DNA of 64,000 nt, from the NCBI GenBank assembly GCA_026770705.1, contig JANJGN010000006.1:9486001-9550000 (forward strand), read 5' to 3'. The notes beneath the pieces are model-generated. The model did no database searches, was not told where the DNA came from, and worked only from the letters and a program-made list of their open reading frames with translations. This DNA is from Isurus oxyrinchus. Lineage: Eukaryota. Both the position numbers and the translations under genes were made by a program. Numbering within the stretch: position 1 is the stretch's first letter; each line of letters opens with the position of its first letter. Shown piece after piece: positions 1-64,000 of this stretch.

Positions 1-370
1 GCGTTCGCCCCGTAGCGCACCAAATCTTTAAGATGCTATATGCTAATGGATCGAACATTGCGACAAATGCAAATCGAAGTAAAGGTGACCCAATGCTTTT
101 GGAGAGGGTTTTTTTTTCTCTCTTAAAGAATCCTTTTGTGTGTAAATTGTTTGGAAATGGCCAAAGATGCGAGTACGAGCAGCCAAGATAACCACGGCAG
201 ACCACATGGCCCTAAAGGCAGTTCGTTGTCAGCGGTCCGTGCGCTTAGCTCACTTCAGACATCGAGGAAAGACCTCGAAATCCAACTGATGCTTTATGAT
301 TTCATTGCGCTTTTTTGCGAGGTATTTTGGACGAGTCCACCGTTGACAGCCATTGACTCGCATGTCGGGA

Positions 371-383
371 AGGTCAATGACCT
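371..383. promoter_or_regulatory. Perfect IR1 nuclear-receptor palindrome (AGGTCA-a-TGACCT)
   Basis: Exact match to the FXR/RXR-type IR1 consensus, extended to AAGGTCAATGACCTT (370-384). Confidence 0.35.
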
Positions 384-2429
384 TTGCTTGGAGCTCTTTT
401 ACGTCATCGCTATTTAGGTTGAGCCATTATGTGATCATAACCTAATTTCGTGTTTAGCCGGAGACCTGCAGAGAGGAAGACGCTTTTTGGGCTTCCAAAT
501 ACCCAGGCAAGGGTAATAAGCCAGACAGTAACATGAAATCTGGCAAGGAATGTTTACATAGGTCCGCAGTCCCAAATGGGCAGATTCAGGCAACCTCTTC
601 GTTACGTTTTACGAGCTTTTTTTGTTACATCGCTCCTGGGAGTTACCGAGTGCAATCCCCTAGCCAGATAGAATCGATTTCTTTGGCAAGTTTTTTGCAG
701 CATCAAAGGCGCTATTAGCATGCACGTTGTTATGATTGTTTGTGGCCCCTCGCTGCGGAAGTGTTTGCAATGAGCGTGAGTCCCCAGTAAGAAATTCCCT
801 TCACGTAAGCAGAGACCGCTTCTTTGGGAAACAGCGACCAGCGGGTGCTCTTCCCAGATTTGACTTGCATGGCACCGTTGCAATCGACTTCAATGTAGGA
901 AGAGCGCCCCCTAATTTGGAAGCGTTGAAACGCGGCGTATTCCTCGCAGCTGACGTGAAAAATGTAACACTGTCACCGAGTGAACAGTGGGAAAACGTCT
1001 CATTCCCCTAGCACTGACGTCCTTCACCTTGATTGACTCGCATTCAGTGTCTGTCCCCAAGAGAATACGTTGCGGATGTAACGCTGTATGCATCGAGTTT
1101 TGATTGTTAAATCTATGAGCATCGTAATTGAAGAGATTGTTGTTTAACTGTGGAATGCATATCGAGGTCATGTTTCTGAATGTTTTTATTGGGGGATATT
1201 TCCGATGCACTACGCTCTAATCTATAATTTATTCAGTTTTGATGGAAGCCCATTACCGCACTGACGCAAATTACCAAGATAAAAGTTTGCTTTTCACACC
1301 ATAAATGCCGTTTTAGTGGCTATAAGCAAATTTTGGTACCTAACCTGATTTATCATGTGTAAGGTATACATCAAAAAAAAGATGAAAATGTCATTGTCCA
1401 AATAAAAGAGTAGTTCCAACACGATGAACTGTGTTTTTACAATTTAGTTTTCACACGTGTCAATCAGCAAAACATTTCAGATGTTGAATCAAAGATATTC
1501 AACGCTGACGTAATGTTTATGTTTACTAGGTTTCCAGGCGTGCAGTACATTGGTGCAGGATTTCTGTTGCAACATTTAAACCACCCCGTGCCCCATAGCA
1601 GGAAAACACGCTAAAAGTTTGTAATATTGCACACACGTTATTCATCCTCTGTTCGATCGTGGCACATTCGAGGAAAAGGGTGTAAGATTTTCTGATTTGC
1701 TCGCTGCAAACATGGCATTATCGAACACAATTTAATGTTGCCCTATTAAATAGCCTCTATTTGGGCCCAAAAAAAAGGAAAATAATACAGTGAATGAAGT
1801 GTTATTCTACGTCCACAAGCTATTAGTTTTATTTGAAACCTTGAGACTGGAGTTACGCATTAAATACGGGCCATTTAATTAAGTAAAGGCGATAACATTA
1901 TGCATAAACTGTCACCGGAACTTACAATCTTGGAATATATGTTTCTCAAACAAAAATCACACTATTGAAGTTTCCATACTTGAAAACTTTGGAAATGCTT
2001 TCTTAAAGATTGCAGTAAACAGAGGCATGGTCCAGTCATGTTGTCGTGCAATCTGCCCAGAATTTAAGACCTGCGACTAAAATTTAAAATCGCAGTTCCA
2101 TGACTAGTGATTGAAGTCTAGAACTGTAAACCCGACGTTATTTATAATGGTAGTTTCAGAGTGACAATCTTCTGTTTCACAAACGTCTACATTGGTAATG
2201 CAGTCGGCGTTTAATATTGCAATGTTTATGGAAATTTTCAGTTTAAATGGTTGCGAAATTAGTTAGTTATGCAAACACACTCGGGCCCGTTGTTATATCT
2301 CACAGATTGATAAAGCTTAGAATAAGCAATATGTGGTTTAGAAACAAAGTTCAAGGAATGGGACTAATACTAAATCAAGCAAAATGTAATTAGCAGTAAA
2401 TATTCATGTTTTCATTGTTATACTATGGA

Positions 2430-2461
<32 letters not shown>
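2430..2461. repeat. (TG)n(TA)n microsatellite
   Basis: Directly visible dinucleotide runs. Confidence 0.9.
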
Positions 2462-3789
2462 GAATACGAGAAGTGGGAATGGCTGGTTGTATCACATATA
2501 ATCTATTTTACTCTAGTATTTAATGTCCTTCAACAGGAAAAGCATTAATTACCTTGAAATTTATGTCATTTAGTTTCAAGATTATCTATGGTAGCTTTAT
2601 GATTTACGTAGCAATTGTAAAATTAGGATTAGTTATTGTGCTAAAGAACACACTTTGTAATAATTAACTTAGTTGTAAAATCTGAAATTATTGCATAATC
2701 TGTTATCTCGCTAATTTTGACAATCAGCCTTCCCAAAAGTGTTGGCAGTAAATATCCCGTTAGCAGTTAAGCTAGTGGAAATAATCACATTGCATCGTGT
2801 TGAAGCGAATGAGTGAAGGGAAAGGAGGTCTGAAATCCAGCCCAGCCACGATGACAGATATTCTGACCCCACTTCGAGCTGGAAGCTCCATTATAGACAG
2901 CTCAGTGAAGGAGCTCAAAACTCCATATGGGATCCTGATAAGAAGAAACTACTCTGTTGGTCTTCTCATGTTTGTAATAGAGGTTCGAATGCACTTTTTT
3001 TTAAAAAAATGTTGACATCCAGTTGCTTCGGTCGTAAAGAGTGGTGGGAAATTGGAATGCTAACTATCTAAGTTGATTCGTGCGTCTCATCAAATGCGTT
3101 CAGCGCGAGGCCAATTGCACTCTGCAGATGTCTACAGCTTAATTCGAAATAATGTGAGGGAAATGGTGGACGGGCAGTCAATTGTTGGCAGGTTTGGTGA
3201 CATTTACAGTGTGCTGGAGGGGGGTGGGGGGGGGGGGGGTGGGGTGGTGTTGGTGGGAAGATCTACAGGAGTGAAAGTGTGCCGGGCTTTAGGACTGCGC
3301 GGAATCCAGGCTGTGCTCGGTAGGACTCTGCAGTAAGTGTAGAGGACCTCAAGGAGGCCGCGCCGGCTGGGGAGGACGCTGGAAGAATCAGCCGAGGGAA
3401 AAGGTCCAGGCCTGGATTGGCAACGGGTAATTTACACTCGGATCACTATTAAACTCATCAGCTAATCAATATATTTTCCGATTGTCAACTTTTCGAACGG
3501 CGATTGCGAACCTAGTGCAGTAAAAGATGGTGATGTTTTTCCTTTAATGGGGGCTGGGGGGTGGGGGGGGGGGGGGTTGGTGGGGGTGGGTTGTTTGGTG
3601 GGTTGGTTGGTTTGGAGGGGGGGGGGGGGGGAGAGAGAGAGAAGAGGTTCCATCAGAGCTCTCTGCGGATGTGTATCCTCCTGTACGTTTTAACGATTGT
3701 TCACTTTCACCGTGAACTTGGGAGGTTTTAATGGTGAAGAACTGCGTTTTCCGATTAAGCGAAGGAGCTGTTAAAAGCTGAAATATTCC

Positions 3790-3928
3790 TTCAGTGCAAT
3801 CTGGCCGTGTCTGTGTGTGATTTTTCTCTCTCTCTCTCTCTCTCCACCCCCCACCCCCCCCCCCCCCCTTTCCTCCTCCTACTCCTCCTCTAAAGTCTTA
3901 CATCGAACAAAAATGTAGCTAAGCCTTG
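3790..3928 (+). other. Candidate non-coding first exon (5' boundary uncertain)
   Basis: CT/C-rich leader ending at the donor TTG|gtacgt (GT 3929-3930). An alternative strong donor GCA|gtaagt lies at 3333. The downstream exon has an acceptor at 6158, so an upstream exon is required. Confidence 0.3.
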
Positions 3929-6238
3929 GTACGTGTTAGTATTCACTGCAGCTAAAGCTAGTTTATCATCTGAAGCTTGGCTCTCTTCCAAACTCCACTT
4001 CTATAGTCAGTCTCTGGCACTTCCATTGCTCGCTTTCTGATAGCGCCGGCGAACCAAAATGGCATCAAATTCTGCATCAGTGCAGCCCATTTGGAGAATT
4101 TTGTTTTCTAACTGTGCAATAGTAAATGATTCCCCCGAGATTATTTGATGTCCGTGTGGAATCATGATGGATCGTACCTTGCCCCACCTGCACGCAAATC
4201 TGGGGGTGATGGGGGAAGGGGGGGGTGGTATATGTAAACTACATGCTTTCTTCAGTAATACATTTTTATTTCCATATACATTACTGCCTCTGCTGAACAT
4301 GTCACTGTTTTATTTTTTGTTCCTCAGCACCACTATGATCTGCAGCAAAGTGCAGTAGTTGTTACTTAACATGTGTTACATAATCATGTCTTAATGTCTT
4401 CAGTGTATCCCGTTATTGTAGGTATCAGGATCCTGGGATTTCTTTGCTTTTATTTACTTTCAAAGTTACCAAGTGGTAGCGGATGGATTTTTTTTTTTGC
4501 AATTGTATATCTGCTGCACTATTAACATGTAGATAGGTCTATTTGAAGCAGCCAACAATAATTAACGTTCATAGTTGTGGCACATGGATAATTTTGGGGA
4601 TGTCATGTTGTGAATGCTTCTTTATGTGATTATTTGTAGTGAAACGGTCTATGAAGGTTAACCTGAAGTTTAAAGGCAGCAGACGCCATGTTAGCGAGCT
4701 ATTCCCAATGATTCTAGATGAAGGAAGGGAGGGGGAGCGGGGGGCGGGGGGGGGGGGGGGGGGTGAGCAGGCGGGCGGGGGGGCTGGAGGGGAGTGTTGA
4801 AGCAATGGAAGGCTCCAGAAAATCTCTCTCACTGCAAGTACAACATCACACATGGCAAATGCATGCAGGATTTTCCATAGCAACAGGTGCTCAGTCCCTT
4901 ATTTTGACGGGGCGTTATTTTTTTTCATCATCGCTGCTACTATTGCGGGACTGATGCACACAGTCATCAGTCCTAGTACAGTCAGACTAGCTGAGGTCAC
5001 CGTTTCTGAGTCAAAACACAGAGCAAAGCTCTAATTATCAACCAGATCACAAGTCGGGTGTTTCGAGGAAACAGGCCATCTTCTCGATCTTTATAATTTA
5101 AAAAAAAACCTGAATGACGTACGGGACTTTATTCACACGCTAAGATGCGCTTTTCTTTTCAATGTGTATTATTTTTACATCCGATATGTCAACCTGCAGC
5201 CCGTGGTCAACCACTTATTCTGCTTGTTCTTCTGAATTGCAAGGATCAACACAAAAAAAAGGGGCGAGTGGTTTCAGAGAGAGAGAGAGCATTTAATCCA
5301 GTAATGTAATACGTAACACACAATATGATAGGGACATCGGATATTTCAAGGGGATCTGGAAGTATCACTCGACTTTGTTACGTATCCAATTGTTTCCACA
5401 TGTGTGAAGATTAGTTTGCATCAAAGATCGAGCGAAAGAGGTTTAAAACAAAATGCTGGACGGGAGATTCTTGCCAGTGAGGTACATAGAAAAACAGGGA
5501 AATCTGGGCTGGTTCTTGAGGTGCTGCTGACAAGCTTGACGAAGATGAGGGGGGAAATGGAAAATGCTGACCGAGCAGAACGTGAGAATGAAACGTTGCC
5601 AGCAAAAAAAAAAATTATATATTAAAAAAAAGATGCATTTTAATTTAAAGCAAAAAAAAAGGGTCGCTTTCTCCTCTGGCCAAAGCTAGTAAAGCAACAA
5701 AATGCGCAGTTTGGCACCATGTCAAAACCGCCATGTTATAACAGAGAGGAGGAGAGGAGAGAGGGGGGTGGTGGTGGGGGTTGGGGGGGGGGGAACACTC
5801 ATTCAATGTAATTGTGGTCTGTTACGGTTTTTTTTAAAGGGGAGGCACCTATGACAATAATGTTCAACCAGGTGTCCCAAGTGTGTGGGCGGGCGGGGGG
5901 GGGGGAAGCTGACGATTAGTGATGATCAGCAGGCGAGATATAATATATATATACACGATACTCAACGTGAAAATGGTTGTCAACAACTGTCCAGCTTCAG
6001 TGCCTGGAACGATTATCATTTTCGCTAAGGAGCCCCGAGCAGCCAAATCATTGAAGACGTTAAGAAATCGATCCTTAATTTGACTGTTCCCCCCCAAAAA
6101 AAATCACCAATTGTTTTTTTTTTTGTTTATTTATTCGCTTTTTTTTTTCTTTTTCCAGACAAGGAAAAGCCGAAGGACAGAAGGCACTGCTCCGCTTTAT
6201 TCTGTATAAAATCTTAACAATCTATTAAATCTGATCCC

Positions 6239-6298
6239 ATGATGCCGTCCAACACCAACACAAACCCTGCCCTGGAAGAAGGAGTTGAGACACAGATG
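6239..6298 (+). CDS. DNMT3A: DNA (cytosine-5)-methyltransferase 3A-like, first coding exon (exon 6159-6298; MMPSNTNTNPALEEGVETQM)
   Basis: Long polypyrimidine tract plus ccag acceptor at 6157-6158. In-frame upstream TAA, ATG at 6239, phase-0 donor ATG|gtaaga at 6299. The layout (5'UTR plus ~20 codons, phase 0) matches DNMT3A exon 2, and it joins in frame to the GRPGRKRK exon. Confidence 0.72.
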
Positions 6299-6639
6299 GT
6301 AAGAAATGACCCCCCCACCCCCCATCCACCAAACCCTTCAGATTTTAACACTTTATTCCATTGCATTTCTTTGTTTTGGTTCCGTGACAGGGTTTTGTTG
6401 AGGTCGGGCGGGAGCGGGACCCCCGACCTTCGCCAAAATCCTTAGGGCCACAGTGTGTCTCCCCCTTTCCCCCTCCCTCTCCCTGACTCCCCCTCCCTGA
6501 ATTCCTGTTGTGTGGCTCCGCGTTGGGATCTTGCTGATCGGTGGGAGCTGCTTTTTTCTTCTCCTGCTGAAGCTGCCAGGCGTTGCATTGTGGGATTGTC
6601 GCATAGCGCAGGCCAAAAGTCAGTTCAAACTTTCAACTC

Positions 6640-7640
6640 GGCAGCCCCGCAATCCCCGCCCCGCACTGAGCCCCCCCCCAACCACCCGCAATCCCCCGCC
6701 CCGCACAGTCTCCCCCGTCCGCAATCCCCGTCATCCCCGCCCGCAGTCCCCCGCCCCGCACAGCCCCAGCGGCCCCCCTCCCGTCATCCCCGCCCCGCGG
6801 CAGCAGCCACCCCCCTCCCCGTCCTGTCCGCAATCCCCGCCCCGCACAGCCCCCCCCCCCCCCCCCGCTCCGCAATCCCCGTCATCCCCGCCCGCGCCAG
6901 CCCCGTCCGCCATCCCCGCCCCGCACAGCCCCAGCGCCCCCCCCCCCCCCCCCCCTCCCACCCGTCATCCCCGCCCCGCGGCAGCAGCCACCCCCCCCCC
7001 CGTCCTGTCCGCAATCCCCGCTCCGCACAGCCACCCCCCCCCCGCTCCGCAATCCCCGTCATCCCCGCCCGCGCCAGCCCCGTCCGCAATCCCCGCCCCC
7101 GCACAGCCCCAGCGGCCCCCCCCCCCCACCCGTCATCCCCGCCCCCGCGGCAGCAGCCACCCCCGCCCCCCCCCCCCCGCCCTGTCCGCAATCCCCACCC
7201 GCGCCAGCTCCCGTCCGCAATCCCCGCCCCGCACAGTCCCCCCCGCCCCGCAATCCCCGTCATCCCCGCCCGCGTCAGCCCCGTCCGCAATCCCCGCCCC
7301 GCACAGCCCCAGCGCGCGCCCCCCCCCCCCGTCATCCCACGCCCCGCGGCAGCAGCCAACCCCCCCCCCCCCACCTCAGTCCCGTCCTGTCCGCAATCCC
7401 CACCCGCGCCAGCCCCTCTCCGCAATCTCCGCCCCGCACAGTCCCGCCCCGCAATCCCCGTCATCGTCAGCCCCGTCCGCAATCCCCGCCCCGCACAGCC
7501 CCCCCCCCCCCCGCCCCACCGGCCTCGCAATCCCCGCTATCCCCGCTCCGCAATTCGCCTGCCCGTCAACGCATCGCACCTCCGACCCGCACAGCCTCGT
7601 CATCCCGTTCGCGCTGCGCCGGACCGCTCGTCTCCGCCGC
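6640..7640. repeat. C-rich, CpG-dense higher-order minisatellite
   Basis: Recurrent modules GTCCGCAATCCCCGCCCCGCACAGCCCC, CCGTCATCCCCGCCC and GCGGCAGCAGCC separated by poly-C. The GCGGCAGCAGCC module recurs every ~170-200 bp. Confidence 0.92.
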
Positions 7641-9261
7641 ATCCCGTGGTCCCGGTGGATTCATATTTAAATTATTTATTTATTTATTACAATGGGATTT
7701 TATCACCGTCCTCAACCCCACCTCCGTCTTTGCCGACAAACACCGTCACACTGCGTCAGGGTCCAAGTGGTTTATGGCCCGAGTAAACACGGCCAGGGTT
7801 GCACCCAGTTCACCAACTTTCACCTCGTCCATTTGGAGGGAGCGGGTCCATTTGCAGCGTGAAGTACTGAACCTGAACCCCCGCATCTGCTGGCCGGTTG
7901 TTGTTTGGGTGGGGGGTGGGGGTGGGGGTGGAGAAACAAAAAAGTGAACCGGGTTGCCAATGCCAGAAAACCCCTGTCGCTGCAGCCGATGTTCAGCAGG
8001 TTAAAATAAAGTGTACAGACGGCGCAAGATTCATTTGCCGCAACTTGCTGTTCAACTGTTTGTTTGGCAGAGCGCTAATGTTATTCAGTGGGCCCATTGA
8101 GAGTTGATGTACAGTCGAGGTGGTGGTGTTCTGGTTTATCAACGTGTCAGCGATATTAATCCACATGACTCTCTTCAAAATAAACCAACCTGGAATTCTG
8201 CACTCAGAATGAAAAAAATTTCAAACTCCCAAAGTAGTCAACTAGTATTTTTTTTTAAAAAAAACGTAAACATTATATTTGTCCAGATTTAAACATTGGG
8301 GGGAAAATCAGTTCTCTTAAAAATGGTTTTAATGCCCCAATTTGTCTTCATTTGAGCTACTTCCTTCACCGCAAAGTTAGTTTCATCGTTCCATCGAATT
8401 TTCCTGCCACTACAGTTAGTCAACAAAGCTTTGCATATGGCAGGGTGAGCATCTCTAATTGCTGTTATTGTACATTTCACTTCTGTGAGGTGTTCAGTAC
8501 AATGAAGGAACACTCATTAATAGTGTCACATGGGTCTGAATAGCTGACAGTACTGGACCTGTAAACCCCTCAAAATCATTCATTAAACAATAACTTGGAA
8601 CTAGTAATGAAAATAGTACAACTTTTAGTCATTTTCCTTCTCTCTTAAACACTCTGGCACCACATATCATTCCTTCAGAAGGTGCCACTCTCAAATCAGC
8701 CACTGGAAGGTGGGTAAGACTAGCCATGGCTCATCTCACCATCTAGTTTTGCCTCCCTTGTATGTAAGTGCCTTTTCACAGCTCAGTATATTTCCTTGTT
8801 AGTCTGCACACAGTTGGAGCTCACTGAGCAGGTGCCAAACTGAGTATTTGCACTCTCATATCATCTAGGTGCAATAACAGCTTGTTCCATTGGAGAAGCT
8901 TTAATGATATTCAATCTTAAAATAAACCCTTTTGTAGAATATAAATGTTACTACTTCCATAGTATCCTGTATTTCTGCATTAATTATATCACTTCATGCC
9001 ATTAATCGAAAAGCAGATCTGAGAAATAGACACCCTGCAAGTAGTCAACATATCTCTTGTGGTTATTTAACTTTTCATTATAAATTAATTATAATGATCA
9101 ATGATTATAAATGAATTAATTGGAAAAAAATAATCAATTATTAGGGCTAAAAAGATGACTAATATCTGACTGTTCACAAGGGGTCAATTTATAGAAACTG
9201 TACAAATATATTACTGAATGTTTTGCACTATTTATAGGCAAACTCTATAGGAAGATACAAA

Positions 9262-9482
9262 ACAAAAACAAAAATACCTGGAAAAACTCAGCAGGTCTGG
9301 CAGCATATGCGGAGAGGAACACAGTTAACGTTTCGAGTCCGTATGACTCTTCAGCAGAACACCTCTTTTCTATTTTTAATTAGTTCTGTTGAAGAGTCAT
9401 ACGGACTCGAAACGTTAACTGTGTTCCTCTCTGCAGAGGCTGCCAGACCTGCTGAGTTTTTCCAGGTATCTTTGTTTTTGTT
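9262..9482. mobile_element. Fold-back (palindromic) element, probably Penelope-derived, with a hammerhead-like motif in each arm
   Basis: ~100-bp inverted arms (9260-9360 / 9383-9483) with a 22-nt spacer. Flanking direct repeat TAGGAAGATACAAA (9248-9261) / TAGGAAAATACAAA (9483-9496). Confidence 0.85.
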
Positions 9483-11959
9483 TAGGAAAATACAAACTCA
9501 GTTTACTTGGGTACTGTGTAAGTTGATTATCTTTGCTACATCTTTGGAAATTGTCTAACGCCAAGGTTTAAAACTGAACAAAGTGGAAGAATCCCAATCT
9601 ATATTGAGGCCTTGTTCCACTAGTCACATTTATAAGCTGTCTATATTCCCTGCATGCTTTTTTAAACTCTTCCATCTCACAGACTCTCTGTTTTCCTTTT
9701 GTCTGCCCATTTATATTTCTCTATCTGAATAGTTCACTTCACAGGTTTTCCCTTTTCTTTATCTTTCTCTCTCTTTCTCTCTGACTCCATGAACTCCCAC
9801 TGTCTGCATTTTGTAGGACTATAATTCTTTTTGTAAATATATGCCTTCAATCATGCCCCTTCGTAACTGTCATCCTGGTTACCGTAAAGGAATCATCTAT
9901 CTTACACACAATGCTTATCAACACAAATGCATGTGTATTAGCTTGATTGCTGCTGCTATTGTGACACTACAATCACAGCTGTTGCTGCTCCCACCTTTAT
10001 CACAATTCCATGTTGTACAGAATTAAAATGTTTCAATTTATTTCAAGTGTGTTAGAAATGACTGATAACTGTCAAAATAAGCAGTTTATTTTGTGCCACC
10101 TACACCAAATCAATTCTTCAGGGAAATAATTTAATATGCAAGTTATTCAACACTGATGCAGCCATTGTGATATAAAGACCAGAGTAGCTAAATAGTGATT
10201 CCTTACATTATCCAGTACAACAAAGTAAATGTATTGGATACAATTTCAAATTCTTCTAGAATTGTGTACTTGTAAAATAATTGTGATTACACCGAAAATA
10301 TCACAAATCATTACACTCAATGAAATGGTTACTGCATTACTCACCATGGTAATTTGACTTATCTGTGTAAAAGAAAGTCAAATTCTGCAGTAATTGTCAA
10401 CAATTTTTCTTACTCATATTAGTATTTTAGCTTTTGATGCAGTCTGCTACTTGTTCATGTATGAAAGTGCATTAATTGAGTTTGAGTTGTCACACAAATG
10501 GTTAGAAGTGGATCAATTTGTCACTAAAAGTAAACATTATAGATCCTCCATTCTTGTTTGGAGTCATTTTGTCTTAGAAAATGGATTTGAGTTCTTTCTA
10601 GCAACAAAGTGGGTATAAAGTCAAATAGACTCGTCAGAGGTTTCATATAGATTCCCAAGAGATATATGAATTTAATGCTGTGATGTAGCAGTTGTTGCTA
10701 GCTGGTAACATGAATGCTTAGTAAAAGTCATAGCCACTGTATGTTTGTTTTATCTCCCATATTTTGTAATTCCCATCAATTGAATCCTGTAGGCAACCAT
10801 ACTACATTTTACCAAATTTAATATACTTTCAGTAAAGTTGGATGCCAGTGCAGACTTTGTTTGTTAAAAGAGAAAACCTTTGTTTTTAGTAAGAAAAAAT
10901 AGAGCTTTCCTCACCAAAGTATGGCAGTTGTGATTTGTACATGTGGTGCAAAGGCATTTTCAAAGTAAAATACCTTTACCCAGAACAGTAAACAGAATTT
11001 TAGATGAAAATTGTTAACACAAGCATAAATTGCAAAGCTCAGACTCTTTGGGTGAGGTTTCAGATGGCAGTTTATGGTGAGGCTTCATGCAAATTTATCA
11101 GCTTCAAAACTTCTTCAGTAAAGGCTTATTAATTTATATAACAAGCCTAACTTCACTGGTGATTTGTAACATTGTGTTGAAACCATGATTGTGCAAAGTG
11201 AAGCCCAATCCAAATAATTAAAGCTGTAGCCAGTGGCTGTGAAATAATGTAAATCTTGACAAATGTAATTTCTTTAAAGCTTTGTTACTTTGTAGCGCCA
11301 GAAAGATACAATGAAACAACTGTACTACATAAATAGTGAATACCTTTCAATATTAGACTTTACTTTGACTTTTCAATTTCCTAGGCAGTATTAGAAATTG
11401 CACAACTATAACATTCCTTTGGCAGGTCTGCCAGCTTTGGGGAAAATATATATTTCATAGAGTTCAGTCCTCCAGTGGTGCCAATTAGCAGTTTATCTCA
11501 CCCAGCAGGTTGACCATATCTCCATAACAACCAGCATGTTAGCGTCAAAAGCAGCTGGCTGACTACTAACTTTAGTATTAAGCTTGACCTCGGATGTCCT
11601 CAGATCACTGTGTCTTGTACCACTTTAATTTTATTTTAAGGCAGAATCAGTAAGTTGGAGAAAATATGTTTCACGAAGAGGGATGGTATTTATCTAAAAT
11701 ATATTATAAATCACCCAATATTAAAATATAATCAAGAATTCGAGTGCCTTTGAAGGACAAGGTTGCAAAACCTTTTGACCACTAAATTCCTATTCTGAGT
11801 TTAAGGTTAAAGTACATTATTGGATCAAAATAGTTTGAAAGATATCTCTTATCTAGTCAGTAACATTCAATATTGACACTGGTGCATAAAATGGAAGAAC
11901 AGAGAATTCTAGTTTCTCGCCCAATATTTATTACTCAAGTCTCACAACCGAAAGCATAC

Positions 11960-12698
11960 TGGCTGAATTTTCCCAGTCCTGCAGAAGCGGGTTAGAAGGA
12001 GGGACTGGGAGCAAAAGTTGTAAAATGGAGCGCTGGATAGCTGACCAGCGTGTTCCCAACTCTGAATGATCCTGCTGCAGGTGGGGGTGAACACGGCAGA
12101 GGCTACCCACGCAGCAGCAACGGGTAGCCAAATAGGGGAAAGATGATGGTGCTGTTGGGCTCTTCCCAATAGCGAATGCATTCCTGTTGGAGCCAGAGCC
12201 CAGCATTTAATAGGAGGTGGCTTCCTAACGCAGGCTGAGACGTCACCAATGCGTTATCTTTCTCACCACAACGTAGACACACTGGAATGTGAAGGGGAAG
12301 CGTCACAGCTGCAAACCATTCTGTGGAAGTGTTCCCCTCCACAGTGATGGTCTGACAACTGTGACTCTGCATGTTTTCTAATTTTTTTCAATGCTGCAGT
12401 CTCATGCCTGCCTCATAGGCCCCATCTCGCCCAGTGGTGCTGCCAGCTGGATAATTGCTGCAGGCCCTTCTACCAGGCCTCCCAGGCCCTTCTACCAGGC
12501 CTCCCAGGCCCTTCTACCAGGCCTCCCACTTCCCTGATCCACCCACCGTCCTTAAATGAACGGAGGTCCTAAAGGTGGCTTCTTAAGTGGCTGCCTCCAG
12601 GAAGATCATGAATGACATCCCATCATGGCCGCTTCTGGGTTCCTATCCAGAACTGAGGCCTACATTGAGATTGCGATGCAACTGGGAAAATTCAGCCA
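11960..12698. mobile_element. Non-autonomous TIR element (PIF/Harbinger-like MITE)
   Basis: Perfect 18-bp TIRs TGGCTGAATTTTCCCAGT / ACTGGGAAAATTCAGCCA around a GC-richer non-coding interior. Confidence 0.75.
12461..12526. repeat. 22-bp tandem repeat x3 (CAGGCCCTTCTACCAGGCCTCC)
   Basis: Three identical units inside the MITE. Confidence 0.92.
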
Positions 12699-12709
12699 AT
12701 TATATGATC

Positions 12710-12865
12710 ATGATCTCATTGCTTATTGTGGGGCCTTGCTGTCTGCAGCTTAGCTGTTATATTTTCCTACATTACAACGGTCTCTACAATTCACAAGTTC
12801 TTCATTGGCTAGAAAGCACTGGGATATTATGAGGTTGTGGAGCTGTTTTATAAATGTAAATTGTT
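12710..12865 (+). mobile_element. Deu-type SINE 3' fragment
   Basis: Similar to the 3' half of the element at 38735-39150 (ctcattgct..tgtgggNNcttgctgt...ctacattacaac...tataaatg). Confidence 0.5.
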
Positions 12866-15800
12866 TTGTCAATCAAATTGTGGCTGAAATGTCTTTTTTA
12901 ACTATTGTTTGCTTTATGTAAAATATCTTTTTTGTCAAATCGATGTTTGCAGCAGAGGATATTGTTTTACCATATTCTCTGATATGTTTGATTTCAGTTG
13001 AAGTAATATCATCCAGGCACCTGAATTTCCCTTGGTAATCTGATACTAAATCACTTTGCCTCACTTGATACCTTTTATGGCACCCTGTTCTCTCGACAAA
13101 CAGATTCTCTCTTCCCTCCTCCCCAAGCTATTTGGATGTTCTTAACTTCTGTTTGTGTTCCTTCTAGACTTTTCAGGTTTGCTATGCTATCTTTACTGAT
13201 GGTTTATGTTTGCATCAATTTTAAGTTTTGGAAATTTTTTGGCATCTTGTGCAGTTAGTGGTGATTTAGTCAGCCAGTGATCTTTGCAATTTATAGAATT
13301 CACAATTTTCCTAATTAGTTATTTGTTCTGGTACTTGTAGCTACTCCATTAGTATTGTGTTTCATTAGTTTCTCCAATAGATAAATAAACACACATTTGT
13401 CAGTCTGGTGCATATATAAGACTTAACACCGATCAGCATTCAGTGGTGTCCAAAGATTCTACTGTGAATAAGGTAATATGGTATCACTTCGGTACTTCTG
13501 TTTGTTGTCAGCATAGCTTCAGTTGGACCATTGGCATCATCTTGTTTCTTCTCTGGCTTTCTTCAAGCCTCCCTCAGCCCATGTCTCAATGTTACTCACC
13601 CATCTGATTTTTCTGCTTCCTCTTCTGTTTTTACCCTCCATTTCTCCTCCAATTGTTGCCGGGATAAGGCTGTTGGGTTTTTGTTTTCAATATCCATACT
13701 TAGCTATCTTTCTCTCTCTAACTGTACTTAGCAACCCTTTTGATTCCTGAACTTCTACTCTTGATCTAACCCACTCATTTGTCTTTCTGTCTATCCCTAG
13801 CTTCAGTTAGAATATCACAATTAATGTCAAACAATTGTCTTCTATGCTATCACATTGAGGCTGCCACTGACTTTATTAGCATCTTTCAGTTTCTGTTCAT
13901 TATTACACTCCTTAATTAAAATTCTGTGGCAATACAACACCGTAGAAACTTACTACATATCAAGTGGAGTAAGAAATATATACTATTGTTCAAGTTTCAT
14001 TGCTGCAGATTTTAACTTTATTCAAACTTATTGATGTATTACAAGCCCGTTGCAAACTTGCAGCTTTCATCTTATAATGTAGAAATCTATAGATCACTAC
14101 AAAACAAAAACTTATCTTGAAATTCTGTATCTACAGGTCCTAAGCGACTAATAAAATTACATTAGGCCATGCATCACGTAGCATGGCTTTCATCTCAGCA
14201 ATCTCAATGGAAAAAATATCTCAAAGAGCTTGTCATAATATTTCGGATTTACTATGAATCCTTGAAATTTGTTCCTCAAATTACAAAAACTGGACAAAGA
14301 AAATGATTGATTTTCAACTGTCTTTTCACCTCATCTTGTTCCTATGCAGACAGGTTTCATGAAGAAGCCAGCACCAGATGGAACATTTTTGTTTTATTCT
14401 TGCAAAACTCAAGTATATCCAGATATTAAAAATATGTCTTGTATCTGCATGCATTCTGTTCATCATAATGTGGGCATCACATTTTTATATGCACATTTTG
14501 CATCATACTTGCATCTGATAGACATAGACGTAGATTTCATATTCAAAAAATAGCTTATTAAATAGTTAATGTACTGATCAGATGTAGCTATAGTAGTTAC
14601 ACTTACGAAGAAGAACTGCTAAGGATGCACAACTACGACCAATTCGGTGGCAAAAAAAGCTACATATATATGTACGTATGTATGTGTATGTATGTATAAA
14701 AAGTGAACCAATGAAATTCTCCAAAATATTGTTCACAAAGCAATTTTGGCTACCATATTTGTTTCTCATTCAAGATTAGGACTTATAATCAGAAAAAAAT
14801 AATTGTAACATAATAATGGATGAACTTACAAGAAAATGATTAATAGAATAGTGTTCACAATGCCTCCAATATTTTCCATTGGAGGCCTGTGCCCGTCTCA
14901 AGCCTGAGTCTTTTGTTCATAGATGCTCTCGGACCCATTATTCTAAGTTGAATAGGCTCAATAATGTAGCAGCTTATAGCTCCTAGCATGCTTTGAGCCT
15001 GCAGATTTTTTATGGTTGACGGCAAGGCTTGCCATTTGCTGAGCATGGCACATCGTATTGTTAATAAGCCTTAAGCACTATTCCAGTCCTGCGTATCAAA
15101 AATTAATGCAGATTAAAGCTCCAGAGGAAATTATTCTTATAAACGATGAAGTGAATCGGGAGTTGTACTTTTTGACTAAAACTCAAAACAAAATATAAAA
15201 TTAACTTTTAAACTTTTTTTCTGACATAAGCTTAAAAGCAATATGTACTGTACACTAGCTGATCTGCAACTATGGTTCACAAGTACAGCAGGGAGTCAAA
15301 CTAAAGAGAAAACCAACACATGGGAAGGATTAGGCAAGACAACAGAGAGCGTGTCTTTGTATCACGTAATGCATTCTAAATCCCTACCAGCTGCATTTCT
15401 TGTATTTATGTTTATCTCAGGACTCAGAATCAACCAGGATAACAAACTAATTGATATGAACAATACCTGTTACACTGCCTTAGATAAATCTGGCATCCAT
15501 TTTTTTCTATTTTTGCCAGCACGTAGAAGACTCACTGGACAGTTCAGCAATAATTTTGCACCATTGCTAGCTGCTCCAGATGTTGGATGTGGCCCACTCT
15601 GGTGTTGAAGTTATGAGTGCCTAGCAGGGTGTATTTTAAGGGTTTTTATTTGCCGCACATACAGATGGACGACAATTCCCAGAAGGTGATTCTACTGGTG
15701 AATGCTCAATTTCTAGGTTCAACATGTAACTATTTCATCCTCCGCCAGTCAAAAAAGTATCTGGATTACAACCGAGATCTGGAAATGTGCCTATCAGTCT

Positions 15801-16404
15801 TGGTGCACAAACACTTGCAGAATATTTATATACAACCAAGCACAAAAAGCAACGTAATCAATTTCAAGTTAATCATATAGTGTATTCAAACTGCAGTTTT
15901 GGTCTCAGGTTGATCAGAGTGCTTTCCAGGGCGGCTAAACAAATTATGCAAATTCTTTGTGGTACTCTCCACAAGCTCACCAGTCAGAGCCCATTCACCT
16001 GGACATCAAGTTATGGTCCTATGCTCAGGCAATAGATGACAAAGCACTTCCAACAACCCATGCTAACAGTAGTTGCAGATGTGATTTCTATTTTGTTCTC
16101 ATTTCAAATAGGAAAATGATTCCTTCCAGTGCAATTCCAGTCAACAGGTCTTGCCTATTCAGTGAATTCTAAATTATTCACCACTTGTTCAGTGGCCTTT
16201 GCCACATTTGATGTACATTTCTTACATTAAACTGTGATTATACTTGAAAACGTATTTCACTCACTTTGGGATGGCCTGAGGTCATGATAAGTGCTATATA
16301 ACGGCAAGTTCTTTCTTTATCTGTTATCAAAAAGGGGTCTCATGTTTAATGAAACCCCGTTGACAGACATTCTATCAATCTTAAAGTGCTTCTGTATGAT
16401 TTTT

Positions 16405-16757
16405 TTTCTTTCTTTATTCTTTCATGAGATGTGAGAATTACTGGCAAGGCCAGCATTTGTTGCCCATATAGGCCAGTGTTAAGAGTCAACCGATTGCTGT
16501 GGTTCTGGAATCACATATAGGCCAGACCGGGTAAGGATGGCAGATTTCCTTCCTTAAAGGACATTAGTGAAGCAGATTGGTTTTCACAACAATCCATGAT
16601 AGTTTCAGCCACCCTTACTGGTACTAGCTTTCAATTCCAGAAGTTTATTGATTGAATTTAAATTCCACCACCGCCAAAGGGGATTTGAGTCCATGGCCTC
16701 TGAACATAAGCCTGGGCCTTTGGATTACTAGTCCAATGATATTACCACTATGCCACT
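16405..16757 (-). mobile_element. tRNA-derived SINE (shark family with a LINE-derived tail)
   Basis: Minus strand begins GTGGCATAGTGGTAA (A box), followed by a B-box-like CTCAAATCCC. Homologous to the copies at 27843, 30035 and 34283. Confidence 0.8.
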
Positions 16758-19700
16758 ATCTCATCTATACTTGTTTTACTCTGCTAGCCTCATTATTTAT
16801 CATTAGTTGCTTAGTTGTTTCTTCTGCCTTTTATGATCCTCTTGTAGACAGACATACCACAGGAGGAAGGAGTCATATCGTACAGGGATTTATAATCTTG
16901 GGGAGAGCCAAGCAGCAGTCACTAATGCCCTACCAGCTTATCAGAGTAAGAAATAGAACATTGTCATGATGCATTCAACATATTAGAACATGCCTTAGAT
17001 GAGTATTGAGATGTTTTCGAAAACAAGACCTTGGTGTCTTAAGCTTTGATTTTTGTGTTGTTCTGTTGGAGTTCTAGATGGGCTGAATTCTCACCAAACA
17101 AAGCCATGAGTACTTCAAATTGATTCCTCCATGGAGGTAAAATTTTGTATGTTATAAAATTGAGCCTCCAGCTAACCTAAAATCTACTTGCCTTAAATTA
17201 AATTTGCTTAATTCAACTTAGCTGACAATTCCAAAATTTTAACGTGAGGATTCCATTTTGGAGTGTAATCAATTTTTTAAAACTAAAAAATGGCTTTGAA
17301 GAGATTAACTTGGACCAATTGTTTACCCTACCTGGACTGTTATACATCCTGCCACATATTCCTTTTCATTGACTCCAGGAAATCATGCAAATCTATAAAC
17401 AGGCAGGCGATCTACTATGGCAATGAAATTAAAATCTACCCTAGGTGTTGTCAAATGTATTCCTTAATCAGGTAAGAATGATGCAGTTTGCTCTTGGTAT
17501 CTCCTTGCTGCGCTTGCACTTTAGCTAATTAATTTGAAGTGATTATAGCACCCATCGGCATTTCTCAAGAGTTTATTTTACTACCTTTAACTAGCAGCAA
17601 TGAAGGCTTTGATCTTTGAATAACCAGTCCAGGGGAAAAGCAGCACACGGGTGGATTTGACTGCATAAGACCCATGTTTGGCTGTGTGAATCCCCCCCAC
17701 CAGCCCATCACACTGACTCCCAACTGCAATCTCTATTCACGAAAGCAACCCAGGGAGAAGGTCACCAGCTGGGCGAGAGGCAAATGCACCACAAATGACA
17801 GGTTGGCAAGAGGAAGAGATTTACATGCCACCAAGGAAAATCAGGAGGAAGCACAAAAATAAAAGTAGATATTGCGCTGGCAATAGCCGCAAAAGGCGGC
17901 GGATGGGTTTTGCTTTTCCTGGAGGCTGGCGAATTCGACGACCGGTGCTGGAAGTCAATTAAAGGTTGTTTTAAAGGACGCGATTAACCAAGAATTATTT
18001 ATTTATTTTGTGTGGAGACGTTTTACCGGCAGCGCCATGAAAATTAAATGTAATCCAGCCCTTGCAGGTGAAAAATGAGCAAGCCTGAGGTCACTGGCAG
18101 CTGGAGGTTTACCATTTCGTTATCTCCTGGAGATTACAGTAACAAATAGGGGTTGGTGCTGAGCAAATAGCTATTGTTGTGTTCAAAAGTGGGCGCCTCC
18201 ATTTTGTGCAGCCCTTTGCCGTCCCACTCGCGACTCCTACTGCACGTACACACTCCGGGGCTGCTGGTCCTACAACCGCTTCTTGCCTCTTCAACCCACT
18301 GCACCAGCCCGCTGGACTGGACGCCTCCCCGGAAGATTGGGCTGCTGCTGTGGCGCTCGGGTTCGCAGCCTGAAAACTGTCTCACCCTAAAGTGGGGGGG
18401 GGGGGGGGGGGGGAAAGAGGGGGTGGGTGGAACTGAGAAAATGCGATCCTTATCCTGCGATTCTGGTGAATCTGAGTCAGCCCAGCCTCCTGCACACTCT
18501 CTGTTAACGATCAAGTAGTTGGCACTGCTGCAGTGCATCAGCTCCTGGGGACTTATCTGTTGAGAGTCATACTAATCCTTCCTTCTGTGCTTACTGGCAG
18601 CACCCCCCTCCCCTCACCTCCTCCACTTCACCTCTGCCCGATGAACTGCAAAATACTCATCAATAATTTCTACACCCAATCTCTGGAACAGAAAACTCTT
18701 TTCTACCACTTATTTCTGGCGATAGTTTGATACTTTCGCCTTTGTTGAAGTTGCTCCATTTCTCACCTGGAGCAAGTTATTCACTTTTTCAGTTTGAATC
18801 TGCAGACTGCAGCACAAATTCATTGATTGTTAATAAAAATGCAACGTTCAATTTTTCTTGCTTTTTGACTGTCTTTTTGGAAGGTTACAAATGTTCTGAC
18901 CAATTATGAATATTCTTTTGTATGAAGAACTAGCCTTTGGCACTATCTTCTGATATACCACTCCTTATTTCTGTTTGGTTTTTTTTTTGGTTAAAATCAG
19001 TGAATGGCGATGCTCAGACCCTTTGGGTCATTTCCATAAAACAACCTGCACCTTCCAGGTGCAGAGATAAGGTTTTTTTTCTCTTCAGTCGCGAGTTTTT
19101 GGAACTCAGCGCTAGTGGTTTTGAGCGATAAGTCTTCAGGCTCTTAAATATGAGGACATTGCAATGGGGTCCACTCATTATCTGGGAACTGATGAAATTG
19201 AGTTACTGATGACAGTTCTTTCATGATGGATTGAATTGCAGCCCATCACTAGTCTGACATGTATGTCAGAGAGGGAGTTACACATTTCAGGCTAGGAACC
19301 ATCATCCAATTCACCTGACCAAAGCTGCTGTGAATTTTCTGCGGTTGCTTGAATGTTGTTACCTTGCTGACCTCTGCCTGACCTGTCCTCTGATGATACC
19401 TCAGCCTTTGAATGACAGCTGTCCTTTCCAGATTTGTGTTGACTAATGGAAGTGCAGGCTCTTCGAGCCAGATGAGTGCTGGAACATGCTGACTCAATAC
19501 TGGCAAAGCTGATGCCACCCTGTGCGAATCCCACCGGAAACTGCGTTTTAACCTCATTCCATTTTTATCTGCAGTTGTCCATTGAGGTTGAAGAACTTTT
19601 GATATCCTGTTCCTGAACTGAGTTGAAACTCCATATCTGGTTTAGTCATCAAGGCTGCTTCTTTCCATTTTTTGTATCATCACCTCATCTTTGCAGAAGT

Positions 19701-20475
19701 GGCTCCGCCTCCTCTGAAACTCTGACACCCACATCAGAGCCCTTATCTTATTTAGCTCTAACACTCATTTCCAGAAACCTTGACTCATTCATGGACTGTC
19801 AGCATGCTGATTTTAAAATGTTGTTCTCATTTAGATTCGTAATGGTGTGTTGCTAACTTATCTCTGGAAACTTCCTTTGGGATGCGTTGCAGATTGCACC
19901 CTCCATCATTCAGATCCCTATGTTATGGTTGTGTAATATATTCTGCAGATAACCAATACAACCTCCTATATCGGCTGTGTTACATCTTGCCACCTCAAAA
20001 GCCATGACACTTTTTCTCTCTCTTGCTCTTGTTATGCCCCTACGTTAGCAGTTTATTGCAGATTCTACCAAACCCAAGTCTCAAATTCTTGCCAGCCTGA
20101 AGCCTAGCACTTGTATGGCACCTTTCATGACCAAATCTGTGTCCTCTGGTTATTCACCCTACCACCACTGGAAACTATTTTTCCATGTTTACAGTGAAAT
20201 CCTGATGAGTCGAACTCCAGTGGATCCGTATGCGAATTCGTGTGAATTAGAGCTTTGTAATAGCCAAGGAAGCCTCATTTCCCCATGAGTGCATCTATAT
20301 GTAACCCAGTATGCCTCCAAATGTGCTGTGTTAAAATCAACAGATTCAGATGCCAAATGAAAGTACAGTAAAGAGTAAATGTGTGGAAGAAGTCTTTTCA
20401 GATTTTTTTTTACACCTTCCAATGGCCTGATGTTATAAAAGGCCGGACATAATTATGGACAAACTTGGAATAGCT

Positions 20476-21672
20476 TGAGTATTGCTGCAAGTCTTTTTTG
20501 TTGAAGCTTTTCATCTTGTACTCATCAGGACAATTCACAAGAAAATACATGTCAGGGGAAACAACACATTTATATTGAGAGGAAAGTGCTGATTGATTAG
20601 CACGTAGACTCTGATTTATAGAGGCATTGCCACGGAGAATGCACCTGTTAATGGCGACTGATAGTTAACTGCCAAGCATTGTTTGAAATTTAAACCAGTC
20701 GGCTTGACTCTGGTCAAGGCATTGCCCTGAAGAATGGACCAGCGAATGGTTGTCACTTACTTTGTTTAGCTGAAACAGGTGCAATGTGTGTACATGTTCT
20801 TACTATCTGCAAAGAAGTGGGCCCTGTGTATTAATATATGTCACTTCCAGTACACACACACATGCACCATACTGCGAGCCGACTGACAATCTTAAATTGG
20901 CTGTCAGTATAATTCTTCGCACGCTGAGGATTATTTGTGGAATCACATCGACTCTAGGCTTTGAGTTTTGCAAGCCTGGGCTGGTTGGATGTGGGCCTGT
21001 CCCTTGACCATTGCAAGCAGCAGAATGGACATGCTGTTTGATACGATCCACCGGTCTTTGGGACATGCAGCCTGCATGGCTCGTGTCACACTGACACTGA
21101 AATTCACATATCACATTACTCGTTTGTGTGATAGGCAGAATTTCTTTTTAGTTTGACGGTAGGATCCTGCTGGTACCGCTCATGTTACTACTGCATGGTA
21201 GCAGCGTGAAACAGCTCACTTCGCCTGTTGCTCAAAGTTTTGAGAGAGATTACCCTGGAAGGGCAAGGTGAGGTAGACTGGAGCATTTTTCGGGCCGTCA
21301 GTGGTGGCCTTGGGCCCATTCATGAGTTTGCGCGATTTACAGCGTGAAATGATCAGATCAGGGTAGCCGTTATCCCACAGGATGTTTTTTGCGCCCCATT
21401 TAAGCATCAAGCTTGCATGGTGAGCAAACGGCTCGGACCCTATTTACGAGGCTGCTGATGAGGCCAATCTAGTTCATTCTCCATGGCAATGTCTCTATGA
21501 ATCAGAGTCCACTTGCCAACCAATCATCACTCTGCTTGCACAGTATTATTATGTTGTTTCCCCTGACATTGGCATTTTCTTGCGAATTGTCCTGGTAAGT
21601 ACAAGATGAAAAGATTTGACAAAAATGTCTCTTTTTCAGCAATACTCAAGTTCTGTACTACCAAATGACTAC
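20476..21672 (-). mobile_element. 5'-truncated Penelope-like retroelement (RT C-terminal region + GIY-YIG endonuclease remnants) with inverted pLTRs
   Basis: Minus-strand peptides ILWDNGYP...VYLTLPFQG (21216-21410) and ICEFQCQC....GCMSQRPVDRIKQH, a degenerate GIY-YIG (20803-21114). ~170-bp inverted repeats at 20476-20641 / 21475-21650. Flanks TGGAATAGCT (20466-20475) / TGGAATAACT (21673-21682). Confidence 0.85.
20498..20533 (-). ncRNA. Minimal type-I hammerhead ribozyme motif in the Penelope pLTR
   Basis: Minus strand reads TTGTC-CTGATGA-GT(ACAAG)AT-GAAA-AGCTTC-AACAA: canonical core, palindromic helix III (AAGCTT), helix I with one mismatch. A degenerate copy lies on + at ~21587-21622. Confidence 0.75.
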
Positions 21673-23152
21673 TGGAATAACTATTGTCAGTACATTTTGT
21701 GAGGGATCAAAAATAACAATTCAGTGAACTTAAAACAGTAGTTAAGTCTGAATCTTTGTGCTCAGATTCATGAACCAGAACCAATGCAGCTCAAATCAAT
21801 TGCTGCTTTGCCAGCATCCATTCTTCCAAGTATACACTACCTTAGAAACAATTGAAACATAATTTATACTTTCACAACTTTATAAGGTCAGTCTAACATT
21901 TTTTTTCCAAAGAAATGTAATTAGAAAAGAAAGCAAATGAAATGGGTTTGAGTCTGCCAGCGCAGTCCATCAATGCATACTTCTAACCATTTGAAAACAG
22001 GCAGAGCTTTGTTTGTGAATACATGCATGGTGGAGGTGTACCTGATTTAATACAGTTTTTTTATTGTTTACTTAGTTCAGTTGACTGAAGCTTAAAAAGG
22101 TGATTTTTTCAGCTTTGGAATCGTGCCAGTTGGTTTGAATGGACTCTCTGCGCCTTTTATTTTGGCCAGATTTCTACTGTTGCTTGATAAAAGGTAAAGG
22201 CTTGCTTGTTTCCCAGGCTGTGCATTTGACAATCTCAGACAATTTCCAGCATTCTCTTGTTAATTATCTTTGGATGCGGTACTCCTCTTTTGTGCATGTT
22301 ACATTTAAAGCCATGTCATAATGAAAAAAATACGAGCTCTTTATGCTATTAAATATTACTACTCACAAGTCAGAAGTGCATTTCCATTAATTTAACTGCA
22401 GATTAAAATTGGAACATTTCTATGATGGTTGGCTAATCTGCAATGTTAGTTGTACACTTGGCAGTAAGTTGAAAATTTACCTCACTAACTTTCTTGATTT
22501 TAAGTGATTTCCCATTTCTCCTTCATTGCTAAAGGTACATGGTTTTTCACACCAAACCTTCCTTTTCCTCCTAATGTTCTCAAAGCTGAATTCTATCCAA
22601 GATTTGAATACTGCGCCCGTAAGTGGGAAGGCTCTCTTTTTAAATACTTCTGCACATGGCTACAGACAAGAAGCAGGGGGCGCTAAAGCAGCTGCTCTTT
22701 CAAAGCTGACTCGTGCCAGTCCTGCAGAGGTGAGCCTGAAGGTAGAACAGGGCGCAGATGCTGATATCTGGGCATTAGGTCATCAGCCCACCACCAGCCA
22801 TCCCTGCCAGAGCTGGATCATCACTGTCGCTGGTGGGCAATCAATTTGAATAATTAACCGCCCATTTTATAGGAAGATCCCGGCTGTGCCCCCTAGCGAC
22901 AGACTGAGGCCAAAGATTGGCAGGTGCCTGGAGCTGGTGGGGTGGTTGCTGCAAGGTCTCCTGCTCTTGCCTCTCCACTGGAGCAGTGTTGATCATTGGG
23001 TCACAGCTGTGGGTTTCCCATCCACAAGGTGGCCTGGCTGCTGTGGCCAAAGTTGCCCACCTCTGACAGTCAGGCTGCTGTCCTTCCAAGTCTACCAGCC
23101 CTCCGATTGGAACTACAGCCCAGGATCCACCTGACCCTGAGATGGCCAATTG

Positions 23153-24360
23153 GGAACATAGGATTTAAGAGCAGGAGTAGGCTATTCAGCCCTTCGAGCC
23201 TGTTCTGCCATTCGATAAGATCATGGCTGTTCTGATTGCAGTCTCTACTCCACTTTTCTGTCTGTCCTCCAAAAACTTTGACTCCCTTGTTGATGGAAAA
23301 TCTATCTAACTTAGCTCTGGAAAAAATTCAATGAGCTAGCCTCCACTGCTTTCTGGGGAGGAGAATTCTACACACCAATGACCATCTGAGATGAAAAAAA
23401 ATTTCTCCAATCTCAGTCTTAAAGGATAACCTCTTATTTTTAAGTTGTGCCACCTAGTTCTATTCTTCCTCCACAAGAGGAAACATCTTCCTGGTATCCA
23501 CTGTATCGAGACCACTCAGGATCTTTTATATTTTGCTAATTTCACCTCTCATTCTTCTAAGCTCCGATGGTAAAGGCCCATTCTGCTCAACCTTTCTTCG
23601 TATGCTAAGAGTCGGGTGAACCTTCCTTCTCTGAATTGCTAATGCAAGTAAATCCTTGTCAAATAAGGAATCCAAAACTGTACGCAGTACTCCAGATGTG
23701 GTCTCACCAAAGCCCTGTACAGCTACAGTAAAACTTCCTTACTTTTATATTTCATTCCCCTTGCATTAAACACCAACATTCCATTTGCCTTCCTAATCAC
23801 TTGCATACTAATTTTTTGTGATTCATGTACCAGGTAGAGATCCCTCTGCCACTGAGTTCTGAAATCTCTCCATTTAAATAGTATATTGCTTTCCTATTCT
23901 TCCTGCCAAAGTGGACAAGTTCACGTTTTCTCACATCATTGTATTCCATTGCCAAATTTTTGTCCACTCACTTAACCTATCTCTATCCCCTTCTCTTTCC
24001 CTACCTATGTTGGTGTCATCGGCAAATTTAATTTCCATACATTCCATCCCTCCATCCATGCCATATAGATTGTAAAAAGTTGAGGTGCCAGCACCTGTCC
24101 CTGTGGTACTCCTTGAGTTACAGCTTGCCAAACTGAAAAAGACCCATTTATCCCTAACTCTCTACTTCCTCTTAGCTAACCCCCCAGGATAATATGTTAC
24201 CCCCTACAACATGTGCCCTTGTGCCACAATAAAGGTTACTGCACCTTGTCAAATGGCATTTGGAAATACAAGAACACCACATTGCTTGTTCCTCCCTCAA
24301 AGAACTCTAATAAATGAGTTAAGCATGATTTCCCTTTCACAAAAGTTGACTATCTCCCAA
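23153..24360 (-). mobile_element. CR1 LINE 3' fragment (degenerate RT)
   Basis: Minus-strand IKFADDT..RLSEWTKIWQ (RT catalytic motif). CR1 3'-end signature gaacatagg..ggagtaggctattcagccc at the left end. Confidence 0.85.
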
Positions 24361-24840
24361 ACAATCATGCTGGCAGGCTTGTTGCACTCGGACAGGGTCA
24401 GGACACAGAAATATTCCTGCCCCTTGTTTATTTTTGTAAAGGGGATAAGATTCCACACTCAGAGCCAGCGCAAACATGATGGATCAAAAGCTCTTTCTGT
24501 GCTTCCCTCCAGTTTTCGACCTCCATTATAAGAGCTCTGACTTAGTGTATTAATTATTGTAAATCCAGAAGAGCAGTGCTTCTAAGTGTCTATGATTTTT
24601 CTGAAGAATTAATGATTTTATATAGAAAAAAGTTGTGTTCTTTGTCATCTTTAACCTTTAATCTCACTGTTTTCATTGCAGACCTTCTCAATTGCCCCTG
24701 TTCTTATGACTGTATTCAGTATCCCTTTGAACTTTACAGTCTTGTAAATGTGCCATCCTCTTCCTCCTCTTTACGTTTGAACTGTGTTGAAATTAACACA
24801 TCATGCTTTAACTCATTCTTTCCCAAAACCTGAAAACTAT

Positions 24841-24942
24841 TAGTGGGATTTTACAGTCCCTCCGAAGTCAATGGAGTTTAGGATGGGTCGTCACATTTTA
24901 CGGCCTTTTCCCCCGCTGTGATGGGACCGTAAAATTCCAGCC
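24841..24942. mobile_element. Short Harbinger-like MITE
   Basis: Imperfect TIRs GGGATTTTACAGTCCC / GGGACCGTAAAATTCC, related to the TIRs at 34982. Confidence 0.55.
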
Positions 24943-26184
24943 TGTGGAACTCCTTTTCAACTCTTTTATTCGTTATCCAGTAGCAAAAGTTGATTTGGAG
25001 GAGGAAGGTAGGAAGGAATTTACTCTAGGTTATGATGATCTCTGAGTTGCGTGTCGTCTTGTTTGGGGAATGCCTGCCATGTGGGCAATTAACTGGCCAG
25101 TAATGGGCTATCCTCATGATATAAGATCCCAACAGGCCTCCCCCTCCCCCAGAGAGGCCAGCAGCTCTCTATTGCCTGTCGGTGTCACTGGGAATGATGG
25201 CGCAATGCACCCCCCCCCGCCCCCCCCACCGCCGAAGGCCTGGGATTGCCTCGGGACCCAGGTCACAAGTGATTGAGGGCAATTGTGGGGGAGGTGTCGG
25301 TGGGTAAGTAGGGGAGGTTGGAAGAAAGGGCAGAGCTTGGCGGTTAACACCCCCCTTTCCCAATGCCAGGTCCCTCAATCAGACATGGAGTGCCTTTGAA
25401 CAAAGGTTTTTCCACCCCATAACACCCCCGCCCCGAGGAATCCCATGAGGTTTTGAGGTTCCTGTGATGAGTCCATTGCCCGCAGCTGGCTCAGTACCAG
25501 TTGTGGTAGGATGTGACACTTAAGTGGACATTAATTGCTCTGGATATTCCATGAGCAAAGAAGGCTTCATAATTACAAATAGCAAAATAATGATGCTTGG
25601 AGTGAGTTATGAAAGCCTTTGCCATGAGTGAAATCATCCACTATTCCCCGTTGTGTATCCCATTTGTAATGTGATCATGAAAAGATACAAAAACTCTTTA
25701 AGATACTTTGATTATAGTTTAGTGGAGAATGCTCTGACTCTCCCTGTAGCCTTATAAGTGACTTTCACGTGGGTGTGTGGCCAGTGTATCAGCAATTTCT
25801 GTTTTTCCCAGTGTTTTTTCTCCTTCAGCTTTTGATTAAATTAATCAACTCTGAAGAATTGTGAAAATTATTTGTAGTTTGGACTCCAAGAATTTTTTTG
25901 GAACTATGTCATCACTTGGCAGCTTTTCAGTATCTTGTTGCCAAAAGTTGGGGAAGCCATCCCAATCAGCATTTTTTTTTAGTGGTTGTGGTCACATGAG
26001 CAATATACATTACATAATTACATCACAAATAGACATCTGATGATCAGTGGATATTGCATCATGTGCTCCAATTGATTAAGCAGCTGAATCACAGTAAATT
26101 ACTTGATTATAGAAGTTAGAAAAACAGCGATCTGCTTTATTTTTATTCATTCTTGGACTTTTTCATATGAAATACCTTGAATGC

Positions 26185-26520
26185 TCCCAGGAGCTCGATA
26201 GGTAAATGTTGGCGGTATGATGCTGGGCTGTACACGTTATGGAAGGTCCCAGGTTCAATCCCTGGTCTCTGGTCACCTTGCTGATCTCGCCTGGGTGCTG
26301 CTAATGGTGGTGTGATTGCCTTCATCACCTTTGAAAAACTGTTTGATTTTTCTGTTCCTGATTGCTATCTTGTGCTCTGTGCTGGACAGTGCATGCATTT
26401 GTGAGGGTAGGATTGAGCTCCCCTCTGATGGCTTCTCATACCTGAATAGCTTGATATACTTTACTGTCTAGATTTACATATGAAGAATGGCTACTTTGAT
26501 AAGTGGCTGTGGAAATATAA
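26185..26520 (+). mobile_element. Old tRNA-headed SINE
   Basis: B-box GGTTCAATCCC (26252-26262) preceded by a degenerate tRNA-like 5' part. Confidence 0.5.
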
Positions 26521-27842
26521 CCAATGTAGGTCAGTACCAAAGGAGAGTGGGGCTGCAAGTGGAGATATTGTAGTGCTTATACATGATGAAAAAATAACTT
26601 GAGTTATATCTTGGAGATATTTCACAGACTGTAGCTTTAGCACTGTGTGATTAAATGACAATTTATTATGTGCACAATTTATCATTTCATTTAAGATCTT
26701 AACAGTAAGGAACACAATAGAAAATCAATCAAACAAATTTTGTATCAGTCAAGAATGGACCATAGAATGATTAATAATCCTAACCTTTGCAATGATCCTT
26801 GGCCAGATCTCCAGGTTGTTGCTAATAGCCAGTTGGGGCCAATGACGTTTTGTTTTGAAGTAGACCAAGTTTGAGGTTCAAGACACTTGCTCAGTGAATA
26901 TAGCCACAAGATTCCACAAAATGGAACAAGCAGACTTTCCCATATAAGGTCAGAAAGATAGAACAATTTACCCTGAGTGTTAGAGTGTAAGATAGATATT
27001 GTTAAGCATGAGGCACATGTGAGTTAACAAGTCAACTGTGGTCAAACACACCACACTACACAATAAATGGTGGATGCAACCAAGACAGAGTCTGTGGATT
27101 TCTCAGCGACCCACCCAGATGTCAGTAGCACAGTGAGTCAGCCAATCTCACTGAAGTTCCCTCTCATGAGGGATTCCTGCCTTCACCAGTGAAGAGCTGA
27201 CCTTGTTATTCTCGCCAAAAGTCACTCCAATACTGATAGCATCAAAAACGGCCCACCTCACAGGGTTTCAATCTTGTTTCCAGAGATTCCATTTCGCTGG
27301 ATTCCTGAGTCTACCCTCAAGCGCCAACCCATGGGCACAGCTTCAGATCTTCGGCCGTGCTGAGCAGAACACCATTGTTCCAAAGGTGTACCTTTGCCCC
27401 AAGAGCCTGCAGCACAAGAGTCACCAACCTGCTCCTCTCTTTTTAACTGAACTGGGACCTTTTCCTGTCCTTGTCCCCCTGTTTAGAACTATTCTTTCAG
27501 GATTCTCCCTGTTCCCTGCCTGCGACACTTGCCGGCAATGGCGCTTTGCACCGGTCACCTGGCCCAGGTATTCCATGCCATTTTTCTTTATGCACTGGCG
27601 CACTGGGCTGGTCCCTGGCCCAAAAGATGCAGCTCTGCACATGTGCAGCCCGCTCCACAGTCTGTGCATGCACAGACACTCAGACAAGTTCCCGACAAGC
27701 GGGTAAGTGCGGCTTTCATAACACCTTTCATTGAGATTTAGACTGATGAAGAAACGTTCTGGACAGGGATCTTGTATTTTATTTGCTGCATAATTATTAG
27801 AAACCATTCCCATCTCTAACTGTATCTGTCTCTGTCAGGAAG

Positions 27843-28228
27843 GGGACAGTTGCGCAGTTGTAATGTTACTGGACTAGTAATACAGAGGCCTGAACTAAAG
27901 CTTTAGAGGCATGAGTTCAAATCCCAACATGGCGGCTGGGGGAACTTAAGTTCAATTAATTAATAAATTTGGAACAAAATGCTGGTCTTGTTAATAATGA
28001 TCGTGAAGCTACTGAATTGTTGTAACAACCCATCTGGTTCACTAATTTAATTTGTGGGAGAAATCCAGACATGTTTCCTGGCTATCACATACTCCACAGC
28101 AATGTGATTGACTCTTAACTGCCCTCTGAATTGGCCTGGCACTCAGTCAGTTTCAAAGGCATTTAGGGATGGACAATAAATACAGGCCTTGTCAGCAACA
28201 CTGACATCCCAAGAATGCAAGAAGAAAT
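27843..28228 (+). mobile_element. tRNA-derived SINE
   Basis: Degenerate A box, B box GAGTTCAAATCCC, and a body and tail matching the other three copies. Confidence 0.8.
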
Positions 28229-29164
28229 ATTTTTTTTAAAAAAGTGTTGGTGGTCACTTTACATTTCCAGATCTCATCCTTTTGCTAAATTGCAGCCTTT
28301 TCCAGACTTATTCTATCACATTTCCTCATATGATGTGAAAAAAGCAATCTCTTATAATTAAAGAGTTTGTGTAAAATTTACTAAATTGGCATTGCCGTAC
28401 GAGTTTTTATTTGCAGTAATTCCATGAAAACACCCTGAAATATTGAGGTGACTAAATAACATGAGTGTCTGTAAATGGCGATTGTAAAGGAATTTGCATC
28501 CCTTCCCAAACCTCGGCAAATATATTCAAGTATTTTCAGTGCTGCATTGCAATCTATGGAATGGATTGAGAGTATAATATAAATTAAGTGTCCAGTCACT
28601 TGTGCTACATTACTGGTTTATTTGGTTATAATTTCTACCATTTATTTCAAATTCTGAATTAAAATCACTTGGTATAATCAGTAAAATGTGCATTTCAAAC
28701 ATCAGTTTACCTTTGCCAGGCAACTTAAAATGGGACTCCTACATCTCTTTAAAAAGGAAAAGTTAGGCTCTTCTGCAACTCCAGATCTCCAGACACTGCA
28801 TTCCGCCCATGTTTTGAGATTAAAACTAGTTGGTTTCATGTGGTGTTGCTCACGTGTCTTCTAATCTATGAGAGATTTTTCTTTCCCTGCAATTCTCATT
28901 CTTTCCTTCGCTCTAGTTCACTCCATGTCACTTTTTTTTTGTCTTTCTGATTTGCGTCTTTTTCGTTCTTTTGCCTTTCCTTCTCCCTTTCATTGTGACA
29001 TTTCGTAAACTTTTGTTTATTTTCCCAATTCTTTTTCTGAGCCTTTGTGTAAATTGCTTCTTCATGTCTCTTAATCTTGAATTAATTGCCCTGATGTATT
29101 CCTTGCAAACATGTTTTTTTTAAAAAAAACCTCTTGTTTGAAAAGCAGGATACTCTTGAAGATG

Positions 29165-29455
29165 TTAACCAGCTCATATACAGAGAGAGAGAATGTATCC
29201 TCTTGTGGGAACGAGCATAACTAGAGGCCATCAATATAAGATAGTCACCAAGAAATCCACTGTGGAATTCTTTATCCAAAGAGTGGTAAGAATGTGGAAC
29301 CTGCTACCACAGGGAGTGATTGAAGCAAATAGATGGTTACAATGGTAAATTTAGATGAAGAAAGGTGGGAGGAGGTATGAATGGAGCATAAACACTGGCA
29401 TGGACTGGTCGGGCTGAATGGCCTGTTTCTGTGCCATTTGTCCTATGTAATGTAC
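29165..29455 (+). mobile_element. CR1 3' end fragment
   Basis: ..gagtggtaagaatgtggaac..gggctgaatggcctgtttctgtg..ctatg, a typical CR1 3' terminus. Confidence 0.75.
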
Positions 29456-30027
29456 CAAATTGGTGTTGGATACTGGGATGAGGGGGAAGTTGATGTTTAT
29501 TCCAACAGTTGAGACAATGAGAAGTTAAGTGTTAGTGCCTGGCAGGTCAGGACAAATAGAGTGAGAAGCTGTGCATGGGAAACAGTGCAGAGAACATATT
29601 TAGCACATAGGAGACAATAGGCAGAGGGAGCTAAGTCTTGGGTGGTCTGAGGGAGCACCAATACTTGGGAGTTGGAAGGAGCAGAACATAGGAACACTGC
29701 CAGACCTGGGCACTGACAATACTGGGATGTGAAAATGGGGCCTTTGAAACAATTGGTGGTGGAAAGGATAAAGTTTGTAGGTCTGAGAGTACTTGAGGCA
29801 GCTGAGGTTTAAGAGCAGTGTGTCTTGAAATAGTCATGGACTTTGAATGCTCCACCCATGTACTCGTGGACTGCAGTGTGGAAGCATGTGTTACTGAGGC
29901 CTGTGATGTCTTGGAGTGTTGAGAGTATAGCCAGTTAACTTGAGCAAGATGCTTTAAATTAGTATAAAAACGGTGATGATAAACATTTTTTGCTCTTTCT
30001 GCCTTTTGTAGTTCAAGATAATTGCTA

Positions 30028-30385
30028 TTTTTTTTTTATTTGTTCATGGGATGTGGGTATTGCTGGCTAGGCCAGCATTCATTGCCCTTGTTCAGAGGGC
30101 ATTTAAGAGTCAACGACATTGCTGTGGATCTGGAGTCACATGTAGGCCAGACCAGGGTAAGGACAGCAGATTATCCTTTCATAAAGGATATTAGTGAACC
30201 AGATGGATTTTCTTTTTTACAACAATCAGCAATGGTTTCATGGTCGTCATCAGACTTCGAATTCCAGATTCTTTTTTTACTGAATTCAGATTTCACCATC
30301 TGCCATGGTGGGATCTGAACCCAGGCCCCCGGAGCATTACCCTGGGTCTCTGAATGTCATGACAATACCAGTATGCCACCTTCCC
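30028..30385 (-). mobile_element. tRNA-derived SINE
   Basis: Homologous to 16405-16757 (ttaagagtcaac..ccagaccagggtaagga..gccatggtgggat.tgaac). Confidence 0.8.
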
Positions 30386-30534
30386 ATAATAATGCCTAAG
30401 TCAATGCGTTGGGGGACCCATACAGAGTTGTGATTGAGCGTATGTTCAATTTATGTTGGTTTAGTGCATAGTACATTTTCTCCACCTTGTCAAATGGATT
30501 TTCTGTATCAGAAGAAATGGCATCAATTGATGTT

Positions 30535-31970
30535 CCATAGAATTACATAGAATACACAACACAGAACAGGTCATTCATCCTAAGCAATCCATGCTGGCAT
30601 TTATGCCTCACTTGAACCTCCTCTCATCCTTCCTCCTCTAATTATATCAGCATAAGTCCCTATTCCACCCTGTCTTATGTTTATCTAGCTTCCCCTTAAA
30701 TGCACCTATAGCATACACTTCAACTACTCTGCATTCTCACCAATCTGAGTAAAGAGGTTTCTCCTGAATTCCCTATTTGCTTTCTTGGTGACTTTCTTGA
30801 ATTGATGAGGTCTACTGTGGTCTTCCCCACAAGTAGGGGTCTTTCCCCACAAAACATTCACTCTTGAATCCAGTTGATCAAAACCTTTCAAACTTTGAAA
30901 AACTTTTTAGGTCACTCCTGAGCCTTCTCTTTTTAAGAGAAAAGAGACCCATCTTTTCCTGATCGGTACAACCTTGCAGTTCTAGTATCATGTTTGGAAA
31001 TCTTTTTTGCATCCTCTCCAGTGCCTAAGAACATAAGAAATAAGAGCAGTAGTAGACCGCTTATCAAGCCTGCTGTGCCATTCAGTATGACCACGGTGTC
31101 ATACCTCCATATGCTTTTTTGAATATTGCAACCTGAAATGTACACAGCAGTGTGGTCTAACTAAGGTTTGATGCAAGTTTAGCATAACTTCCCTACTTCT
31201 CAATTCTATCCCTTTAGAAATAAAGCCTAGTACTTGGCTTTGTTTTGATATGGCCTCATTGACCTGGGTCACAACTTATTTATGTATTTGTATTCTCGGA
31301 TCCCTTTGCTCCTGTCCTCATTTAGTTTATTATTTTCTAAGTAATATGTGGCCTTATTTACCTTATTTACACTTAAACTAACATCTTACACTTAACTATG
31401 TTGATAACTCCTTTTCCACTTATATGCCCACTCTAAGTTTATAAACGCCTTTTTATAATTTGGTGCAGACCTATTCAGTGTTGACTATCCCTTGCAATTT
31501 GGTGTCTTCTGTAAATTGACAATATGAATTAATATAAATTGTGATCAACTGTCAACACTGATCCTCGTCACCCTGCTTCCCACCTGCCATTTTGACTAGC
31601 TACTCTTTATTGCTCCTTTCTGCTCTTTATCTTTCAGCCAGCCAAAGCCCTTTGGAAATTTACATATTATATCTACTACATTACCTTTGTCTATGCTCTC
31701 TGTTACCTCGTCAATAAAGTTGGGCATGCAAGACTTATCCTTTTGACGTCCAAGTTGAGGATTCATTATTATGTTTTTTCTTCTTTCATAGGGATTCTGT
31801 TATTTTTTCTATGGCCTATGTTAAGCTGACTGGTCTGTAGTTCCTGGGACCTGTTCTCGCTCCTTTCTTCAATATCAGCTATCTGCCTCTTCTCTGGCTG
31901 CATCTTTTTCTAATGAATAATTGAATATGTGCATGAGTGCCTCTGCTACCTTTTTCCTATATTCCTCTGC
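30535..31970 (-). mobile_element. Degenerate CR1 LINE fragment(s)
   Basis: Reverse CR1 3' end (catagaattacatagaat..acagaacagg). A nested second 3' end at ~31027. RT remnant ggtgtcttctgtaaa (FTEDT, from FADDT) at ~31501. Confidence 0.7.
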
Positions 31971-33029
31971 TTTCTTTGTAATAAAGATGCATTTGTGCCT
32001 TAATAATAATACTTTAAGAGAATTAACTGGTGCAGCGGGATTAGCACACTGTTCTTTGAACTTTACAATCTGGGTTTGAATTCAGCTGGACTGATGGAAT
32101 GAAAGAGTTCTTTGGTGGTAAAACTGATTAAAATTATGAAAATAATTGTTTGATCTGTATTGTGCTAAACTGTGTACTTAAAGTTCTCCTGTTGGTAACG
32201 TTGACAGAAACTCATTAAAAAGGATGTTTTTACGCTTTAGCTCTTGAGTTCCAGTAGGTTCAGCTCTCAATGCAGCTTTAAAACGGTTTTGTTGAATCAT
32301 TAGTAAACCTTAGCATGCAAGTCTTTGAGTACTTCCCGTGCATAAATGTTCAATTTTCATCAAATGGGTGTTTATTGTGTTTAGCATCTGCTTGAGATAT
32401 GTAGTGTTGACCTTCAGTAACTGGGATAAGTGAAATCTTTTTCAGTTGAAAAGATGTTGCTGCTTTTAAGTATGACTTTATATTTGAAAAGAAATCAACA
32501 CTTCTTGCTCTACTGAGACAGGAAATGATGCTGTTAGTCAGGCTGTTAGGTTAGTTTTGGCAAAATAAATTCACAATGTGCGGCCTAGTAATGTCGCCTT
32601 GCCGAAAAAACTAGAGATTATGTTGCTTTCTTTTATATTAATTTTTAAGGCAAATTGATTTTCTGCTCATGTTTTGAATATAAATTCTTAATATACATTT
32701 CTGTAATTGTTAGGTACGGATTTATTGTTAGAACCTTCATTTTAATTTGAGATTGCGAGTTGTATTGATGCTGGTGGATATAGCTGCTTTGTTCAGGGCA
32801 GAGCAGTCACATCCAGAATTGACAAACCAATATTTTTGAGATTAGCGGAAGACCATGTGGATTTTGAATTTGTGGAACGAGCATCCGTTTGTAGCCGTTT
32901 ATTAGCTTTTTAGAGTACAATTGTTTATTATGAGCACTCAATTTGAAACAGATGCGCCGAGCAGGATCAAATGGTTTTGGTTTCCGTATTTTAAAAAAAA
33001 ATTGGTCGTCTTTCTGAAATATGAAAAGT

Positions 33030-33660
33030 TAACAAAGCACTGAGGTTAATTTGTAGAGGAGTGGAATTGAAGAACGGAGATGTTATATTAAGCTTGTATA
33101 GAACCTTGGTTAGACCACATTTGGAGTTCTGTGCACAGTTCTGGTTTCTATATTTCAAAATGGATATGAAGAAGGTGCAGAAATGATCTACGTGGAAAAT
33201 AATCAGAACTAAAAAGCTATAACTATCAGCAAAAACAGAGCAGAGTGGGTTTTTTTTCTCTAAAGTGTAGGCTGAGACTGATCTGAGAGAGGTTTTTCAA
33301 ATTATCAAGGGGTTTGATGTAGAGAAGGTTTTTAAATTTGCTTGGGTGGTTGGGGCCAGTGGGGGTAGAATTGTCGAAGAGACCAAATCTATAAATAATC
33401 ATAATCACCAATAATCTAAAGGATTTTGGGAGAACCTACTTTATTCAAAGAATGATTAGAATCTGGAACTTGCTACCACTGGAGCAGTTGAGGTGATAAT
33501 CATAACTGCTTTTAAGGGGAAGCGAGATAAGTACTGTAAGAAAAGAATAGAAAGATATGCTAATTGAGTTTGAAGAAGTGGAGTGGCGGAGCCTCATGTG
33601 GAACATCCACCAGAATGGACCAGCTGGGGAAAATGGCCTGTTTTTGTGTTGTAAAGGGGA
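33030..33660 (+). mobile_element. CR1 3' fragment
   Basis: LYRTLVRPHLEFCAQFW-like coding remnant (33093-33143) and CR1 3' UTR (aaatggcctgtttttgtgttgtaaa). Confidence 0.8.
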
Positions 33661-34282
33661 ATGTGCCGAGATGGTATCAGCCATTGTTCTGGTGCCCAGC
33701 CTTTATCTTTGAGGAGCTAGCGATTCATCCTGCCTTCTCTTTCAAATGTAATTGTTACATTTGACTGCCACAGGCTCACTGGACATTGAGGCCAGATGCA
33801 ATGTGCGTAAGTTGGGTGGGCATAAAATATGCACTGCATTTTTCCCATTGCCTCTTTGAAGATGGTGGACATTTTACAACAAAATGCCTTAAATTGGAAT
33901 TACTGGAGGTAGAATTATTAGCATCTTTTGTTGACCATCAATTACCACATGAAAATAAATAGTACAAAAAAAACAACCATCGGCAGAGTCCTCCTACTTG
34001 GGCAAGGACTGATCTTTTGGAAATAGTTAGGCTGAACATTCTATCTTGAAGGCATTGAGCAATGGAAATGCTGAGAACTGAGACAAAGTGCTTGAAAACT
34101 CATTCTTGATGTTTTCTTCTGTGTTTTTAGTAATTCAGAAAACAGTTGCACACAACTGCTTGGATGGACCATTCTGTTTTCCAACCAGACATTAGTGGAA
34201 CCTCTGGAGAAAGAGTTTAAGTGGTAAAACAAAGCAATTGTTATGCCATTTCTCCCTAGGTTTTGCCATCTCCTGATACATA

Positions 34283-34660
34283 TTTATTCTTTCAATGTGA
34301 GCATTGTTGGCAAGGCCAGCATTTGTTGCCCATCTGATCGCCCTTGAACTGAGTGGCTTGCTGGGCCATTTCAGAGGGCAGTTAAGAGTCAATCACATTG
34401 CTGTGGGTCTGGAGCCTAGGCCAGACCAGATAAGAATGGCAGATTTCCTTTCCTAAGGGACATTGGTGAACCAGATGGGTTTTTACAGCAATCGATGATA
34501 GCTGTCATGGCCCCCATTACTGAGACTATCTTTATAATCCAGATTTATTAATTGAATTTAAATCCCATCATTCTGCCATGGTGGGATTTGAACACATGTG
34601 CCCAGAGTTATACTGGGCCTCTGGATTATAAGTCCAGTGACATTATCACTACACCACTAT
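34283..34660 (-). mobile_element. tRNA-derived SINE
   Basis: Homologous to the other copies; head GTGGTGTAGTGATAA on the minus strand. Confidence 0.8.
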
Positions 34661-34981
34661 TTACCCCAAGTACATCCCCTATAATGGGAGTTTCATAGCA
34701 ATGCATGGAAATTCAGAACCAATGGGTTTCTGACTTTGGTATAATTAATAGAGAGGAAAATACTTATGTAGTCAGCTTCAAAATAAATGTGAACATGATG
34801 ATCACAATATCTATCTCTACCCCAGACAACTTATTTTGCTTGAGTTTCCTTGTTGAAAAGCTAAGTATAGTGGAAAACATATTTTATCTCATTACTCCTG
34901 GACAAAGACCATGCAAGATCTTTTCCTGAAGTATTTCCTTCCATTGTTTTGGAAGTCCAGTATGCCTCAAAAAAATGCTAT

Positions 34982-35759
34982 AGGCTGGATTTTATGGGGC
35001 AGGGGATGGGGTGTTGTGTGACCTTCTGCTCACTCTCTACACCTCCGAGGAAGAGCTGGTCAAAAACTGTCCACCTTTTAAAATTAAAAAAGACACCCTA
35101 CAGTGATAACACGCTGTGAGGCCTGAGCAGCTGAGTGTTGGAAGGAAGACCCACGTTCAAGAGCTGCCAGCCAATCTGGCCAGCAGTTCTTGTAGTCCCA
35201 GCAGCACCAGAATTTGGCAGTGAGCACTGCTGAGACTGCAAGCAGTTCTACGAAGAAGTGCCATGGATGCCAGAGACAGGTAAGTCCTGAGATTTTGGGG
35301 TAGGGAGGGATTGGGGATCCAGGGAGAAGGGCGAAGGGGGCATTCTGGAGCGATTTCTGTGGTCCGGTGAGGAGGCACAAAGGGTGGGTATGATCTTGAG
35401 AGTGCCTCTGATGTGTATAAAGCACAACCACCCCCCTCCTTCCCAAAGGATGTACCCTCTTTTCTTCCTGCCTTTTCAGCAACTTGGGTGAAAAACAGCC
35501 TTCGCTCTCACTTGCCTTCCCCTTCCCAGTGTTCTTTGGTGGTGGAAGCAGATTGAAGGCCAAGTGGGTAGTAATTGGCCACTTAAGAGCCTCAGTAGAC
35601 CGAAGGGTGAGTGAGCTACTGGGTGCCTTACCCATCCCCTGTGTTACGGGGACTGGTTTGGGGTGGGTGGGAAGGTAGTGGGCTAGCCACCCGACATAAT
35701 TGATGTGCCTCACTACCCCACCGCAAACACGCTTGGCGTAGAGCTGTAAAATCCAGCCC
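34982..35759. mobile_element. PIF/Harbinger-like MITE
   Basis: TIRs (A/G)GGCTGGATTTTA / TAAAATCCAGCCC with a 3-bp TSD TAT on both sides (34979-34981, 35760-35762). Confidence 0.8.
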
Positions 35760-36179
35760 TATGTGTGAGACTTGTTGGAAATTTCACTTGAGTAACTTTT
35801 TCTAATATTCTTGAAGATACTAGCATTTATGTATTCTTGGACATTCCTAACACATAGGTGAGAATGATGTCCCTCCTGCCCCAAATCCTCCAAAGGTTCT
35901 TTGGGATCTGTCAGTGTAAATCTCTTGATTGTCTAAGGAGCATTTGAGAAACAAAACATAGGGAATGTGAAAACAAATTCCACATTGAATCACATCACCT
36001 GTCCCAAGTCTTTATGACTTTTATGTCATCTTGTGCAGATGAACTAAAGTCTTCTCATTTTGTTTAATACTTATGGCTTTTGTTATGTTTGTGGCCTTGT
36101 GGTCTGCATTGTTGTTTATAATGGGATACAGTGGCATCTCTGGGCATAGCTGGCAAGGAGCCTATATTCCAAATGCCAT

Positions 36180-36308
36180 CCGATTAAAGGTCGTTGACTT
36201 GAAATAGTAACTCTTTCTCTCCCCACAGTTGCTGAGACCTGCTGAATATTTCCAACATTTCCTGTTCTTATTTCAGATTTCCAGCGTCTGCCCTGTTTTG
36301 CTTTTGTT
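36180..36308 (+). mobile_element. Single-arm relic of the hammerhead-bearing element family
   Basis: ..ggtcgttgacttgaaa..cacag.tgctg.gacctgctga..tttcagatttccagc, similar to the right arm and tail of 56007-56245. Confidence 0.65.
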
Positions 36309-36989
36309 TCCAGCAGCCAAGGTTTGTGTATAGATTTATTATGATGAGAGTCCAGGTGACTTAAAAAATGGGATCAGGATTAGTGGGAAAATGTATAAAA
36401 GTCTAAATCACACTAGGAATAGATTCTACATAACACGAGATAAATTACAGGAGATGCTGAAGGCAAATTAGGCAAATTTGGAATATTGGAACAAAGTTTT
36501 AGAGAATAAAGTAAATGGTAAAGGAGCTCCTGAAAACATACTTTAGCGTGAACAATATGGAAATGGTGAGGGGAAAATAAGTTTATTTGAGCAAAGTACA
36601 AACAAGAGAAACAATGAAAAAATTTAATGAAGGTTAATGATAAAGTAAGTTTCTAGCAATTTGAAGTTGCATGTGCGTATTCATAAAATCAGGTTGGCAA
36701 TGAGAAGTAGAATGCTTGGGGACATTTCCATTCCAAGCTTGGCATGAGTGCAAAGTGTTTTCAGCTTCACCACAATGACAAATTTGTGTAGTACAAAATG
36801 ACTTGTTGGATCTGACCTAACTATGATCAATGCACCCTTTAATTTTTATTTTTGTGTGTGGCCTGTTCATTTCACTGCACAGTACCTTTACACTATTGTG
36901 CAGCCATGCATGTGTGTTAACTTAAACAGGGCAACTTAATATTGCTCTGGACCAAAGCAACCTAAGACTCCCCGCTTCCCTTTCAGTGA

Positions 36990-37925
36990 CATCACCTGAA
37001 AATACATCAGGATTTACATGTTTCCTGGTGGCAGAACAGCTCTCCCTCACCACCAGCTCTCAACCCCTCCACTGGATCTGATTTATCACACTGCTTTACT
37101 GACATCCAACACTGGACAAACAAATTCCTTTGGACTAAATATTGGAAAGACTGACGTCATTGTCTTTGGTCCCTGCCACAAAGTTCATTTCAAAGCCACC
37201 GATGCCACCCCCCTTCCTGGCAGCTATCTGAGCCCGAACTGGACTGTATGGCACTTTGGTGTCACATCTGACCCTGAGATAAGCTTCTTACCCCATCCAC
37301 TCTCTTGGTAAGACTGCCTATTTCCACTTCCATTCCATGACCTGCCTTGGCTTGTCTGCTAATACCCTTGTCCGTGCCCTTGTTAGACTTGATTATTCCA
37401 ATGCACTTCTGTCATCTTGCACCCCATATAAAATTGAGATCATCCAAAACTGTGTTTCTTGCACCTGACTAGCACCAAGTCACGTTCACCTGTCACCCCT
37501 GTGCTTGCTGAAATACATTGGTTTCCTGTTCAGCAATATCTTGATTTTAAAGTTCTCATCCTTTCTTTCAAGTCCCTCTGTTCTCACCTCCCTATCTGTC
37601 TGTCTAATCTTCCCCAGCCCTATAATCTTCCAGAATAACGGCACTCCTCCAATTCTGGCCTTTTTAGTGTGTCACCAATTTTAATCACTCTATCATTGGT
37701 GGTCATGCCTTTCGTTGCTTGGGCCATTAGCTCTGTAATTCCCTCCCTAAACCTTTAAATCTCTACTTTTCTCTCCTTTTGTTAAGATGCTCCTGAAAGC
37801 CTGTCTCTTTGACCAAGCTTTTGGCCATCTATTCTAATACCTCCTTAAGTGGCTCATTGTCACATTTTGCTTGGTAATGTCCTGTAAAGCACATCAGGAC
37901 GTTTTTCTGTATTAGATGCACAAAA
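36990..37925 (+). mobile_element. L2 LINE 3' fragment
   Basis: LNIGKTDVIVFGP and RLDYSNALL-like remnants, HWFPV motif, and an L2-type tail (tgtaaagcac..ggacgttt). Confidence 0.8.
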
Positions 37926-38734
37926 CAAATGTTCCCTCCAGAGTCAAGTCATCCCTGGCTATGTATTGAGGCAAAACTATAACAATCAAGGTGCTTGCAG
38001 TGTAAATGCAGCCAATGTGTTTTTTTCTGCTCAACAGCATTGTAAGTGTGTGAAAAATAAGTCTTGAATCCAAGAAGGCATTTGAGTTTTGGTGCTACAG
38101 AAATGTGTTGAAAATTAGTTGAGTGAGAAAATGACACATTAGAAAATTTTTGAACTAAAGTAAGAGAGAAATGACGCATTGTGAAAAATATTTTCGGTGT
38201 TATTTTGGCTGGAAACGTTTAAAAATAGATTTAAAAACCAGGGAACGGTGAAAGTGGCTAGATGGTGATGGATTTGACAAACAAAACATAATACGACATA
38301 GCTGTTCAGTAGAAACCAGAAATTATGGAGTGTGCTGTTATGTTAACCAAACTTCAAAGCAGAGAATGTGCCTAGTATAAACAATACAGATAAATGTTTA
38401 TTAAAGTTATCTAGTGGCCATCACTGGATTGAGGTGTGTTTTCACTTGCATGTTCTTTATGGCTCTTAGAATTTACTGTGTACTCATTCTGGTTCCCATT
38501 TTCGCTTGTTCAGGTTCCGCTGATTTTAAGAATATCAGGCTTATTGGGAAATCTGTATTTTCTTGAGTATATGTTTTTCAGTCTAGTAGGTAGAGTTTGC
38601 TAAAGAAGCTGCAGATTCCAGTTTTCTTGCATGAGCTGTTCCAGAATCATTTTACAATCTAGTTTTTTTATATCGGACAATTTTGTCAATGCACGTGTCA
38701 GTTTTGGTCAGTTTTGTCTCAATGCTTATAAGCA

Positions 38735-39155
38735 TCAGTTTGGTTCAGTTGATGGCATTGGTGCTGCTAAATTAGATGGTGTGGGTTTTTAAACTTCGAT
38801 TACATGATTTAACCATAGAATCTCAGCTGACACCTCAGTGCAGAACTGAGGGATTGCAGCAATGTCAGAGATACCATCTTTTGGATGAAGCATTTAAGTT
38901 AGGTCCTAATTTGATGTAATGCCATGGGATTGATTTTTACATGGAGAACAATGTATTGTCCTGGCCAACATTCTGCCCAGATCACTAAAACTAATTTAAC
39001 AAGTTAGTCATCTCATTTCTGTTTGTGGGATCTTGCTGTGTGCTCACTTGCTACTAGATTTGCTTACCTAATGACAGTTATTTGACCTCAAAAGTTAATT
39101 GCTTGCGGATGTGAAGAAATTATGTGGCACACTATATAAATCCAAATTCTCTTTC
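38735..39155 (+). mobile_element. DeuSINE (SacSINE1/AmnSINE1-like)
   Basis: Deu-domain-like gctgacacctcagtgcagaactgaggga..tgtcagagataccatcttttggatga, plus an L2-like tail. Confidence 0.65.
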
Positions 39156-39876
39156 TCTCTCAAATCTTGGAGAATCTCATAACTGGAAATTATGTTTTCT
39201 TTGCACTTCCAGAATTACAATCTGATTCTTCAGTGTTAACCTAAGTATTTATGTTTGTTTTAAGTTACCTAAAAATCTAGATGATCTTTGCATAGTCTTG
39301 ATGTTCTTTCACGATGTGGCCAGAGAATTGGTACGTTTTGGGGCAAGGCAGAAGATGGATTTTTGTTCAGCAGTCTAAGTTCTTGATCAGTTCAATGATT
39401 TAAGAAGTTAATTTTGACTTGATGCATTGAATTAGAACATGCCTGGAGGCTTTGGTGTTAAAGGCAGCCCAAAGAAATTGGACTGACTTCCTCTCTCTGC
39501 AAAGTGTGAAATAGGTTTGAGCAGTCTCTGTCTGATTCTTGGTATAAGACTACAATCATGCAGTATTTTTATGCAGCTGTTAGCTCCTGGCTAAACACAG
39601 GCATGTACCATGAGCCCAACAAGCAAACATGAAACTTAATTGACTGGAAGTGTTTCCTTTGCTTCTTTTTCGTTACATAAAACATTGCTGGAAGTAACGT
39701 AACCAATGGATAAGACTAAATCATAACCTACTCTTATGTCACTAAATTACAGTTAAATATGTAAAGTTCCTTGCTCAATTAGAACGATTTGAAGTCATTA
39801 TAAATGTGACTTTTCTACCCAAATTGCATTCACTTATTCACTAATGACTTATTATATTTGCTTTAGTTAGTTGCTT

Positions 39877-40001
39877 GATCCCCTGAGGGAATTGCTTCCA
39901 GATCCCCTGAGGGAATTGCTTCCAGATCCCCTGAGGGAATTGCTTCTAGATCCCCTGAGGGAATTGCTTCTAGATCCCCTGAGGGAATTGCTTCTAGATC
40001 C
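39877..40001. repeat. 24-bp minisatellite x5 (GATCCCCTGAGGGAATTGCTTCYA)
   Basis: Five units: the first two end in CCA and the last three in CTA. Confidence 0.95.
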
Positions 40002-40658
40002 TGTGTTGGGAGAATCCAACTCTTAAGCTGTTTTCTGGGCAAGGCTGTTCTGACTTGAATAGTTGTACTGGGGCTTAATGTGATTTTCTCTTATTCCACA
40101 TACTGTCCATCTGAATAGGCAAATATTCCAGCAAATCAAAACAGTGGTTTGCCTTTTCACAATGTAACTTTGCCAGGAAGTTTGGTCCTAGCACAGATAA
40201 ATAATATTTTGGACCAAAATCACCAAGAATTTTAATACTTCACCCTTGCTAATTAGCATCATGCAAAATCTTAGGGCAGTATCAGTGCCCCTACAATGCT
40301 GAATAAGAATTAATCTTATTTTGCATCAAACCAAGCCTTAGCAACACATAGTGGAAAACAGTAGAACATCTAATTTGTCGCGTTGTTTCCCTTTCGTCTA
40401 TCGTCTGCAAAATTATTTAGGTGTCCGAGGCTGTGCCTGCTTGTGATTTCTTCTAAACTTATCATCTTTCACCATTGGCGAACCCCTTTGCCTGCTGGGT
40501 GAATAAAGCCACAACAAGCCAAGTGGATGTTTTTAATGATTCATCCTTCCTAATTAATAACTTCAGCCACAGATATGCTATGATTCCAAGATCGATCTGC
40601 TCCCAGGCACGTGGATATAAGGCAGTTAAGGGCGATCTTCATTGTTTGTAAGATATTC

Positions 40659-41042
40659 CATAGAAGAACCATAGACCACTACAGCACAGAAAAAAATAGG
40701 CCATTCAGCCCTTCTAGACTGTGCCGAAATATTATTCCGCGAGTCCCATTGACCTGCACCCAGTCCATAACCCACCAGACCTCTCCCAACATATGTCTAT
40801 TATTCAATATCTTTGTTTATGTTGCACAGGAGAATTATTTTTGAAGTTATATTAATAATTAATGTAAACAGCACTTTGTGGAGTTCTGTAATACTAGATT
40901 TCATAACAGAATGGAAGATAATTATCTAAAGGTAAACATTGGGCAATTAAATAAGTGGGCCATAGAATATCAACTCACATCATATAATTGTGTAATACCG
41001 CTCTATCCAATTTATTCTTAATCGAACCATAGAACACTACAG
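40659..41042 (-). mobile_element. CR1 3' fragment interrupted by a templated insertion
   Basis: catagaagaaccatagaccactacagcacaga..ggccattcagccc (reverse CR1 end) runs to ~40800 and resumes as ctatccaatttattcttaa at 41003. Confidence 0.65.
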
Positions 41043-42695
41043 TTAATTCGGTTAATTAAATAAAGTAAATCTCTGACATTGCTTCAGATTAAGTCAGAAA
41101 ATAGGGCCACAGAACATAAATCTGAATTAGTGAAAAATAAATATAAATCAGATGCAGGAATAACTTTATCAGCAAAGCAATAAAGATTTTGAACATTCTG
41201 TATGTCAAGCAAAAACATGTGGATTTTGTGTTCAGCAGCAAAATGATAGCGCTTGGCACTGACCTCAAAGAAAACTGCTCACAAAGTTTGTTTGATCTCT
41301 GTGAAGTGCATTTTCCCTTTTCCCAGTGTCATTTCGAATCTAGCATTAAGTCAATGGGATCTCCTGGTGTCCAGCTGCAATTATGCCATCAAGCAGGAGA
41401 GGCAGCCAATCGCATTGAAGCATTCTCACATATGGCAAACCAGGAAATAAAATGCACTGAATTTCACTTGCAACACAAATGATTGAATAATTGGTACATA
41501 CACTTGGGATTAAGATTGAAGCTAAGATATCATAAACTTTGTAAATAAACATAATTTCAAATCTATTAACATTTTAATATTAATAGTGAAATTTTACAGT
41601 CCGCAAATATAAATTTAGTTTTCCAAAACCAGTGAGTGATTAGCAGCAGTTATAAAGATAGTATGCCATTTAAAAACCCAGTTATACTTCTTTCAACAAA
41701 GTGTAACTTTTCGAGGAGTTTTTAACAGCAAGACCAATAGCATAAAAGGGTGAGCTCTTGTCAGTTTAGTGATTTCTACTTGAGGATGGGGGACCTAAAC
41801 TATTACTTCTATCAAGAAGTGTAGAATCACTGACAAAAGCTTATGGATTCTTCGTATGTGCAGATTCAAAATGTTACTGTCAATTTCGGAGGAATAACGC
41901 TGGTGAACAATTTTGCAAAATCTGAGGCATTAGTAATATTATAACTGCAGCTGACTGTTAAAATGTGCATATTAGGACCACAGTTAGGTGGAGTTTGATA
42001 GGAAAGAATTACTTGGCCTATCCTTGACCTTTTTTGTATTCTTTACTGAATTGAATGTTTCTAACGTTGTACAGGTCGTTGTACAATATTACAGTCCATT
42101 TTGGTAAAAATCCTCAAGTGATCAACTGGCTTATGAAACCTGAATGCTGGGTCAATTGATTGTTTGCCCTTTTATAGAACCTGCCTGATTTTTCAATCAG
42201 CGATTTGAATGGAATAAAAGTAGGGCATGTTCTATAAAAGTCAGCAATCTACATGCTGGTTGCCTGTGTTTACATGGGATAAGGAAGCCAGTTTTACCAG
42301 ATTACTTTTCATGGGTCTACATGCTGTCAGGATATGAGATGCTTTTAACTGTACTATCACAGTTAGCCAGTATTTTGACACTGCTCTCTTGTAATCTAAA
42401 TACAAGCATTAATGTAAAAGGACCTTCAGATGAAGAGCCTTGTCCTGCATAAGGTGTTTCCTAATCTTAATTTGTAGCGGTATTACACAATTATATGATA
42501 TGAGTTGATATTCTATGGCCCACTTATTTAATTGCCCAGTGTTTACCTTTAGATTATTATCTTCCATTCTGTTATGAAATCTAGTATTACAGAACTCCAC
42601 AAAGTGTTGTTTACATTAATTATTAATATAACTTCAAAAATAATTCTCCTGTGCAACATAAACAAAGATATTGAATAATAATAGATATATGTTGG
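40786..42695. repeat. ~217-bp near-perfect inverted repeat pair (40786-41002 / 42476-42695)
   Basis: The arms are reverse complements apart from a few substitutions and a 3-nt indel; spacer ~1.47 kb. Confidence 0.92.
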
Positions 42696-43976
42696 AGTGA
42701 GCGGCAAGGCCAAGAGCCTAACCAGGGAAGCCATATTATGTTATAAATTGCAAGAATGCAATTTTATAAACATTGAACTGCAGGATTAGATTGAATCCTT
42801 CAACGGACTTCCTAGTGTTTGTTAATATTGGCAGAAATGCTCCCATAGTAAGGATGCCTGGACACTTCAGCAGGAAGTACCAACATCTTCAAAACAAAGG
42901 GATTTTCACATGATGACCAAGTATGAGGGGAAAAAAGTAATCCATTTACAAAGCAAAAATGCTTTGTTTGCCTGTAAAAAAAAAAATACTTGAAATAAGA
43001 AATTTTGGACAAAACTTTTTAAGTTAATGCTGAATTTTGCTCATTGGTGGGCACTGGGATATAAGGGAAGTTTCGTGATGCTCTGCTGCTCGAGTCTGGC
43101 TGGATGAGTGTGTCAAAGTCCTGTCTAATAAGGCTGCTGCATTGAATTTTACCTGTTGGGCACATCTAAGAATGCTGAACTTTTTAAGTGAATAAAAGTT
43201 ACTAGAGGATGCACTTTAAAAGTAATTCTGTTGAGCAGGTTGGAGATGTTGTGACGTCATGATAAAGTTACATAAATAGATGCCTTTCAAACACATGTCT
43301 TCCTTTCTTTTTGTATTAACTTATCTCTCCTATCCAATATGTGCTATTTCTACATGGGTCAGTCTTGAAAGGGCCACGTAACTCCAGGTCAGCACATTTG
43401 CTCATGTGTCACTCATGATGTGCTGAGAGCACCAAGACTTCAGTGTTGGACTACAGCAGCTAGTGAAGGACTACAAGCTTGGGAAGGGGCACCAGACATG
43501 GATCATGGGGTGTTGGGGGGTGGGAGGGGAGCGGGGGGGGGGGGGGCGGTAGTGGAGGAGCACAGCACTTGGAGGTGGGGGCAACAGGTAGCAGTGGCTG
43601 GGCATTTTTCAATAATGCAGATTCCTGTTCAGTCCACAGTCCAAATGGTTGCTGTGTGCTGTGAGGTGCTGCATTAGAGGGTGGTTGCCAATTTAATAAA
43701 CAGTGGGGACCTAATGAGTGCAGCGCAACACTGCGGTTTAAGTGAATCAGTTTTCTACTGACATAGTATCCTCCCCATAATTTTTCTTTTGATCTCTATA
43801 GTTCTAATGTAGTGATAGGAGTTATTAAACATAAATCGCCTTGTAAGTAATAATGATGCACCTGCGTAAAAGTTTAATACCTGGAACATAACATCTGTTC
43901 GTTCTTCTGACATCCTCCTAGTTACTGACTTATTTGAAATTTCTCTTCTTTCCCAATTCTGACACCACCCTCTTAT

Positions 43977-44170
43977 TGTTAACCGTATCCAAGCTGGTTG
44001 GTGAAGTTAAAACTAAGGCACAGCAGCTTGCTGTGCTGGAGAGAGTTTATTGAATTAGTTCACAGTCAACACTACTCCAACACACCAGTGTCCCAGCTAT
44101 CCCCATTTATAGGTGTACAAATACCCATCAACTGTTTAACAATGTGATTGCTATTAAACCCATCCCTACA
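43977..44170 (-). mobile_element. Putative solo LTR
   Basis: TGT...ACA termini; on the minus strand TATAAA is followed by AATAAA. No convincing 4-6 bp TSD. Confidence 0.35.
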
Positions 44171-44377
44171 TATGAGTGACCTTACTGATAAATTTCTACG
44201 CACTGCCGATCCTCAGCCCTGGCACCTGTTGTCTCAGCTGCTGACCGTGCTTGCTTCTGTTTATTGTGAAATGTTGTCTTTGCTAAGGGTTATGAGTAAG
44301 CATCATTATTATTATTTTAAAATTTATATCAGTGCAAATAGGAGCAAAACACAAAAATCAATAATGAACCTAAAGGG

Positions 44378-44495
44378 ACTGATGGAAGATCACTGAACTG
44401 AAATGTTAACACTCTTTCTCTCTCCACAGATGCTGCCTGACCTGAGTATTTCCTGTTTTTATTTTAATTTCCAGTATCTGTAGTTTTTGCTTTTA
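44378..44495 (+). mobile_element. Single-arm relic of the hammerhead-bearing element family
   Basis: ctgatgg-aagatc..gaaatgttaac..ccacagatgctgcctgacctgagt..tttccagtatctgtagtttttgctttta. Confidence 0.65.
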
Positions 44496-44584
44496 TCCCA
44501 GTAATTCTGCAATCTGGACCAAATTGAATCAGTGCACACCCTCCATCGTCTTGTGTGGCACTATCAACATGCTAAATTGGATAG

Positions 44585-47145
44585 ATTCAGAATTGATCTA
44601 GCAACTCATCTATGAGGCATTGTGGAGCATCATTAGCAGCAGAATTGTATTCAACAGATCCTCACTCTGCTATTATCAAGCCAGGGGATCAACACTGATG
44701 CAGTGAGGAGTGTAAGAGAGTATGCCAGGAGCAGCACAAGGCAATCCTAAAAAGGGGCGCCAATCTAGTGAAGTTACAATACCGGTCTACATGCATGCTA
44801 AACAACTGAAGTGGCATGCTATAGATAGAGCAAATCGATCCCACAACCAAGGGGATCTGATCAGAGCTCTGTAGTGTTACCACGTCCAGTCATGAATGGT
44901 GGTGGACAACTAAGCAAATAACTGGAGGAATAGGCTCCACAAACAACTCCATCTTCAATGATGGGGGAGCCCACCACATCAATGAAAAATACAAGGCTGA
45001 AGGGTTTGCAAACATCTTCAGCCAGAAGTGTTGAGTGGTTGATCCATCTCCGCCTCTTCCTCATCCCTCTTGAGGTCCCCCAATATCACAGATGACACAA
45101 TTTGATTCACTCCACCTGATATCAAGAAATGGCTGAAGGCACTGGATGCAACAAAAGCTATGGGCCCTGACAAAATCCTGGTAGTAGTACTGAAGACTTT
45201 TGCTACAGAACTAGCTGCATCCCTAACCAAATTGTTCCAACAGAGCTGCAACACTGGCATCTATCTGACAAGTGGGAAATTGTCCTCGTATGTCCTGCCC
45301 AGAAGAAGCCAGACAAATTCAATCTGGCCAATTACTGCCCCATCAGTCTACTGTCAGTCATCTGCGAAGTGATGATTTTGCTATCAAGTGGCACTCATTC
45401 ACCAGTAATTTGCTCACCAGTGCTCAGGGCCACTTGGCTCCAGAACTCATTGCAGCCTTGGTCCAAGCATGGGCTAAAGAGTTGAATTCAAGAGGTGAGG
45501 TCAGAGTGACTGCCCTTGACTTCAAGGTAGCATCAAGGAGCCTTTGCAAAATTAAAATAAATGGGAATCGGGGGGAAACTGTCCACTGGTTGGAGTCATA
45601 CCTAGTACAAAGGAAGATGGTTGTGAATGTTGAAGGCCAATCATCTCAGTCCTGAGACATTGCTCGAAGGAGTTTCTTAGTTAGTGTCCTAGGCCCAAAC
45701 ATCTTCAGCTGCTTCATCAATGACCTCTCTTTCATAAGTTCAGAAGTGGGGATGTTTGCTGTTGATTGCAGTGGCCTGTGCCTGAAAGCAGAAGGACCTG
45801 GACAGCATTCAGGCTTAGGCTGATAAGTGACAAGTAACATTGCCTGGCATTTGTGTGGTGTGAATGTCCATCTCTCTTTACTTTCAATAAATCACCTTCA
45901 CTGAAACCCCCACTCTAAACATGTAGCATGGTTACAGCACAGAAGTAGACTACTCACCCAGTTATGTCGTGCTGGCTCTCTGGAAGAGTGACTCACCAGT
46001 GGCTCTCCCTTACCTTTTCCCCATATCCCTGTACATTTTCACTTTGGATAATTATCCAATTCTCTTTTGAAGGCTCCAATAGAATCTGCCCCCACGTACT
46101 CTCAGGCAGAGCATTCCAGATCCTAACCATGCAGTGTTTAAGAAGTTTTTCCTCATGTCGTCATTGCTTCTTTTGCCAATTGCCTTAAATCAGTGTCCTC
46201 TGATTCTTGATGTTTCCATTGGAAATGGTTTATCCCCAACTACTCTGTCCGGATCCCTCATGATTTTAAAAGCTTCTATCCAATCACCTCTTGTGCAGTG
46301 GGAACAGTCACAACTTTTCCAATCTATCCACATAGCTGAAATTCCTCAACCCTGGGATAAATCTCATGAATCTATTCTGCACTCTCTCTAATCCCTTCCC
46401 ATCCTGGGGGGTTAGAATTGACCAGAAACTTAAGTGGACCAGCCATATAAATACTGTGGCTACAAGAGCAGTTCAGAGGCTGGGAATTCTGCAGCAAGTA
46501 TCTCAGTTCTTGACTCCTTCAAGCCTGCCCACCATCTACAAGGCATACCTACAGCGTATGAACTGCAGCAGTGCAAGAAGCTGGATGACCACCACCTTTC
46601 CAATTTGAGACGGACAAACAAAAAGCTGGACCTGTCAGAGACACCCACATCCTGTGAAAGAATAAAAAGTAAGAGTGTAATGGAATATTTTCCACTCTTT
46701 AACACTCAAGAAGCTTGACACTACCCAGGACAAAGCAACTGCTTGATCATGCCACCCACCACCTGAAATATTTATTTCCTCCATCACCAAAGCACAGTGG
46801 CAGCAGTGAGTACCACGTATGCAATTCACTGCAGTAACCTGTCAAGCCTCCTTTGACATTACTTCCCAAACACGTGACCCCTGACACCTAGAGGGACAAG
46901 GGCAGCAGATGCATGGGAACACCACTACCTCGCAACCTTGCAACACGCTGACTTGGAAATATATCACACTTGCTTCGCTGTCACCGAGTCAAAATCCTGG
47001 AACTCCCTTCCATTGTGGTGTTCCTACACCCCATGGACTGCAGCAGTTCAAGACGTGGCCGCTCACCACCACCTTCTCTAGCAATTAGAGGCAGACAACA
47101 AATGCTGGTCTTTCCAGCAACGCTCACACCCTAGAAACAAAAAGT
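44585..47145 (+). mobile_element. Degenerate CR1-clade LINE (ORF2 RT region to 3' end) with nested insertions
   Basis: KAMGPDKI..VLKT.A.ELA..LTKLFQ, ANYCPISLLS, VTALDFK and LGPNIFSCFINDL motifs broken by frameshifts. An antisense CR1 3' fragment is nested at ~45918-46400 and an extra 3'-end copy at ~46545-46668. Confidence 0.88.
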
Positions 47146-47269
47146 TATTAAAAATCCTTACTAAATCATGCTCTCTTTTTATTTCCATATGGTTTGCTTT
47201 TCTCTGTTGGCCAACTTAATGCAGTTAAGTATTTCAGTTCTCTGACTTAAGGCAGGTCCTTGGTAGTTA

Positions 47270-47428
47270 TTCACCAAACCACAGCAAAGTGCTGTAACTT
47301 ATACTATGGGTAAGGTGGGGAGGCAGGCCCCAAATGTACCTTGGTCTGAATGGGGATCAAACCACTTGCTGTTGGCACTGATCTGATCACACACTGCCAT
47401 CTTGCCAACGGAGTTGAACCGCTACCCA
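47270..47428 (-). mobile_element. Old tRNA-headed SINE fragment
   Basis: Minus-strand B-box-like GGTTTGATCCCC, preceded by a tRNA-like head. Confidence 0.45.
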
Positions 47429-48329
47429 GTTATACGCTATCCACTGTTAGTTTTAAACCTTTCCAGTTTTATTAATTGGGACTTGATTGGTTGAATTTAA
47501 TTTGGAGTGCTTTTTTTAAACATACCTGTAAATTGCAAATACCTGAAAATGAGCCAACAAAGCTGTAATCTAATCAAAGGGTGTGGAACATGCCATAAAT
47601 CATACGATCAAAACCTGGTTACCTTTTAACTGTCAACAAAACCCCACAGATTAGATTGCAGCACAGCCTGGTCTCCCTCATAAATATATAAATTATCTTT
47701 TTTCAGTTGTCAGGATGGCTTGCAGTTGTCAGTGTGCATCTTGGCATGTGGTGACATTTCATAAAACTAAGATGCACTGCACAAAAGTTAACCAGCAGAG
47801 TATTTTGTACGCATCACTTTAATTATTTTACAGCTTTACTAAAATTATTTGGTGATGAATATTCCATTCATAAAATGTAACGTGGGTGTGACATTTCATT
47901 GTATTGCTATCTTTTACTGTTTGATTATAAACAAACAGAAGTCCAGGTTCATGCCATCTGGAATGCCATCTGTTTAGCACAGAACCTATATTTAGGTTTA
48001 GAGAGTGGTTGAATTTATAATTGTTAACATTTTGGTGAATGTTCAAATGTGTTTTTGCTGCTCAGTTGAACATTCCAGAGTGTCTGTGCATTGCTGCCTG
48101 GATTTCACAGGTACATCTAATATTCTTTTCTGCTATTATTGTAAATATCTTGAAAGATAATTTTCAATAGATTGTAGGGACATTGTGTGTAGTATATAAT
48201 ATGAAGGCTGATAGATGAGTGGTTTATTTATGGGTTAACTATGTTTGATTTTACTTGTAACCTTCTAAGAATGAATGCACCAAATTCCTTGTGGTGTTCT
48301 GTTTACTGACGATATTTCATTGGTTCCTA

Positions 48330-48545
48330 GAAGTTATGGTACAGAGACAGGCCCTGGCTGTGTGCATCACTACTTTTAGTAATTTGTGGATTTGCACATC
48401 TTGATCCCATCGCTCTTCTGCCATATTTAGACTCTTACTTTCAAAGCAGTATGTGGCCTCCATATCCTTCCTTCTAAAATGTAACATTCTACATTTATCT
48501 CTCTTGGAATTAATTTGCCAATTATACAATTTGTCTATCCTGCAA
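48330..48545 (-). mobile_element. CR1 ORF2 fragment
   Basis: WQINSKRDKCRMLHF...EERWDQDVQIH resembles the CR1 WQM.FN..KC.V.H...E.DLGV motif. Confidence 0.65.
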
Positions 48546-48555
48546 ATTTACACAT

Positions 48556-49288
48556 GGCCCAGATTTTGTAGTTGTAATGAGGGCAAGACTGAGTGCTTTC
48601 CCTCATTACTGTATGAAACTGATGGCTAATTCTGGCATCTGCGTCTGTGCAGGTAAATGCTGTTGTTGTCAGTGATTCCCCACTCCCCCACAAGGTGTGC
48701 TGTTGAAGTCTTCACGGATGGTAATCAATTAGCAATCACTAATTGACATGATCGTCAACTTCCTATACTACTGTGTTATTCTTGCTGTAAAAATCCTTGT
48801 TGACGAAGATGTAACTGGAATTTTAACAGTATATTAAGTCATAGTGACTGCTGCAAAACCTCTCTAGTTCTGAAATCAAATTATATTCATGGAATATCAA
48901 ATTTCTCCATTCCATGCTTTTAAAAAAAAATTATTAAAATGCTAAAAGAATTAAAATTAAGATATTTCAACTTTTACTTTAATTCGATTTGTACATGCCA
49001 ATCTTTATTTCACTTTCTGTAAAATTATTTTAAAAACAATTAAAACCTGCTTGTTATTTCCTGATTTTGTGTCTGTTAGAACCTTCAACCTAGCCCCTTA
49101 GCTACTTAGTCTGCTTGATGAGAACTGTTGATGGAAGCCAGTGATCCATAATATCTGGCACCAAAATAAACTTAACTGGAGGAAAGATGAAATCCATGTC
49201 ACCGAGTTTATTAGACCCTTCTGGCAAGTTTTCCTCTAAGTTCAGCGGTGAGCACCGTCACTTCACCACTGGGCACAAAATCTGAACT
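48556..49288. mobile_element. TIR element (Harbinger-like MITE), old
   Basis: Imperfect TIRs GGCCCAGATTTTG / CAAAATCTGAACT. A related fragment probably lies at ~41580-41930. Confidence 0.45.
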
Positions 49289-49899
49289 GAGGTTTTTTAT
49301 GTTCAATACATGATTACTATAAGATCTGATAAACATTTTGCTCTGGGAATGATTGCATGATTGATGATGGGCTTGGCAATGGAATGGTGTGCATAACCGT
49401 GAGGTATGTGTAGTTAGGGGCAGTGTGCATAACTGTGGGTGGCATGCATGATTTATAGGGTACTGGCCATGGCTATGAAACAGCATGTGTAGCTATAAGA
49501 CGTTGCAATTGCTTGAACATGTTTCAGATATGGTCCAGCAATGAACAATTTCAATTTATTGATTTTTTCATCAGTCAAACATTTGATTAAAGATAAGGAC
49601 GGACTCCCTGGATCAGAGAGTGGGATGCCTTAACCAGTTTTTAAAATGGCAGTAAGTCGGAACTTGATAATTATAGACCTATTAGCTTAATTCCAGTTAT
49701 TGGAAACTTGTGAGAGGTAATATTAGAAGCTCCTATATGAGCATTGGGACAGAGTAAGAGGTTATCGGAGACCTACAGCAGAGCTTCTGTAAAAGAAAAT
49801 ATCTCAAAATCTGGTTTGAATCATTTAAGGAGCTAACCAGCTTCGTAGAATTAAAGATAGCTCTGCTGACATTATATATTTGGACTTCTCAGCAGCTGC

Positions 49900-51420
49900 T
49901 AAATGATGCATTCGTTTCTCAAATGGAGCCATGGTTTTTGGAGACCTGAAAGGAGGACAACACAAGATAGTTGGGAGAGGAGGAGGGGAAGCAAAAAGTG
50001 CAACTTGCAAATCAAAAGATTGTTGGATGAGGTGGAAGTGAATGGGGAAAAAGAGAGGATTTGATGTGAGGATATTGTAATTGTTGATGGTTTTCAGTCT
50101 TGTCACTGGCCATCACCTCAGCCATGGCTTCCCCATTGATGCCTTCATTTGGGGTAATTGCATGCAACTGTGCCTGTCACTTGCTGGTTAGGTGTTGCTG
50201 CTGCCTTTGGTTATGCACCTGCAAAAGAGAGGGAAATGTACTTGGATCATGTGGCTATGCTGGTTGAATAGCTGGCAGTGTGTGCAGTTTGTGAGATGTG
50301 GATGTGAAGGTTGCAGTTATGTGGGTATGAGGTGAAGCTATGTAAGGTATGAGTTGCGATTGACTGATTGGTAGGTGAGTGTTGGGTGGGTGATGAATCG
50401 AGCTGTGTGTAAGGCTAGTGGTATAGTTACTGTGGCATTAGAAAATAGATTCACTGACCTTGACTACTTGAGTGAAGTTACTGAACTTTTTCTGGCGCCG
50501 CAGTAATGTTCTGTGGCTTGGTGCCTGACATTTACCAGAGGCAGCCTCCAGTGGAGCCCGCTCTCTATATTGTGTTATTATTCAGTGTTGTCCATGTCAG
50601 AATCGGTTTTAGAATGACTTTTGGTTCCCACTCCAACCTCAATGCAAGCTGGCGTTCAATCAAGTTAGCCTCTAACAATGTTGTGCCCCTGCTCAAGCAC
50701 TCAACAGCGTGCTTAGCATTGGCTGCAACACAATGCAATTTGTGTGCTGCCTGCATTGGAAGCAATGGTTGTAGGGTCATCCCACATTGCAATTCCCACA
50801 ACCGCTCCTAGGGTCTGTTCAATATTGCAGCCAAGGGGTTAGATTTTCATCTGGGCAGGGAGGCACATTTCGTTGTGTGAATAGCCACACTTTGTTTTTA
50901 TTTTTTAAGGAAGTCCTCCGCATTCTCAACCCTGTGCCATTCTCCTCTGGCGTTTCTGTGGGTTGGGAATGGCTAAGGCTGAATCTTCCTCAGGGCTTGT
51001 AAAAACTTGTTCTGTTCACTTTTGCAGCTTGCAAACTGCCCACCAGATCCATGTATGACTTAATGCACTATTTTTGTCTTTTTACACACTGGGGTCAGGT
51101 TAACAGTGCGCTGGAGCGTGTGAACAGAGTGTGAGGGTCTGGAGGCAGGCCTGTGAGGAAGTCTGTCTAGGTTCTCCAACACCGTATCCTAGTTCCCAAC
51201 AGTGTTGAAAGGCCCCTTAAACCTCATCTCTCTCCCCACCACCCTTGATGCCAACCCATGCCCCTTAGATCCCATGCCACCTTTGCCTCCCATGTATCCG
51301 CCATGCCCCCTCAAATCACCCCATGCCACCTCTATGCTGCCCATGTATTTTCCATAGCCATTCACCCAGTGTTTACTATGTACAGTCCTTTGATTCCATG
51401 CAATATCAATGAAAAATGTC
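49900..51420 (-). mobile_element. Degenerate Harbinger-like transposon remnant (Myb/SANT-like ORF relic)
   Basis: Minus strand 50503-50459 reads LRRQKKFSNFTQVVK followed by a gtcagt donor, resembling the QCRKKFNDL helix of Harbinger Myb/SANT proteins. Confidence 0.4.
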
Positions 51421-51780
51421 TTATCGTCATGGGTGGTGGTGAAGAAACATCTTGCCATCTAATGAAAGCCGCCATATCATTGTTTCTGAGGAAATAATGC
51501 ATTCTGCCACATGAGAACATCTTGTAATACTTGTAATCGTATTAGCTTGTGTCACTAATCCAGAAATCACGTCAAAAGGACAATTTGTTCTCTCAAATTC
51601 TTGAAAGATGTCATCCATTCTCAGATATGGAACACCTACTGTGCTGAAACCCATTAGCACTTGAAACTCAGCCAGGCATTGATAATGGCTGCAGCTCTCC
51701 AAACAACAGACTACTTTCTAGGAAGGGAAGGATAGAAGGTGCTCATTTTAATTTCAAAGAGCCGGTTGATGAATGTACTG

Positions 51781-51920
51781 GAGCTCTGAAGAAGGATCAT
51801 ACAGACTCTAAACGTTAACCCTGTTTCTATATCTACAGATGCTATCAGACCTCCTGAGTTTTTCCAGCATTTTCTGTTTCTATTTCAGATTTCCAGCATC
51901 CGCAGTATTTTGCTTTTATC
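51781..51920 (+). mobile_element. Single-arm copy of the hammerhead-bearing family, retaining canonical CTGAAGA
   Basis: CTGAAGA-A-GGATC-ATACA-GACTC-TAAACGTTAAC..cagatgct..gacct.ctgagtttttccagc..gatttccagcatccgcagt. Confidence 0.75.
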
Positions 51921-52620
51921 TTTATTATAATGTAAAGGAATAGGTGGTTAGACTTTTTTTAAGTGTAGATTTTGTTTTTCTCTCCATCCAGATTGTTTTT
52001 TCAATCACAATAGAAAAGATGGCAGCACAGGTTGATGGGACATTTTGTAACATTTCTTCACTGCATTATGGAACTTTTTCTATCAGAAGAGCATTGTAAT
52101 GCATGTGAACAAACATAAAAGGCTGGTCAATGTAAGGGTCAATTTGCCTTTAAAGGACATATTCCCTAATGAATCGCTGCATTAAAAGCAAACCTGTGTT
52201 ATAATACAGCACCTAATAGTGACATTTGAAGGTGTGAACACTTACTGTTCCAGACTCCTCAGCAAGCTTTCCATTTTCTTCACAAACTCCCAAACCTGAC
52301 AATGCTTTGGGCTTCCACAACCCCACAGCACCAGGTGAAAGTGGTTTGTGGGAGGAAATCCAATTTTCATTCCCTTTTCAGAATGAGAAACATGACCTTT
52401 GTTACTGCAATGGTCTTTCTGGTCTCATAAGAATAAACAAATTTGTACACCTAAATGAAATGTGTGAAATTAAACCTCTAAAACAGTGAATTCTTTCAGA
52501 TCCATCTTGAGGTATTTGCTGTAAAGACATTTGTGTGGCTCTAACCTAGCTGATGTTACTGATAATAAACACAACAGACATGTACAAAATTATAGTTGTT
52601 GTATCGTATTTTTGTGAGCC

Positions 52621-52705
52621 TATGTGTGTGTGTATATGTGTGTGTGTATATGTGTGTATATATGTATGTGTGTGTATATACACACACACACACACATATA
52701 CATAC
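52621..52705. repeat. Compound (TG)/(TA)/(CA) microsatellite
   Basis: Alternating purine-pyrimidine tract that switches from TG to CA. Confidence 0.9.
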
Positions 52706-55700
52706 AAGTTGTAAAGACTTTATTAATACCTAAAGAACACTAGAATGAGTATTTTTGACATACCCAGATTTAATGGGGTAACTCCCAACTTTGGCTTCAA
52801 TTTTACATAGTTTGAAAAAAAATCTTTTATGAATACTGGGCAACTTAATGGTCATCTATTGATTCCTAAAGTTAATACCCACTTGTTTAAAAGTTTACCC
52901 TGTATACCTTGCGTTTTCGGGCAATGCACATCAAACTGCAGAGAAAGAGTTTGCATGCTTGTGGCAGCTGAATACCGCAGATGAATTGTACTCACCCTGG
53001 TAGAGTGTAATGGTTAAATGTAAGGAATAACTTCCTTTGGCTTACTGTCATTATATTTTAGAATTAGTTTTTAGACTTCTCAATAATGATAAGGAATTTC
53101 GAATACCAAACGTGTATCAAAATTCCATTGCACACGGCGCATAATTTTCCTATCTTTACTTCAAATGTTTGGAAAATTTGCGTGCCATGAGGTAGAATTT
53201 CCAACAAGTAGTAAGACTTCTCACCGAAAGCACAAAGCCAGAAAATGAATACATTTAACTAGCTGGGTGTTTGCATTCCATTCTGAGGAGGGTCTGAACT
53301 AAGTTTCACAACTTTTGTGTAGTTTGACAATGTCATCTTGTACTTCTTTACTCCAAATTTCAGGGTTTTGATGATCCTTCACCTGCTCAAGCTGCTTGCA
53401 CATAAACTAATAATGCATGCAGGGACGGGGTCCAAATGTCATTGACTTCAATTAAATCACTTAAATGTAGCAGCAAGTAAATGTGAATCATTGTTGAATT
53501 TACAACATGCTGCTATTTAACACTGGAGGTATGTGCAACATCAGTGAGGTGGTGGGGGAAATGATGTTTCAGGTCAAAGGTAGACACCAGTGTCATGAGA
53601 CGGGGTATCTGGGTTCAGGTGCAACATGTGCACATGAAAGAACTTTTCCCGTTTCCTATTGATCTGTGGAAGACAAAAAAAACTTCAACACAGAATAAGT
53701 TCACTACTTATCTATTTGGCTGCGAGAGTTGAGTCGCATGCAAAGTGCGTTGATGTCATTTAATGTTTCAGAAATCAGTGGATATCACTTATGTTCTGAA
53801 AATCCCACAGCAGAGTTTGCTTTCATTGAGATTATGGCAAGAATTGTACACTTTCAGCCTTGTTGCTTGGGTTTTTTTTAAAGGACATAACTGAAAAACC
53901 CATTGCTAAAATATTTGGCATTTTGAAGGAGTAACAATGATGAATATTCACTGTAGTTAATTGGGATTTATCGTACTAATAAGCATGTGATTATTACAAA
54001 AATTTTATAAAAGTGCTCTCTGATATCTCTTATTCATGTTTTTCTCAGCTGTAACATTTGGTCTAATATCAATTTCCATACGTTATTCAATTTGACCTTT
54101 TGTGCGCAGAAAATAATTTTTGATAACTGGACAAAATGTATCCATAATGTCCCTTTCTTGAGCTGTCGGGAGGTATTGTCAATGTCTATGCTGTCATAAC
54201 CCTGTATTTCTTCAATTGCAGGAAAGTTTTACTGGCCATGAAATTTTTCAGGCCATTATCCTTAAAGCCACAACTGGATTGTGCCCCAGTGATATCCTCC
54301 AGCCCCACCATAGCTTGCAGGGTTAGCAGGAGGGCACCTCATATGTGCAGTCAATCACTTTGGATGGTTTAATAATGCTTAGCTGCCCATACTTGCTTGA
54401 AAACCTGTGCCCAGATCCCCCAATCCCAGTCATTCAGCGCAATTGGGTTTATTGATAAACGTAAAAAATATCTATCTGGGGCTTGTGTGTCTTGGATCCC
54501 ATGTATGTTCTTCCAATTATTCAGCATATTACAAATGTTATAAGGGAAGGTCCTGTCTGAGACAAAGGAATGCTTAGGGAGACCATTGCCAAGGCTCTTC
54601 TCCTGGCTATTGCTTTGCAAGGGGTGGCTATTGCTTTGTAAGGGGCAGACAAAGATTTTATCCCTCACAGGACAGTCAGGGAACTCCAAGAAATGAAGAA
54701 GATCTAATACAATGGGTCTCCTCCAACCTCCACCTGAGGAATCTGAGATAGTGTATCTAATTGCTGTATGGCCTCCTTTCAAAATGTAGGCAGAAATATG
54801 TCCATGCACAATGCATTTGTTTATTATTTATTATTGCTAGATTCGCGAACTTTCAAGTTATCATGCAATAAAATTCTACTTTGTATGTGTGTGGCTCTGC
54901 ATAACTAATTACTGTTGTTTTGTTGTCATTTATAGGACATTGTTAATATTTTCAAGATTTCAAGAAATCCCATAGCAAACAAATCTTAAAGCCTAACAGC
55001 GTGTTTATAAAAATAACCATTATTTAATGAAAGGGAAGAGATCAGGTTTCAGAAACCAGAATTGTGTGTGAAATAAAGAAGTAGATGTAGTTTTAATTTA
55101 TTTTTACAGCATTGTGGTATGGAAAGTTATAGCTTTCAATTAGTCCTTTCAACGAATGTTTACATAATTTCATCAAATCTAGAACCAGTTTGCCCACATA
55201 GCAACTATGATAGTACTTCAAAGCAACTCATTATGCAATGTTTCTGAGAGATTGGGTGCCATTATAATTACAAATCTTTTCCTTCAGGTTAGAATTCGTT
55301 AGTTTGCACAAAGAACGATTGACTCAAAATGCTGGGTTTCTTCATTTCTGCTTTCAATTAATCATGCTTTGAAAAGTTACACTTTTTTTTAAAAAGACAT
55401 TCACAAAGTTTAATCAACACCGTAATCTAAACTAAATTAAATGCATTGTACAAAATGGTTTGTGATGAGAATAATCTAAAATTGTTCACTTTAATAAAGC
55501 TGCTGCAATAATTGGTTGATTACAAATCATCAAAGTAGCCAGTTTATTGGTCCTACTAGAAACGAACATTTCCCTATCAGCAGATCAAAGTTCTACAGAA
55601 AGCGTGGATTTATATTCTGTCTAATTGTAAAAGAAAATGGGGTCGCTTTTAACTCCCAGGTGAGAATGCAGCCTAACGAGTGGCACATCTGGGAGCGACA

Positions 55701-56006
55701 GCGGGGAGGCTCAGAAGATTTTAATGGTCGGGTCTCATTGATGTGCTGCTAGCCAACTTCCCGAAACAAAGCGGATGGGAAGCGGCTGCTCGGCCATTAA
55801 AATCAGGCAGCAGGAAGCTGCTGTTGGGAACCAGAAGAAATGGTTCCCGGCACTATGGTAAGTGGTGAGGCAGGGATGGTGATTAGGGAGTGGGAGCATT
55901 GCAGGGGAGGCCCAAGTTTTCCTTATGGGACCCTGAGGAGCACTTCTGCTTCTCCTGGCCTGCAAGAGAAACTGCAAAAAAATTAAAAATAGCTTCACTA
56001 TTCTGG

Positions 56007-56245
56007 AAAACAAAAACAGAATTACCTGGAAAAACTCAGCAGGTCTGGCAGCATCGGCAGAGAAGAAAAGAGTTGACGTTTCGAGTCCTCATGACCCTTC
56101 GACAGAACTGGAGTTCTGTTGAAGGGTCATGAGGACTCGAAACGTCAACTCTTTTCTTCTCTGCCGATGCTGCCAGACCTGCTGAGTTTTTCCAGGTAAT
56201 TCTGTTTTTGTTTTGGATTTCCAGCATCCGCAGTTTTTTGTTCTT
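56007..56245. mobile_element. Young fold-back element, probably Penelope-derived, with twin hammerhead-like motifs
   Basis: 103-bp arms (56007-56109 / 56112-56214) with one mismatch and a 2-nt centre, plus a 31-nt tail. Perfect 13-bp TSD TTCACTATTCTGG (55994-56006 / 56246-56258). Confidence 0.92.
56111..56151 (+). ncRNA. Minimal hammerhead-like motif with a variant core
   Basis: GAGTT-CTGTTGA-A-GGGTC(ATGAG)GACTC-GAAA-CGTC-AACTC: helix I 5 bp, helix II 5 bp, GUC triplet. Position A6 is replaced by U. Confidence 0.6.
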
Positions 56246-57779
56246 TTCACTATTCTGGGCCTCTTCTGGTCCAGGATCCACTACCCAAGAAGCTTGCCTT
56301 GGCGGGTAGCCACCATGTAGATTGCTAGAGATTAGAGTAGGCCCCGATGATATCTTCAGAGCTCAATCTGCATATTTTAAGAAGGACAGTGGCCTCGGGC
56401 AGATGTCCTTGGCGCCTGTACTTTAAAATTTCTATCAGATCAGAGTGAGAGGCCAGCTGGTTTGTCTCCCACTCCTTGTTAACTGTCACTCCACTCAATG
56501 TTTGCCATGCAAGAAGAGCTAAAATTCTGCCCAAAGTGTTGTGCTGACCTGAACTGTATTTATATTAGTGAGAAAATGGTAAATTATTCCTATACTTCAA
56601 AAGCATAGAAGATTTAGTATATATAAATGTGATCCTAATAAGTGGGGAATAAAGTAAAAATCTATAAAAAGCAACAGGAAAGCACAGTATATTATTTGTA
56701 ACCCAGGAAATTCATATACTTGTGTTTCATCTGCATCAAATAAACTTCTACAGGATATTGAAAGCTGAATTCTTCACACAGTTTGTAACATTTATTACTT
56801 GAATGATCTTTTAAAATTACAAGTTTTTTTTAAAAAAAAGCAACTACAAAAATACAAAATTATTTTAAAGGCATACAAGTCTACGAAGTATTGTGCATTT
56901 ACGAGCTGATAGTTCATAACCAAACCAAGCAAACCAAGCTGGCTATGGGCCCCTTTAATTGGGGTTCCTGCCCATAGCCAGCCCGATTGACACGCAGGAA
57001 GCCCTTTAGGCAGGCAGCTTGGGTCACAGGCCCAAAGCCTGTGAGAGCAGGTCAGTGTATTCTGGGAGTGAGATCGTTGGAAGATGCAGTAACGGGTGTG
57101 CGCGGGGCCCTATTGGAGGGGTAAAGTGGCACCTGATTGTGGGGTTAGTTCTGGATTCAGTGGGCTAGGTGGGGCAGTCTCTACGGTGATCGAGGGGAGC
57201 AGATAGTTTTCATGGGTTCTGACGGCAGGTCTGGGGAAGAGCTGACCAATCATGGTGGAGTGGGTTTAATGGGTCGGTTGTTGCACTTGGATGAACCGCT
57301 CCTGCTCCTCCTGGCCCATAAGTCATGCTGTAAAGACACTTCCCTCGTGGATTCAGCCCTTTTGGCCGCTTTTCAGCTGCTGAGTTTTTCCAAGGCCAGT
57401 GAAACCCAGCTGCCTATGGTTGAAAATAGAATGACTGTTAAATGATAGCAGGCAGCCTCATTATACTATTTTAATGATCAACTTGTTACCTGGGAGCAGG
57501 TTGGTTGGGTGCCTTTGCCCCACCTCTGTTTATAATCAGAAGCAGACCGGTTCAACTGTTTGGGTTTTAAACTCTGAAAACTCCCAAAAATGGGTGAGTC
57601 GGGGTTGTAATATTCTCTGCTATTTTTCCTAAATGTGTGACTACTTCATAAAAGCAGTACATTGTCTGTGAAGCCTTTTGAATTGGCTTCAGTAAGTTAT
57701 TTCTTCCTCTTTTTGTTTATCGTACAGAACTTTGTTACTACATTGTTGTTATCTATAAGTATTCATCTCTTAAACATGT

Positions 57780-58985
57780 GGCCTCAAAATACGACACCTC
57801 TTCCACCACCCCCTGTTCGAACCTCTCTAATTTGGTTTCCAACTGACCCATGGTATCAACACAGTACTACTCAAAGTCACTAGGACAACCCCTACTTTGC
57901 TGTATTCCTCTTGCCCTCTCCACCCAGTCAACATGTTGATGACTTCCATTTTCCTCCACTACCTCTCAGTCATAGTCTACCTCCACGTCACCGTGCTCTC
58001 TTGATTCTATTCATATCCATATGAACCCAATCACTATATATCTTCACAGGGTTTCTCTTACCTTTTTATATGTACAATCATTTCTTGTGTGAATTAAGTC
58101 ACCTTCCTTGGTCCCTCTACCTTTAAATTGCCAAATATGGAGACAGTCACTGTCACCCAAATACCCAGTAGAACCATTGATTCCATTTAACCGTTCTACC
58201 ATTAGACTGTCTGTCTGATATCGAGCCCTGGATCAGCCTTGCCTCCCAGCAGCTCAATGTTGGAAAAACTGAAACCTGTTTAAATTTCATTGGTACCTCA
58301 TCGACTTCCCTTATTGCCTAAAAACTGAACCCAGTGGTACACAACATTGTCTTTCTCCTTGATCTTGAACTGAGCTATTTATCCCATGCTTGACCATCAT
58401 CACCAAGATGCCCGTCTTTCACTTGACAGTATAACGTCACTTATGTCTGTAACTCACTACCTCTGCTCATGAAAGCTTAATCCACACCATCATCATCTTG
58501 AAGACCAGGTTCTTAAGTGTGCCACACACTGAACCTTCAGCTTCATCCTTTGGACAGAACCTCTCAAAGGACAAAGACACATGCACCTTCAAACTAGCTA
58601 TACTGAGCTGGTGTTTTCCAGCACATTAACTTCAAGCTCCTTCTCTAAGTGTGCAGTATTCTCTAGTCATATATGCCAACCTGCATCCTTTATTCCTCAA
58701 ATTCTTGTCTGCTGCTTGTTCTTTAGTTCTCCACTGTCCAGGCAAAGGCTGATCTTTCAGCCACTATCCTTTGGAACACTCTTTCAAAGCCACTTTGCAT
58801 TGTTACCTCTTTCCCTGTCTTCAAAGAATTGTAAAGAAATAGATGTCTTGGTATTCTTCGCCGCCCCTACCCCAATTTCCAATTCTTTATTCCTGCTAGG
58901 TGTCTACTTGCCCCTTTAATTCACCCTGAGTTTGTCTTGTAACCGAGGAAAACAATATGTACTTGGTGTAGGAGAGATATCCTAG
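57780..58985 (+). mobile_element. Highly degenerate L2 LINE fragment
   Basis: QLNVGKTE motif (58250-58273) in pyrimidine-rich L2-like sequence. Confidence 0.6.
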
Positions 58986-59269
58986 CAGTCCATTTACAGT
59001 GTCATTTTAGAGATGAATGCTCGCAAATCCAGCACTTTAACAGATAAATGTTCATATTGTGGAAGAAGTTCTCTCGATTAACAAGTTGCCAAAAAATTTA
59101 ATGAATTACAGAAAAAATGTTAATCAAAGTTAATAAACTGTCCATTGCAATACGTAATAAGAATGGCAAATAAAAGACTTTTGCCCTGCTGATCATTCTA
59201 ATAACCTGCTACATCATTGTTTATTAAAAAAAATCATATGGTTGTCTGTACCTTGTTTTTATGATACAG

Positions 59270-59347
59270 AATGATGAGCAGCCAGAGAAAAATAGAAACA
59301 AGGAGAAAAGACGAGGCAGGCCAGGGAGAAAACGCAAGCAAACAATG
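59270..59347 (+). CDS. DNMT3A: DNMT3A-like second coding exon (NDEQPEKNRNKEKRRGRPGRKRKQTM)
   Basis: Acceptor ...ttttatgatacag| at 59269 and donor ATG|gtaagc at 59348; 78 nt, phase 0-0. GRPGRKRK is identical to the motif near the end of human DNMT3A exon 3 (..KVGRPGRKRKHPP). Confidence 0.82.
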
Positions 59348-61679
59348 GTAAGCACAGATCCTATTGTTAAATGTCCCATGGTTTTCAAATACAGTGAGTC
59401 CTCTGGTTGCTGGTAGGGATGCATTAATGGAATGTCAACGTTCTTATAAGAATATGAATTGATTGGCTGCCTTTGTTCCCTTCAACTGATCCTACGTTTT
59501 TTTTTAAGTCTTTTCCAGTGACTGTTTTATGTTTAGCTCTTTCTTCATAATACAGTCCAACTATTGGTTGAGTAACTGCCTCAGCCAGGCACCAGCACAC
59601 AGAATTTGAAAGAGATCATTCCATATGGCCCTGGGAAGCTTTTTCTTTCCCAGATCTATGTTTAATTTTTTTAAGATGCTGTTAGCTTTGTTTCTCTCAT
59701 TCCTTACAATTTTTCCCATTAGCTCCACTCTACTTTTTGAATCCAGTTTCAACAGCAACACTTTCCATTCTGGTGCTGAAAGGTCAGTGTAATGTTCAAT
59801 AATTTGCTTTAATCTAAACCTGAAAGAAGCACCTCCACTTCACCAACATGGGGGAAGAGTTTCTCATTGTACTTCATTAGAAAAATCATAACCCAGTTCT
59901 TTTTAAATACACTTACACACAGAGGAAACCTACCTATCCTTTCCAAGTTTTCCATTTCACACACCAAGTCGTTTTGGGATCTGAATATCACTCTAGTTTC
60001 ACCCTAATTAGTGCAAAAGTATAGTTTGTAGAACTATTCCATTAGGAACCAGGTTGACACTATCCAACTGCTTTTCACTTTGAGGTGACTGCACAAAGGG
60101 AAGGTGAGTCAGCTGATTTAAACACAGTTCCAAAGATTTTCATCTCATTACACCTCATTTGCATAATTTTGTGTTATAATATTTTACAGACACACAAGAA
60201 ACGTATCACTATTTCTTGTGTCAGGAGTGACATTGAATGTTATACATCAATTATTTGTATTTACTTGAAAATGCTACCATTGGAAGTCACCATAGTCATT
60301 AACTAAACTTCAGTATATAGTTAGTCACGATAGCAGTTGGCAGTATTCAGCTCTTGTTGATGTCCATACATGTGTTGAGTCAAGCTCCCTCTAAACTGTT
60401 CTGCACATTTATGAAAATGTTGAATCATTCTGAAAGTTAACTAAATGCATCTATTCTTGCTAAGTTCCAATTATTAATTTGCCCAGAGACAGCTTCTTTT
60501 GTGTTAGTGTTTGCATCCAAATAGATGATTTGGCTGGCATCTCAACATTATTACCTAAACGTTATAGTTGAAAGCAGAAAGCTGCTCATCTGAAATTTGC
60601 TCTTTGTTAGACCCTGTCAATCACACTTCATAATTCTCTTGTGCATTGGAGCTGGCTTTAAAGAGTGTCTGCACACAAACGCTTATTTTATGTGATATAA
60701 ATTTAATCTATGTGTGCTGAGATTCAGAAGTTCTTGGGTCTCCTACGAGGTACCTTGAGAAGAAAGAGTAAGTTTGAGCAAAAGGTTTAAAAACAAGTTC
60801 GCTGAAACATTAAACTCAAAACAGCTTTCCTTTTTATGCAGATGCTGCCCGACCTGCTAATTATCTCTAGCATTGCTTTATGGGGTTTCAGATTCCTTCC
60901 TCTTCTCATGTTGGCCAAGTTGTTGTTAACTTGGATTTGTTTTTTTTGCATGCTTATTCAGATTATTTAACTGGTGAGGTAGAAACTATAGCCATCTTTC
61001 TGTAAAAGCTGACCTGAATCAATTATCTAGAATTATCTTCCAGACACGGTCTGAAGGAACGTATGCAATGACTAAATCAGCTACATCTTATAGTCAGATA
61101 CAGGTTTACGATAGCCATAATGTTTTGGGCTTTGACTTGGCTCAATCCTTTGTTCAGGACTTATTGAATCAAATGGTAAAACAGTTTCCTTTTTAGGAAC
61201 CAATTATAAAGTTGCTCAGCACCGCCAAGCTGCAACTTTAGCAAAGGAGACACTGAACTGCCATACACTTAGTCAGTCAATAGCAGTTGGAAAAGTAGGC
61301 AATGACCCAACATCTCTTGTTTAAGTAACTTGCTTTATCAGTTTGTGGGATATAAATACAAAAAATGAATGGGACTCAATGCACCAAATCCTACAAACAC
61401 CTCTAATAATGAAAATGTATTTGTTATTGTAGAAAAAAAAGGTAAGAATGTTTTTAAACTTCCATGTTTCATGAGAGTGTAGGAATGACAAGGTCATCTA
61501 ATAAAAGGTTAACCTAGAGAGAAAATGGAAGGGAAAAGGCAGGTTAGGAGAATTTTCAGTGGCTCTAATTTATGCTGACAATTCATCAGTTGTTTCCTTT
61601 AGTCAATGATTTAGCTCAATACTGTACAAACATGATCATGGAATAACCATACTTACATTGATGGTAAACTACTGACAGG

Positions 61680-62500
61680 AAAAGACCAGTTGCAATATTG
61701 AGCCTGTCCCAAACAGTCAATATGCAACAAAGCATCTTTCTTTTTTTTGACAAAGAAAGCTCCAAATTTTTTAACCTTTATTGACACCTTTTCTCTGTCA
61801 TTTGTGTTATCATTTTTGAGTTCTTTTGAACCTTCTTTATTTGTTTTAATATCTTTCCTGTAATTTGTGTCCAAAACAACATGTATTATTCCCCAACTGC
61901 AGCCTGACCAATATCTCTCAGAAATCCAACATCATTTCTTTGTATATTTGTCATTTTATGGGCTTTTCTAGCTGCACTCCAACCCCCACCCCCTCCCTGA
62001 AAGATCTTTCTGTTGCTTCATTCTTTACTATTTCGAGAATACTTCCTTTCAATGTTTTTTTTTCTCCCCAGCTGGACCACTTCATTTCACATTTTCTTGT
62101 ATCCAGCTGCACCTGCCCAGTCACTGATCTGTCTATGCCTTCTTGCAATCTCGTGTTTCTCTTCGGTTGATCTCAAACCCTTAGTTGAGTATGATTGTCA
62201 AACATTCAATATCATTCCTCTTCTGCCCAAGTAGAAATAAATTGTATAACTTATATACAAACGTGTGGACAATGACAGACAGGTAAAGACCCTCTGGCCC
62301 ATCCAACCTGTCCATCACAATATATATACCCGCCACCCCATCCAAAACTGTGAACTTGAGGGAGAGGCCAGAAAAAAAAGTCAGATAAACAGCAAGCCAG
62401 TTTGGGTGAAAAATATCTGGTAAATTCCTTTCTGATCCATGTAGGTGATCAAAACTAGTGCAGAAGATCACTTGAGCCCTGAATTCCTTGCAATGCTTAA
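61680..62500 (-). mobile_element. Degenerate CR1 fragments
   Basis: gaccagttgcaatattgagcctgtccc (reverse of R..L.YCNW) and the reverse 3'-end signature ggtaaagaccctctggcccatccaacctg. Confidence 0.5.
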
Positions 62501-63428
62501 CTTCTGTAATTCCTTATGCATCATGTACTGCAACATGTTTCTGAATAGCACCAATTATCCATTGTTGTCCTGAAATGTGATAATTTGTACTTTTGATGTA
62601 TACCCCTGGAATTCCAACTTAAACTGTCAAAGTTCCACTTGTTTTGTGAGAGTATATTTAGGAGTTGGGTGTTGGTGCTACAGCATCAAAGCCTTTAAAT
62701 TGCATTATGGGATTGTTGCACATTAACATATTTTAATGAAATTTTTCGTCTGCTAGTTTAACAGACATTAAATTGTTTCAGATAGATAGATAAATGGCTT
62801 AATATAAAATAGTGCAAACAATTTCAAACCGGTGCATTTAGTATTTACCCACATTGTTTCAAAATGCAATTTCGGAGCCTAATTTTTATTTTACGTTTCT
62901 ACTTTGTGCATCAGTCACTTTGTCAATTGACATATTCTTCAGCCTAAGTATAGCAGGCATTGAAGCCGGGGGGGGGGATGGGGGTTGGGAAATAATTGGA
63001 TGATCTGGAGCTTTCAATGGGAAGCAGTGATCACAAGCAACATATCTTGGGAAATTGCAGGGACTCCAGGAAGCAATTGTCCATCCATTAATTTTATTAA
63101 TGGAATATCTTGCACTTCTTATCTCTGATTTTCCGAGACTTTTTTCCTGTGAGCTTCTCACAGAATTGTGACGTGCTTAGCAGAAGCAACTGTCCGAATT
63201 GGTAGATAATACACGTAAATATTCTTATGCTGCCGTTGGATCTTACTGTCATAAATACTAGGGTATTTGAGCTTTCCATCTTCTATCGAAACTTGAGACT
63301 TTAGAAAAAGGTGAAGAGAACACTGGGAGTTATTTGAAATGACCACGCCTGGGTTTGTGTTCATGTTTTCCCTTTCTCACCTTTTAATCTTCCTGAAATC
63401 ATTAAAAAAAAATGTTGTTTTTGTGATG

Positions 63429-64000
63429 GGGCAGAATATTGCCGTTGGCGTGTGGGGGCAGGTCCAACACGCCAACGTGTAGAATGACGCTCAGTGCCGT
63501 CGGGCGAGTCTCCTGACGTCATCGCATGTTATTTTGATATTTCGTTCAGCGGGCGAGCACCAGAGGAGGCCGGACTGTCAATAGCCTATTAAGGCCATTA
63601 AAAAAAGGAATTGATGGTTGTTAACAACGCTGCCCGTCCAACCTTAATGTTGGCGGCAGGCGAAGAGCCCAAGTGGCGTTTGCGTTTTTCAGGAAACCTC
63701 ATCCACTGGTGGGGTTGAGGTTTCCAGAAGGTTTTACAAAATAAATAAATGAATTTTGAAAAACACGCAAACATGCCCCCAGCTCATGTGACACTGTCAC
63801 ATGAGGGGACATGTTTTAAAAAATTTTTAGTCAATTTATTGAAAAGTTTAATGATCAACTTAATCTCCCTGAGGCACGGAGCTGCCTCAGGGAGATTGTT
63901 GTGCTCTTTGGTGCGTGCGTGAAAGAGCGCAGGCCCCAACTCTTCCACCTCTCCCTGCCTGCTCATGTAACGCTGAGTGCTACCGGCCGCGCGTCACGTT
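63429..64000. mobile_element. Young CpG-rich Harbinger-like element, left part (runs off the window)
   Basis: Starts GGGCAGAATATTGCC, the same TIR class as at 56532. CpG frequency rises abruptly. Confidence 0.55.

What the first reader, a model, noticed from the sequence alone, without database searches (positions are those of the whole stretch)
56007..56245. Mobile fold-back element built from two inverted minimal hammerhead-like motifs with a non-canonical core
Seen: a 103-bp perfect-but-one palindrome with a 31-nt tail, flanked by an exact 13-bp TSD and inserted into an older MITE, so it moved as a unit and recently. Each arm reads helix I - CUG(U)(U/C)GA - extra A - 5-bp helix II - GAAA - palindromic ACGU helix III - GUC - helix I. 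Established: Penelope-like elements carry minimal type-I hammerheads with palindromic helix III that act as dimers, and they often insert with an inverted pLTR. Inference: this is a non-coding, retrozyme-like derivative consisting of little more than an inverted pLTR pair. The conserved A6 is replaced in all four arms of the two fold-back copies while both helices are kept, which suggests a variant ribozyme or a structure retained for RT recognition. A transcript in either direction contains one motif and its antisense.
Basis: partly seen in the sequence, partly recalled or inferred. Interest (0 to 1): 0.8.

Follow-up and report, generated by a model that had tools for sequence, protein, structure and literature searches.

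The report
Shark Penelope retrotransposon hairpin insertion
This is a recent, very short, mirror-image insertion of a common shark jumping-gene end; that shape is already known for Penelope retrotransposons, and the only unusual point is that its small self-cutting RNA motif carries a change that probably weakens or disables it.

Summary
The sequence description holds: 103-bp arms with 1 mismatch, a 31-nt tail, an exact 13-bp TSD, and a minimal type-I hammerhead in each arm with A6 replaced. The 'older MITE' host is unsupported. The unit is about 135 nt, running from hammerhead helix I to the tail. It occurs in the window as 2 fold-backs and 4 decayed single-arm copies; all 4 single-arm copies keep A6. 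Exonised copies appear in predicted proteins of six shark genera. A head-to-head inverted copy, a 30-40-nt tail on one end and a TSD is the published insertion signature of Penelope-like elements. The two fold-backs have different centres, so the palindrome probably forms at each insertion rather than moving as a unit. U6 is inherited: two white-shark loci of the same young subfamilies imply it too, so four arms probably reflect one old mutation. Covariation is not significant, the fold-back RNA is a 103-bp duplex, and no tandem array or autonomous ORF was found. Best reading: minimal Penelope-derived insertions carrying a weakened or dead hammerhead. A known architecture with a modest new variant.

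The parts
55994..56006 (+). Left target-site duplication (13 bp)
   Evidence: Exact direct repeat with 56246-56258; unique at this spacing in the window
56007..56109 (-). Inverted, tail-less copy of the pLTR-like unit; its 3' end faces the left TSD
   Evidence: 102/103 complementary to the right arm
56070..56109 (-). Left-arm minimal type-I hammerhead-like motif, core CUGUCGA (U6, C7), C3 at 56105, helix I 4 bp
   Evidence: Descriptor scan; same reading as the white-shark COMMD9 exonised copy
56107..56111 (.). Head-to-head junction: 3-nt ACT/AGT microhomology plus a 2-nt loop; probably template-derived
   Evidence: The single-arm copy at 51.8 kb matches 8 of the 9 nt upstream of C3; the junction mechanism is inferred
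56111..56151 (+). Right-arm minimal type-I hammerhead-like motif: helix I 56111-15/56147-51, core CUGUUGA with U6 at 56119, extra A, helix II 56124-28/56134-38, GAAACGUC with putative cut after 56146
   Evidence: fits the min-HHR consensus of PMC4209133 Fig. S3 except A6
56161..56233 (+). 3' stem-loop: 56161-56172 pairs with 56222-56233 in the tail; it encloses a 27-nt block identical between the two young subfamilies; candidate RT-binding or initiation signal (inferred)
   Evidence: Inverted repeat I19; the corresponding stem forms in the MFE folds of 3 of 4 tail-bearing copies and in part in the fourth; A/B comparison
56112..56214 (+). Direct copy of the pLTR-like unit up to the proximal end site
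   Evidence: 3 of the 4 fold-back arms end at this T-rich site to within 1 nt
56215..56245 (+). 31-nt tail on one arm only (PLE tail)
   Evidence: Homologous to the 3' ends of the single-arm copies; a 31-bp tail on one inverted pLTR is described in PMC3846280
56246..56258 (+). Right target-site duplication
9260..9483 (.). Second fold-back of a sister subfamily (86% to the 56-kb arms): 101-nt arms with 5 mismatches, 22-nt spacer, no tail, U6 and C6 cores with GUU, 11-14-bp TSD with 1 mismatch
51777..51918 (+). Older single-arm copy with tail; core CUGAAGA (A6); no TSD found
44374..44497 (+). Older decayed single-arm copy with tail, A6 kept
36177..36308 (+). Older decayed single-arm copy with tail, A6 kept
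60795..60893 (+). Very decayed single-arm copy (nhmmer E 1.4e-5)

Best explanation
It is a young, extremely short insertion of a shark Penelope-like-element end (pLTR plus tail, about 135 nt, starting at the hammerhead). The palindrome was made during this insertion. SHOWN: the anatomy, the TSD, the one-sided tail, the shared start of all copies at helix I, and single-arm relatives. FROM LITERATURE: a PLE RT-GIY-YIG protein cuts both DNA strands and primes reverse transcription at two internal RNA sites a tail-length apart, on uncleaved RNA. INFERRED: a PLE protein supplied in trans made a staggered cut 13 bp apart. One 3' end primed cDNA at the distal site (arm with tail) and the other at the proximal site (arm without tail). 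Both ran to the template's 5' end just upstream of helix I and were joined head-to-head through 3 nt of microhomology; fold-back of a single cDNA would give the same junction. The hammerhead is inherited from the PLE. In these young subfamilies A6 changed to U once, which probably leaves cleavage very weak or absent, tolerated because cleavage is not needed for insertion. The finished fold-back is probably a dead end: its transcript is a 103-bp duplex that hides both motifs.
For: ARCHITECTURE. An inverted 5'-truncated copy plus a 30-40-bp tail at one end is typical of PLEs (PMC8557442). A 31-bp tail on one inverted pLTR, head-to-head palindromes and 8-10-bp TSDs are described in rotifer PLEs (PMC3846280). 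Opposite-strand min-HHR pairs 100-700 bp apart are reported (PMC4209133). In vitro, both strands are cleaved and extended, two RT starts define the tail, and HHR mutants insert normally (PMC11167929). MADE AT INSERTION. Arms within a copy are 99% and 95% alike against about 86% between copies; centres are 2 nt and 22 nt; one copy has a tail and one does not. Three of 4 arms stop at the same T-rich site. All copies keep the whole motif 5' of the cut site, so templates were uncleaved, and their upstream 400-nt flanks share no match longer than 22 nt. U6 INHERITED. White-shark XP_041047373.1 has V (GTN) over G5-N6-N7. XP_041052712.1 reads VLSK like the 56-kb left arm. The older-type XP_041039447.1 has E (GAR), meaning A6. 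So 2 of the 3 named proteins whose match spans the core imply U6. The single arm mismatch TCG/TTG fits CpG decay. WEAK RIBOZYME. A6C gives a Mg2+ rate over 10,000-fold below the Mn2+ rate in one HHR (PMC7151607); min-HHRs barely cleave even as dimers. With U6, positions 4-7 pair with the AACG of the opposite core strand in the MFE of 2 of 4 arms (-12.4 against -10.0 kcal/mol for the open core). The whole fold-back folds as one hairpin, -201 kcal/mol.
Against: No autonomous RT/GIY-YIG partner was found: 0 of 238 window ORFs of at least 62 aa hit such a Pfam family, and 0 of the 18 plus 1 protein hits carry one. PLE membership therefore rests on RNA motif and insertion anatomy. Only two fold-backs were seen, from different subfamilies, so each could copy its own hairpin master. 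Both young copies are fold-backs and all 4 old ones are single-arm without TSDs, which the model does not explain by itself. Core positions other than 6, 7 and 17 are unchanged between the two subfamilies, and the one helix II change (G-U to A-U) keeps the pair, which is compatible with continued selection. The U6 zipper is weak in the other 2 arms, including the probably ancestral UC form. A6U itself was not measured in any paper I could read. The outside U6 calls are inferred from amino acids, not DNA.
Confidence: 0.7

Rival explanations
1. The fold-back is itself the propagating unit: a non-autonomous hairpin element transcribed whole and retrotransposed in trans by a PLE protein.
For: Both young copies in the window (2 of 2) are fold-backs with TSDs and similar arm length, 101-103 nt. 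pLTR-bounded units can be moved in trans (PMC3846280).
Against: Centres (2 against 22 nt) and tail presence differ between the two copies. A whole transcript is a near-perfect 103-bp duplex that buries the 5' strand of the 3' stem. The identical anatomy arises at integration in PLEs generally.
Confidence: 0.15
2. The U6 motif is a working hammerhead variant, active as a dimer with help from the PLE protein or Mn2+, and kept by selection. This is compatible with the best explanation's insertion mechanism.
For: The rest of the core, G10.1-C11.1, the palindromic C15.2-G16.2 and an NUH triplet are intact in 4 of 4 arms. Helix II is 94% paired over 7 copies, with one G-C/A-U double change between young and old copies. 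A natural C6 hammerhead still cleaves with Mn2+ (PMC7151607). The anole PLE HHR is protein-assisted.
Against: Covariation is not above shuffles (65-94 of 500 reach the observed score and percentage paired). 56 of 56 published min-HHR representatives have A6 (their descriptor required the core, so this is biased). No head-to-tail partner copy exists for dimer formation in the window. Inserted copies derive from uncleaved RNA.
Confidence: 0.17
3. It is a class II MITE or fold-back DNA transposon with 103-bp TIRs, or a microRNA-like hairpin gene.
For: Long inverted repeat bounded by a TSD. Rfam miRNA models match by shape (E to 2e-17).
Against: One-sided tail, single-arm relatives with that tail, a hammerhead core and variable centres. 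All miRNA scores are far below gathering thresholds (77.6 against 160 bits).
Confidence: 0.03

Closest known systems
EN+ Penelope-like element insertions with inverted pLTR and tail (Penelope/Poseidon, Neptune; A. vaga Pen2a; anole PAc)
   Same: Head-to-head inverted copy, 31-nt tail on one end, TSD, and a minimal type-I hammerhead about 70-100 nt upstream of the 3' ends (PMC3846280, PMC8557442, PMC11167929).
   Different: No ORF body between the repeats; the insertion is reduced to two ~103-nt arms. All window copies start at helix I. The TSD is 13 bp against 8-10 bp in the rotifer. The clade is unassigned because no partner ORF was found.
Metazoan minimal hammerheads (min-HHR) of PLEs, Cervera and de la Pena 2014
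   Same: Short helix I, extra nucleotide after A9, G10.1-C11.1, palindromic 15.2-16.2, NUH (both GUC and GUU occur in their Fig. S3), U-rich 3' flank.
   Different: U (once C) at position 6, against A in 56 of 56 listed representatives. No cartilaginous fish is among their listed species.
Animal non-LTR retrozymes
   Same: Non-coding, type-I hammerhead, pLTR-related, long TSD (PMC7229834; bioRxiv 10.64898/2026.07.22.740005).
   Different: Retrozymes are head-to-tail arrays of 150-450-bp units with canonical hammerheads that yield circRNAs. Here the copies are single or head-to-head, and the motif is minimal.
Natural position-6 hammerhead variant Bcep176 (C6)
   Same: A6 replaced by a pyrimidine in a natural hammerhead (PMC7151607, PMC3088659).
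   Different: It is a phage ribozyme with C6 and measured Mn2+-preferring activity. Here the base is mostly U6 in a minimal motif, untested.

Membership tests
Penelope-like element (EN+) | ORF with telomerase-like RT and GIY-YIG endonuclease linked to this repeat | tested here: inconclusive
   None in the window (0 of 238 ORFs of at least 62 aa scanned against Pfam) and none among 19 protein hits. Truncated copies are not expected to carry it, and no shark genome could be searched.
Penelope-like element (EN+) | Minimal type-I hammerhead in the terminal repeat | tested here: met
   4 descriptor hits against 0 in 100 shuffles, with position 6 relaxed
Penelope-like element (EN+) | Inverted 5'-truncated copy joined head-to-head | tested here: met
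   2 of 6 window loci
Penelope-like element (EN+) | Optional 30-40-bp tail on one end | tested here: met
   31 nt at 56215-56245; absent from 3 of 4 fold-back arms, present on 3 single-arm copies and in part on the fourth
Penelope-like element (EN+) | Target-site duplication | tested here: met
   2 of 2 fold-backs; 0 of 4 decayed single-arm copies
PLE minimal hammerhead | Core CUGANGA with A6 | tested here: not met
   U6 in 3 arms and C6 in 1; no Rfam hammerhead match even at E up to 10
PLE minimal hammerhead | Extra nucleotide after A9, G10.1-C11.1, palindromic 15.2-16.2, NUH triplet, helices I and II | tested here: met
   4 of 4 arms; helix II 5 bp, helix I 3-6 bp
PLE minimal hammerhead | Covariation in helices I and II | tested here: inconclusive
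   7 related copies: 80% of cells paired, 2 pairs with double changes, 65-225 of 500 shuffles as high on four of five measures and 452 on the fifth
PLE minimal hammerhead | Self-cleavage as a dimer | not testable with these tools
   Needs an in vitro assay
Non-LTR retrozyme | Head-to-tail tandem repeats, each with a hammerhead | tested here: not met
   None of 31 TRF rows overlaps any copy; only the window was examined
Non-LTR retrozyme | Canonical type-I hammerhead with loop 1-loop 2 contacts | tested here: not met
   The motif is minimal and starts at helix I; no Rfam hit
Non-LTR retrozyme | Circular RNA intermediate | not testable with these tools
   No RNA data available
MITE (class II) | Symmetrical TIRs abutting both TSD copies, fixed unit | tested here: not met
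   A 31-nt tail separates one arm from the TSD; centres differ; single-arm relatives exist

The most novel reading that the evidence does not exclude
Lamniform sharks carry young, successful subfamilies of a ~135-nt non-autonomous Penelope derivative, a SINE-like parasite that starts at the hammerhead and ends at the tail. They integrate mostly as hairpins by two-site priming and have spread with a U6 core. That would be either natural in vivo evidence that PLE hammerhead catalysis is dispensable while the fold is kept as an RT landmark, or the first natural U6 hammerhead active with protein help. The many short hairpins would also be a genome-wide record of PLE priming sites and junction repair.
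Probability: 0.3. Interest if true: 0.55.

Novelty: new variant of a known kind. Interest (0 to 1): 0.32.

Why it matters
The role of hammerheads in PLEs is stated to be unclear (PMC8557442), and the only reconstituted PLE inserts without cleavage (PMC11167929). A recently active family with A6 changed to U, beside older A6 relatives in the same genome, is a natural experiment on that question. Such short hairpins also put both priming sites and the junction within 250 bp, so two-site priming can be tested against cDNA fold-back by counting copies. The architecture itself is not new, and the evidence here is two loci plus protein-level inference.

Tried and rejected
Rfam: 0 hits at gathering threshold in the window. 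At E up to 10 the region gave hairpin-shaped miRNA models and three other weak matches, no hammerhead. Host-MITE test: negative. Pfam scan of 238 of the window's ORFs (at least 62 aa; the GC-rich 6.3-8 kb block left out): 2 sub-threshold hits, no RT or GIY-YIG. The library of protein representatives gave 3 hits, all unrelated tandem-repeat proteins with summed scores; rejected. The longer-protein search with the 9.3-kb translation gave 0 of 79 candidates. An exact 27-nt motif in prokaryotic genomes and blastn against phages and plasmids gave no match. Folding z-scores of single arms were not significant (-0.8 to +1.5, 8 sequences), and the cofold of two arms did not give the active dimer. Neither counts against a hammerhead, since minimal motifs lack a stable helix III. 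Covariation was inconclusive. Literature: no paper on a shark PLE hammerhead or a natural U6 core appeared in the listings of searches. Lunse et al. 2017, the largest survey of PLE hammerhead variants, is not held and may already list U6 forms. Repbase, Dfam, shark genomes, viral and metagenome contig collections and bioRxiv supplements were not available, so the family may already be catalogued.

Full report
OBSERVATION. The palindrome is real: arms 56007-56109 and 56112-56214 differ at one base, a 31-nt tail follows, and an exact 13-bp duplication flanks the whole. That 13-mer is the only exact repeat at this spacing in 63,500 positions. A minimal-hammerhead descriptor with position 6 free finds only the four arms of this and a second fold-back at 9260-9483, and nothing in 100 shuffles; with A6 required it finds none. 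Three details need correcting: the 9.3-kb arms cut at GUU, one has C6, and the claimed host MITE has neither a second copy nor better-than-random terminal repeats.

THE UNIT. BLAST and an HMM find four more, older, single-arm copies at 51.8, 44.4, 36.2 and 60.8 kb, 57-77% identical to the young arms. Three carry the full tail and all four keep A at position 6. Every copy begins within a few bases of hammerhead helix I, and the 400-nt upstream flanks share nothing longer than 22-nt matches. The repeat is therefore a ~135-nt unit: hammerhead, pyrimidine linker, a 27-nt block identical between the two young subfamilies, a T-rich site where 3 of 4 fold-back arms end, then the tail. The tail pairs back on 56161-56172 to form a stem.

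OUTSIDE THE WINDOW. No eukaryotic genome could be searched, so I used translations. One search returned 1 hit among 5 candidates, a white-shark cytochrome b5 isoform with a 30-residue exonised copy. A profile search returned 18 of 1934 candidates; 11 carry NCBI names, from Heterodontus, Carcharodon, Cetorhinus, Scyliorhinus, Chiloscyllium and Stegostoma. I read 10 of these; each is a host or hypothetical protein with a short piece of this repeat, and none of the 18 has an RT or GIY-YIG domain. Three named proteins span the core in a readable frame. XP_041047373.1 has valine over G5-N6-N7, which forces U6. XP_041052712.1 reads VLSKGHEDSKRQ like the 56-kb left arm, implying U6-C7 unless G8 is broken. 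XP_041039447.1, an older-type copy, has glutamate, meaning A6. A fourth (MFF isoform) was not interpretable. So U6 marks two young subfamilies found also in the white shark, and the window is probably from a lamniform shark (inference). The TCG/TTG mismatch between the 56-kb arms fits CpG decay.

WHAT IS KNOWN. Craig et al. (PMC8557442, passages) describe an inverted 5'-truncated copy next to the 5' end and a 30-40-bp tail at one end as typical of PLEs. Arkhipova et al. (PMC3846280, passages and Discussion) report a 31-bp tail on one inverted pLTR, head-to-head palindromes, 8-10-bp TSDs and mobilisation in trans. Cervera and de la Pena (PMC4209133, parts 1-2 of 4 and supplement parts 1-2 of 3) define the minimal hammerhead with the extra nucleotide, G10.1-C11.1 and palindromic 15.2-16.2, note opposite-strand pairs 100-700 bp apart, and find low activity even as dimers; all 56 listed examples have A6, under a descriptor that fixed the core. 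Frangieh et al. (PMC11167929, parts 1-2 of 4; supplement 1 gave only figure letters) show that a PLE protein cuts and extends both strands, starts at two internal sites that bound the tail, and inserts equally well with a dead hammerhead. Retrozymes are tandem arrays (PMC7229834, passages; bioRxiv 10.64898/2026.07.22.740005, parts 1 and 3 of 5 and passages). A natural C6 hammerhead is poor in Mg2+ and works in Mn2+ (PMC7151607 and PMC3088659, passages). I also saw passages of PMC6765202, PMC2377424, PMC6155905 and PMC8969392. Lunse et al. 2017 was not available.

MECHANISM. The most likely history is a staggered PLE cut 13 bp apart, with both 3' ends priming on uncleaved unit RNA, one at the distal site (tail kept) and one at the proximal site. 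Both cDNAs end just 5' of helix I and join head-to-head. At the 56-kb centre the bases upstream of C3 match the 51.8-kb single copy at 8 of 9 positions, so the 2-nt loop looks template-derived and the join uses 3 nt of microhomology. A single cDNA folding back on itself fits the same junction; the shared proximal end of three arms favours a defined start site. These steps are inferred. Arms within a copy are 99% and 95% alike against about 86% between copies, and the centres differ, which fits formation at insertion but, with two copies from two subfamilies, does not exclude separate hairpin masters.

THE RIBOZYME. Helix II is well paired (94% of cells) but covariation over 7 related copies is not above shuffles. 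U6 lets the two core strands zip together in the MFE of 2 of 4 arms, and only weakly in the other two. A transcript through the fold-back is a -201 kcal/mol duplex in which neither motif can fold. No tandem partner exists in the window. I judge the motif more likely a weakened or dead relic, possibly kept as part of the RNA that the protein binds, than a tuned variant. No measurement of A6U was found.

VERDICT. The feature is real and well described, but its architecture is the known PLE signature reduced to its minimum. The autonomous partner is unidentified, so family membership rests on motif and anatomy. What is new, as far as my searches reach, is a young shark subfamily pair with a U6 core. 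Interest 0.32.

Noticed in passing
window 56150-56200 and shark proteins P0004, P0008-P0015, P0020, P0023: The repeat is often exonised in shark gene models. Many inserts begin at the same methionine after a pyrimidine tract ending in CAG, and in two white-shark isoforms the insert ends at the CAG-GT site of the young subfamilies. It looks like an Alu-style source of cryptic exons, and the acceptor plus ATG may be the PLE's own 5' intron end and ORF start (speculative).
   Followed up: partly
window 9248-9262 / 9483-9497 and 56000-56006: At both fold-backs the target next to the tail-less left arm resembles the start of the tail in reverse complement, hinting at target-template annealing or target preference; n = 2.
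   Followed up: no
window, all six loci: Both young copies are fold-backs with TSDs, while all four old copies are single arms without TSDs. Either the insertion mode changed or hairpins lose an arm with age.
   Followed up: no
window 40798-41002 and 42476-42680: A 205-nt inverted repeat, 98% complementary, 1473 nt apart, around AT-rich sequence; either an inversion with inverted duplication or a long-TIR DNA element.
   Followed up: partly
window 6450-7520: GC-rich (64%) complex tandem repeat with nested periods of 14-201 nt and long open frames of low complexity.
   Followed up: no
window 55640-56430: The insertion sits in a GC-richer stretch (0.45-0.54) that may be an old repeat, but it has no second copy or significant TIRs in the window.
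   Followed up: yes
window 45269-45655: A 128-aa open frame resembling a decayed CR1/L2 LINE RT fragment (resemblance recalled; no Pfam hit).
   Followed up: no
window 31151-31251/33019-33119 and 20490-20546/21574-21630: Further long, diverged inverted pairs (70% and 86%) 1-1.8 kb apart, probably old DNA-transposon ends or oppositely oriented repeats.
   Followed up: no
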